Positions 1-32,000 of a stretch of 32,000 nt of DNA are shown here, piece after piece. How positions within the stretch are numbered: the stretch's first letter is position 1; the number at the start of each line of letters is the position of its first letter. The position numbers were made by a program, and so were the translations under genes. The DNA comes from Candidatus Electronema halotolerans (lineage in GTDB: Bacteria; Desulfobacterota; Desulfobulbia; Desulfobulbales; Desulfobulbaceae). The stretch is taken from assembly GCA_942493095.1 (NCBI GenBank), contig OW818675.1, forward strand, positions 990,001 through 1,022,000. The letters run 5' to 3'. The notes under the pieces were generated by a model that was given only the letters and a program-made list of their open reading frames with translations, was not told the DNA's origin and searched no databases.

Positions 1-170
1 CGATTCGCAGCGATATTAAAGCAGGAATAGCAATGGCCATTATATGAAAGAGAGGTTCCGGTTCAGTTTCATTGCCAACTGAGCCGGATTCAGGAAAAGA
101 GTCAGTTTATACTGAACAATACGTCCGGTCAGAACACCGAAAACAGTCAATCCATAAAGGGAGAATCGTT

Positions 171-293
171 ATGAAAGATCGCACCAAAAAGACAGACCGC
201 AAGACCGTTGCAGCGCAGAAGAACGAGAATAAAAACCGAAAGGGCCTTCGTACCGGTGTGAAAGCAGGAAAAATTGGCTGGCAGCCCGTTTAA
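171..293 (+). CDS. small basic peptide, paralog 1 of 3 (40 aa); candidate RiPP-type precursor with conserved N-terminal 33 aa and unique tail KIGWQPV
   Basis: In-frame ATG at 171 inside track ORF 72..293 (which starts at TTG), with AGGGAG about 7 nt upstream. MKDRTKKTDRKTVAAQKNENKNRKGLRTGVKAG matches the copies at 1863 and 4587. Stop TAA is at 291-293. Confidence 0.55.
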   Translation: MKDRTKKTDRKTVAAQKNENKNRKGLRTGVKAGKIGWQPV

Positions 294-295
294 AC
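288..295. repeat. 8-bp target-site duplication GTTTAAAC, left copy
   Basis: An identical octamer directly abuts both IS termini (288-295 and 1782-1789). Confidence 0.85.
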
Positions 296-1781
296 GTAAG
301 CGATCACAGGGTACCGCTCAGACCCAGCTTAAATCCGGCATCTGTCCTCTGAAATAGCAGCGCATGGCCTCGGTGAGCACCTCGAAAGTGGATTTTCCCC
401 GAAGCAGGCATGTCTGCCGGAGGGAAAGGATTCGTTCAACCCAGCGGTTTCCCTTGTCGCTGTCAGTGCCCTGACTCCGTTTGCGCCACAGCACGCCGAA
501 GCGGAGCATCCGTTCCGCTGGATTATTTGTCGGCTCTACGCCTTCTTCGAGCAAGAAAGTGAACAACGCCTCCATTTCCTTGTCAATATGACGGACAAAC
601 CTCCCCGCATCACTGTCGCAATCGCGCCAGCGTAGGATAAGTCGGCAGAGCCGGGCATAAAATGCGGACCATTCACCTTTGGTCGGCGGGTCTTTCGCCA
701 TGCGGCAGAGCCGCCGCAGTTCCGCAGCGGCCCATTTGCCGCAGGCGGCCAGTTCAGGGTCAGCGCGCTCCGCAAGGCCGTCTGCCCGGCGGATAAGATG
801 CGCGAGGCAAGTCTGCCGCTTGCCGACCCATTTTTGGTACACGTTGTATCCGTCGCTGATGAGAATACCGTTCCAAGCACCGATCAGTTCTTCAAAGGCT
901 TCCTTAGAGCGTTTCGGATGAATCATGAAGAACGCGGCCTGCCGGTTCGCCATAACCCATAACCAGCGCAGCCTGCCGCCAGTTTTCCACGTTGTTTCAT
1001 CAACATGTCCGATATCCCCGCTTGTGACGGCAGCCCGGACGGCCTCATAGTGCGGCGCGACAGCCGCCGAAGCCCGGTCAATGATCTTCTGCACCGCCCC
1101 GGCGCTGATAGGAACGCCGAGCACGGAACGGATGAATTTCCGCACAGTTCCCCGGCTGCTGCCGTCCATGCCGCTCAGTTCGGCAACCAGCGCGGTGAAC
1201 CGCGCCCCGAAACCGGTTCTGAATTCATCGGGAACACAGCCTCTGACGGTTTTGCCGCAGGCGGCGCATTCCCCTTTATAAAGAAGGAAATGCCTGACCT
1301 GCATCACGATTTCCGGCAGTTCAATATGCTGATGCGTATAATATGACCGTATGTTTTTGAATTTGCCGCAACCGCAGGAGCAGGCGGAAGGATACATTTT
1401 TTGCGTTTCTGTCGGCGGCATCAGCTCCTGACGATATCCACGCCGCTTTTTCCGGGGCTTCCCCGCCTGATCTCTCTGCCGTTTTTCTGTAAACGGAGAG
1501 TCGGAAGAAGGCGGCCTGTTCGAGTTCGAGGAATCTTCGCCGAGTTTCGCCTCAAGCTCTTCGACCCGTTTTCTCAGCCGCGTTACCTCAGCGATCAAAA
1601 AAGACAGCAGCTTCCGCACCGCAGGAGGTGTAGCGGCAAGGTCTTCCTCGCTTATCTCAAAATTTTCACGATGGAACGGGGCGGTCACAGCTTTCTCCTG
1701 CGGAAAAAATTACTGCTCACAATTTATCCAGTTGCGATGCCAAGCGCCAGTGTTTTTTAGAGACACCCTGTGATCAGTTAC
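296..1781 (-). mobile_element. IS66-family insertion sequence, single-ORF (ISBst12-like) type, 1486 bp, apparently intact
   Basis: Termini are GTAAGCGATCACAGGGT (296-312) and the reverse complement of 1765-1781, GTAACTGATCACAGGGT. They match at 15/17 and begin with the GTAA(GCG) typical of IS66 IRs. The element is flanked by an 8-bp direct repeat and carries one 456-aa IS66 transposase ORF. Confidence 0.9.
318..1688 (-). CDS. IS66-family transposase (TnpC-type DDE)
   Basis: 456 aa. N-terminal coiled-coil/leucine-zipper-like helix, NSNRPPSSD motif, Cys-rich zinc-finger region (CSCGCG..CAACG), and HVDETTW / SDGYNVY / CLAHLIRR / TNNPAERMLR blocks characteristic of IS66 TnpC. Confidence 0.95.
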   Translation of the reverse strand: MTAPFHRENFEISEEDLAATPPAVRKLLSFLIAEVTRLRKRVEELEAKLGEDSSNSNRPPSSDSPFTEKRQRDQAGKPRKKRRGYRQELMPPTETQKMYPSACSCGCGKFKNIRSYYTHQHIELPEIVMQVRHFLLYKGECAACGKTVRGCVPDEFRTGFGARFTALVAELSGMDGSSRGTVRKFIRSVLGVPISAGAVQKIIDRASAAVAPHYEAVRAAVTSGDIGHVDETTWKTGGRLRWLWVMANRQAAFFMIHPKRSKEAFEELIGAWNGILISDGYNVYQKWVGKRQTCLAHLIRRADGLAERADPELAACGKWAAAELRRLCRMAKDPPTKGEWSAFYARLCRLILRWRDCDSDAGRFVRHIDKEMEALFTFLLEEGVEPTNNPAERMLRFGVLWRKRSQGTDSDKGNRWVERILSLRQTCLLRGKSTFEVLTEAMRCYFRGQMPDLSWV

Positions 1782-1789
1782 GTTTAAAC
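1782..1789. repeat. 8-bp target-site duplication GTTTAAAC, right copy
   Basis: Identical to 288-295 and immediately outside the right IS terminus. Confidence 0.85.
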
Positions 1790-1862
1790 TCTCGCTCTTT
1801 TTCTCCTTGTGTCGGCTCTGCTCCGGCACAGGGCAACACAAACTCTGTTCATAAGGAACACT

Positions 1863-2012
1863 ATGAAACGCAACACCAGCAGAAAGACAGACCGCAAGAC
1901 CGTTGCAGCTCAGAAAAACAACAAAAATCGAAAAGGACTTACGACTGGGGTAAAAGCAGGTCGTTGGCCCCTCTTTATTCCTGTTTCCTTCGCTGGCCCT
2001 GGCGGCAACTGA
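1863..2012 (+). CDS. small basic peptide, paralog 2 of 3 (49 aa); tail RWPLFIPVSFAGPGGN
   Basis: ATG at 1863 within track ORF 1809..2012, with AAGGA 6 nt upstream. MKRNTSRKTDRKTVAAQKNNKNRKGLTTGVKAG is shared with the other two copies. Confidence 0.55.
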   Translation: MKRNTSRKTDRKTVAAQKNNKNRKGLTTGVKAGRWPLFIPVSFAGPGGN

Positions 2013-2032
2013 ATTTTTTATTTTAGCCGTGT

Positions 2033-2053
2033 AGTGTGCGCACCGCGCACACT
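2033..2053. terminator. 9-bp stem hairpin between convergent genes (peptide 2 and the AsnB-like gene)
   Basis: AGTGTGCGC-acc-GCGCACACT. It lies in the 66-bp gap between stop codons at 2012 and 2079. There is no clean U-tract on either side, so its function is uncertain. Confidence 0.35.
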
Positions 2054-2078
2054 ATCCCTATCCGGCAACGTCCTTCCA

Positions 2079-4307
2079 TCACCTAACCACCACCACCCCG
2101 TAATCCAAAGCCTCCTCCAGATGCTTGCGGATGTCGGCCTGCTTCAGGCCCAAGTCCTCAAGGATCGTACCCAACGAAATTCTGCCGTCCATTCGCCGCA
2201 ACACCGCAATCCAGTCCCCAACCTCATCCTCAGCTAAATCATACTCCAGTACCCCGTTGATCAGAATATGCCAGAGGGGCGTTTCCACGCCCGCCTGCTC
2301 CCCAGTGGTCAGCAGGAGCACATCCTCGGCCAGTTCCGGGATGCTTTCAGGGGTGATTTCCTGCCGCCGCAGGGCCAGCCGCAGGGCGATCTCCTCTTCA
2401 TCCCATTCCTCGGCCCGCAGCGAGGGCAGAATCGGGGCTTCATAGAGCGCAACCGGTTCGGCAGCAGCGGTTGCGGCCATCTGCGCCAGCAGGCCCATAT
2501 TGGTCAGCTTGACGAGATGATCCATATCCGCATATTCCGGGTCATCAGGAATGCTGTTGATCATCTCTTCCACGGTCTGCCGGTCAAAGACCGGATGCGA
2601 GCCGTCCGCATCACCGAAGGCTTCGCGCAGCAGGGCGCGGTCATCGGCATAGAGCAGTTCATACATCATCCGCTGGGTATAGCGCAGATCCTGGCCGTAG
2701 AAAAACGGCACCTTTGGCCGTTCAGCCAGCTCTTTTGGCAGATGCGGTCGCATGGCCTCGCGGAGGATGCGCTTATTCCAGAACAGTTCCGCATAATATT
2801 TGGGCGGAACCGCCGCAGTGTACTCCACGAGACGGTGATCAAGAAAGGGCACTCGATTTTCAATGCTGTTGCCCGCCGCAGTCCGGTCTTCGTGCCAGAG
2901 GTTGAACATCTGGAGGCTGGCCTGATACATGCGGATATGGTACTGCCAAGGATGCGGCTGGAGAGTTGCTCCGCCGCAGTCGGCGAGAAAGCCGCTGTTG
3001 AGCAGATTGGCATAGTCCGCTGTATTTTTCGGGCCGACAGAGAGGAGATAGGTCTTTTCAAAATCCCGCAGCAGTTCCATAAACAGGGGCCAGTTCCGTT
3101 CTTCCTCCGGGCGTTCAGGGTAGCCCTCAGCAAGATAATTCGGGCCGTAGCCGCCGTTGAACTCATCGCTGCCTTGACCGAGAAGCATAACCTTGAGTCC
3201 GGGACAAACAGCGCGGGCATAGCGATGCAGATGAAACTTGTACAGCTTTTCCGCATCACAGAGAGGGGTTTCAGTAATCCAGAGCAGAGATTTCCAGCCC
3301 TCCGGGGTGAAGGGGCTGTCGTGCCAGGAAAAGAGCACCTGATGATTGGGCAGGCCGAGATGGGTTGCAGCCTGATGAGCGGCAGAGGCATCTCCGTTTT
3401 CAAAGGTGCTCTGGCCGAGTACGGAAAAGGTATGCAGGGACTGATGCCGGGATGCGAAGGCGGCCACGGAGACTGAATCAATGCCGCCGCTGAGAAACAG
3501 GCCGATATCCACATCAGCCATCAGGCGGAGCCGCACCGAGTCTTCAAGTAGCTCGCCGTAGCCTTGAATGATTTCTTCTGCGGAACGGTCGTCTGCGGCG
3601 AATTCTTCTTCTGAAGGAATATCAAGCGTCCACCAGCGTTTCTGACGGATTTCTCCGGTGTCCGGTTTGGCGATAAGCAGTGAGCCGCCGGGCAGGTAAT
3701 GAATGTCTTTAAAGAAAGACGGCAGGGGATTGTCTATGCTCTGCTGCATCAGGTTGAAGCTCAGAGCGGTTTCCCAGTCAAACTCACGCGGGCAGTCGGG
3801 ACAGGCGAGCAGAGATTTGATCTCCGAGCCGAAAAGCAGACGTTCCTTGTTGAAGCTGTAAAAGAGCGGCTTGATGCCCATGCGGTCACGGGCTAAGAGC
3901 AGCTTCCGGCTGCGCATGTCCCAGAGGCACAGGGCGAACATGCCGTTGAGTTGCTTGAGAAAATCTGCGCCCTGTTCCTCGTAAAGATGGAGAATGACCT
4001 CCGCATCCGAGGCGGTGCGGAACTGGTGCGGTTCTTTGAGTTGCGCTCTGAGTTCCCGGTGATTGTAGATCTCGCCGTTGACCATGAGCATCAGGGAGCG
4101 GTCTTCATTGAACAGGGGCTGCCTGCCGCCTTCTACATCCACGATGGACAAACGGCGGAACACCGTGCCCAAGATATCATCCTGATAGAGCTGCTCATCA
4201 TCCGGGCCTCGGTAGGCGATGGACTGACCCATTGCCCTGAGTACCGGTTCAGTTTCAGGGCCAAGAGGCAGACGGTTTGTTTTCAGTATTCCGGCGAATC
4301 CGCACAT
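2079..4307 (-). CDS. asparagine synthetase (glutamine-hydrolysing) family amidotransferase with a ~110-aa C-terminal PqqD/RRE-like extension
   Basis: 742 aa. Class-II glutaminase residues are intact: MCGFAG (Cys2), RRLSIVD, NGEIYN, SDAEVI. PP-loop LSGGIDS is present. GGAG lies 11 nt upstream of the ATG. The C-terminal tail ...WIAVLRRMDGRISLGTILEDLGLKQADIRKHLEEALDYGVVVV is absent from canonical AsnB. Confidence 0.93.
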   Translation of the reverse strand: MCGFAGILKTNRLPLGPETEPVLRAMGQSIAYRGPDDEQLYQDDILGTVFRRLSIVDVEGGRQPLFNEDRSLMLMVNGEIYNHRELRAQLKEPHQFRTASDAEVILHLYEEQGADFLKQLNGMFALCLWDMRSRKLLLARDRMGIKPLFYSFNKERLLFGSEIKSLLACPDCPREFDWETALSFNLMQQSIDNPLPSFFKDIHYLPGGSLLIAKPDTGEIRQKRWWTLDIPSEEEFAADDRSAEEIIQGYGELLEDSVRLRLMADVDIGLFLSGGIDSVSVAAFASRHQSLHTFSVLGQSTFENGDASAAHQAATHLGLPNHQVLFSWHDSPFTPEGWKSLLWITETPLCDAEKLYKFHLHRYARAVCPGLKVMLLGQGSDEFNGGYGPNYLAEGYPERPEEERNWPLFMELLRDFEKTYLLSVGPKNTADYANLLNSGFLADCGGATLQPHPWQYHIRMYQASLQMFNLWHEDRTAAGNSIENRVPFLDHRLVEYTAAVPPKYYAELFWNKRILREAMRPHLPKELAERPKVPFFYGQDLRYTQRMMYELLYADDRALLREAFGDADGSHPVFDRQTVEEMINSIPDDPEYADMDHLVKLTNMGLLAQMAATAAAEPVALYEAPILPSLRAEEWDEEEIALRLALRRQEITPESIPELAEDVLLLTTGEQAGVETPLWHILINGVLEYDLAEDEVGDWIAVLRRMDGRISLGTILEDLGLKQADIRKHLEEALDYGVVVVR

Positions 4308-4455
4308 AATACATTTTCTCCTTCAATATCAGGCACCGAAAAGGGGACACGATATAAACCAAACCAACGCGATCAGAATAGGTGAAGACTGTCGTGATGT
4401 CAAGCAGGAAGAGACAGCTTATTGATATTGCCAAGATATTTTTTTAAAATACAGC

Positions 4456-4486
4456 TTGACAAATACTTGAGGGGGGGGGGTAATAT
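4456..4486 (+). promoter_or_regulatory. sigma70-like promoter for peptide gene 3
   Basis: TTGACA (4456-4461), a 19-nt spacer, then TAATAT (4481-4486). An AT-rich UP-like stretch (atatttttttaaaata) lies just upstream. The spacer contains a G10 run. Confidence 0.55.
4471..4480 (+). repeat. G10 homopolymer tract inside the promoter spacer
   Basis: Ten consecutive G read directly. This is the longest homopolymer I noticed in the window. Confidence 0.95.
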
Positions 4487-4586
4487 TTCTATTAAGAATA
4501 CGGATTGTCTCTGCGGATGCGGAGATAATCTCATCAGCCGGTCGGACGACCGAAAATATTCCGTTCAAAAAATATGGAGGAACATC

Positions 4587-4712
4587 ATGAAACGCAACAC
4601 CAGCAAAAAAACAGACCGCAAGACCGTTGCAGCGCAGAAGAATGAAAGCAAAAGCCGGAAGGGTTTTCGTACCGGTGTGAAGGCGGGAAGATTAATCATA
4701 GATCATTATTAA
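4587..4712 (+). CDS. small basic peptide, paralog 3 of 3 (41 aa); tail RLIIDHY
   Basis: ATG at 4587 within track ORF 4422..4712, with GGAGG 6 nt upstream. MKRNTSKKTDRKTVAAQKNESKSRKGFRTGVKAG. It has its own promoter (4456-4486) and terminator (4774-4805). Confidence 0.65.
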   Translation: MKRNTSKKTDRKTVAAQKNESKSRKGFRTGVKAGRLIIDHY

Positions 4713-4773
4713 TCAATCATTTATAATCGATCGGGGACAGACCCCACATTTAGCCCGACAGCGTAAAGCTCCG

Positions 4774-4805
4774 CAGGGTGCCTTCAGCGCACCCTGTTTG
4801 TTTTT
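4774..4805 (+). terminator. rho-independent terminator after peptide gene 3
   Basis: CAGGGTGC-cttcagc-GCACCCTG followed by TTTGTTTTT. Confidence 0.75.
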
Positions 4806-4835
4806 CCCTCCCTGCCCCTGAAAATGCCTGCGCAT

Positions 4836-4994
4836 CTAACTTTTTGATTTTTCACCTTTAAATGGATTAATAAAAGCCACGCCGGTACGTTCAATATCGG
4901 CCACGTTGCGCGTCACCAGGGTTAAACCGTGAACTGAGGCTGTGGCCGCCAACAGGCTGTCAATCACCGGCAGCGGATCTGGTACGCCCAACCA
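4836..4994 (-). pseudogene. vapC: vapC (PIN-domain toxin) 3' remnant, C-terminal ~50 codons only
   Basis: Manual translation of the minus strand gives [52 protein letters not shown]. It is bounded upstream by an in-frame TGA. The ID..IAAtA..HgltLvTrNv.dF....nPf pattern is the canonical VapC C-terminus. It overlaps the kinase stop codon in another frame. Confidence 0.6.
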
Positions 4995-7620
4995 TCACCA
5001 CCTTTTTCGCTTCACTCAGCCTGTTTTCATGCACTGTGGCCAGCACCCGCTGAAAAGCGGCCTTGGCAAAGGGCTTTTCAAGAAAATCGTTCATGCCCGC
5101 CTCGGTGCAGCGTTGCCGGTCTTCGACCGCCACATTAGCGGTGATGGCGACAATCCACGGCTGCTGCTCAGGGGCGATTTCGGCCCGGATGCGTCGGGTC
5201 GCCTCCAGACCGTCCATGACTGGCATGTTGACATCCATGAAGACCACGTCATAAGGCGTTTCCTGCACCTTTTGCAGGGCATCCGCGCCATTGTCAACAA
5301 AATCAACGGTCAGGTCGAACTTTTTCAAAAAGGTGCGAATCAGCATCTGATTGCCCCGGTTGTCGTCTGCCGCTAAAACGCGGAGCGCAGTTTTTTCCGG
5401 CGGCGCAATGACTGCTGTCGTCTGCTCTGCCGCCTGACAGGGCAGGGCCACTGACCTGCATGTTCCTTCGCAGCTTAGTGCTTGGAACAGTGCCTTTATG
5501 GTCAGGGGTTTGTTGATCAGCAGCGGCTCTGTTCCAGCAGGCAGCAACCATTCACATTCAGTCAGATGCACAGGATACGCCAGCAGAATGGGCGGAGAGG
5601 GCAGGGTGCTGACAAGCTGCTTGAGCCGCTCCCGCCCGCTGCTGTCAAGCTGCTCCAAGGCGGCATCGTCAACAAGGAGGAGATCGGGCGGCTGAGAAAT
5701 ATCTGCTCCGTTAAACTGACTGGCCGGGACAGACTGCACATGCAGGCCAAGGAAGTGCAAGGGCTTGCTTACAGCCTGTTCCAAGGTCGGATTATGGATC
5801 AGCAGGAGGATGCGCTGGCCGGAGAAGACTGGAGCAGGCAGGTCAATGCAGCTTGCGGGCTGCTCGTCGGCAATCCGCAGGGGCACGGTGAAGGAGAAGC
5901 AGGAGCCTTGACCAAGCTCGCTTTCCACCGTGATGCTGCCACCCATCAGCTCGGTCAGCTGGGCGCAGATGCTCAGGCCAAGGCCGGTGCCGCCGTACTT
6001 GCGGCTGGTCGAGGACTCGGCCTGGCTGAAGGAGCGGAACAGCTTCTTGATGTTTTCCTCGGCAATGCCGATGCCGGTGTCACGGACGCTCCACGTCAGC
6101 ATGGTTCCGCTGTCATCAGCGCGAACTGAAACCTCCACCTCGCCTTTTTCTGTGAACTTCAGGCTGTTGCCCACCAGATTAAGCAGAATCTGCTCAATCC
6201 GGGCCGAGTCGCCGATGATCCGGCAGGGGAGCTGAGGATCAATGTCGGCAATCAGCTCAATGCCCTTGGCCCCGGCCTTGGGACTCATCAGAGTCAGCAC
6301 CTTTTCGACACTGCTGTGGAGGAGAAAAGGCCGTTCTTCCAGCTCCATCTTGCCGGCCTCGATCTTGCTGAAGTCAAGAATGTCGTTGACCAAGCGGATC
6401 AGGCTGTTGCCGCTGGCATGAATGACTGAGGCAAAGTTGTGCTGCTCCTTGCTCATCTTGGTGTCTAAGAGAATCTCAGCCATGCCGATGATGCCGTTCA
6501 TGGGCGTGCGGATTTCATGGCTCATGAAAGCAAGGAACTGCGCCTTGGCATGCGCCGCCTCTTCCGCCGCCTCTTTGGCTTCGCACCAGGCATTTTCAGC
6601 CCGGATAATGAAACGGGAGAAAAACCAGGAAAAGAGCACGGAGATGGCCACGCTGAGGACAAGGGAAATGCCGATATTGATTAAAAAATCATGCTGGGAC
6701 TCCCGCGCCAGGGCGTAGGCGGAATCGCGGCGGTCAACCAGCACAGCGGCGAAATCAATTGATTCCGCCACGTCATAGCTGCCGACATAGCTTGCTCCGG
6801 CATAATCAAAGCGTTCCAGCTTTGAGACTCTGGCTAACGTGGTGTGGCTCAGGCTGGCGGCAATGTCGTCAATCAACGGATAAGGCAGCTTGTCACCCAG
6901 CTTGAACGGTGCCTTGCGGTTGGCATAGAGCACTGTCCCTTGGGCATCGGCAATATAAATCTCCGCAAACTGGTTTTCGATTCCCAGCCCGGCCTCTTCG
7001 CCGATTCGTTGCAGGGCCTCAGAGAGCTGGAACACGCAGCGCACCTGCACCTTCTGCCCAGACGGCTCGATGATGAACAGATCAACAGGCAGAAAGAATT
7101 CAGTGCGTTCCTCGGAGCGGATGAAAATCGGAGCGCAGGTTTTGGTTGCGCCCTGCTGGCGGATTTGGCAGTTTGCAGTCAGCATCCTGCCGACTCCTTC
7201 CGCATCAGCGGCGGAGAGCCGGGCCATTTCCTCCTCTTTGAATAGAGAAAGCGGCGGCCCGCCGTTCTGTACCATCATCACGAGAATATCCTTAGACTGG
7301 CGGACAAAAACATCCAAAAGCCGGTTGCGTTCAGCAGAATCAGCATTGCTGCTGACAATGTCGGCAATTCGGGCAAGGCTCGCCTGCCACGTCAGGGTGT
7401 TGAGCTGATCAATCTGAAGGGTGATCTGCTTGGCAGTCAGGAGAAATTGATTGTTGAGCGAGCTGGTGAGCTGGTTCTCGACATTGCGCAGCAGCTTCCA
7501 CGCGACAATGCTGTAGGGGAGGATGCCAATCAGCAGAAAGGACAGCAGAAAGGTGTTGAAGAGGAGTTTTTTATTGAAACGGGTCAGACGATGCATGGAA
7601 CACGACTCTGGCAGCGGCAT
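4960..7620 (-). CDS. hybrid sensor histidine kinase / response regulator
   Basis: 886 aa. Two TM segments flank a ~270-aa periplasmic region. HisKA H-box [15 protein letters not shown] and HATPase G-boxes GTGLGLSIC are present. C-terminal receiver is LRVLAADDN...[13 protein letters not shown]...EKPF. An alternative start at Met9 is possible. Confidence 0.93.
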
Positions 7621-9932
7621 CAGTCCCCGGAGTCGGCGGCAGAATTGCCGAGCATGTCCTGCACCCGGATTTCCCGCAGCGTCACTTTTCCGGCCACGCC
7701 GGGGAGGATGAAAATGCTGCCGACAAAAGTATCAGGCGTTTCGCCCGTGTGTTTGAGCAGGCCCTTGAAGGGCTGGCCATTGACCTCGGCGACAAAAGAG
7801 CCGCTCTTGGCCGCGCCAACGCCGGCATCCTTAATCCGGGCGGCCAGCCGCACCATTTCGCCGCCTTTGGTTTCCGGCGGCGAGAATTTTGCACTGAGGA
7901 TTTCGGGCGGCTGTGAGTCGCGCAGGATGCTGGTTTTCCAGAAGCCCCGGTTGCCTGCCCGGTCTTCAGCTATCAGCATCAGCTTGTTGTCGCCTTCTGC
8001 CAAGGCAACAGCTTCCTTGAAGCTCTTGCCGGTCAGCTTGACCGCCTTGCCATTCAGGGTCAGCAAGGCCTGTTCAGAAACCGTGCCGCTCAGGGTGATC
8101 TGTCCGGCTGAGGTCACGCGCTCAAGCTCATTGACCTGAATTTTCGGTGGCTGCGGGTCAACAAGCACGTGCAGACGCAGGGTTTCCTGCGCTCCATTCG
8201 GCCCGGCAGCCTCCAGCTCCACCGCATGTTCTCCTTCGTTGAGATGGAGCAGATGCGTGAACCTGCCTGCGGCCTGCACTGCTGTTTTGTTGATTTGCAG
8301 GCGCACACCGGGCAGGAGCTGGCCGGAAATTGTCACCTCTTCCGTCCTGCTGATAATTCGCTCAGGATTGTCAAGCCAGATGAGCTGCTTGTCCTGCCGC
8401 AGGGTCACGGTGCGCTCAACTGTGCTGGTGTTGCCTGCCGCATCCGCAGCTTCGGCCTTGATCACCGTGCTTGTGCCGCTGAGAGCAATGACATGCCGGA
8501 ACTGCCCGTCCGCATCTGGCTTGACTTCCTGCCCGTTAATCCGCAGCCGGGCGGTTTTTTCCACCTCGCCGCGCACTTCGATTTCCTTGTCCGCAGTCAG
8601 TATATCTTTTTCTGGCTGATGCAGCACGAGAAAAGGCGGACGGCTGTCCAGATCAACAAAGAAATTGACAGGTTCCGAACAGGGGCCGGGACAGCCTTCC
8701 TGATCAATGGTTTTGATCTTGAAAAAATAGGCACCGCTGGCCGGGACCTGCCATTGCCAGCTCTGGCCGCTGACCCTGTCAGACGAGAGCAATGCAAGGA
8801 AGTCCGAGCTGCGGCTGATTTCAAGCTGATACTGACTGGCTCTGGCAACTGGTTCCCATTTGAACAGCAGCTGCGCCTCATGCAGCTTCTGCTCCGACTG
8901 CGGACTGATGATCTTCGGCGGAGGCAGGAGTTCGTGCGGCGTGTCAGGTTGCTGACCAGGTTTGACCTTGGTGGCCTGATTCTTTTTCACCGTCACCTGC
9001 GCCCCAGCGGCTTTGATGTCGATTTCGCCGTCATAGTTGGCAATCCGGGTGACGTTTTTCTTGTCGCGGGAGGTGAGAAAACTTCGTGAGCGGACATTCG
9101 TGGTGATGTCAGGCAGATTCACTTTGAACTGCTTCTGCTGATTCAGCGAGGCCAGATGGACAAGAACATCGCCCTTAAACATGGAAACGCTGTTGCTGTA
9201 GGAACTGCGGAGCACATTTTTTTCCATGCTGCCGATCACCACCAGCGCATGTTCATCTAAAGAAAGCTGGCTCTGGTCGCTGAATTTGATCGTGCAGCGG
9301 GATGCAGCCAAGGTGCGGACCCGCTCCAGTTCTTTCAGCTTCTGCTCCATCTCCGTGTCCAGCCAGCGGGAAGCATCTGGCGGTCGGTTCTGCACTGTGC
9401 CGGATTTGGCAGCCAGCCAGGCCTCAGCAGACTGAGTCTGGCTCTGTTTCGCTTTTTCAAAAGCTGCCTGCGCCGCTGTCTCGGCCAAGGCAGCCTGTTT
9501 CACGGCTTCTTTCAGACGAGCTTCTTGCTTGAGGCGCAGGGCCTGATCGCGCAGGCGGACTGCCGCAGCGATTTCCTGCTCTGCCAGCAAGGCTGCGCCT
9601 TCCCGGTTGGCTTCACTGATCAGGAAGGCGGAATGTTCAAGATGCTGGCGCAGCTTGCTGTGCAGAGCCACAGGAAATCGCAGCACCGTGCCTGCGCCAA
9701 CTGCATCAGGATTTTTCAGTCGGTTATAGCGCAGGACAAGCTGCCACGCATCGCCGTCGCCGAGTTGCTGCTCGCTGACCTGCCGCAGGGACTCCCCGGC
9801 CTTGAGTGTAATCTGCACATCGCCATCAGCAGAGGATGCAGCTCCGTTTGGTCGAGAGATGCAGCAACTCAGCAAGATAACCAGAAATATGCTTATGTTT
9901 TTCCCTGACATAGATTTGTTTTTCTCCAGCAC
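7620..9932 (-). CDS. secreted LysM / FecR-like / FN3 / Ig-like repeat protein
   Basis: 770 aa. Signal-like N-terminus ([12 protein letters not shown]) and a LysM-like segment ([39 protein letters not shown]). These are followed by a coiled coil, a FecR-like beta region, and repeated ~85-aa Ig-like modules. The stop overlaps the kinase start by 1 nt (TGATG). Confidence 0.85.
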
Positions 9933-10057
9933 TGCGCAGACAAGAAAAAGTCAAAGCCAGCCTGAAAAGCTGACCTTGCCCGGCTTGTGCTGCTCATAAA
10001 ACTGTATGTGGCAGGGTGCAGGAATGCAATGATTTTTTTGGCCGGGCAGGAGAAAAC

Positions 10058-10795
10058 TCAGGCCAAACTGTTGCGAATGGCGGCGCAGTCGTTGCGGACC
10101 GCAGCCATCAGGCCGTTGTCGGCAAAGCTGAAGACAGTCTCGCCCGCGCCGATGATCAGGTGGTCAAGCAAGTTGATGTTCATGAAGGAACAGAGCAGGA
10201 ACAAGGTGCGGGTGAGCTGCTCGTCCTGCGCTGATGGTTCGCGGCTGCCGGACGGGTGGTTGTGGGCAATGACTAAGGCCGCAGCATTGCGGGCCAAGGC
10301 CGCCTTGAGCAGCTCGCGGGGATAGACCGTGTTGACGTTGACCGTGCCTTCAGAAAGGATTTCGCAGTCAATCACCGCATGGCTGGCATCGAGATAGACA
10401 GCCATGAAAACCTCGCGCCGCAGACCGCGCAGGGCGTGGATGAGATAGTCGGCCACCTCCTTGGACGAGGTGATGTAGCTTTTTTTCTGAATCCGCTGGC
10501 GCAGATAGCGGCGGGCCACGCCTTGGACAAACTGGAGGGCGAAAATGTTTTTCGGCCCCAAACCCCTGATTTTTGCAAGGGCTGCCGGGGGCGCGTCCAG
10601 CACTTCGGGCAGGCTCTTGAACCGCTCCAGTGCCTCTGCCGCTGCCGGGCGGCAGTCTGAGCGCGGGGTGCCAAAGGTCAGGAGCAGCTCAATGACCTCA
10701 GTGTCAGTCAGGGCCTCAATGCCCTTGTCCTGAAAGCGGTCCCGGAGCCGCTGGCGGTGGCCTTCGCCGGGTTTGAGAGAGGATTTGTCGCTCAT
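10058..10795 (-). CDS. radC: RadC-family JAB/MPN domain protein
   Basis: HNHPSGSREPSAQD JAMM motif and an N-terminal HhH-like region. I chose Met22 of track ORF 10058..10858 (MSDKSSLKPGEGHRQRLRDRF...) because it matches typical RadC N-termini. The longer form is possible. Confidence 0.88.
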   Translation of the reverse strand: MSDKSSLKPGEGHRQRLRDRFQDKGIEALTDTEVIELLLTFGTPRSDCRPAAAEALERFKSLPEVLDAPPAALAKIRGLGPKNIFALQFVQGVARRYLRQRIQKKSYITSSKEVADYLIHALRGLRREVFMAVYLDASHAVIDCEILSEGTVNVNTVYPRELLKAALARNAAALVIAHNHPSGSREPSAQDEQLTRTLFLLCSFMNINLLDHLIIGAGETVFSFADNGLMAAVRNDCAAIRNSLA

Positions 10796-11181
10796 GAAAC
10801 GAAACGGCATCTGTTGCAGGGCAAGCTGAACACTTTCTTGTCCTTGCCAACAGAACACAGGAAAAGAAACTCGTCAAGGGAAAGCAGCACTGCCATGCTG
10901 TTGTGGGCAGCAGAATCTACAGAAAAATTTCTTTCGCCCGGCTTTGCCCAGAAAAATGAGTCGTTCGCCCTATTGTTCGGGCGGGAAAAATATGGTTTCC
11001 TGTAAGCGTAAGCAGAAAAAAAAGTTTGTCGTAAAAATCAGGACAGGTTCGTTTTCCTCCCTTCGAGTCAGCTCCGAAGCAGAAAGAACTCAAATCCGGG
11101 GCCAGTGGCCCCGGACAGTCCGTAAGCAAAGACAGTACATCAAGTCAGGCAAAAAATCAGCAACCCCAAGCAGAGTGAGCC

Positions 11182-11424
11182 ATGAATATGCAAACCCAGC
11201 CTATGATCCGCAGAACCTACAACTGTCCGGCAGCCAACAAGCGTGTGCAGGTGCAAATCAAACAGGATGCCCAGAGCCGGAACGACTGTCCTGTCTGCCG
11301 CCAGCCGCAGTCCTGCTCCAGCGTCGGCGAATGCAGCTGCGGAGTGGTGCAGATTCTCTTTGGCATGACATACTCAGTTGACTGGAAAAAATGCCAGCTC
11401 TACTCACAGATAACCGAGCAATGA
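11182..11424 (+). CDS. hypothetical small Cys-rich protein (80 aa, zinc-ribbon-like)
   Basis: CP..(19)..CPVC plus C..C.C cysteines. Third-position GC resembles that of neighbouring genes. A strong plus-strand terminator lies 58 nt downstream. The RBS is weak. Confidence 0.45.
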   Translation: MNMQTQPMIRRTYNCPAANKRVQVQIKQDAQSRNDCPVCRQPQSCSSVGECSCGVVQILFGMTYSVDWKKCQLYSQITEQ

Positions 11425-11481
11425 GCCAGTCGGCTGTCAAGCCGCTCTGACTGAAAACCAGATTCCATAAGCCTCCTCTCC

Positions 11482-11529
11482 GGCTGCCGCAGTCACACCT
11501 CTCCTCTTCCTGCGGCAGCCGTTTTTTTA
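11482..11529 (+). terminator. rho-independent terminator
   Basis: GGCTGCCGCAG-17 nt loop-CTGCGGCAGCC followed by GTTTTTTTA. Confidence 0.8.
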
Positions 11530-11561
11530 TTTCCCCGCACCCTTGGGCCTTGCTCAGGGAT

Positions 11562-11831
11562 TCAAGCCGCTGCTGAGGAATCAGCCGGGCGGCCCTCGCA
11601 GAGAAACAGCTCGTGATACTCCTCCTCCTCCAGATGTTTACGGAGAATGCCTGTCACTGTATCGACAAGCTGCATGATATCCTCGTCAGCAAGCCGGGGA
11701 ATCAAGGTGCGCAGCAGCTCATCCCGGCTGAACTGGCGGAGGAATGCCGCCAGCGACCGCTCATCTGTGTCCCGGTCCAAGCCAAAGCAGATCCGGGCAA
11801 ACTCAATTTCCGCCACTTCTTCATTCATCAT
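11562..11831 (-). CDS. hypothetical acidic protein (89 aa)
   Basis: Its start overlaps the yjbQ stop (ATGA at 11828-11831), implying co-translation. I recognise no family. Confidence 0.6.
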   Translation of the reverse strand: MMNEEVAEIEFARICFGLDRDTDERSLAAFLRQFSRDELLRTLIPRLADEDIMQLVDTVTGILRKHLEEEEYHELFLCEGRPADSSAAA

Positions 11832-12229
11832 CCTGTCACCACCTGCCAGAAGACCTTGCGGCTTCGCGGCCCGTCGTATTCACAAAAAAAGATGCGCTGC
11901 CACGTGCCCAGCCGGATTTCGCCTTTGGCAATGAGCACGGTGACAGAGCTGCCGGTAAGCGTTGCCAGCGCATGGGCAGGCGAGTTGCCTTCCGCATGGC
12001 GGCAGGGATAGGACTGCGGCGCCAGCTGCCGGAACAGGCCGAGCAGGTCGTGCCGCACTGCCGGGTCGCAGCCCTCGTTAATGGTCAGCCCGGCAGTGGT
12101 GTGCGGATTGAAGAGACAGAGCAGCCCTTCCGCCGCGCCTGCCTCCTTGACCGCCTGCCGAGCCTGCTCTGTGATATCCACAAACTCCGCTGCGGAGCTT
12201 GTGGACAGGGTGAAGGTTCCTGACCGCAT
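11828..12229 (-). CDS. yjbQ: YjbQ/UPF0047 family protein (secondary thiamine-phosphate synthase)
   Basis: 133 aa. The FVDIT...NPHTTAGLTINE...H..A.L.G.S..V....G.L.LGTWQ.I...E.DGPR.R pattern is typical of UPF0047. Confidence 0.85.
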   Translation of the reverse strand: MRSGTFTLSTSSAAEFVDITEQARQAVKEAGAAEGLLCLFNPHTTAGLTINEGCDPAVRHDLLGLFRQLAPQSYPCRHAEGNSPAHALATLTGSSVTVLIAKGEIRLGTWQRIFFCEYDGPRSRKVFWQVVTG

Positions 12230-12238
12230 CAGCCAGTC

Positions 12239-12679
12239 TTATTGGAGCTGCCAGTTGCCGTAGTTGTCACGGCAGGCGGTGCTGTAGGTTCTTTCAGTTT
12301 TACCGTCAATGATCGCAACAATCTCCGCTCTGCGGCAGGGCTGATCGTTCGGGCCGTTGTAGGAAGCCTGCGGAGTTACAGTATATTGATTGTGGCTGTC
12401 CGGGTTGCTCCACGCCACAGGCTGTCCTGACTGGCCGGTTTCATAGGCCATGTTGAGCTGCTGCTGGTCGAACTTGTCCATTTCATTGCCGACAATATAG
12501 CCGAGCATGCCGCCCACTGCCGCGCCGATCAAGGTGGCACCGGTGTTCTTGCCAATGGCCTGACCGGCAATGGCACCTGCTGCCGCGCCTCCCACGCCGC
12601 CCATCTGGGCTTTGTTGGCCATGCAGGATGAGAGCAGAAGAAGAGAGAGAGCGGCGGCCATGCAATGTGCTTTTTTCAT
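12239..12679 (-). CDS. lipoprotein with glycine-zipper domain (17-kDa surface-antigen-like)
   Basis: Start is taken at the internal Met (MKKAHCMAAALSLLLLSSC lipobox), with GGAG 6 nt upstream. Gly-zipper GGVGGAAAGAIAGQAIG...GAAVGGMLGYIVG. Confidence 0.85.
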   Translation of the reverse strand: MKKAHCMAAALSLLLLSSCMANKAQMGGVGGAAAGAIAGQAIGKNTGATLIGAAVGGMLGYIVGNEMDKFDQQQLNMAYETGQSGQPVAWSNPDSHNQYTVTPQASYNGPNDQPCRRAEIVAIIDGKTERTYSTACRDNYGNWQLQ

Positions 12680-12964
12680 GAAATTCTCCAGATTAGTGGA
12701 TGTTGGGCAGGACGGCGGGCTGCTTGCGCAGGCGCCGTCATCTGCGGAGAATGCTGCTTGGAAAATATTTACAGGCAATTATACCACAGGCAGGCTGATC
12801 TTTTCAATCTCAATGCGTTGTTCCCTCTGCCGGAAGATCGGCCGGACACGGAACGAGAAAATTCTTTGCTGAAAAGATGTTTTGCGCTAATCTGTCCTGC
12901 TGGCGGAGAGCAGCGGCAGCACTGCCGCACGTCTTGGTGAACAGGTGATTCCAAGGAGACCGCA

Positions 12965-15037
12965 GTGAAAGCAGGGGTGGAGCCGTCATCCTTTGTCAGC
13001 ACCGTCCAGACCGCCCAGCTACTCAAACAGCTGCGCAGCCTTGCTGGCGATCAGGCGCAGGAGCTGACCCTGCTGCGGGATGACTTTGCCGATCCAGAGG
13101 AGCTGGCCCGGCTCTATGTTGAGCCGCATCTCCAAGAGCGCAGTCCGGGCGGACAGGAAGGCGTGCCGCCGCCCGTGCCGCGTCAGCCTGCTTTTGCCCT
13201 GCTTAATCAATTTCTTGGCAGCGGCCCGCTTCAGACCGAAGACAGCAGTCATCAGCTTTTTCTTCTCGGCGAAGCAGGCTGTGGCAAGACATCCCTGCTC
13301 CTGCTGCTCAAGCTGCTTTTTCTGAGCGGCTCATGGCCGCAGAACTGCCGCTGCGAGCTGTTCCGAATTGGCCCGGAGACTCTTGCCCAGCTGGCGGCAG
13401 TGGCAAGAAAAAGCGAGACCATCCTGCTGCTTGACGGGCTGAATCATGACCGGGCTGCCAGCAGACGCTTGCGGGAGCGGCTGCTGGAGCTGCTGGAGGC
13501 AGGCGCGGAATTCCGCCGGGTGATCGTGACCTGCCGCACTCATTTTTTTCCGGGCATCAAAATTGACCGGGCAGGCCGTCAGGTTATTCAGGGACTGGAG
13601 GGCTATAACTGTCCCGTGCTCCATCTCTCGCCCTTTGACAGCCAGCAGATGCAGGAGTTGCTCCGCAGGCAGCTTGTCGCCCGCAGCGGCTATCTGGGCC
13701 TGCAAGGTTTTGGCGCAGGCCGCCAGCGGCTGCGAGACGCATTCGAGTTTGCCGGACAGAGTCCTCTGCTCCGGCAGAGTCCGCTGTTTCTCCGCCATGT
13801 CGGGATGCTCTTGGCTGCGGATGCAGGCCCGGCGCAAGATATCCGCAGCCTCTGCCACGCGCTCTTTCAGCAATGGCTGCAGCATCTGCAAAAGGTGCTG
13901 CCAGACAATCCGCAGCTGCCAGACTGTGCGGCAATGCGCAGGACCTGCATCAAGCTCGCCTGCTGGCTGGAGAAGCTGAACAGGAACGTCATCACCGCGC
14001 CGGAGCTGCAAAAACTGTTTTGCCGGAACAGGCCCCATTGCTGGCTGGAGCTGATACCGCCGGATCAGGATGCGCTGCTGGAAAAAAAATCCAATGGCAG
14101 CATCCGCTTCCGGCACCCAATCTTTCGCGAGTTTCTCCTGGCCTGCGCCCTGAAAGAGGAGCCGCCGCCCTTTCCAGTGCGGGCCACAGATATGCTGGTT
14201 CATTTTCTGGAGCTGGCCGGAGGCATCTCTCAGCACCTGAACGGATTGGATTTTGCCAATTTTCATCCGCACCGGTATGTGGAGCGGCATGGTGCGCGCT
14301 TGGTCTGGCAGGAGCAGTTCAGCAGCAAAAGGGGCAGGGCGCAGCGCGGGCCGGAGCTGATCATGCTGCCTGGAGGCCGTTTTCTGATGGGCGACCAGTC
14401 AGGCCAAGGTCAGGACAATGCCCGGCCTGTTCATGCAGTGGAATTGGACAGCTTCGGCTTATGCCGCTTTCCAGTCACTTTTGCGGAATATGATGAGTTC
14501 TGCTTGGCAACAGGCCGGGCCAGGCCGCCTGATAACGGCTGGGGCCGCGCCCAAAGACCGGTGATCAATGTCAGCTGGCAGGATGCGGTTGACTACTGCG
14601 CCTGGCTGATCCGGCAGACTGGCAGGCATTACCGCCTGCCCACTGAGGCGGAGTGGGAATACGCCTGCCGGGCTGGCAGCAGGACTGACTACTGCTTTGG
14701 CGATGATTCTGAACAGCTCGAAGGCTATGCCTGGCATGTCCGCAATTCGGAGCGGCAGACGCAGCCAGTGGGCGGCAGAAAGGCCAATGCCTGGGGCCTG
14801 CATGACATGCACGGCAATGTCTGGGAGTGGTGCGCGGACTGGTATGCCAAAGACTGTTACATCCATGAGCCGATGCGGAATCCGTTTGGAGCTGGTGCGG
14901 AACATGGGGCAGGCCGGGTCCTGCGCGGCGGCTCTTGGGACAGCAGTGCCAAGTTTGTCGCCTCGCATTTTCGCTTCTGCCTCTCGCCGGGCCTGAGCAT
15001 AGTCCGGGCTGGCTTCCGCGTCGCCTTGGGAGCCTGA
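12965..15037 (+). CDS. NACHT-like P-loop NTPase fused to a C-terminal FGE-sulfatase (SUMF1/EgtB/PvdO-type) domain
   Basis: 690 aa from a GTG start. Walker A GEAGCGKTS and Walker B ILLLDGLNHD are present. The C-terminal ~235 aa carry RLPTEAEWEYACRAG, HGNVWEWCADWY and RVLRGGSWDS. The FGE catalytic Cys pair after RGGSW is absent. Confidence 0.88.
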   Translation: MKAGVEPSSFVSTVQTAQLLKQLRSLAGDQAQELTLLRDDFADPEELARLYVEPHLQERSPGGQEGVPPPVPRQPAFALLNQFLGSGPLQTEDSSHQLFLLGEAGCGKTSLLLLLKLLFLSGSWPQNCRCELFRIGPETLAQLAAVARKSETILLLDGLNHDRAASRRLRERLLELLEAGAEFRRVIVTCRTHFFPGIKIDRAGRQVIQGLEGYNCPVLHLSPFDSQQMQELLRRQLVARSGYLGLQGFGAGRQRLRDAFEFAGQSPLLRQSPLFLRHVGMLLAADAGPAQDIRSLCHALFQQWLQHLQKVLPDNPQLPDCAAMRRTCIKLACWLEKLNRNVITAPELQKLFCRNRPHCWLELIPPDQDALLEKKSNGSIRFRHPIFREFLLACALKEEPPPFPVRATDMLVHFLELAGGISQHLNGLDFANFHPHRYVERHGARLVWQEQFSSKRGRAQRGPELIMLPGGRFLMGDQSGQGQDNARPVHAVELDSFGLCRFPVTFAEYDEFCLATGRARPPDNGWGRAQRPVINVSWQDAVDYCAWLIRQTGRHYRLPTEAEWEYACRAGSRTDYCFGDDSEQLEGYAWHVRNSERQTQPVGGRKANAWGLHDMHGNVWEWCADWYAKDCYIHEPMRNPFGAGAEHGAGRVLRGGSWDSSAKFVASHFRFCLSPGLSIVRAGFRVALGA

Positions 15038-15046
15038 TGCAGTGCG

Positions 15047-16066
15047 CTACAGCGTAGCCGCCAGCGCGTTGATATGGCTGCCCTGACCAAGCACGATCAG
15101 GATGTCGCCTGCCATGACCTTGGTGTCTGAGCCGGGATTGAAGATCATTGGCGAGGCTGCCCGCTTGATGGCCACGACAATGATGCCGTACTGCTGCCTC
15201 AAGCCGGTTTCAATCAGGGTTTTGCCGACGCAGGCCGCCTGGCCGCTGACCACCAGCTCCTCCATGCGCAGGCCGAGATCACCGACCTGCATGGCCAGAT
15301 CGAGAAAATCAACCACCGTAGGCCGGACAATGAGCTGGGCCATGCGCCGGGCGCCAATGGAATAGGGCGAAATCACCCGGGTGGCTCCGGCCCGCTTCAG
15401 TTTTTTGTCTGCCCCGGAAATGCCGCTGGACCGGGCCAGAATAAAGAGCTTCTGGTTCAGCTCCCGCGCAGTCAGGGTGATATAGACATTCTTCTCATCC
15501 GAGGACACGGCAGTCACCAGACCACGGGACTCCAGTATTCCGGCAGCAAGGAGAATCTCGTCATCTGCCGCGTCCCCTTTGAGAAAGGGATAGCCAAGGC
15601 GGCTGATCGCCTCAATGACATTGTCCTCATGTTCAATGACGACAAAGGCGCGGCAGTTTTCCTGAAGGATGGAGCAGATTTCCTGACCAATGCGGCCAAA
15701 GCCGCAGATGATGTAATGGTGACGCATCTGGGTGATTGTTTTGTCCATCTTCCGTCGTTCGGCAAAATGCTGCAAGCCGCCCTCAACCATAGCCTCCGTG
15801 ATCTGGCTGAAAATGTACATCACATAGCCTGCCCCGGAAAAGACCAGGAGCACGGTGAAGACCCGTCCGCCTGTGGTCGCCGGAGCAATGTCGCCGTAAC
15901 CGACCGTGGTGATGGTGATCACAGTCAGATACAGGCCGCTGAGGAAGCTGGTCCCTTCAAAAAGCATGTAGCCGGAAGGGCCGATGGTGAGCAGAAGCAG
16001 CAGGGGCAGGGAAAGCAGCAGATAACGGCACCGCTCCGGTGTCTTTTCCAGCCAGCGTCGCACCAT
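15047..16066 (-). CDS. two-TM potassium channel with RCK (TrkA-N/TrkA-C) gating domains
   Basis: Selectivity filter TTVGYGD, Rossmann-type ICGFGRIGQ, and a C-terminal TrkA-C-like segment. Confidence 0.92.
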   Translation of the reverse strand: MVRRWLEKTPERCRYLLLSLPLLLLLTIGPSGYMLFEGTSFLSGLYLTVITITTVGYGDIAPATTGGRVFTVLLVFSGAGYVMYIFSQITEAMVEGGLQHFAERRKMDKTITQMRHHYIICGFGRIGQEICSILQENCRAFVVIEHEDNVIEAISRLGYPFLKGDAADDEILLAAGILESRGLVTAVSSDEKNVYITLTARELNQKLFILARSSGISGADKKLKRAGATRVISPYSIGARRMAQLIVRPTVVDFLDLAMQVGDLGLRMEELVVSGQAACVGKTLIETGLRQQYGIIVVAIKRAASPMIFNPGSDTKVMAGDILIVLGQGSHINALAATL

Positions 16067-16069
16067 TGT

Positions 16070-18094
16070 TCACCATTCAACCCGCAGGATGTTTTCCAGC
16101 GCGTCCGCCTTGGCGATCCGCACTCTGATGCCGTCGCCCGGCTCGGCCCGCAGAGATGGATTGACCGGCAGATCAACATCAAAGAGGCAGTCCAAGAGCA
16201 ATGCGCTGACCCGCTGCGCTCCGCTGCTGACCACCAAGGCGGGCAATGCTCTGCCGACCTGCTCCTCCAGCCAGCGCAAAATCCAGTAGCGGTGCCGCTG
16301 CTGGCGGACCTTGTTGGCCCGCATGAGTTTTTCTTGGATGATGCCGACGAATTTCCGGCATTCATCGGCAGAGAAGAGCGCGCCCTTGCCGCTGATCAGG
16401 CTGGTGATCTGCATCTGCACAGCCGTGTCCAATATCCGGCGGATCGGCGACGTGACGGTGGTGTAGCAGTTGAGGCCAAGGCCGGAATGCGGCTTGGGAT
16501 TGATGGTCAGCTCGCCTCTGGACAGGAAGCGCCGCTGGCAGGCAATGTCAGCCAGACTGTTCTGCACCCCGGAGATCAGCCGCTTCTTGGGCGGCGGCTG
16601 CGAGCGGAACAGGGCCGGGGCTTCCTGGGCGGCGAGAAAGTCAGCGGCAAGGCCATTGGCAAGAATCATGCACTCCGCGACAATGCTGCGGCCCGGCGTG
16701 TCTGACGGGCTGAGGGAGACCGAGACCCTGCCGCTGTCAATAGTGACCGTGACATCAGGCAGGTTGAGCAGGAGCGCGCCCTGGTCGGCCCGCTTTTGGC
16801 GGAGCTGCAGCTGGAGCTGGTTGAGCAGGCGCAGGCCGTGATCCTCCGCAATCATCTGGTCAGCTTCGCTGTAGGAGAGCTGCCGTTTGACCTGAATGAC
16901 GCTGAGAACAATTCTGCTGCTCAGAATGTCTCCGGCAGGAGAGAAATTGACCAAACAGCTCACCGCAGGCCGGACCCGGTCTTTAATCAGGCTGAACAAG
17001 CCTTGCGACAGCTCACGCGGCATCATCGGCACCTGCTCTTCCGGGAAGTAGAGCGAGGTGGCCCGCTCCAGACTTTCCTCAAAAAGCGGATCCTTGGGAC
17101 TGAGAAAATAGCTGACATCCGAGACATGAATGCCGACTTGGAGGCTGCCGTCCTCCTGCGGTGCAACATGGAGCGCGTCGTCGTAGTCACGGGTCGAGCT
17201 GCCGTCAATGGTGAAGGTGTCCAAGTGCCGGAAGTCCTTGCGCTTGGGATCAGCCAGTAGCTCCTCGGCTGTGGGTTCACGGAAGGCGGCGGCATGGGCG
17301 ATCAGCTCTGGGCTGAACTCGACCGGCTGCTCGGCTTGGAGCAGGGCGATGTTTTCATCCGGCTGCCAGACTCCGGCCTGCACCAGCAGCCGGTACGGGT
17401 CGCTGGGCCGAGTCAGGCCGGCGTTTTTCAGGAGCAGGCGCACCAGCTCCTGATCGCAGGCCGCCGCTTCGCTGCCAAACAGGGCAAAGTCGGCAATCCA
17501 AGCAAAAATTCGATCGCGCTCCGGCCATTCCTCCGCAGAAACCGGCTGCCCCTGCATGATTGCCTGCAGATTGGCCGCGCCGGTCTTGAGCAGCTCCTCC
17601 CGCTCCTGCTCCTTCTGCCGCTGGAGGCGGAGCTGTTCGACCTGCTCCGGGCTGTGGACGCTGACCATCTCGTTTTTGTATTTGAAAAAAAGCCGGTCTT
17701 CAAACACGGCCCGGAGAAAGGCGGCAGAATGATCATCGCTCAGGCTGCCGCCAAAGGACAGCTCGGCAAGAAAATCCGCTGGAAAAGCAGGCTGCTTCTC
17801 AGCGCTGGCCAGCTCCCAGATTTCCTCCAGCGGAATGCTGTCGGTCAGGGCCGCCCGCCGGTCAGCCGCTTCTCTGAGCAGGGCCATCCGGTCTTCGCGG
17901 CTGCCGTCGGTCAGATGCCTCTGCTTGGAGACGGTCAGAACACGGGAGGCGGGCAGGAGCATCTCCCGACCGTTTTGATTGAAGAGACGCAGGCGGTTGC
18001 CGCTGTTCTGCAGGACCAGACCGCAGACAAAACGTCCGCCGTCAATATATTCAATAATGCTTCCAGGAGCAGTCATGGCTGTTTGTGTGGGCAA
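16070..18094 (-). CDS. RNB-domain exoribonuclease (RNase II/R family)
   Basis: 674 aa. [17 protein letters not shown] and [16 protein letters not shown] motifs, plus a C-terminal S1-like region. Its stop lies 3 nt before the K+ channel start. Confidence 0.9.
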
Positions 18095-18360
18095 AAGTTA
18101 GAGAGCAGGCTGCCTCTGCTGAAGAGGACGGAAAAGAAATATAACTCGGCCCGGCAAAAAAACAAAGAATTTCTCCGGCAGGCACGGCATGGCAGGTCCA
18201 GGCGGCGGCTGCGGAGCAGGTTGGTCAGCCGGGAAACAATCTCGGCCCGCGCATCTTTTTCTTGACTTGCCGTGCATCTGCTCTATGGTGTAGCTTGATG
18301 TGGTTCAGCTGAACAGACCGGGCGCGGTCGGATGTGATTATCGCCAGCAAGGAGGCAGCA

Positions 18361-18999
18361 GTGTTGATAATGAACAGCAGGGCAGAAATGAATTGCAGCG
18401 CCAGCGGACAGAACAGGACGGAAAGCGCGCTGCGCCGCCTCTTCCCCGCCCTGCTCCTCTCCGCCGCTGTGGTGCTGATGCTGTGTCATGCCGTGGCCGC
18501 AGCAGCGGAAGAAAAAGCCATGTTCATCTCCTCCAATATTGAGGTGCCGATACGGAGAGGGGCAAGTATAAGATATAAAATCATTAAAATCGCCAAAGTC
18601 AATGATTCGGTCAAGCGGCTGGAGGAAAAGGACGACTGGAGCAGAGTGCGCTTCAAAGACGGCGGCGAAGGCTGGCTGCCCAGCTACATGCTGATTGACG
18701 AGGTCCCGGCGGCCCAGCGGCTGCAAAGCCTGCTGCTGGAAAACAAGCAGCTCAAGCAGAAAAACGATGATTTGAGCATAGAGCTGACTGCATTGCAGGA
18801 GCATCAGACCGGCGAGAGCGAAAAATTATCTGCCTGCATTGCCGAGCGGAACACGGCCAAGGCCGAGCGCAGAGCTGTGGAGGACACAGCCAAAGTCATC
18901 TGGTTTCTCGCCGGTTCCGGGGTGCTTTTTCTCGGCTGGATACTGGGACGGATATCCGGCAGGCCGCGCAAAAAACGAAGCACGCTCAGTTTCCACTGA
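18361..18999 (+). CDS. SH3b-domain protein with coiled coil and C-terminal membrane anchor (YgiM/TIGR04211-like)
   Basis: Signal/TM LFPALLLSAAVVLMLCHAVAAAA and an SH3-like KIAKVNDSVKRLEEKDDWSRVRFKDGGEGWLPSYML. These are followed by a coiled coil, then the anchor VIWFLAGSGVLFLGWILG plus a basic tail. The start is uncertain: GTG 18361 has AAGGAGG 5 nt upstream, and ATG 18370 or GTG 18334 are also possible. Confidence 0.8.
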   Translation: MLIMNSRAEMNCSASGQNRTESALRRLFPALLLSAAVVLMLCHAVAAAAEEKAMFISSNIEVPIRRGASIRYKIIKIAKVNDSVKRLEEKDDWSRVRFKDGGEGWLPSYMLIDEVPAAQRLQSLLLENKQLKQKNDDLSIELTALQEHQTGESEKLSACIAERNTAKAERRAVEDTAKVIWFLAGSGVLFLGWILGRISGRPRKKRSTLSFH

Positions 19000-19020
19000 C
19001 AAAACTTCACGTGCAAGAAA

Positions 19021-19578
19021 ATGAAACGAACACGTTCAACAACTATTTTAGCAATCCGGCACAAGGGCGAGGTGGTCATGGCTGGCGACGGCCAGGTTTC
19101 GCTGGGCCAGACTGTGATCAAGCACCATGCCCGCAAGGTGCGCAGGCTCCATCATGACCGGGTGATCACCGGCTTTGCCGGTTCCACGGCTGATGCCTTC
19201 ACCCTCTTTGACCGGCTGGAGGCCAAGCTGGAGCAGTTCAACGGCAACCTGCTCCGCTCGGCAGTGGAGCTGGCCAAGGACTGGCGCACGGACAAGATGC
19301 TCCGCCGCTTGGAGGCGATGATGATCGCTGTTGACAGCAAGTATTCCCTGCTGCTTTCCGGCAGCGGCGATGTGATTGAATCTGATGACGGCATTCTCGC
19401 CATTGGTTCAGGCGGGGCGTATGCCCAAGCAGCCGCGACCGCCTTGGTCGCCCATTCCAGCTTGGATGCAGAGGGCATCGCCCGCGAAGCCATGAACATT
19501 GCCGCCTCGATCTGTGTCTATACCAATCATAATCTGATCATTGAGAAGGTGCAGGCAGCCCCTTCCGCTCAGAGTTGA
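19021..19578 (+). CDS. hslV: ATP-dependent protease subunit HslV
   Basis: [23 protein letters not shown]...[13 protein letters not shown]...[10 protein letters not shown]...AIGSGG. A 6-aa extension precedes the Thr-Thr (CodW-like). Confidence 0.95.
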
Positions 19579-19591
19579 CGAGACCTATTTC

Positions 19592-20977
19592 ATGCGCAAC
19601 AAACTGAATTCCCTGACTCCCAAGCAGACTGTGGAGGAGCTGGACCGCTACATCATCGGCCAGAACGAGGCTAAACGCTCAGTGGCAATCGCCCTGCGCA
19701 ACCGCTGGCGGCGGCAGCAGGTGCCTCATCCGCTGCGGGAGGAGATTGCTCCGAAAAACATCATCATGATCGGCCCGACCGGGGTGGGCAAGACCGAGAT
19801 CGCCCGCAGGCTGGCTCACTTGGCCCAGTCGCCCTTCATCAAGGTCGAGGCCTCCAAGTTCACCGAGGTGGGCTATGTGGGTCGGGACGTGGAGTCCATG
19901 ATCCGCGATCTGGTTCAGCTCGCCGTCAATATGGTGACCAAGGAGGAGGAGGAGACGGTGGCGGCCAAGGCGGCGGCGGCGGCTGAGGAGCGGCTGCTTG
20001 ACCTGCTCCTGCCCTTGCCGGAGAAAAAGCCGGTCAAGGAGAAGGAGGGCGAGATCATCGACCTGCCCTATGACAGCGGCAATGGCTCGGCGGAGAAAAC
20101 CCGCGAAAAGCTGCGGCGGATGCTGCACGGCGGCGAGCTGGATGACCGCTTGGTTGAGCTGAAAGTCAGTGCTGGCAAACCGCCTGGCCCGCTTGTCGAG
20201 GTCTTTTCCTCCTCCGGCATGGAGGAGATGCAGTCCTCGTTGCAGGAGGCGTTTTCCAAGATTTTCCCCAGCCAGAAGCAGGAGCGCAAAGTCCGGGTCC
20301 CGGAAGCGCTTGAGTATCTGAAAAAGGAAGAGGCGGCCCGGCTGGTCGATACAGAAAGCGTGGCTCAGAAGGCGGTGCGCCGCACTGAGCAGGCCGGGAT
20401 CATCTTTCTTGATGAGATTGACAAGATTGCGGCCCGCAGCGGCGGCAACGGCCCGGATGTGTCACGGGAAGGGGTGCAGCGCGACCTGCTGCCGATAGTC
20501 GAAGGTTCGACCGTGACCACCAAGTACGGCCCGGTGCGCACGGATCACATTCTCTTTATCGCCTCTGGGGCCTTTTACACCAACAAGCCCTCTGATCTGG
20601 CCCCGGAGCTGCAAGGCCGCTTTCCCATCCGGGTCAATCTGAACGCGCTCGGCGAGGAGGAGTTTTTCCGCATTCTCACTGAGCCGAACAACGCCTTGGT
20701 CAAGCAGTACACCGCCCTGATGAAGACCGAGGGCATTGAGCTGGAGTTTGAGGACAAGGCGGTGCGGGAGATGGCCCGCATTGCGGCGGAGGTCAACCGC
20801 AAAACCGAGGACATCGGCGCCCGGCGGCTGCACACGATTATGGAGTGCGTGCTTGACAAGCTCTCCTACGATGCCTCGGAGCTGGACGAGCAGGCTTTCA
20901 CTGTGACTGCTGATTATGTCCGCCAGCAGCTGTCCGTCATCTCGGAGAACGAGGACCTGAGCCGTTATATTCTGTAA
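19592..20977 (+). CDS. hslU: ATP-dependent protease ATPase subunit HslU
   Basis: Start is taken at Met18 of track ORF 19541 ([24 protein letters not shown]). Walker [16 protein letters not shown], Walker [11 protein letters not shown], and the intermediate I-domain are present. Confidence 0.95.
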
Positions 20978-21007
20978 TCCCACCGCCCCAATCCTGCATG
21001 CAACGAA

Positions 21008-21040
21008 CAATGCCTGCTGCGACAAGCGCGGCAGGCATTG
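21008..21040. terminator. hairpin between convergent hslU and the PilJ-domain gene
   Basis: CAATGCCTGC...GCAGGCATTG 10-bp arms, with further pairing inside the loop. There is no strong U-tract. Confidence 0.45.
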
Positions 21041-21070
21041 GCAATGATTCCCTTGTCCGGCTGGGCCGGA

Positions 21071-21859
21071 TTATTTCCTTTCAGCAGCTTCGACGTAAAG
21101 TTTGGTCACTTTATCCGCCAAGGTGGTTATCTCATCCGTGGTTGAGAGAACCAACAGCGGATTGCCTTGATCACGTTCCACATTGAGCAGAAAGGATGAT
21201 GCGTTTGACCAGAGACGCTCCATCTTTGTCAGCAGCATAGTGATCTTCTTGGTGTTGTGCTGATCACCTTTGAGCATGTCCAAGGCATAGGTGAATTCGG
21301 AAACAGCATTCTTCAAATTCTGGATAACCTTGTCATCATGAAGTCCGGCATGATGTGCCATGTAGTACAGTGAGATTCGCTGAGACAGCATGCGCTGCCT
21401 GCCGGAGATGTTGATGAGGCGGTCAATCTTTGACCCGGAAAGGTCTTCCAGCATCAGGACGACATTATGGGAGGATTCGAGCAGGGTTTCGCTCAAGTCC
21501 AGCACAGCGGCGGCATTGTCCTTGCTGTACGGCATTGAGACCAAGCTTTTAAATTTTGTGAAGTTGGCCTCAATGCCGACCAGAGCCTCACGCACCCCGC
21601 TGTCCTCCACGGTCTTCAGTTTGTTGTCATTGTATTCAAACTGTTTGAGACCAATATCCATCTGATGCTCAGTCTCCTGTTTGGAGATGCTCGATCCATG
21701 ATACAGATAGGCCTTGGCTATCCGCTGCGACAGCATCCGCTGCATTCCCGCCCTGTTGATCAAGTCAGGAAAGTCTGTCGCGGCCAGCAGAGGAGCGGCG
21801 AGGAGCGTGGCAAAGAGAAATGTCAGCAGGGCGATGCGCCAGATGTGTTGCGTTTTCAT
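21071..21859 (-). CDS. periplasmic PilJ/NarX-type (type IV pili MCP N-terminal) domain protein
   Basis: 262 aa with a signal peptide (ALLTFLFATLLAAPLLAA). Two copies of the INRAGMQRMLSQRIAKAY / INISGRQRMLSQRISLYY P-box-like motif. There is no HAMP or MCP signalling domain. Confidence 0.8.
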   Translation of the reverse strand: MKTQHIWRIALLTFLFATLLAAPLLAATDFPDLINRAGMQRMLSQRIAKAYLYHGSSISKQETEHQMDIGLKQFEYNDNKLKTVEDSGVREALVGIEANFTKFKSLVSMPYSKDNAAAVLDLSETLLESSHNVVLMLEDLSGSKIDRLINISGRQRMLSQRISLYYMAHHAGLHDDKVIQNLKNAVSEFTYALDMLKGDQHNTKKITMLLTKMERLWSNASSFLLNVERDQGNPLLVLSTTDEITTLADKVTKLYVEAAERK

Positions 21860-22072
21860 AAGAAATCTCCCTCAGAGGTTGGCACAGCAGTTTTGTAAAT
21901 GACCAAGAGTTCCTTGCAAGCGCGCTGCGTGGTTTGCTCAGACAGCTCTCAGCGCTTCCGGCAGGCAAAAGGCTTAGGAATAGTAAAGCAAAAATACGCA
22001 GTTTTCGCAAGCCGCTTCAGGTGCTGCAAACTCGGTTGAGCTGCCACAGCGTGTTTGCCGCAGCCGGGACTC

Positions 22073-23329
22073 TCAGACCTGACAGTGCTGCTCCACATAC
22101 TCGTCAATCATCTTTTTGAAGGCGGCAATCCTGTTGCTGCCGGAGAGCATGGCCGCCCGCTCGCCATCGACATAAACCGGCGAGACCGGGTCTTCGCCAG
22201 TGCCGGGCAGCGACAGGCCAATGTTCGCATCCTTGCTCTCGCCAGGGCCATTGACAATGCAGCCCATGACTGCCACAGTCATGCGTTCAAAGCCCTTGCA
22301 GCCGTTCCGCCGCCAGACCGGAGTCTGCTGGAGCAGATAGTCGCTGATCTCCTTGGCAATCTCCTGAAAGACGGCAGAGTTTGTCCTGCCGCAGCCCGGA
22401 CAGCTGGTCACCGTGGGCAGGAGCTGGCGCAGGCCAAGGAATTGCAGGACCTGCTGGCAGACCAGCACCTCCTCAGTGCGGGAGCTGCCCGGCGCAGGGG
22501 TCAGCGAAGTGCGGACAGTGTCGCCAATGCCCTCGGCCAGCAGCACGCTCAGGCCAGTTGCCGAGGCCACGGCCCCTTTGAGGCCCATGCCTGCTTCTGT
22601 GACTCCCAGATGCAGGGGCAGGTCGGTCAGGGCGGCCAGCTGCCGGTTGGCGGCAATCATCTCCGGCACCCGGCTGGCCTTGACCGAGAGCACCATCCTG
22701 TTGTGCGGCAGGCCAAGCTGCTCGGCCATGCGCACTGATTCCATGACGCTGACCACCATTGCCTCAACCAAGAGCTGCTGGCCGGTTTTCTGCTCAGAAC
22801 TTGGCTGGGCCGCATTCTCCTCCACCAGCCGCTCAAATATCTGCTGATCCTTGCTGCCCGCATTGACTCCGATGCGGACCGGCTTGTCATGCCTGACAGC
22901 CTGCTCAATGAACGTGACGAAATTTTGGTCATGCCGCTCGCCAAAGCCGACATTGCCTGGATTGATGCGGAACTTGTCCAAGGCTTGGGCGCAGTCCGGG
23001 TGCTTGCTCAGGAGAATGTGGCCGTTGTAATGAAAATCGCCGATCAGCGGCACAGCGCAGCCTTGCTGGCCGAGCAGTTCCTTGATGCGGGGAACCGCCC
23101 GCGCATCCGCCTCATCCTTGACCGTAAAGCGGACCAGCTCGCTGCCCGCCTCGTGCAGGGCTATAATCTGGGCAGCCGTGGCCTGCGCATCAGCAGTCAG
23201 AGTGTTGGTCATGGACTGGACTCTGACCGGATTGGTGCCGCCGATGCCGACAGAACCAACGCGGACTGCAACGGTTTTTCTTCTCATTTCCTCATTATAG
23301 GCCTGAAGGGGCAGGGCCTGCTCTTTCAT
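22073..23329 (-). CDS. ispG: 4-hydroxy-3-methylbut-2-en-1-yl diphosphate synthase IspG
   Basis: VRVGSVGIGGTNPVRVQSMTNT, INPGN, and the C-terminal Cys motifs TSCPGCGRT...GCIVNGPGE. Start is taken at MKEQALPL; Met at 23287 is also possible. The long track form 22073..23491 runs into the CRISPR repeat and is rejected. Confidence 0.92.
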   Translation of the reverse strand: MKEQALPLQAYNEEMRRKTVAVRVGSVGIGGTNPVRVQSMTNTLTADAQATAAQIIALHEAGSELVRFTVKDEADARAVPRIKELLGQQGCAVPLIGDFHYNGHILLSKHPDCAQALDKFRINPGNVGFGERHDQNFVTFIEQAVRHDKPVRIGVNAGSKDQQIFERLVEENAAQPSSEQKTGQQLLVEAMVVSVMESVRMAEQLGLPHNRMVLSVKASRVPEMIAANRQLAALTDLPLHLGVTEAGMGLKGAVASATGLSVLLAEGIGDTVRTSLTPAPGSSRTEEVLVCQQVLQFLGLRQLLPTVTSCPGCGRTNSAVFQEIAKEISDYLLQQTPVWRRNGCKGFERMTVAVMGCIVNGPGESKDANIGLSLPGTGEDPVSPVYVDGERAAMLSGSNRIAAFKKMIDEYVEQHCQV

Positions 23330-23483
23330 TGCAAGATTAACTGCTTTGCATGACTCCTGAAACGGCATGACCAAGTACAGTAGATTGCGCTGGCAGGAGA
23401 ATAAGGAGCAGTCTCGGTTTACCGAGGGAGAGGGATGAGCATGGCAGCGGAAATACATGCTGCCATGCAGTGCGGAAAGTGCT

Positions 23484-23734
23484 CTGCTCAACGCCTTTCG
23501 GCATCAAAGATAGAATCACAGGAGACGGCACCAATTCAACCACAGGGACTAATGTGCTCAACGCCTTTCGGCATCAAAGATAGAATCACACGATTGAGCA
23601 CAGGGCATAAACGGAGCGCAATAGTTGTGCTCAACGCCTTTCGGCATCAAAGATAGAATCACACCGATCATTGCATTAAGAGCAAAGCAATTGTATCGTG
23701 CTCAACGCCTTTCGGCATCAAAGATAGAATCACA
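23484..23734. CRISPR. orphan CRISPR mini-array: four 37-nt repeats and three spacers (33, 36, 34 nt)
   Basis: Repeat GTGCTCAACGCCTTTCGGCATCAAAGATAGAATCACA occurs at 23484, 23554, 23627 and 23698. The first copy has C instead of G at position 1. Spacers are unique, and the repeat has an internal GCC-TTTC-GGC mini-palindrome. No cas-like ORF is in the window. Confidence 0.85.
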
Positions 23735-24134
23735 GCCCTTCCCGCAGCTCCCTGCTGACGGGCTGTGCAGCACGATAAATCAAGCTGGCCTGCTGTTCCG
23801 CTGCTGCTGCCTGCAATACGAGCAATTTCTTTTAGCCCTCCCTTGCTCAGGTTAATGGTTTTGCATGAAAAAATCCCAAATCAAGCACCTGCTGCCCCTG
23901 TCGGCGGCTACATTCAGCCACTGTAGCAGCACGTTACCGCCGATATCTGCAAACCTGCTGATAGTATCATGGATGCCCATGAGTTGGCAAGAGATTATTT
24001 TTCTCGTTCCACGCCCCGCCCCTTGCCCCCGCTTCCATTTTTTCGGGCATTTTTCCGTTTGATCAGGTTTAATGGCAGCAGTCTATCCGCGCTGCATGCG
24101 CTTCAGTCTTTACTTGTTTCAAGGAGATGGAATT

Positions 24135-26066
24135 ATGGGACACACTGTTGCTGAAAAGATCATTGCCGCTCACGTAGTCGAAGGCGAACTGAAGAAGGGA
24201 ACCGAGATCGGCATCCGCATTGACCAGACCCTGACCCAGGACGCGACCGGCACGATGGCCTACTTGGAGTTTGAGGCCATTGGCATTCCCCGCGTCCAGA
24301 CCGAGCTGTCGGTGAGCTACGTTGATCACAACATGCTCCAGTCAGATTACAAGAATGCCGACGACCATATTTTCCTGCAAGGCGCGGCCCGCAAGTTCGG
24401 CCTGCACTTCTCGCCGCCCGGCAATGGCATCTGTCATCAGGTGCATTTAGAACGCTTCGGCATTCCGGGCAAGACCCTGCTCGGCTCGGACTCGCACACC
24501 CCGACCGGCGGCGGCCTCGGTATGCTGGCGATTGGCGCGGGCGGCTTGGACGTGGCAATGGCAATGGCAGGCAAGCCCTTCTATATGATCATGCCCAAGA
24601 TATACGGCATCAAGCTGACCGGCACGCTGCGGCCTTGGGTGGCGGCCCGCGATGTGCTGCTGGAGGTGCTGCGCCAGCTCACGGTCAAGGGCGGAGTGGG
24701 CTATATTATGGAATACTTTGGCCCCGGCGTGGCAACCTTGAGCCTCACCGACCGGGCCACGATCACCAACTTTGGCGCAGAGCTTGGCGCAACCAGCTCG
24801 GTCTTTCCATCTGATGAGCAGACCCGCACGTACTTTGCTGCCCAGGGCCGGGAGGAGCAGTGGGCTGAACTGAGTGCGGATGCAGATGCAGAATATGACA
24901 AGGTGCTGGAGATTGATCTTTCCACGCTGGAACCGATGATCGCCTGCCCTTCCTCGCCGGACAACGTGGTCAAGGTCAGCGAGGTTGCAGGCAGGCCGGT
25001 GGCGCAAGTGCTGGTTGGCTCCTGCACCAACTCCTCCCTGCGCGACCTGACTGCGGTCTCCAAGATCATGGCAGGCCGCGAGGTGCATCGGGACGTGAGC
25101 TTTGAGGTCAATCCCGGCAGTCGGCAGGCGTTGGAGAACTTAGTTGCTCAAGGCGGAGTCCTGCCGCTGCTCCAAGCCGGAGCGCGCATCCATCAATCCG
25201 GCTGTCTCGGCTGCATCGGCATGGGCCAGGCACCGCCCACCAACAAGATTTCCCTGCGCACCTTCTCGCGCAACTTCCCCGGACGCTCCGGCAATCAGGG
25301 CGACTTGGTTTATCTGTGCAGCCCGGAAGTGGCCGCCGCCTCAGCCATCACAGGCGTGATCACTGATCCGCGTGAGTTGGGCGACTATCCGAGCTTCACC
25401 CTGCCGGAAACCTATCTGCCCGGCGATGAGCGCATTGAAGCACCCCTGCCGGAAACGGAGAGCGCAAAGGTGGAGATCGTACGCGGCCCGAACATTGCCG
25501 CCTTCCCTGATTTCGCGCCGCTGCCGGAGACGTGGAAGGGCAAGGTCGTCCTCAAGCTGGCCGACAATGTCACCACTGATCACATCATGCCAGCCGGGGC
25601 CAAGATTCTGCCGCTGCGCAGCAATATCCCGGCCATCAGCGAATACGTCTTCTCGCAGATCACGGACTGCTTTGCCTGCAATATGAAAGAGACGATGGCG
25701 GCAGGCTATGCCGGAGCAGTGATCGGCGGCGACAACTACGGCCAAGGCTCCAGCCGCGAACATGCGGCCTTGGCCCCGCGTTATCTCGGCGTGCAGGTGA
25801 AATTAGTCAAGAGCTTTGCCCGCATCCACAAGGCCAACCTGATCAACTTCGGCATTGTGCCGCTGACCTTTGCTGACCCGGACGACTATGAGCGGGCAGA
25901 GCAGGGTGATGAAATCGTGATCAAGGGGCTGCGCGAGGCCGTGCTGTCCGGGGCGGAGCAGATTACAATGGAAATCGGCGGCAGGGCGGTGCAAGCACGC
26001 TGTGAGCTGTCCACCCGCCACCGGGAGATCATCGCCGCAGGCGGCCTGCTGAACTGGGCGAGGTAG
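24135..26066 (+). CDS. aconitate hydratase (~640-aa bacterial/archaeal aconitase type)
   Basis: Start at MGHTVAEKII, with AAGGAG 8 nt upstream. DQTLTQDATG, GSDSHT, and the Fe-S ligand region SCTNSS...GCLGCIGMGQ are present. The swivel domain carries GDNYGQGSSREHAA. Confidence 0.93.
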   Translation: MGHTVAEKIIAAHVVEGELKKGTEIGIRIDQTLTQDATGTMAYLEFEAIGIPRVQTELSVSYVDHNMLQSDYKNADDHIFLQGAARKFGLHFSPPGNGICHQVHLERFGIPGKTLLGSDSHTPTGGGLGMLAIGAGGLDVAMAMAGKPFYMIMPKIYGIKLTGTLRPWVAARDVLLEVLRQLTVKGGVGYIMEYFGPGVATLSLTDRATITNFGAELGATSSVFPSDEQTRTYFAAQGREEQWAELSADADAEYDKVLEIDLSTLEPMIACPSSPDNVVKVSEVAGRPVAQVLVGSCTNSSLRDLTAVSKIMAGREVHRDVSFEVNPGSRQALENLVAQGGVLPLLQAGARIHQSGCLGCIGMGQAPPTNKISLRTFSRNFPGRSGNQGDLVYLCSPEVAAASAITGVITDPRELGDYPSFTLPETYLPGDERIEAPLPETESAKVEIVRGPNIAAFPDFAPLPETWKGKVVLKLADNVTTDHIMPAGAKILPLRSNIPAISEYVFSQITDCFACNMKETMAAGYAGAVIGGDNYGQGSSREHAALAPRYLGVQVKLVKSFARIHKANLINFGIVPLTFADPDDYERAEQGDEIVIKGLREAVLSGAEQITMEIGGRAVQARCELSTRHREIIAAGGLLNWAR

Positions 26067-26130
26067 CCTGCCCTGTTGCAATGCACCAGTTGGGTCGCCA
26101 CGAGGGGCGACCCCTACAGCCGGAGGAACC

Positions 26131-27807
26131 ATGAACGACCAATTCCACAACAGCGGCCCTGGCGAGCAGAATGTTGCGCAGGGCGACCACGCCATCTGCA
26201 AGCAGGTCAATAACTACGGTGTGCCGTATGAGGCATACGGGGAGCTTGCAGGCAAGCTGACCGTCACCGAGGCCGCCCTTGCCAGCTTCTTCAAGATACT
26301 GGAGGAGCAGCAGGTTCCGCTGGGGGATTTGGACAGCAAGCTGCGGGACATAGCCGCCCAGTACAAGGAACTGCTGGTGCGGCTGGAATTTGTGCAGTCC
26401 GAAGACCAAGAAGTTCGGCGGCTGAAGGATGGGGCCAGGCAGGCGATTGAGGCGGGCAAGTACGCTGAGGCCGAGGAGCTGCTGAACCTGGCCGAGGCCC
26501 GTGATGTGCAGGCCATTGAGGAACTGGAGCAGGCCGCCCGCCAGCGGCGCATCTCCGCTGCGGAGACCAATGCTGACCAGGCCAAGCTGCAAGAACTCCA
26601 GTTGCGCTACGAGAAGGCTGCCGCTTACTGGCAGAAGGCCGCCGTCCTGCTGTCGGAGGACAAGAAGAAGGTCAAGGCGTACTATTTGAACGCGGCAGGC
26701 TATGACCTTGACCGCATTGCTGACTACACGAAGGCCCTGCCCCTGTATGAGCAGAGCTTGGTCATCAGCCAAGAGATCGGCGACAGGGCGGTCGAAGGCG
26801 CGACGCTGAACAACATCAGCCAGATTTACAAGGCGCGGGGCGACTACGCTGCGGCCCTCAAGTATCTGGAGCAGAGCTTGGTCATCCGCCAAGAGATCGG
26901 CGACAGGGCGGGCGAAGGCACGACGCTGAACAACATCGGCCAGATTTACAAGGCGCGGGGCGACTACGCTGCGGCCCTCAAGTATCTGGAGCAGAGCTTG
27001 GACATTCACCGAGAAGTCAGCAACAGGTCAGTGGAAGGCGCGACGCTGAACAACATCGGCCAGATTTACAAGGCGCGGGGCGACTACGCTGCGGCCCTCA
27101 AGTATCTGGAGCAGAGCTTGGTCATCTTCCGGGAGACTGGCGGCAAGGCGGAGGAAGGCACGCTGTTGAACAACATCGGCCAGATTTACGATGCGCGGGG
27201 CGACTTCGCTGCGGCCCTCAAGTATTATGAGCAGAGCTTGGTCATCAGCCAAGAGATTGGCGACAGGGCGGTCGAAGGCGTGATGCTGAACAACATCTCC
27301 GGGATTCACTGGGCGCGGGGCGACTTCGCTGCGGCCCTCAAGTATCTGGAGCAGAGCCTTGCCATCAGCCAAGAGATCGGGAAAAGGGCGGTCGAAGGCG
27401 CGACGCTGAACAACATCAGCCAGATTTACGATGCGCGGGGCGACTACGCTGCGGCCCTCAAGTATCTGGAGCAGAGCTTGGTCATCCGCCAAGAGATCGG
27501 CGACCGGGCGGGCGAGGGCAGGACGCTGAGTAACATTGGTGCGCTTCACCATGCTAAGGGCGACTACGCTGCGGCCCTCAAGTATCTGGAGCAGAGCTTG
27601 GCAATCATGCGCGAGATCGGAGCCAAGGCAGAGGAAGCAGTGATGAGTTGGAATATTGGCCGTGTTTACGAAGATCAGGGCGACCTTGTCAAGGCGGAGC
27701 AGCACATCAGCCGGGCGGTGCAGCTTGAAGAGGAAATCGGCCATCCTGATTTGGAGAAAGACCGCGAGGCATTGGCAGACATTCGCGCCGAGCTGCGGGG
27801 CCGGTAG
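26131..27807 (+). CDS. tetratricopeptide-repeat protein (8 x 40-aa TPR units), copy 1
   Basis: 558 aa with GGAGG 5 nt upstream. N-terminus is MNDQFHNSGPGEQNVAQGD, followed by a coiled-coil region. Then come 8 units of the type ALKYLEQSL.I.QEIGDRAGEG.TLNNIGQIYKARGDYAA. Confidence 0.9.
   Translation: MNDQFHNSGPGEQNVAQGDHAICKQVNNYGVPYEAYGELAGKLTVTEAALASFFKILEEQQVPLGDLDSKLRDIAAQYKELLVRLEFVQSEDQEVRRLKDGARQAIEAGKYAEAEELLNLAEARDVQAIEELEQAARQRRISAAETNADQAKLQELQLRYEKAAAYWQKAAVLLSEDKKKVKAYYLNAAGYDLDRIADYTKALPLYEQSLVISQEIGDRAVEGATLNNISQIYKARGDYAAALKYLEQSLVIRQEIGDRAGEGTTLNNIGQIYKARGDYAAALKYLEQSLDIHREVSNRSVEGATLNNIGQIYKARGDYAAALKYLEQSLVIFRETGGKAEEGTLLNNIGQIYDARGDFAAALKYYEQSLVISQEIGDRAVEGVMLNNISGIHWARGDFAAALKYLEQSLAISQEIGKRAVEGATLNNISQIYDARGDYAAALKYLEQSLVIRQEIGDRAGEGRTLSNIGALHHAKGDYAAALKYLEQSLAIMREIGAKAEEAVMSWNIGRVYEDQGDLVKAEQHISRAVQLEEEIGHPDLEKDREALADIRAELRGR
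26734..27693 (+). repeat. 8 tandem 120-bp coding repeats inside TPR gene 1
   Basis: Period is exactly 120 bp. The 60-mer cagatttacaaggcgcggggcgactacgctgcggccctcaagtatctggagcagagcttg is identical at 26821, 26941 and 27061. Confidence 0.95.
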
Positions 27808-27818
27808 GGTCGTAGGTC

Positions 27819-27859
27819 GTAGGGACAATTCATGAATTGTCCCTACATGAATTGTCCCT
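27819..27859. repeat. palindromic element downstream of TPR gene 1
   Basis: GTAGGGACAATTC-at-GAATTGTCCCTAC (13-bp arms), followed by a third GAATTGTCCCT copy. It is preceded by the tandem GGTCGTA GGTCGTA. Confidence 0.85.
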
Positions 27860-27966
27860 GCGGAATGCGGCAGGCAATAGGCAGACCGGCCCGTCCGCAC
27901 ATCTCTCCTCAGAGCCGCAGCACATCTGCAAGATCGACAATAAAGATGGGGGCTACAGGAGGCAAT

Positions 27967-28221
27967 ATGACAATCGCAGAACGTATTTACCAGCAGAGCA
28001 GGAAACTTCCTGAAGCGCAGGCCCAGAGTGTGCGCCTGCGCCGGAACAAGGCGCGGCAGCAGGAGGCCGCCGACATGAGCGAGTTTGACCAGTTCGGCGC
28101 GGTATATGATGGAACCTTTGATCGGAATACCTGCTATGACCGGCCTGTGCAACAGCAGCATGGACAGCTTATTGACGGCAGCCTGACTATCGTCAATCCA
28201 TTTGCAGAGGACACAGCATGA
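27967..28221 (+). CDS. hypothetical 84-aa protein, possibly a decayed antitoxin/toxin mosaic
   Basis: AGGAGG lies 4 nt upstream of the ATG. The stop overlaps the TPR gene 2 start (ATGA at 28218-28221). The N-terminus MTIAERIYQQSRKLPEAQAQ resembles DUF2281-type antitoxin N-termini. The C-terminal LTIVNPF resembles a PIN toxin end. Confidence 0.5.
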   Translation: MTIAERIYQQSRKLPEAQAQSVRLRRNKARQQEAADMSEFDQFGAVYDGTFDRNTCYDRPVQQQHGQLIDGSLTIVNPFAEDTA

Positions 28222-29678
28222 ACGACCAATTCCACAACAGCGGCCCTGGCGAGCAGAATGTTGCGCAGGGCGACAGGGCTGTTGGCAAGCAGGAGAACAA
28301 CTTCTTCTACCGTCTGCTGGGCCGTATCTTCACGTCCGGCAACCAGTCCCCGGCGATTGGGGCGGGCCGCGATGTGCAGGCCATAGAGCAGCTTGAGGAC
28401 GCAGCCAAGCAGCGGCGCATCTCCGCAGCAGCTGACACCAATGTCTCCCAAGCGATTGCCCAGCGCCTCCAGTTGCGCTACGCCAAGGCTGCCGCGTACT
28501 GGCAGAAGGCCGCTGCCCTGCTGCCGGAAGACAAGAAGCAGGAACGCTCACTTTATCTGCACAACGCAGGCTATGACTTTGACCGTGTTGCCCGCTACAA
28601 GGAAGCCCTGCCCCTGTATGAGCAGAGCTTGGCAATAGACCGGGAGATCGGTGACAAGGCAGGGGAAAGCGCAATGCTGAACAACATCGGCGAGATTTAT
28701 CGGGCGCAGGGCGACTACAGCACGGCTCTGAAGTATTTTGAGCAGAGCCTTGGCATCCGCCGGGAGAATGGCGATAAGGCAGGGGAAGGCCAATCACTGA
28801 ACAACATCGGCCAGATTTACGATGCCAAGGGCGACTACAGCACTGCCCTGACCTATTTAAAGCAGAGCCTTGCCATCAGCCGGGAGATTGGCGACAAGGC
28901 AGTAGAAGGCGCAACGCTGAGTAACATCGGTGCGCTTCACCATGCGCGGTGCGACTACAGCACTGCCCTGACCTGTTTAGAGCAGAGCCTTGGCATCAGC
29001 CGGGAGATTGGCGACAAGGCAGGCGAAGGCACGATGCTGAACAACATCAGCCAGATTTACGATGCGCGGGGCGACTCCAGCACTGCCCTGACCTATTTAG
29101 AGCAGAGCCTTGCCATCAGCCGGGAGATCGGCGACAGGGCGGGCGAAGGCACGACGCTGAACAACATCAGCCAGATTTACAAGGCGCGGGGCAACTACGC
29201 TGCGGCCCTCACGTATCTGGAGCAGAGCTTGGACATCAGCCAAGAGATCGGTGACAGGGCGGTCGAAGGCGCGACGCTGAACAATATCGGCCAGATTTAC
29301 GATGCGCGGGGCGACTACGCTGCCGCCCTGAAGTATCTGGAGCAGAGCTTGGCAATCCGCCAAGAGATCGGCGACAAGGCGGGCGAAGGCGCGACGCTGA
29401 GTAATATTGGTGCGCTTCACCATGCTAAGGGTGACTACGCTGCGGCCCTCAAGTATCTGAAGCAGAGCTTGGCCATCAGCAAAGAGATCGGCGACAGGCG
29501 CGGGGAAGCAGTGATGAGTTGGAATATTGGCCGTGTTTACGAAGATCAGGGCGACCTTGTCAAGGCGGAGCAGCATATCAGCCGGGCGGTGCAGCTTATG
29601 GAGGAGATAGGCCATCCTAAATTGGAGGAATGCCGCGAGGGATTGGCAGACATTCGCGCCGAGCTACGGGGCCGGTAG
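28218..29678 (+). CDS. tetratricopeptide-repeat protein (8 x 40-aa TPR units), copy 2
   Basis: 486 aa. The first 19 codons are nearly identical to copy 1 at the nucleotide level. The N-terminal region is shorter. It has 8 TPR units and a highly similar C-terminal cap (AEQHISRAVQL.EEIGHP). Confidence 0.9.
   Translation: MNDQFHNSGPGEQNVAQGDRAVGKQENNFFYRLLGRIFTSGNQSPAIGAGRDVQAIEQLEDAAKQRRISAAADTNVSQAIAQRLQLRYAKAAAYWQKAAALLPEDKKQERSLYLHNAGYDFDRVARYKEALPLYEQSLAIDREIGDKAGESAMLNNIGEIYRAQGDYSTALKYFEQSLGIRRENGDKAGEGQSLNNIGQIYDAKGDYSTALTYLKQSLAISREIGDKAVEGATLSNIGALHHARCDYSTALTCLEQSLGISREIGDKAGEGTMLNNISQIYDARGDSSTALTYLEQSLAISREIGDRAGEGTTLNNISQIYKARGNYAAALTYLEQSLDISQEIGDRAVEGATLNNIGQIYDARGDYAAALKYLEQSLAIRQEIGDKAGEGATLSNIGALHHAKGDYAAALKYLKQSLAISKEIGDRRGEAVMSWNIGRVYEDQGDLVKAEQHISRAVQLMEEIGHPKLEECREGLADIRAELRGR
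28605..29564 (+). repeat. 8 tandem 120-bp coding repeats inside TPR gene 2
   Basis: Same 120-bp period and phase as in copy 1. The units are more diverged from each other than in copy 1. Confidence 0.9.
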
Positions 29679-29689
29679 GGTCGTAGGTC

Positions 29690-29730
29690 GTAGGGACAAT
29701 TCATGAATTGTCCCTGCATGAATTGTCCCT
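29690..29730. repeat. palindromic element downstream of TPR gene 2
   Basis: GTAGGGACAATTC-at-GAATTGTCCCTGC plus a third GAATTGTCCCT. This is the duplicate of 27819-27859. Confidence 0.85.
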
Positions 29731-29765
29731 GCGGAATGCGGCAGGCAATAGGCACACCGGCCCGT

Positions 29766-29926
29766 CCGCACATCTCTCCTCAGAGCCGCAGCACATGTAC
29801 AGATGTGCTCGCCGTTCATGGCTGCATGTACACCCCAGCACATCTCTCCTTGCGCGGGCAGCACATCTCCGCATGTACGCCCCAGCACATCTGCAGATGT
29901 ACACAGACGCACATCTCTGCATGTAC
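29766..29926. repeat. array of ~24-bp degenerate units (C)AGCACATCT ... GCATGTAC; iteron/operator-like
   Basis: GCACATCT-type motif starts at 29766, 29789, 29836, 29859, 29883 and 29907, giving spacings of 23, 47, 23, 24 and 24. Partner motif GCATGTAC/AGATGTAC is at 29824, 29871, 29895 and 29919. There is a 14-bp perfect palindrome ACATCTGCAGATGT at 29887-29900. Two further motif copies are at 27897 and 27920. Confidence 0.8.
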
Positions 29927-29962
29927 AGGAGCCGCAGGCCAGCCTGCGCCCTGCGTATATCC

Positions 29963-29991
29963 TTGACAAATGCGGGCGGGCGGCGTAGGAT
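29963..29991 (+). promoter_or_regulatory. sigma70-like promoter upstream of the HU/DUF4469-like gene
   Basis: TTGACA (29963-29968), a 17-nt spacer, then TAGGAT (29986-29991), about 60 nt before the ATG at 30050. Confidence 0.4.
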
Positions 29992-30049
29992 ATGCCGGTT
30001 GTAATCTTCCGCACTCATATCATGCAGTTCCTTCCCAAGGAGAAAAGCT

Positions 30050-31129
30050 ATGGCAACGATTCAATGGCGGCCTGAAGTCAACGCGCTCACCACGCCGCAG
30101 TCCTACTGGATTCGCTTCATGCCGCGCAACACAGCGGGCCGGAAAGACATTGCCGCCGACATCGCCCGGATGCACCCGAATTTCAATGAGGCTGACATCC
30201 TGACCATTTTGAATGCCCACGACGAGGCGGTCCAGACGCGCCTGCTCAACGGCGAGCAGGTGACAATGGAGGGCAGCTTCAGCTATTTCCTCTCCTTCAC
30301 CGGCAGATTGGACAACCCGGACGACCCGTTGCCGCCCTTGGATGACTGCCTGCATGTCAACGTGCGCGTCTCGCAGGCTTTTCTGGATGCCCTGCGCCGG
30401 GACGGGCAGGCCGAACGGCTGCCGGAAGAGAAAAAGCTGCCCCTGATCAGCTCGGCTCAAGACAGCCTGCTCAAGCTCAAGGACGTGCTCAACCCGGACG
30501 GCGTGCTCCTGCTCACCGGCGATGACCTCTACTTTGACCAGACTGCGCCGGACGCGGGCCAGTGCGTCCTTGCAGGCACGCAGAGCGGCAGCAGCAGCCA
30601 GAGCCGCCTGCTCAGAGTCGAGCCGGGCGAAATCATGCTCATGCCGGAGATTCCGACGCAAGCGCAGCCGTGGAACAATGAATACACGGTCTCGGTCAGC
30701 ACCCGCTACACTGAGCACGGCACGCTGCGCACTGGCACTTACGGGCGGATGCTGCGCACCCCGCTGACCTTGACCAATATGGGCCATCCCAACCCGCCCG
30801 AAGTCGGCATCCTCAGCAGCAAGGAGAGCAGCCCCTTAGTCAGCGTCACCGGCGGCAGCGTCAGTGCGGATGCAACTTTGCGCATTCAGGCGGTCATTGA
30901 TACGCGGCAGGACCTGCTCCTCCTCAGCCTGCTCGACATGAGCGAGGGCGGACAGAGCGGCGCGGCTGTGACTGTCACTGCAAACGGCGACTTCACCTTG
31001 CCCGGCTTCAGCGGCTCGGCAGTCAGCAGCCTTGATATTCGGGTCAATGACTATGCGGCCCTGAAATCCCTGATCCGCAACAATTACAGCAGTCGGCTGG
31101 TCGATGTGCTCAAGGTGGAGACGGCGTAA
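30050..31129 (+). CDS. HU-like (HU-CCDC81-type) DNA-binding domain protein with a DUF4469-like Ig-fold middle region
   Basis: 359 aa with AAGGAG 7 nt upstream. The N-terminus ...GRKDIAADIARMHPNFNEADILTILNAHDEAVQTRLLNGEQVTMEGSFSYFLSF resembles HU-fold proteins fused to DUF4469. Assignment is from memory of the family pattern only. Confidence 0.6.
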   Translation: MATIQWRPEVNALTTPQSYWIRFMPRNTAGRKDIAADIARMHPNFNEADILTILNAHDEAVQTRLLNGEQVTMEGSFSYFLSFTGRLDNPDDPLPPLDDCLHVNVRVSQAFLDALRRDGQAERLPEEKKLPLISSAQDSLLKLKDVLNPDGVLLLTGDDLYFDQTAPDAGQCVLAGTQSGSSSQSRLLRVEPGEIMLMPEIPTQAQPWNNEYTVSVSTRYTEHGTLRTGTYGRMLRTPLTLTNMGHPNPPEVGILSSKESSPLVSVTGGSVSADATLRIQAVIDTRQDLLLLSLLDMSEGGQSGAAVTVTANGDFTLPGFSGSAVSSLDIRVNDYAALKSLIRNNYSSRLVDVLKVETA

Positions 31130-31277
31130 GGTGGTGCAGGGGCAAAAGATTTTTTGCCCCTGCGAGGTGTTATGAACGACGGCGTAAGGTGGTGTGGTAG
31201 ATATCCAATATCCAGCCTGATCTCATAATACAAGGGGCGAAAGATTTTTCGCCCCTACTCAAGGTGGAGACGGCGTA
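31109..31277. repeat. duplicated gene 3' end plus twin hairpins
   Basis: The 20-mer CTCAAGGTGGAGACGGCGTA occurs at 31109-31128 (the last codons LKVETA) and again at 31258-31277. The 17-mer GACGGCGTAAGGTGGTG occurs at 31120 and 31178. Hairpins are CAGGGGCAAAA-gatt-TTTTGCCCCTG (31137-31162) and AGGGGCGAAA-gatt-TTTCGCCCCT (31233-31256). Confidence 0.85.
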
Positions 31278-31404
31278 GAGCTGAAGCAGCGCTTTTGCAC
31301 AGAGAGTTCCTTAGCCACGGCATTTTCGTCTTGTCTATATGGCCTCGAACATGTTACGTTATGGTTATTTTTCTGTTCAAACTTGATGCAAAAAGGAGGA
31401 AGTC

Positions 31405-31812
31405 ATGTTCGAGGCCTCGACAGAGGCGGTGCAGGTGCTGGCCGCTTATCTTGAGGAACGTGGGATTGAGGTGCCTGTCCGCATCATTCCCATGTCTGGA
31501 AACTGCGCCGGGCCGCATCTGCGGCTGCGGACAGGACAGGTGAAGGAAAACGACCGGGTCTTCCGGCAGGGCGGCATCACCTTTGTCGTGGATCAGGAGC
31601 TGCTGGCTGAATGCGGCTTGATCCGCATGGACTATATGGAGCTGGGCAGTTCCTGCTGCTGCAGCGGCGGCTGTGCTGGCTTCCGCATCAGGGGCGAGAG
31701 AAAATATCCTTTTGTCGGCAGGTGCGCCACTGATGCCAGCCAGTGCGATCATCGCTGCGGCCTTGCCGAGCCGGAGCAGGAGGGCTTGTCGATCTTTGAG
31801 CCGTCGCAGTAA
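31405..31812 (+). CDS. HesB/IscA-like domain protein with a Cys-rich C-terminal extension
   Basis: 135 aa with AAGGAGGAAG 3 nt upstream. N-terminal fold-like pattern is ...VRIIPMSGNCAGPHLRLRTGQ...GGITFVVDQELL....IRMDY. It is then followed by SSCCCSGGCAGF and C..C..C. Confidence 0.55.
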   Translation: MFEASTEAVQVLAAYLEERGIEVPVRIIPMSGNCAGPHLRLRTGQVKENDRVFRQGGITFVVDQELLAECGLIRMDYMELGSSCCCSGGCAGFRIRGERKYPFVGRCATDASQCDHRCGLAEPEQEGLSIFEPSQ

Positions 31813-31940
31813 AAAAAATTGTACACTTTTTTATTTTTTGCACTATAGTATGACCTCAGCAACGTGAAGCACGTTGGCCGCTCCGCAGGCTGAAGTCTGC
31901 GAGACCTCATTTTTCCACACTCAATCGGAAGGTTTTCGCC

Positions 31941-32000
31941 ATGATTTGTTCAACACGCACCCTTATTTTTCTTTTCTGCACCATGCTTGTTTCTTCTCCT
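31941..32000 (+). CDS. 5' end of an unknown secreted or membrane protein (partial; runs off the window)
   Basis: ATG at 31941 with GGAAGG upstream. MICSTRTLIFLFCTMLVSSP looks like a signal peptide. Only 20 codons are visible. Confidence 0.3.
   Translation, partial: MICSTRTLIFLFCTMLVSSP

Follow-up and report, generated by a model that had tools for sequence, protein, structure and literature searches.

A candidate RiPP-type locus in cable bacteria: short peptides with hypervariable tails and an asparagine synthetase-like enzyme carrying an RRE-like domain

A 32-kb stretch of DNA from Candidatus Electronema halotolerans (hereafter the window) carries a locus in which small peptide genes flank one asparagine synthetase-like (AS-like) amidotransferase. 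The locus is probably of the RiPP type, with leader-guided C-terminal amidation of the peptides followed by leader cleavage and export; the chemistry is what we infer from sequence. The grammar of such systems, already recognised in the sequence-only reading of this DNA, holds: the leader is conserved and the tail hypervariable, there is more than one precursor, and a single enzyme bears a recognition element. The locus is real but only partly new. It is a variant of the very recently described FzmA family, since its enzyme belongs to that family, which was reported in September 2026.

Results

The features of the locus are summarised in Table 1. Three small open reading frames of 40, 49 and 41 aa had been claimed, and all of them were found on the forward strand (pepA, pepB and pepC). 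The total of three did not stand, because a fourth paralogue, pep0, enters the window from its left edge. A full pep0 copy of 42 aa is present on the JGI contig L112 (1023-1151) and matches window positions 1-47, and the orthologue in Ca. Electrothrix aestuarii (L001, 6700-6831) has an identical tail. A protein identical to pepA has already been called on L112. The database search found pepB to be identical to protein P0008, and pepC is identical to GCAAIG_04605 of Candidatus Electronema halotolerans.

Table 1. Features of the locus in the window and related elements on other contigs (a slash in a peptide marks the proposed leader-tail boundary)
Feature	Position or contig	Strand	Description and basis
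pep0, fourth precursor gene, 3' end	1..47	+	ends ...SIRSDIKAG / IAMAII and stop; truncated by the left window edge
pepA, precursor, 40 aa	171..293	+	MKDRTKKTDRKTVAAQKNENKNRKGLRTGVKAG / KIGWQPV; RBS GGGAG
IS66-family insertion sequence	296..1779	-	transposase ORF 318-1688 (-)
pepB, precursor, 49 aa	1863..2012	+	...KGLTTGVKAG / RWPLFIPVSFAGPGGN
10-bp perfect inverted repeat	2032..2054	.	TAGTGTGCGC acc GCGCACACTA; lies where the pepB and enzyme genes converge; read from sequence
AS-like amidotransferase, 742 aa, with fused C-terminal RRE-like domain	2079..4307	-	Pfam, NCBIfam, homologue alignment
RRE-like domain, enzyme residues 655-742 (last 88)	2082..2345	-	four strands, three helices, one strand; AlphaFold2 prediction
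Candidate pepC promoter	4456..4486	+	TTGACA, 19-nt spacer, TAATAT; sequence and upstream alignment
pepC, precursor, 41 aa	4587..4712	+	...KGFRTGVKAG / RLIIDHY; RBS GGAGG; divergent from the enzyme gene
Intrinsic-terminator-like hairpin and T-run	4773..4805	+	3' of pepC; terminator scan
Peptide-enzyme linkage (<0.5 kb)	window/L112, L001, L002/L003/L106, L009/L102, L092, L098, L113/L114		
C39-ABC exporters in related loci	L002/L094, L113/L114 (cable bacteria); L004/L015 (Thiomargarita); L012 (Pseudoalteromonas); L029 (Myxococcota)		

The peptides consist of a Lys/Arg-rich leader of about 33 residues, ending in G-V-K-A-G, and a hypervariable tail of 6-16 residues. As claimed, the N-terminus is shared and the tails diverge: within the first ~34 residues 23 columns are invariant, and no alignment of the tails is possible. 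The leaders start with MKRNTSKK or MKDRTKK, contain neither Tyr nor Pro, and keep the Lys of the GVKAG motif invariantly. Each gene was said to have its own ribosome binding site, and a GGAG-type Shine-Dalgarno sequence indeed precedes all four paralogues, and almost every one of the 23 copies gathered from other contigs has one too. The claimed similarity of the 5' UTRs extends over ~50 nt between the copies at 171 and 4587, but the copy at 1863 shares little beyond the RBS region. Between the window copies, the leader codons show pS of 0.43-0.68 against pN of 0.09-0.16. Purifying selection acts on the shared leader, with a pN/pS of 0.13-0.30 between these copies and a pooled value of 0.33. 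Relatives retrieved from 5.8 billion proteins had E = 3e-18 to 3e-6. Given these values and the excess of pS over pN in the leader, the similarity is far beyond chance. The Shine-Dalgarno sites, the leader pN/pS and the exact matches to called proteins indicate that the small ORFs are real coding genes. Profile searches gave no Pfam or NCBIfam match for the precursor peptides.

The single enzyme lies between the precursors, as the earlier reading stated. Its glutaminase domain (residues ~2-170; 3798-4304) carries Cys2, R52, N77, G78, E79 and D101, and its ATP-dependent synthetase domain (residues 251-588; 2544-3557) carries an SGGIDS loop at 273-278. The Pfam matches are GATase_7 (2.7e-46) and Asn_synthase (2.5e-61). 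Alignment of 28 homologues shows no variation at R52, N77, G78, E79, D101 or the SGGIDS loop. Cys2 is kept in all but one of them, the exception being N-terminally truncated. Judged by these residues, the glutaminase domain is intact. The enzyme passed the generic asparagine synthase model TIGR01536 with 380 bits (cut-off 267), and asparagine synthesis may therefore be a side activity. In contrast, it scored only 279 bits on the AsnB equivalog model NF006949, whose cut-off is 499. Unlike housekeeping AsnB, it has ~150 additional C-terminal residues, the RRE-like domain among them. The cut-off of the lasso cyclase model NF033535 was not reached either (207 bits against 525). The closest solved structure by sequence is 7ylz, a hydroxyamidotransferase. 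The enzyme appears to be the only modifying enzyme at the locus, and as such it would define the class.

A putative peptide-recognition domain had been suggested for this enzyme. The AlphaFold2 model (pLDDT 94.4) and the Foldseek search back the suggestion: the C-terminal 88 residues are predicted to fold as an RRE-like domain, an assignment made by fold topology with weak E-values. Foldseek's top full-length matches are leader-bound RREs, namely TbiB1 in complex with its leader (5v1u, TM 0.57-0.59) and the peptide clamp of MccB (TM 0.59); the best E-value is 0.16 and no match falls below 1e-3. Matches to PaaA-like_N are weak and limited to 6 of 21 members, and no significant sequence match to PqqD was obtained. 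Among 1.84 billion proteins the domain has 154 cluster representatives. It stands nearly always at the protein C-terminus, the full-length matches have 695-770 aa, and the fused domain is confined to this AS-like enzyme family. Its alignment with the Streptomyces homologue runs down to the last residue.

Co-localisation of peptide and enzyme was the main check proposed for the sequence-only reading. The peptide adjoins the enzyme in six independent cable-bacterial loci, usually less than 0.5 kb from an enzyme orthologue of 85-92% identity. At least one family copy, that on L100, stands apart: no enzyme lies in the adjoining 1.2 kb to one side or the 3.2 kb to the other. The precursor family was found only in cable bacteria, with 31 distinct tails, 25 of which are 6-7 aa long. 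Asp or Glu occurs in only seven of the 31 tails. Six of the 31 start with Gln, as do all four Chloroflexota tails. Enzyme orthologues also adjoin precursors in Thiomargarita, Pseudoalteromonas, Myxococcota and other cable-bacterial contigs, and in those precursors the motif G-(V/L/I)-(K/R)-A-(G/A) is followed by a short tail that varies. The enzyme-precursor synteny is held across at least five phyla or classes, and the arrangement with a C39 exporter recurs in other phyla. The Chloroflexota loci contain precursors and a second ABC protein. Each locus has 3-5 precursor paralogues whose tails, last residues included, are unrelated to one another.

The Ala-Gly at the leader end had been likened to a double-glycine-type site. 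Support for this comes from the C39-ABC exporters of related loci, not from the window itself. These exporters have the catalytic QTSAMDCGP and THF motifs, and the loci also carry a short HlyD-like protein and a second ABC protein. V-K-A-G (or I/L-K-A-G, K-V-G, K-A-A) precedes the tail in all copies across phyla, and cleavage is presumed to occur after this motif. Ala-Gly is an atypical double-glycine site. On L094, a precursor with the tail QAM is followed by a protein fusing an exporter-accessory-like domain to a glutaminyl cyclase; a glutaminyl cyclase next to a Gln-first tail is a hint of cleavage at Ala-Gly. Pfam searches of the long ORFs of the 32-kb window gave no C39 exporter, and none was found directly left of this region in a near-identical strain. 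Neither the 3.2-Mb contig of Ca. Electronema halotolerans nor the 5.1-Mb contig of Ca. Electrothrix aestuarii contributes to the best 120 exporter homologues. Since no exporter was detected for this genome, processing here may differ or be lost.

An IS66 element, which the earlier reading overlooked, lies between two precursors. Its transposase matches Pfam DDE_Tnp_IS66 and NCBIfam transpos_IS66 (241.6 bits). The terminal inverted repeats are GTAAGCGATCACAGGG and CCCTGTGATCAGTTAC, and the 8-bp target duplication GTTTAAAC is found at 288-295 and 1780-1787. The site is empty on L112, the contig of the near-identical strain, where pepB starts 75 nt past the pepA stop. The element is not part of the system and splits the pepA-pepB tandem. 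The inverted repeat downstream of pepB is possibly a terminator shared with the enzyme gene; it is missing from the terminator scan because no T-run follows the stem. The spacer of the candidate pepC promoter contains a G10 tract at 4471-4480, and orthologous promoters carry G9 or G6. The consensus promoter scan picked another site (TTGATA-17-TAAAAT, 4422-4450).

Discussion

We propose that the RRE-like domain would bind the leader and that the synthetase domain would adenylate the C-terminal alpha-carboxylate. This is the only carboxylate common to all tails, because so few of them contain Asp or Glu. The glutaminase domain would free ammonia from Gln, and its attack on the acyl-adenylate would give a C-terminal carboxamide. 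The carboxamide might go on to a nitrile, or another nitrogen donor might be used. The C39 peptidase domain of the ABC exporter would then remove the leader after Ala-Gly during export. The products would be short, mostly 6-7-residue, C-terminally capped peptides, and those starting with Gln may also cyclise to pyroglutamate. We infer the reaction product from homologues that are only ~40% identical.

Some alternatives leave the enzyme acting on the peptide but change the outcome. The peptide could be a mere carrier, as FzmZ is in fosfazinomycin and as in the pearlins, with a nitrogen nucleophile other than ammonia (hydrazine, hydroxylamine) loaded onto the C-terminal residue and a small molecule built there and freed by general peptidases. 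Such a scaffold is the demonstrated role of FzmA, which alone in the fused-RRE family has been characterised (PMC13622209), and the hydroxyamidotransferase 7ylz as closest structure is in line with it. However, hydrazine or hydroxylamine pathway genes, a nucleotidyltransferase, AurF, a discrete RRE and PepM are missing from the window. The paralogues of one locus differ in tails and last residues although a constant last residue is what one would expect of a scaffold, and the leader-cleaving exporter of related loci points to a peptide product. A carrier role is therefore unlikely. The adenylated carboxylate could instead be attacked by a peptide amine, either the new N-terminus or the invariant GVKAG Lys, to yield a lasso-like or head-to-tail macrolactam. 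Lasso cyclases are AS-like enzymes, and a Bacillus thuringiensis homologue of 42% identity sits with PqqD and a methyltransferase. The score on the lasso cyclase model, the missing B protease in the window and the short tails poor in Asp and Glu argue against it. A cyclase would also not need the glutaminase residues, which are invariant or, in the case of Cys2, nearly so. Macrolactam formation is thus considered very unlikely. The end product might also be a C-terminal nitrile, formed as by PesC in the nitrilotides through amidation and a second ATP-dependent dehydration, with protease-inhibitor-like products. PesC demonstrates that an AS-like enzyme can take a peptide C-terminus to the nitrile, and no sequence signature tells amidases from nitrile synthetases. 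But PesC needs an MNIO-installed beta-hydroxy-Asp and an R(V/T)DN motif, both missing here; by its authors' account, close homologues are limited to pes clusters and nitrilobacillin pathways to Bacillus-related genera. A nitrile is even less to be expected than a macrolactam.

Least probable of all is the absence of any functional link, with unmodified bacteriocin-like or basic nucleic-acid-binding peptides beside a housekeeping asparagine synthetase, or with a locus decaying in this genome. The pass on TIGR01536, the IS66 insertion in the precursor array, the exporter not found for this genome and the orphan peptide copy on L100 would fit. Against these stand the synteny across phyla or classes, the RRE-like domain fused only to this enzyme family, the low score on the AsnB equivalog model, the purifying selection on the leaders together with an intact enzyme ORF, and peptides that match no Pfam or NCBIfam family.

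A more far-reaching version appears rather doubtful to us. It is an uncharacterised RiPP class with the AS-RRE enzyme as sole modifier, exporting libraries of C-terminal amides of 6-7 residues, with pyroglutamate where Gln is first. The ends would then be capped by the logic known from animal peptide hormones such as TRH. The paralogues might be switched singly by the poly-G promoter tracts and might let multicellular cable bacteria, and other large sulfur bacteria, signal or discriminate kin.

Comparison with known systems

The precursors resemble the C39 double-glycine peptides (class II bacteriocins, competence peptides, colicin V) in the small residues at -1/-2 and the hydrophobic residue at -4 of the presumed cleavage site (V-K-A-G), and the related loci encode a C39-ABC exporter, its catalytic Cys and His in place, and a short HlyD-like partner. 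They differ in having Ala-Gly rather than Gly-Gly and a strongly basic rather than amphipathic leader. Their tails are also far shorter than bacteriocins, and the window has no exporter.

The statement that the locus fits no lasso or thiopeptide cluster was borne out, as Pfam searches of the long ORFs in the window gave no leader protease (B or B2), YcaO or dehydratase. Lasso cyclases (C proteins) share the AS superfamily with the enzyme and use RRE-guided leader recognition, as is proposed here, and the best structural match of the C-terminal domain is the lasso RRE TbiB1. On the other hand, the enzyme falls below the cyclase cut-off, lacks an accompanying B protease and keeps its glutaminase site. 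Lasso cores need an acceptor Asp or Glu at position 7-9, and most of the tails found here are too short and have no such residue.

Tail amidation had been set aside for this misfit. That judgement does not hold, because the nearest chemistry demonstrated so far is to modify the C-terminal carboxylate (FzmA, TsrC, ScdTA, PesC). Peptide C-termini become nitriles with PesC and amides with TsrC and ScdTA (PMC13060819). TsrC (thiostrepton) and ScdTA are AS-like and turn a C-terminal carboxylate into an amide with Gln and ATP, which is the reaction proposed here. They act as tailoring steps in large thiopeptide or other RiPP clusters, unlike the apparent sole modifier of this locus. A fused RRE is not reported for them in the literature compared, and an RRE-like domain is predicted in the enzyme here. 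PesC of the nitrilobacillins is likewise an AS-like, class-defining enzyme acting on the C-terminus of a ribosomal precursor. It requires the MNIO-installed beta-hydroxy-Asp next door and a conserved C-terminal R(V/T)DN motif. In a BLASTp search by its authors, close homologues were limited to orthologous pes clusters, and the pathways were identified only in Bacillus-related genera (PMC13060819). The locus here has no hydroxy-Asp-installing MNIO and no RxDN motif, and is not Bacillus-related.

The closest system is that of the FzmA or 'cluster 58' AS-like enzymes with a fused C-terminal RRE (Cha et al., bioRxiv, September 2026, PMC13622209), in which FzmA modifies the C-terminal carboxylate of a ribosomal peptide and the leader engages the RRE through a YxxP motif. 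Contrary to the claim of a candidate undescribed locus, it is therefore not wholly undescribed: the enzyme is a full-length homologue, RRE included, of FzmA-type enzymes, with 41% identity over 742 aa to a Streptomyces enzyme (L049), and the likeness to FzmA is drawn from that homologue and the published description. The Streptomyces enzyme neighbours Rce1-like, NTP_transf_2 (nucleotidyltransferase), PqqD and AurF genes and a 22-mer peptide (MRKYTKP...). It is assigned to cluster 58 because this neighbourhood matches the published profile. YxxP 22-mers were found in 38 actinomycete loci. The precursors here are 40-49 aa long and lack YxxP, in contrast to the 21-22 aa peptides with an N-terminal YxxP. 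They have G-(V/I/L)-K-A-G before the tail and occur as 3-5 paralogues with unrelated tails. The related loci add a C39-ABC exporter, a short HlyD-like protein and a second ABC protein. No discrete RRE, nucleotidyltransferase, AurF-like or MFS genes appear among the Pfam matches of the window's long ORFs. Both systems combine glutaminase, synthetase and C-terminal RRE or RRE-like domain in one enzyme, and both have an adjoining very short peptide gene with a basic M-(K/R)-(K/R) start and variable last residues. With ~41% identity, the enzyme stands near the >40% identity threshold at which the authors clustered the family (PMC13622209).

Results

Precursor genes of the window

The three small ORFs proposed by the sequence-only reading were borne out (Table), and so were their common N-terminus, divergent tails and individual RBSs. 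There are 23 invariant positions in the first ~34 residues, no alignment is possible past G-V-K-A-G, and a GGAG-type site lies 5-9 nt upstream of every ATG. The similarity claimed for the 5' UTRs held for pepA against pepC, over about 50 nt, but was slight for pepB. The 5' region of pepC is very strongly similar to those of its orthologues. The leader segments include MKRNTSKKTDRKTV and KGFRTGVKAG. The pooled pN/pS of the leader codons was 0.33 (23 DNA copies from the window and public contigs), and values between the window copies were 0.13-0.30. Therefore, the precursor ORFs are real coding sequences under purifying selection rather than a DNA repeat. The pepC product is identical to a hypothetical protein of the cable bacterium Candidatus Electronema halotolerans; no gene entry was returned for pepC (P0001). 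Only 12 relatives were found among 5.8 billion proteins searched, in Ca. Electrothrix and metagenome records, and Pfam and NCBIfam gave no match. An Rfam search of window positions 1-5200 returned nothing but sub-threshold noise, so the conserved 5' region holds no known RNA element. A terminator scan reported the same hairpin-plus-T-run three times. These hairpins are the reverse complement of leader codons (KTDRKTVAA) and most likely a repeat artefact.

A fourth precursor gene, pep0, had been overlooked. In the near-identical strain represented by the JGI contig L112, pep0, pepA and pepB precede, in this order, the 3' end of the enzyme gene. With pepC, the window has four precursor genes, pep0 being cut by its left edge. 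The pep0 tail is retained in Ca. Electrothrix aestuarii. The 75 nt between pepA and pepB in L112 are interrupted in the window by an IS66-family element, whose target duplication takes in the pepA stop codon. The insertion is recent because L112 shows the empty site. Despite it, neither the enzyme ORF nor any precursor is disrupted in Candidatus Electronema halotolerans. The candidate pepC promoter carries a poly-G tract within its -35/-10 spacer. Tract length varies (G10, G9, G9, G6) among the orthologous and paralogous promoters compared, namely that of pepC, those near 9900 and 10900 of L001 and that upstream of 3258 of L094. Such variation could permit slipped-strand on/off switching of single precursor genes. 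Elsewhere in the window, a 690-aa protein shows an unusual pairing of a weak N-terminal NACHT-like P-loop with a C-terminal FGE-sulfatase (formylglycine-generating-enzyme-like) domain.

Table. Features of the window and of the public contigs used for comparison (L numbers). Leader end and tail stand on either side of the leader boundary.
Feature	Locus	Position	Strand	Leader end	Tail	Remarks
pep0, 3' end	window	1-47		...SIRSDIKAG	IAMAII	
pepA ORF	window	171-293	+			40 aa
pepB ORF	window	1863-2012	+			49 aa
pepC ORF	window	4587-4712	+			41 aa
Hairpin-plus-T-run	window	196-214, 1891-1909, 4615-4633	-			
IS66-family element	window	296-1779				1484 bp, compact, single ORF; terminal inverted repeats; 8-bp target duplication GTTTAAAC
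Enzyme	window	2079-4307	-			742 aa
Candidate pepC promoter	window	4456-4486				G10 tract, 4471-4480
690-aa protein	window	12965-15037				
Peptide adjoining enzyme orthologue	L001					Ca. Electrothrix aestuarii, four copies
Peptide adjoining enzyme orthologue	L002/L003/L106					
Peptide adjoining enzyme orthologue	L009/L102					
Peptide adjoining enzyme orthologue	L092					
Peptide adjoining enzyme orthologue	L098					four tandem copies
Peptide adjoining enzyme orthologue	L113/L114					
Enzyme gene fragment, N-terminal	L098	1-2041				duplicated, within precursor array
Enzyme gene fragment, C-terminal RRE	L113	13122-13217				between precursors
Precursor and 434-aa fusion protein	L094	1757-3258			QAM	
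Thiomargarita precursor	L004/L015			...TDTRAG	CFIRNCPRPG	
Thiotrichaceae precursor	L011			...SVQAG	RSPTGWLSAGSW	
Parabeggiatoa precursor	L023			...GTQAG	FTVFAI	
Pseudoalteromonas amylolytica precursor	L012			...GLKAG	NPGAR	four copies
Pseudoalteromonas amylolytica precursor pairs	L012	4521-4930, 7517-7900				
Myxococcota precursor	L029			...GVKAG	RLPPL	three copies
Chloroflexota precursor	L024			...GLKAG	QYDL...	four copies
Bacillus thuringiensis enzyme homologue and operon	L007	79-5606				

The enzyme and its C-terminal domain

The enzyme carries a class-II glutaminase and an asparagine-synthase domain. Its score lies above the cut-off of the generic TIGR01536 model and below those of the models for AsnB proper, lasso cyclase and XrtA-associated amidotransferase. 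An alignment with 27 homologues taken from many phyla showed no variation in the glutamine-site residues R52, N77, G78, E79 and D101 or in the SGGIDS loop. Cys2 is missing only from an N-terminally truncated sequence, and all homologues have about 150 additional C-terminal residues. By sequence analysis, the enzyme holds all residues required to hydrolyse glutamine and to activate a carboxylate with ATP.

The last 88 residues were modelled by AlphaFold2 with a pLDDT of 94 as four strands, three helices and a closing strand. The top PDB match in Foldseek was the lasso RRE TbiB1 in complex with its leader, and the best full-length superpositions were with TbiB1 and the MccB peptide clamp (TM 0.57-0.59). 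No Foldseek match reached E<1e-3; therefore, the RRE-like assignment is based on topology, not statistics. Sequence profiles gave weak winged-helix and PaaA-like_N matches. A search of the domain sequence against the PDB gave nothing below E = 0.1 (PaaA and PqqD at about 1.3-1.6), and profile comparison with a B. thuringiensis PqqD was not significant. The domain profile found no more than 154 cluster representatives in 1.84 billion proteins, nearly always at the C-terminus, with full-length matches of 695-770 aa. Its rarity and placement make it a signature of this enzyme family.

Linkage and candidate exporters in cable bacteria and other lineages

The pairing of peptide and enzyme expected from the sequence-only reading recurs in several cable-bacterial loci, where family peptides lie <0.5 kb from enzyme orthologues of 85-92% identity. 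A degenerate-pattern scan of metagenomes returned 23 contigs, seven of them with genuine family members; the others encode TatA-like or unrelated proteins in which KGF(K/R)TG.KAG occurs by chance and were rejected. L094 corresponds to the distal portion of the L002 locus, L107 ends in an array of at least four precursor copies, and the copy on L100 is a single apparent orphan. A degenerate DNA pattern for KTDRKTVAAQK had no matches in the species-representative genome collection; therefore, per-genome family counts are impossible by that route. Enzyme gene fragments inside the arrays of L098 and L113 point to frequent rearrangement of these loci. The cable-bacterial tails comprise 31 distinct sequences, 25 of them 6-7 aa long and seven with Asp or Glu.

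Beside enzyme and precursors, the L002/L094 and L113/L114 loci encode a short HlyD-like protein and a C39-peptidase ABC transporter in which the catalytic Cys and His motifs are present; L002/L094 has a second ABC protein. The C39 exporter is absent from the 32-kb window, and none of the best 120 exporter homologues came from the 3.2-Mb Candidatus Electronema halotolerans contig. With the IS insertion and no exporter detected, the system looks reduced in this organism. Enzyme orthologues of other lineages (47-69% identity) likewise adjoin small ORFs. Their leaders differ except for the ending, which is always G/T-(V/L/I)-(K/R)-A-G or closely similar, and a short variable tail follows. The loci of Thiomargarita, Pseudoalteromonas and Myxococcota contain C39-ABC orthologues (39-53% identity over the full length), and that of Parabeggiatoa a partial one. 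The second ABC protein is also found in Thiomargarita, Myxococcota and Chloroflexota. In the cultivable Pseudoalteromonas amylolytica, one precursor pair adjoins the exporter and the other the enzyme, with near-identical tails (YTGGGY/YGGGGY, NPGAR/NPGAR).

Downstream of the L094 precursor whose tail has only three residues lies the gene for a 434-aa fusion protein: a glutaminyl cyclase (Glu_cyclase_2, 2.7e-93) forms its C-terminal part, joined to an N-terminal part similar to the short HlyD-like partner of the exporter. Gln is the first tail residue in 6/31 cable-bacterial and 4/4 Chloroflexota tails. The fusion suggests that tails beginning with Gln become capped as pyroglutamate once the leader has been removed. 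Because the cyclase fusion follows the QAM precursor and Gln-first tails recur, the proposed cleavage after Ala-Gly is supported.

Discussion

The proposed RiPP nature of the locus is supported by computation: selected precursors, the RRE-like fusion, enzyme-precursor linkage and the exporter of related loci. As judged from sequence analysis, the precursor genes look translated and under selection, and their linkage with the enzyme is conserved. The RRE-like domain would bind the basic leader, and the C-terminal alpha-carboxylate of the tail would be adenylated, this being the sole carboxylate common to all tails. Ammonia from glutamine would then give a C-terminal amide, and the C39 domain would cleave after Ala-Gly while exporting the product. 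Amidation of Asp or Glu side chains was rejected since most tails have no acidic residue.

The peptides might instead act as scaffolds in the manner of FzmZ, a role demonstrated for the closest relative that has been characterised. This is unlikely, as several unrelated tails per locus and the exporter of related loci fit it poorly and the window lacks donor-pathway genes. Macrolactam formation by the enzyme is quite improbable given the retained glutaminase site and the unfavourable tail composition; a lasso peptide was rejected on the cyclase score, the short tails and the absent protease. AS-like PesC turns a peptide C-terminus into an amide and then a nitrile (PMC13060819, a companion preprint); nitrile formation by the present enzyme would be improbable, though compatible with its sequence. 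A housekeeping AsnB beside unrelated peptides is argued against by synteny kept across phyla and by the family-specific fused RRE.

If C-terminal amidation is true, a RiPP family would be defined by a single AS-like enzyme that contains its own RRE. Members of this candidate family occur in Desulfobulbia (cable bacteria), giant sulfur bacteria, Pseudoalteromonas, Myxococcota and Chloroflexota. The enzyme would take very different C-terminal residues directed by the leader only, and would thus be a candidate general catalyst for peptide C-terminal amidation, a reaction sought in peptide drug manufacture. It would also provide the first candidate secreted peptide signals or toxins for cable bacteria, of which, to our knowledge, no pure culture is yet possible. 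The FzmA family would no longer be confined to scaffold peptides of actinomycetes but would take in peptide products that are cleaved from a leader and exported.

The locus had been proposed as a candidate undescribed one. This does not apply to the enzyme family and its chemistry, which are already published: cluster 58 comprises AS-like enzymes with a fused C-terminal RRE, including FzmA of fosfazinomycin biosynthesis (PMC13622209, bioRxiv, September 2026). About 300 uncharacterised AS-like candidates near RiPP elements have also been listed (PMC13060819). The 40-aa basic leader with a G-Φ-K-A-G motif (Φ = V, L or I), the multi-copy hypervariable tails, the C39-exporter module and the presence of the system in cable bacteria and further Gram-negative lineages are unreported in the searchable literature, and neither PMC13622209 nor PMC13060819 mentions C39 exporters, proteobacteria or cable bacteria.

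The operon of the Bacillus thuringiensis homologue (42% identity over full length) also encodes a methyltransferase, PqqD, an unannotated 163-aa protein, an MFS transporter and a GNAT protein. A precursor was not identified there; it may represent a third, Firmicute variant of the system. Forty-one actinomycete loci in the set have in common a tiny ORF some 150-250 nt before the enzyme gene. A 22-23-aa peptide is listed for 38 of them (e.g. MRKYTKPEAKKVNQGTVLGSVV), and 23 have a separate PqqD. No actinomycete 22-mer in the set ends in VR; therefore, no collected locus is the fosfazinomycin cluster. Downstream of the enzyme gene in the Streptomyces locus L049 stand genes for a CAAX-protease-like protein, a nucleotidyltransferase, PqqD and AurF. 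This neighbourhood matches the published profile of cluster 58 (PMC13622209), and the L049 enzyme is 41% identical to the window enzyme over the whole length including the RRE.

Follow-up and report, generated by a model that had tools for sequence, protein, structure and literature searches.

What does an enzyme recorded as an asparagine synthase do when its gene lies among small, hypervariable peptide genes? This question is raised by a 742-residue protein (CAK8715201.1) from the cable bacterium Candidatus Electronema halotolerans, a host identified by an exact match in a public protein collection. The protein is encoded by one uninterrupted open reading frame (ORF; 2079-4307, minus strand) in the 32-kb stretch of DNA analyzed here, henceforth termed the window. 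In public records the enzyme is called asparagine synthase or generic amidotransferase, and its putative substrates are listed as "hypothetical proteins". A revised annotation would reach about 100 sequence clusters, which carry the same fusion of an enzyme resembling asparagine synthetase (AS-like) with a C-terminal domain predicted to resemble RiPP recognition elements (RREs). To our knowledge, no role was known for any AS-like enzyme with a fused RRE before the work on FzmA in 2026, and a literature search returned no paper combining "cable bacteria" with "ribosomally synthesized". Because the protein joins an extra, putatively peptide-docking domain to a setting among small hypervariable peptide genes, we propose that it most likely modifies the ends of these adjoining peptides; by analogy with characterized AS-like enzymes, the modification is probably an amidation.

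Catalytic core of the enzyme

The first 190 or so residues of the enzyme form a class-II (Ntn) glutaminase domain (3738-4307, minus strand), delimited by motif positions and by alignment to E. coli AsnB (1CT9) and detected in Pfam as GATase_7 (residues 51-168, E 2.7e-46). An AsnB-type synthetase (ATP pyrophosphatase) domain comes next (about residues 230-610; 2478-3620, minus strand); it was placed by a family alignment and by alignment to 1CT9 and 7YLZ, and has a Pfam match to Asn_synthase (PF00733; residues 251-588, E 2.5e-61). An earlier, sequence-only reading of the locus had claimed that the glutaminase hallmarks are complete and that a PP-loop is present. Both observations are borne out: the five motifs MCGFAG, RRLSIVD, NGEIYN, SDAEVI and SGGIDS start at residues 1, 51, 77, 100 and 273, respectively, the last forming the PP-loop (273-278). 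The nucleophile Cys2 directly follows the initiator Met, and Arg52, Asn77-Gly78-Glu79 and Asp101 align with the catalytic residues Arg49, Asn74-Gly75-Glu76 and Asp98 of E. coli AsnB. The synthetase domain also carries GQGSDEFNGGY and a family-specific motif, LWHEDRTAAGNSIENRVPFLD; the Glu-Tyr pair retained in GSDEFNGGY is the counterpart of the Glu363-Tyr368 dyad (DExxxxY) of the nitrile synthetase PesC.

The public name "asparagine synthase" arises because the enzyme scores 380 bits against TIGR01536 (asparagine synthase, glutamine-hydrolysing), above the cutoff of 267. Among solved structures, the hydroxyamidotransferase TsnB9 (7YLZ) is the best match (E 2.4e-51), narrowly outranking E. coli AsnB (E 2.3e-49); with either protein the match spans both catalytic domains, and all glutaminase residues and the PP-loop are conserved. 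The window enzyme nevertheless departs from the two-domain architecture of true AsnB (about 550 residues) by some 130 additional C-terminal residues, and from both structures by residues inserted between GQGSDEFNGGY and WHEDRTA. The aspartate/acyl-adenylate site likewise differs from 1CT9 at several positions: Glu348, Thr322, Thr323 and Arg325, which we take to be needed for beta-aspartyl-AMP chemistry, are replaced by Gln, Asp, Ala and Lys, respectively.

Every glutaminase residue is retained in the window enzyme and in 22 of 28 full-length relatives, while the Cys nucleophile and other motifs are gone from five of the 28. One of these deficient members (P0012, at locus L089) still adjoins peptides of the KAG type described below, and thus glutamine-derived ammonia is not needed throughout the family. 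The earlier argument from an intact glutaminase to amidation therefore holds for the window protein and fails as a rule for the family, five members of which have lost the Cys.

Fold and distribution of the C-terminal domain

Beyond the AsnB core, residues from about 611 to 742 form an extension of about 130 residues, which confirms the extra C-terminal sequence reported by the sequence-only reading. The extension opens with a linker of about 45 residues (residues 611-654, AATAAAEPVALYEAPILPSLRAEEWDEEEIALRLALRRQEITPE; 2346-2477, minus strand) that was modeled at low confidence in a first structure prediction, mostly unstructured with one helix, and is partially conserved in the family. It is followed by an 88-residue domain (residues 655-742; 2082-2345, minus strand). 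The positions given in that reading, 2079-2405, translate exactly to WDEEEIAL...DYGVVVVR, i.e., residues 635-742 and the stop codon.

Judging from profile searches, the tail is no chance extension of the ORF, because its profile retrieves, from 1.84 billion representatives, 100 clusters at E<=1e-3, of which 56 reach E<=1e-10, and all full-length matches (705-769 residues) share the AsnB-plus-tail architecture. Members of this fusion family measure roughly 705-770 residues. When metagenome loci were collected by the core motifs WHEDRTA or IE-RVPFL, 75 of the 80 lacked the tail, and the complete tail-less enzymes among them (n=46) mostly have 624-666 residues.

An AlphaFold2 model of the tail, built from a 75-sequence alignment, has a pLDDT of 94.7 and a pTM of 0.84. 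It places strands at domain residues 3-5, 9-13, 25-29, 32-37 and 85-87 and helices at 39-51, 58-65 and 73-81, which corresponds to the beta3-alpha3 winged helix of RREs with a short extra strand at each end; the conserved motif of the domain is W..vLr..DG.rsl. Foldseek comparison with the PDB returned the C-terminal part of GdmN (TMq 0.70), the peptide clamp of MccB (0.59), McbB (0.50) and TbiB1 with leader (0.42), all at E-values above 0.01 because the domain is short. Those reaching a TM-score of at least about 0.5 are GdmN, through its C-terminal part, and MccB and McbB, through domains that bind leaders. Signals from sequence profiles are weak. The Pfam PqqD model (PF05402) does not match the window tail and matches two of 75 family tails (best E 0.046), whereas 10 of the 75 are matched by PaaA-like_N (best E 3e-4), which is also an RRE model. 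Searched against the PDB, the tail profile reaches PqqD (5SXY) at E 0.024, and its top matches are Lrp/AsnC-type HTH regulators (E 0.002-0.008), for which reason the tail may also be a winged helix of a non-RRE kind. Aligned by hhalign with a Pfam-verified discrete PqqD domain, it scores E 0.0099, with strands and DG motif in register. The sequence-only reading had proposed a PqqD/RRE-like winged-helix tail. Its structural half is supported by the topology of the confident model, with which the MccB and McbB matches agree; membership in the PqqD family is not detectable by sequence. Since RRE topology and structural matches coincide with a nearly silent PF05402, we consider the description "RRE-like fold" justified for the modeled domain and the label "PqqD family" unwarranted.

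Precursor-like peptides in the window and in relatives

Three small ORFs on the plus strand surround the enzyme gene, and their translations show that the three peptides quoted in the sequence-only reading are real ORFs. The first, pepA (GCAAIG_04590; 171-293), follows a GGAG ribosome-binding site and encodes 40 residues (MKDRTKKTDRKTVAAQKNENKNRKGLRTGVKAG, core KIGWQPV); it is annotated as a hypothetical protein, and its leader DNA is conserved with both paralogues. The second, pepB (1863-2012), was delimited by translation and DNA alignment, is convergent with the enzyme gene and encodes 49 residues (MKRNTSRKTDRKTVAAQKNNKNRKGLTTGVKAG, core RWPLFIPVSFAGPGGN); an identical peptide occurs in a JGI metagenome. 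The third, pepC (GCAAIG_04605; 4587-4712), is divergent from the enzyme gene and encodes 41 residues (MKRNTSKKTDRKTVAAQKNESKSRKGFRTGVKAG, core RLIIDHY) behind a GGAGGAA ribosome-binding site, with a promoter-like site at 4422-4450 (plus strand) and a terminator-like hairpin at 4773-4797 (plus strand). Between pepA and pepB lies an IS66-family transposase gene (318-1688, minus strand; Pfam DDE_Tnp_IS66, E 8e-35), which interrupts the peptide module and is no component of it.

The leaders of the three peptides are rich in Lys and Arg and end in TGVKAG (consensus MKRN..KK.DRKTV.AQKN.K.RKGFRTGVKAG). At the DNA level they are near-identical and diverge abruptly past AAAGCAGG, after the KAG codons; we took all residues after KAG as the core. 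The cores so defined are hypervariable and 7-16 residues long, and one alone, RLIIDHY, contains Asp, as the earlier reading had noted. With several paralogous small genes beside the enzyme, whose leaders are conserved while their C-terminal cores are hypervariable, the window shows the generic leader/core design of RiPPs.

The same design recurs in relatives. All cable-bacterial loci with sufficient flanking sequence have precursor-like genes adjoining the enzyme gene, with three such genes in the window, four each in L001 and L004, and two in L003. Across cable bacteria we collected 41 peptides with 37 distinct cores that end in 13 different C-terminal residues, a hypervariable set confined to Electrothrix and Electronema. 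Asp or Glu occurs in nine of the 37 cores and is missing from the other 28, which leaves the alpha-carboxylate as the sole carboxyl group common to all. Core lengths peak sharply at 6-7 residues (25 of 37), with lengths of 2, 3 and 16 also occurring, and every one of the 41 peptides has the Lys of [VIL]K[AVT]G. Neither the length peak nor the invariant Lys in cable bacteria is explained by simple amidation.

In cable bacteria the module consists of enzyme and peptides alone, with other neighbors differing from locus to locus; the window contains no leader protease or exporter. More distant loci vary in their surroundings. L007 and L008 encode five peptides that finish in [ILV][RKH]AGQ and a variable tail, and an ABC transporter comes after them; the L007 enzyme shares 51% identity with the window protein, and in four of its five peptides Arg or His occupies the position of the KAG Lys. 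A peptide with EIKAG is found in L010 and two with NIKAG in L089, while short peptides of the YxxP type adjoin the enzymes of L011, L009 and L090. Some family loci also hold a YcaO enzyme, a C39-ABC exporter, a discrete PqqD domain or peptidases.

Proposed function and its alternatives

The closest functional precedent is FzmA of the fosfazinomycin pathway (Cha et al., bioRxiv Sept 2026). This AS-like enzyme, to which an RRE is fused at the C-terminus, derivatizes the C-terminal carboxylate of a 22-residue ribosomal peptide and forms an amide with L-Gln in vitro (PMC13622209). Its group (SSN cluster 58) employs 21/22-residue precursors with an N-terminal YxxP motif, alongside a discrete PF05402 RRE, a nucleotidyltransferase, an AurF-like enzyme and an MFS transporter (PMC13622209). 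The window enzyme shares with FzmA the order of glutaminase, AsnB-type synthetase and C-terminal RRE-like domain, and its gene likewise adjoins genes for short ribosomal precursors, here predicted from sequence. Unlike those of the FzmA group, however, the window precursors have 40-49 residues and a Lys/Arg-rich leader ending in TGVKAG, with YxxP absent from peptides and leaders. They form several paralogues with hypervariable cores, whereas FzmA acts on one peptide with a fixed C-terminal Val-Arg. No FzmA-type partner turned up in the scanned window ORFs, which hold neither a discrete RRE nor a nucleotidyltransferase, neither an AurF-like enzyme nor an MFS transporter, and no hydrazine pathway. 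The hosts differ as well, a cable bacterium of the Desulfobulbaceae as opposed to Streptomyces. A link between the two groups is offered by L011, where the presence of a YxxP peptide of 22 residues alongside a discrete PF05402 RRE (51 bits) matches the published features of the FzmA group. The L011 enzyme and the window protein share 37% identity from end to end, including the tail, and the former scores 63.8 bits with the tail profile; this identity compares with a level of about 40% for SSN cluster 58 and refers to L011 as a stand-in chosen by published features. A search from the L011 tail returned one fragment.

Other AS-like enzymes act on peptides too. TsrC (thiostrepton) and ScdTA amidate peptide C-termini, and PesC (nitrilobacillin) is a nitrile synthetase with the amide as intermediate, which needs its Glu363-Tyr368 dyad to act on the peptide C-terminus (PMC13060819). 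These enzymes activate a ribosomal peptide by adenylation at its C-terminal carboxylate and draw their ammonia from glutamine, as we propose for the window enzyme, in which the dyad is conserved. They differ in that the paper on them describes no fused RRE (PMC13060819), and in that they belong to multi-enzyme clusters with a fixed C-terminal residue, as opposed to a module of enzyme and peptides with 13 different ones.

By analogy with these systems, we favor, at somewhat better than even confidence, a leader-guided, glutamine-dependent C-terminal amidation, with the glutaminase-synthetase-RRE-like protein and its three flanking genes forming a minimal RiPP-type module. Amidation of the C-terminus had been suggested by the sequence-only reading and is the best-supported chemistry, given the precedent of FzmA with L-Gln (PMC13622209). 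The RRE-like domain would bind the Lys/Arg-rich leader of each precursor, and this tethering would bring the hypervariable core to the synthetase site, where its alpha-carboxylate would be adenylated, as homology with FzmA, TsrC, ScdTA and PesC suggests. Ammonia released from glutamine at Cys2 could then attack the acyl-adenylate to give a C-terminal carboxamide, a step we infer because the glutaminase site is intact and the scanned window ORFs include no gene for another nitrogen donor. The leader might finally be cut off after KAG by a protease or exporter presumably encoded elsewhere. The locus would extend the FzmA-type architecture to a second precursor family, with KAG leaders, and to a minimal enzyme-plus-peptides module. 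If amidation is true, the enzyme would be a leader-guided C-terminal amidase largely indifferent to sequence, with at least 13 terminal residues in its predicted natural substrates, and attractive for the production of peptide amides. Hypervariable peptides of 6-7 residues in Electrothrix and Electronema also offer a lead on signaling or competition in uncultured filaments.

The same pairing of enzyme and peptides, acting at the same C-terminal site, could lead to another product, which we regard as rather unlikely. A PesC-like nitrile, which would arise when the amide is adenylated a second time, is suggested by the fact that PesC passes through an amide with the same AS-like machinery and that no known sequence signature parts amidases from nitrile synthetases (PMC13060819); yet nitrile formation by PesC depended on an earlier beta-hydroxylation and on an unvarying C-terminal Asn, as against 13 C-terminal residues here. 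A hydrazide or hydroxamate, formed from a glutamyl-hydrazide or glutamyl-hydroxamate donor as with FzmA or TsnB9, would fit the rank of 7YLZ as best structural match and the acceptance of Gln, Glu-NHNH2 and Glu-NHOH by FzmA (PMC13622209), but genes for hydrazine or hydroxylamine synthesis are absent from the scanned ORFs of the 32-kb window. Any product beyond the amide also sits poorly with a module that moves as enzyme and peptides only, with different neighbors at each cable-bacterial locus. Cyclization has a slimmer chance still. Here the adenylated C-terminus would be attacked by the epsilon-amine of the KAG Lys, which would close a lariat of about 9-10 residues, or by a freed N-terminus, which would close a head-to-tail ring. 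Lasso cyclases and beta-lactam synthetases are AS-like enzymes that use intramolecular amines, the invariant Lys and the narrow core-length peak fit a ring-size constraint, and one of the five members with a dead glutaminase lies beside NIKAG peptides. Against this, it is hard to explain without ammonia use why the window enzyme, like 22 of 28 relatives, keeps all glutaminase residues under selection, L007 mostly replaces the Lys, cores of 2, 3 and 16 residues occur, and head-to-tail closure would need a leader protease, none of which accompanies the enzyme. In a bolder version that we consider improbable, enzyme and KAG-type peptides would constitute a previously undescribed RiPP family in which capture of the C-terminus by the KAG Lys or the freed N-terminus, a mirror of lasso logic, yields small lariat or cyclic hexa- to heptapeptides, hypervariable and strain-specific products that would serve the multicellular filaments as signals or kin-recognition cues.

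A lasso cyclase proper was considered and rejected: its NCBIfam lasso-cyclase scores of 207 and 52 bits fall far short of the respective cutoffs of 525 and 300, the scanned window ORFs include no lasso B protease, and 28 of 37 cores lack Asp and Glu. Lasso cores carry Gly, Ala, Ser or Cys at position 1 and Asp or Glu at positions 7-9. The sequence-only reading was hence right to argue against lasso-type cyclization. Likeness to McjC-type enzymes extends to the AsnB-family adenylating core and to the recognition of a ribosomal peptide via an RRE, predicted here; the intact glutaminase, the missing B2 protease, cores without the needed Asp/Glu, and an RRE-like domain fused to the enzyme, where the lasso RRE (B1/E) is fused to or beside the protease, set the window system apart. 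It is very unlikely that the protein is an ordinary cellular asparagine synthetase with a regulatory or DNA-binding winged helix and unrelated small ORFs nearby. The TIGR01536 score, the public name and the Lrp/AsnC-type profile matches of the tail point that way, but the fusion is very rare, leader/core peptide families recur beside it in unrelated lineages, some loci add the RiPP-type partners listed above, and the positions presumably required for beta-aspartyl-AMP are altered. In the model, moreover, the strands come before the helices, an arrangement typical of RREs that departs from the canonical winged-HTH order. Finally, we give almost no credence to side-chain amidation, be it of a core Asp or Glu or, as the sequence-only reading had suggested, of the leader Asp in KTDRKT. 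AsnB chemistry was originally amidation of the aspartate side chain, and KTDRKT is present in all three window peptides; however, the Asp is missing from many cable-bacterial paralogues (KKAIRKTV, NAARKTV, KKAVRKTV, KKAKAVRK) and from distant KAG-type precursors, few cores offer Asp or Glu, and the characterized peptide-acting AS-like amidases all act at the C-terminus (PMC13060819, PMC13622209).

The AsnB-type enzyme and its C-terminal domain

The enzyme is encoded by a single ORF on the minus strand (2079-4307, 742 amino acids), in which Pfam places GATase_7/GATase_6 at residues 35-168 and Asn_synthase at residues 251-588. It scores 380 bits against the NCBIfam model TIGR01536 (cutoff 267). 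The sequence-only reading had described an AsnB-like protein with a complete glutaminase site and an extra tail at 2079-2405, which by translation covers residues 635-742 and the stop codon. This observation was confirmed, with all glutaminase motifs and the PP-loop found: MCGFAG at position 1, RRLSIVD at 51, NGEIYN at 77, SDAEVI at 100, and SGGIDS at 273. The glutaminase motifs align with Arg49, Asn74-Gly75-Glu76, and Asp98 of E. coli AsnB (1CT9). In the same alignment, AsnB residues Glu348, Thr322, Thr323, and Arg325, which we take to be important for aspartate chemistry, are replaced by Gln, Asp, Ala, and Lys, respectively, which speaks against a housekeeping role. Among solved structures, the hydroxyamidotransferase 7YLZ (E 2.4e-51) matches best, narrowly ahead of AsnB. 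The exact protein is deposited for Candidatus Electronema halotolerans as CAK8715201.1 ('Glutamine amidotransferase type-2 domain-containing protein'), and Electrothrix orthologues carry the record name 'asparagine synthase'.

A first AlphaFold2 model of a 130-residue tail, built from five close sequences, reached a pLDDT of 47, and only its order of secondary structure elements was used. With 75 diverse tails, AlphaFold2 predicted an 88-residue domain (residues 655-742, window positions 2082-2345) at a pLDDT of 94.7 and a pTM of 0.84, composed of four strands, three helices, and one strand in this order. As the strands precede the helices, the arrangement is that of an RRE, unlike a canonical winged helix-turn-helix. 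At a TM-score of about 0.5 or above, Foldseek matched the domain in the PDB to GdmN (its C-terminal part, TMq 0.70), the peptide clamp of MccB (0.59), and McbB (0.50); leader-bound TbiB1 was also retrieved (TMq 0.42). Because the domain is so short, all E-values of this search exceeded 0.01.

At the sequence level, the tail gave only marginal helix-turn-helix matches in Pfam and NCBIfam, and PqqD was not found. Among the 75 family tails, ten match PaaA-like_N (best E 3e-4) and two the Pfam PqqD model. The tail profile retrieved PqqD (5SXY) from the PDB at E 0.024, with Lrp/AsnC helix-turn-helix regulators scoring slightly higher, and hhalign placed the tail in register with the Pfam-verified discrete PqqD domain encoded at the related locus L011 (E 0.0099). 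These signals to RRE and PqqD models are weak but consistent. We conclude that the tail has an RRE-like fold, which does not imply membership in the PqqD Pfam family; the PqqD/RRE-like assignment made from sequence is largely right on the fold and was overstated for PqqD.

Precursor genes and their surroundings

Three putative precursor genes with GGAG-type ribosome-binding sites, pepA (171-293), pepB (1863-2012), and pepC (4587-4712), flank the enzyme gene. Their leader-coding DNA is near-identical apart from scattered third-position changes, and this likeness ends sharply past the KAG codons, where the hypervariable core begins. Between pepA and pepB lies an IS66-family transposase gene (318-1688, minus strand; DDE_Tnp_IS66, E 8e-35), an insertion that seems to have split the peptide-enzyme module. 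Transposase fragments also adjoin the module at L001, one of the related cable-bacterial loci.

The nearest loci to the window module belong to Electrothrix MAGs, which places the window in a cable bacterium; a genome-contig scan with one protein as query gave just two Electrothrix loci. Each related cable-bacterial locus carries two to four paralogous peptide genes. The enzyme genes of L001 (about 4790) and L002 (about 1365) are each broken by a single-base insertion; the two insertions differ, lie about 25 nt apart, and align with window positions 2748-3107, one within a C run. They could be assembly errors or pseudogenes. A peptide profile search returned 39 clusters; those with a named organism all derive from Electrothrix or Electronema, and every cluster with a name is called 'hypothetical'. 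The peptides have no match in Pfam or NCBIfam. Among 41 peptides we counted 37 distinct cores (25 of 6-7 residues) and 13 identities of the C-terminal residue (Tyr 9, Phe 6, Trp 4, and others); Lys and Arg make up 35% of the leaders.

Other roles for these genes were considered and rejected. Transcription-attenuation leaders for asnB are a poor fit to genes that lie opposite or convergent to the enzyme gene and encode peptides that are not Asn-rich, and type I toxins to peptides with a hydrophobic stretch of just 6-7 residues. Three identical 'terminator-like' hairpins on the minus strand (214-196, 1909-1891, and 4633-4615; GCTGCAACGGTCTTGCGGT) are nothing but the conserved leader-coding sequence ACCGCAAGACCGTTGCAGC in reverse complement and were discarded as terminators; the precursor mRNAs therefore hold a conserved small inverted repeat inside the leader codons.

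No other nitrogen-donor gene, lasso protease, or exporter turned up among the ORFs scanned across the 32-kb window. Directly adjoining the module is a minus-strand pair (4960-9932) abutting at 7620, consisting of a hybrid histidine kinase with HisKA, HATPase_c, and receiver domains and a FecR/Glucodextranase_B/Ig-like protein of 770 aa. Since the neighbours vary between cable-bacterial loci, a functional link to this pair is unlikely. Further genes encode RadC, an FGE-sulfatase-domain protein, a TrkA-type channel, RNase II, HslVU, IspG, aconitase, and TPR proteins, among them two large plus-strand TPR-repeat proteins (26131-27807 and 28218-29678; TPR_12 and TPR_10, best E 1e-93) that have a 129-aa ORF without family match between them.

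Distribution of the fusion and its gene contexts

A word-indexed search with the tail retrieved just four fragments, and the family became visible only by exhaustive profile search, in which 100 clusters among 1.84 billion representative proteins matched at E<=1e-3 (56 at E<=1e-10). All full-length matches are 705-769 amino acids long and share the AsnB-plus-tail layout. Full-length identity of the window enzyme is 59% with the L009 enzyme, 51-53% with the enzymes encoded at L006, L007, and L010, and 37% with the L011, L013, and L089 enzymes. All 28 full-length fusion proteins retain the PP-loop; in five (P0012, P0018, P0040, P0066, and P0075), the Cys nucleophile and other glutaminase motifs are gone, while PP-loop and tail persist.

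A related-locus search seeded with the C-terminal half returned mostly tail-less relatives. The tail occurs in only five of 80 metagenome loci with the core motifs WHEDRTA or IE-RVPFL, and nearly all of the 46 complete tail-less relatives measure 624-666 amino acids. The extension is therefore uncommon among AsnB homologues, which answers the concern that it might be widespread in those without adjacent peptides; the gene context of tail-bearing enzymes is usually RiPP-like. Two WHEDRTA-containing homologues, at L015 (723 aa) and L018 (678 aa), exceed the usual tail-less length. The L015 protein ends in ...DLAAVTDAVVEFLEAGWFETAEVPA, seemingly a PqqD-type tail of another kind, missed by the tail profile, and an RRE may have been fused to this AsnB branch more than once.

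KAG-type precursors recur far outside cable bacteria. L007/L008 carry five such genes (PG.xAK..[ILV][RKH]AGQ followed by 5-15 variable residues) and then an ABC transporter gene; L010 encodes one ending in EIKAG-PARSG, and L005 possibly one with TGLRAG. At L089, two genes for MKVK(H/Q)TNIKAG peptides with variable tails (6441-6651) lie immediately upstream of the gene for glutaminase-dead P0012 (6995-9112), with Rieske oxygenase, sulfotransferase, and P-domain protein genes nearby. The L007 transporter (9909-12125) has an N-terminal region of >150 residues without Pfam match, which, judging by its position, might serve leader handling as a degenerate C39-like domain. Near the L091 enzyme, a C39-peptidase ABC exporter is encoded.

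A second precursor type with an N-terminal YxxP motif is found at L009, L011, and L090. At L011 the peptide is MQKYTKPVAKKVATSSVLIVVA, and the locus also encodes a discrete PqqD protein (51 bits), an Rce1-like protease, and an M28 peptidase. At L090 (1-7937), the enzyme P0024 is encoded last in a cluster that also holds genes for YcaO, nitroreductase, an unknown protein of 500 aa, and an ABC transporter; downstream lies a candidate YxxP peptide, MRYYKPVCSAKARK.... The L090 product could belong to the azoline- or thioamide-type RiPPs and carry an additional C-terminal modification. Precursor candidates at L005, L092, and L093 are uncertain, and the surroundings of the L006, L013, and L091 enzymes yielded none that was convincing.

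Proposed reaction and relation to known enzymes

Background is provided by two papers from 2026, both by one laboratory. PesC, an enzyme resembling asparagine synthetase (AS-like), turns a peptide's C-terminal carboxylate via an amide into a nitrile, TsrC and ScdTA amidate peptide C-termini, and about 300 AS-like enzymes in RiPP contexts are uncharacterised (PMC13060819). The Glu-Tyr dyad needed by PesC (PMC13060819) is present within GSDEFNGGY of the window enzyme. FzmA falls in a cluster of AS-like enzymes that carry an RRE fused at the C-terminus, and 21/22-residue YxxP peptides, discrete PF05402 RREs, and nucleotidyltransferases are found alongside them; FzmA attaches hydrazine to the C-terminal Arg of FzmZ and, given L-Gln, amidates the same C-terminus (PMC13622209). 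L011 fits the published description of this cluster, and the enzyme encoded there has the tail in common with the window enzyme, so that the architecture and general role are already known; a search from the L011 tail for a protein named FzmA gave one fragment without a name. The window module is thus a variant of a recently established type of enzyme. In the literature searched, we found no description of a family of KAG-type precursors, of a minimal module made up of enzyme plus peptides, or of its occurrence in cable bacteria.

The most likely reaction is tail-guided, glutamine-dependent C-terminal amidation of the cores. The tail would hold the peptide leader, the synthetase domain would adenylate the core's C-terminal carboxylate, and ammonia from glutamine hydrolysed at Cys2 would turn it into a carboxamide. 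Asp or Glu occurs in just nine of the 37 cores, and the KTDRKT Asp is absent from many cable-bacterial paralogues, leaving the C-terminal carboxyl as the only one common to all substrates. C-terminal amidation, one of two targets proposed from the sequence, is the leading hypothesis, on which that reading was largely right; amidation of the KTDRKT Asp is very unlikely.

Lasso cyclisation, already doubted in the sequence-only reading, was rejected, as two NCBIfam lasso-cyclase models score far under their cutoffs on the window enzyme and the scanned window ORFs include no lasso protease. Another form of cyclisation is a less probable alternative to plain amidation, which poorly explains why core length peaks sharply at 6-7 residues, why the KAG Lys is invariant in cable bacteria, and why glutaminase-dead relatives exist. 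At L007, however, the position of this Lys is occupied by Arg or His in four of the five peptides.
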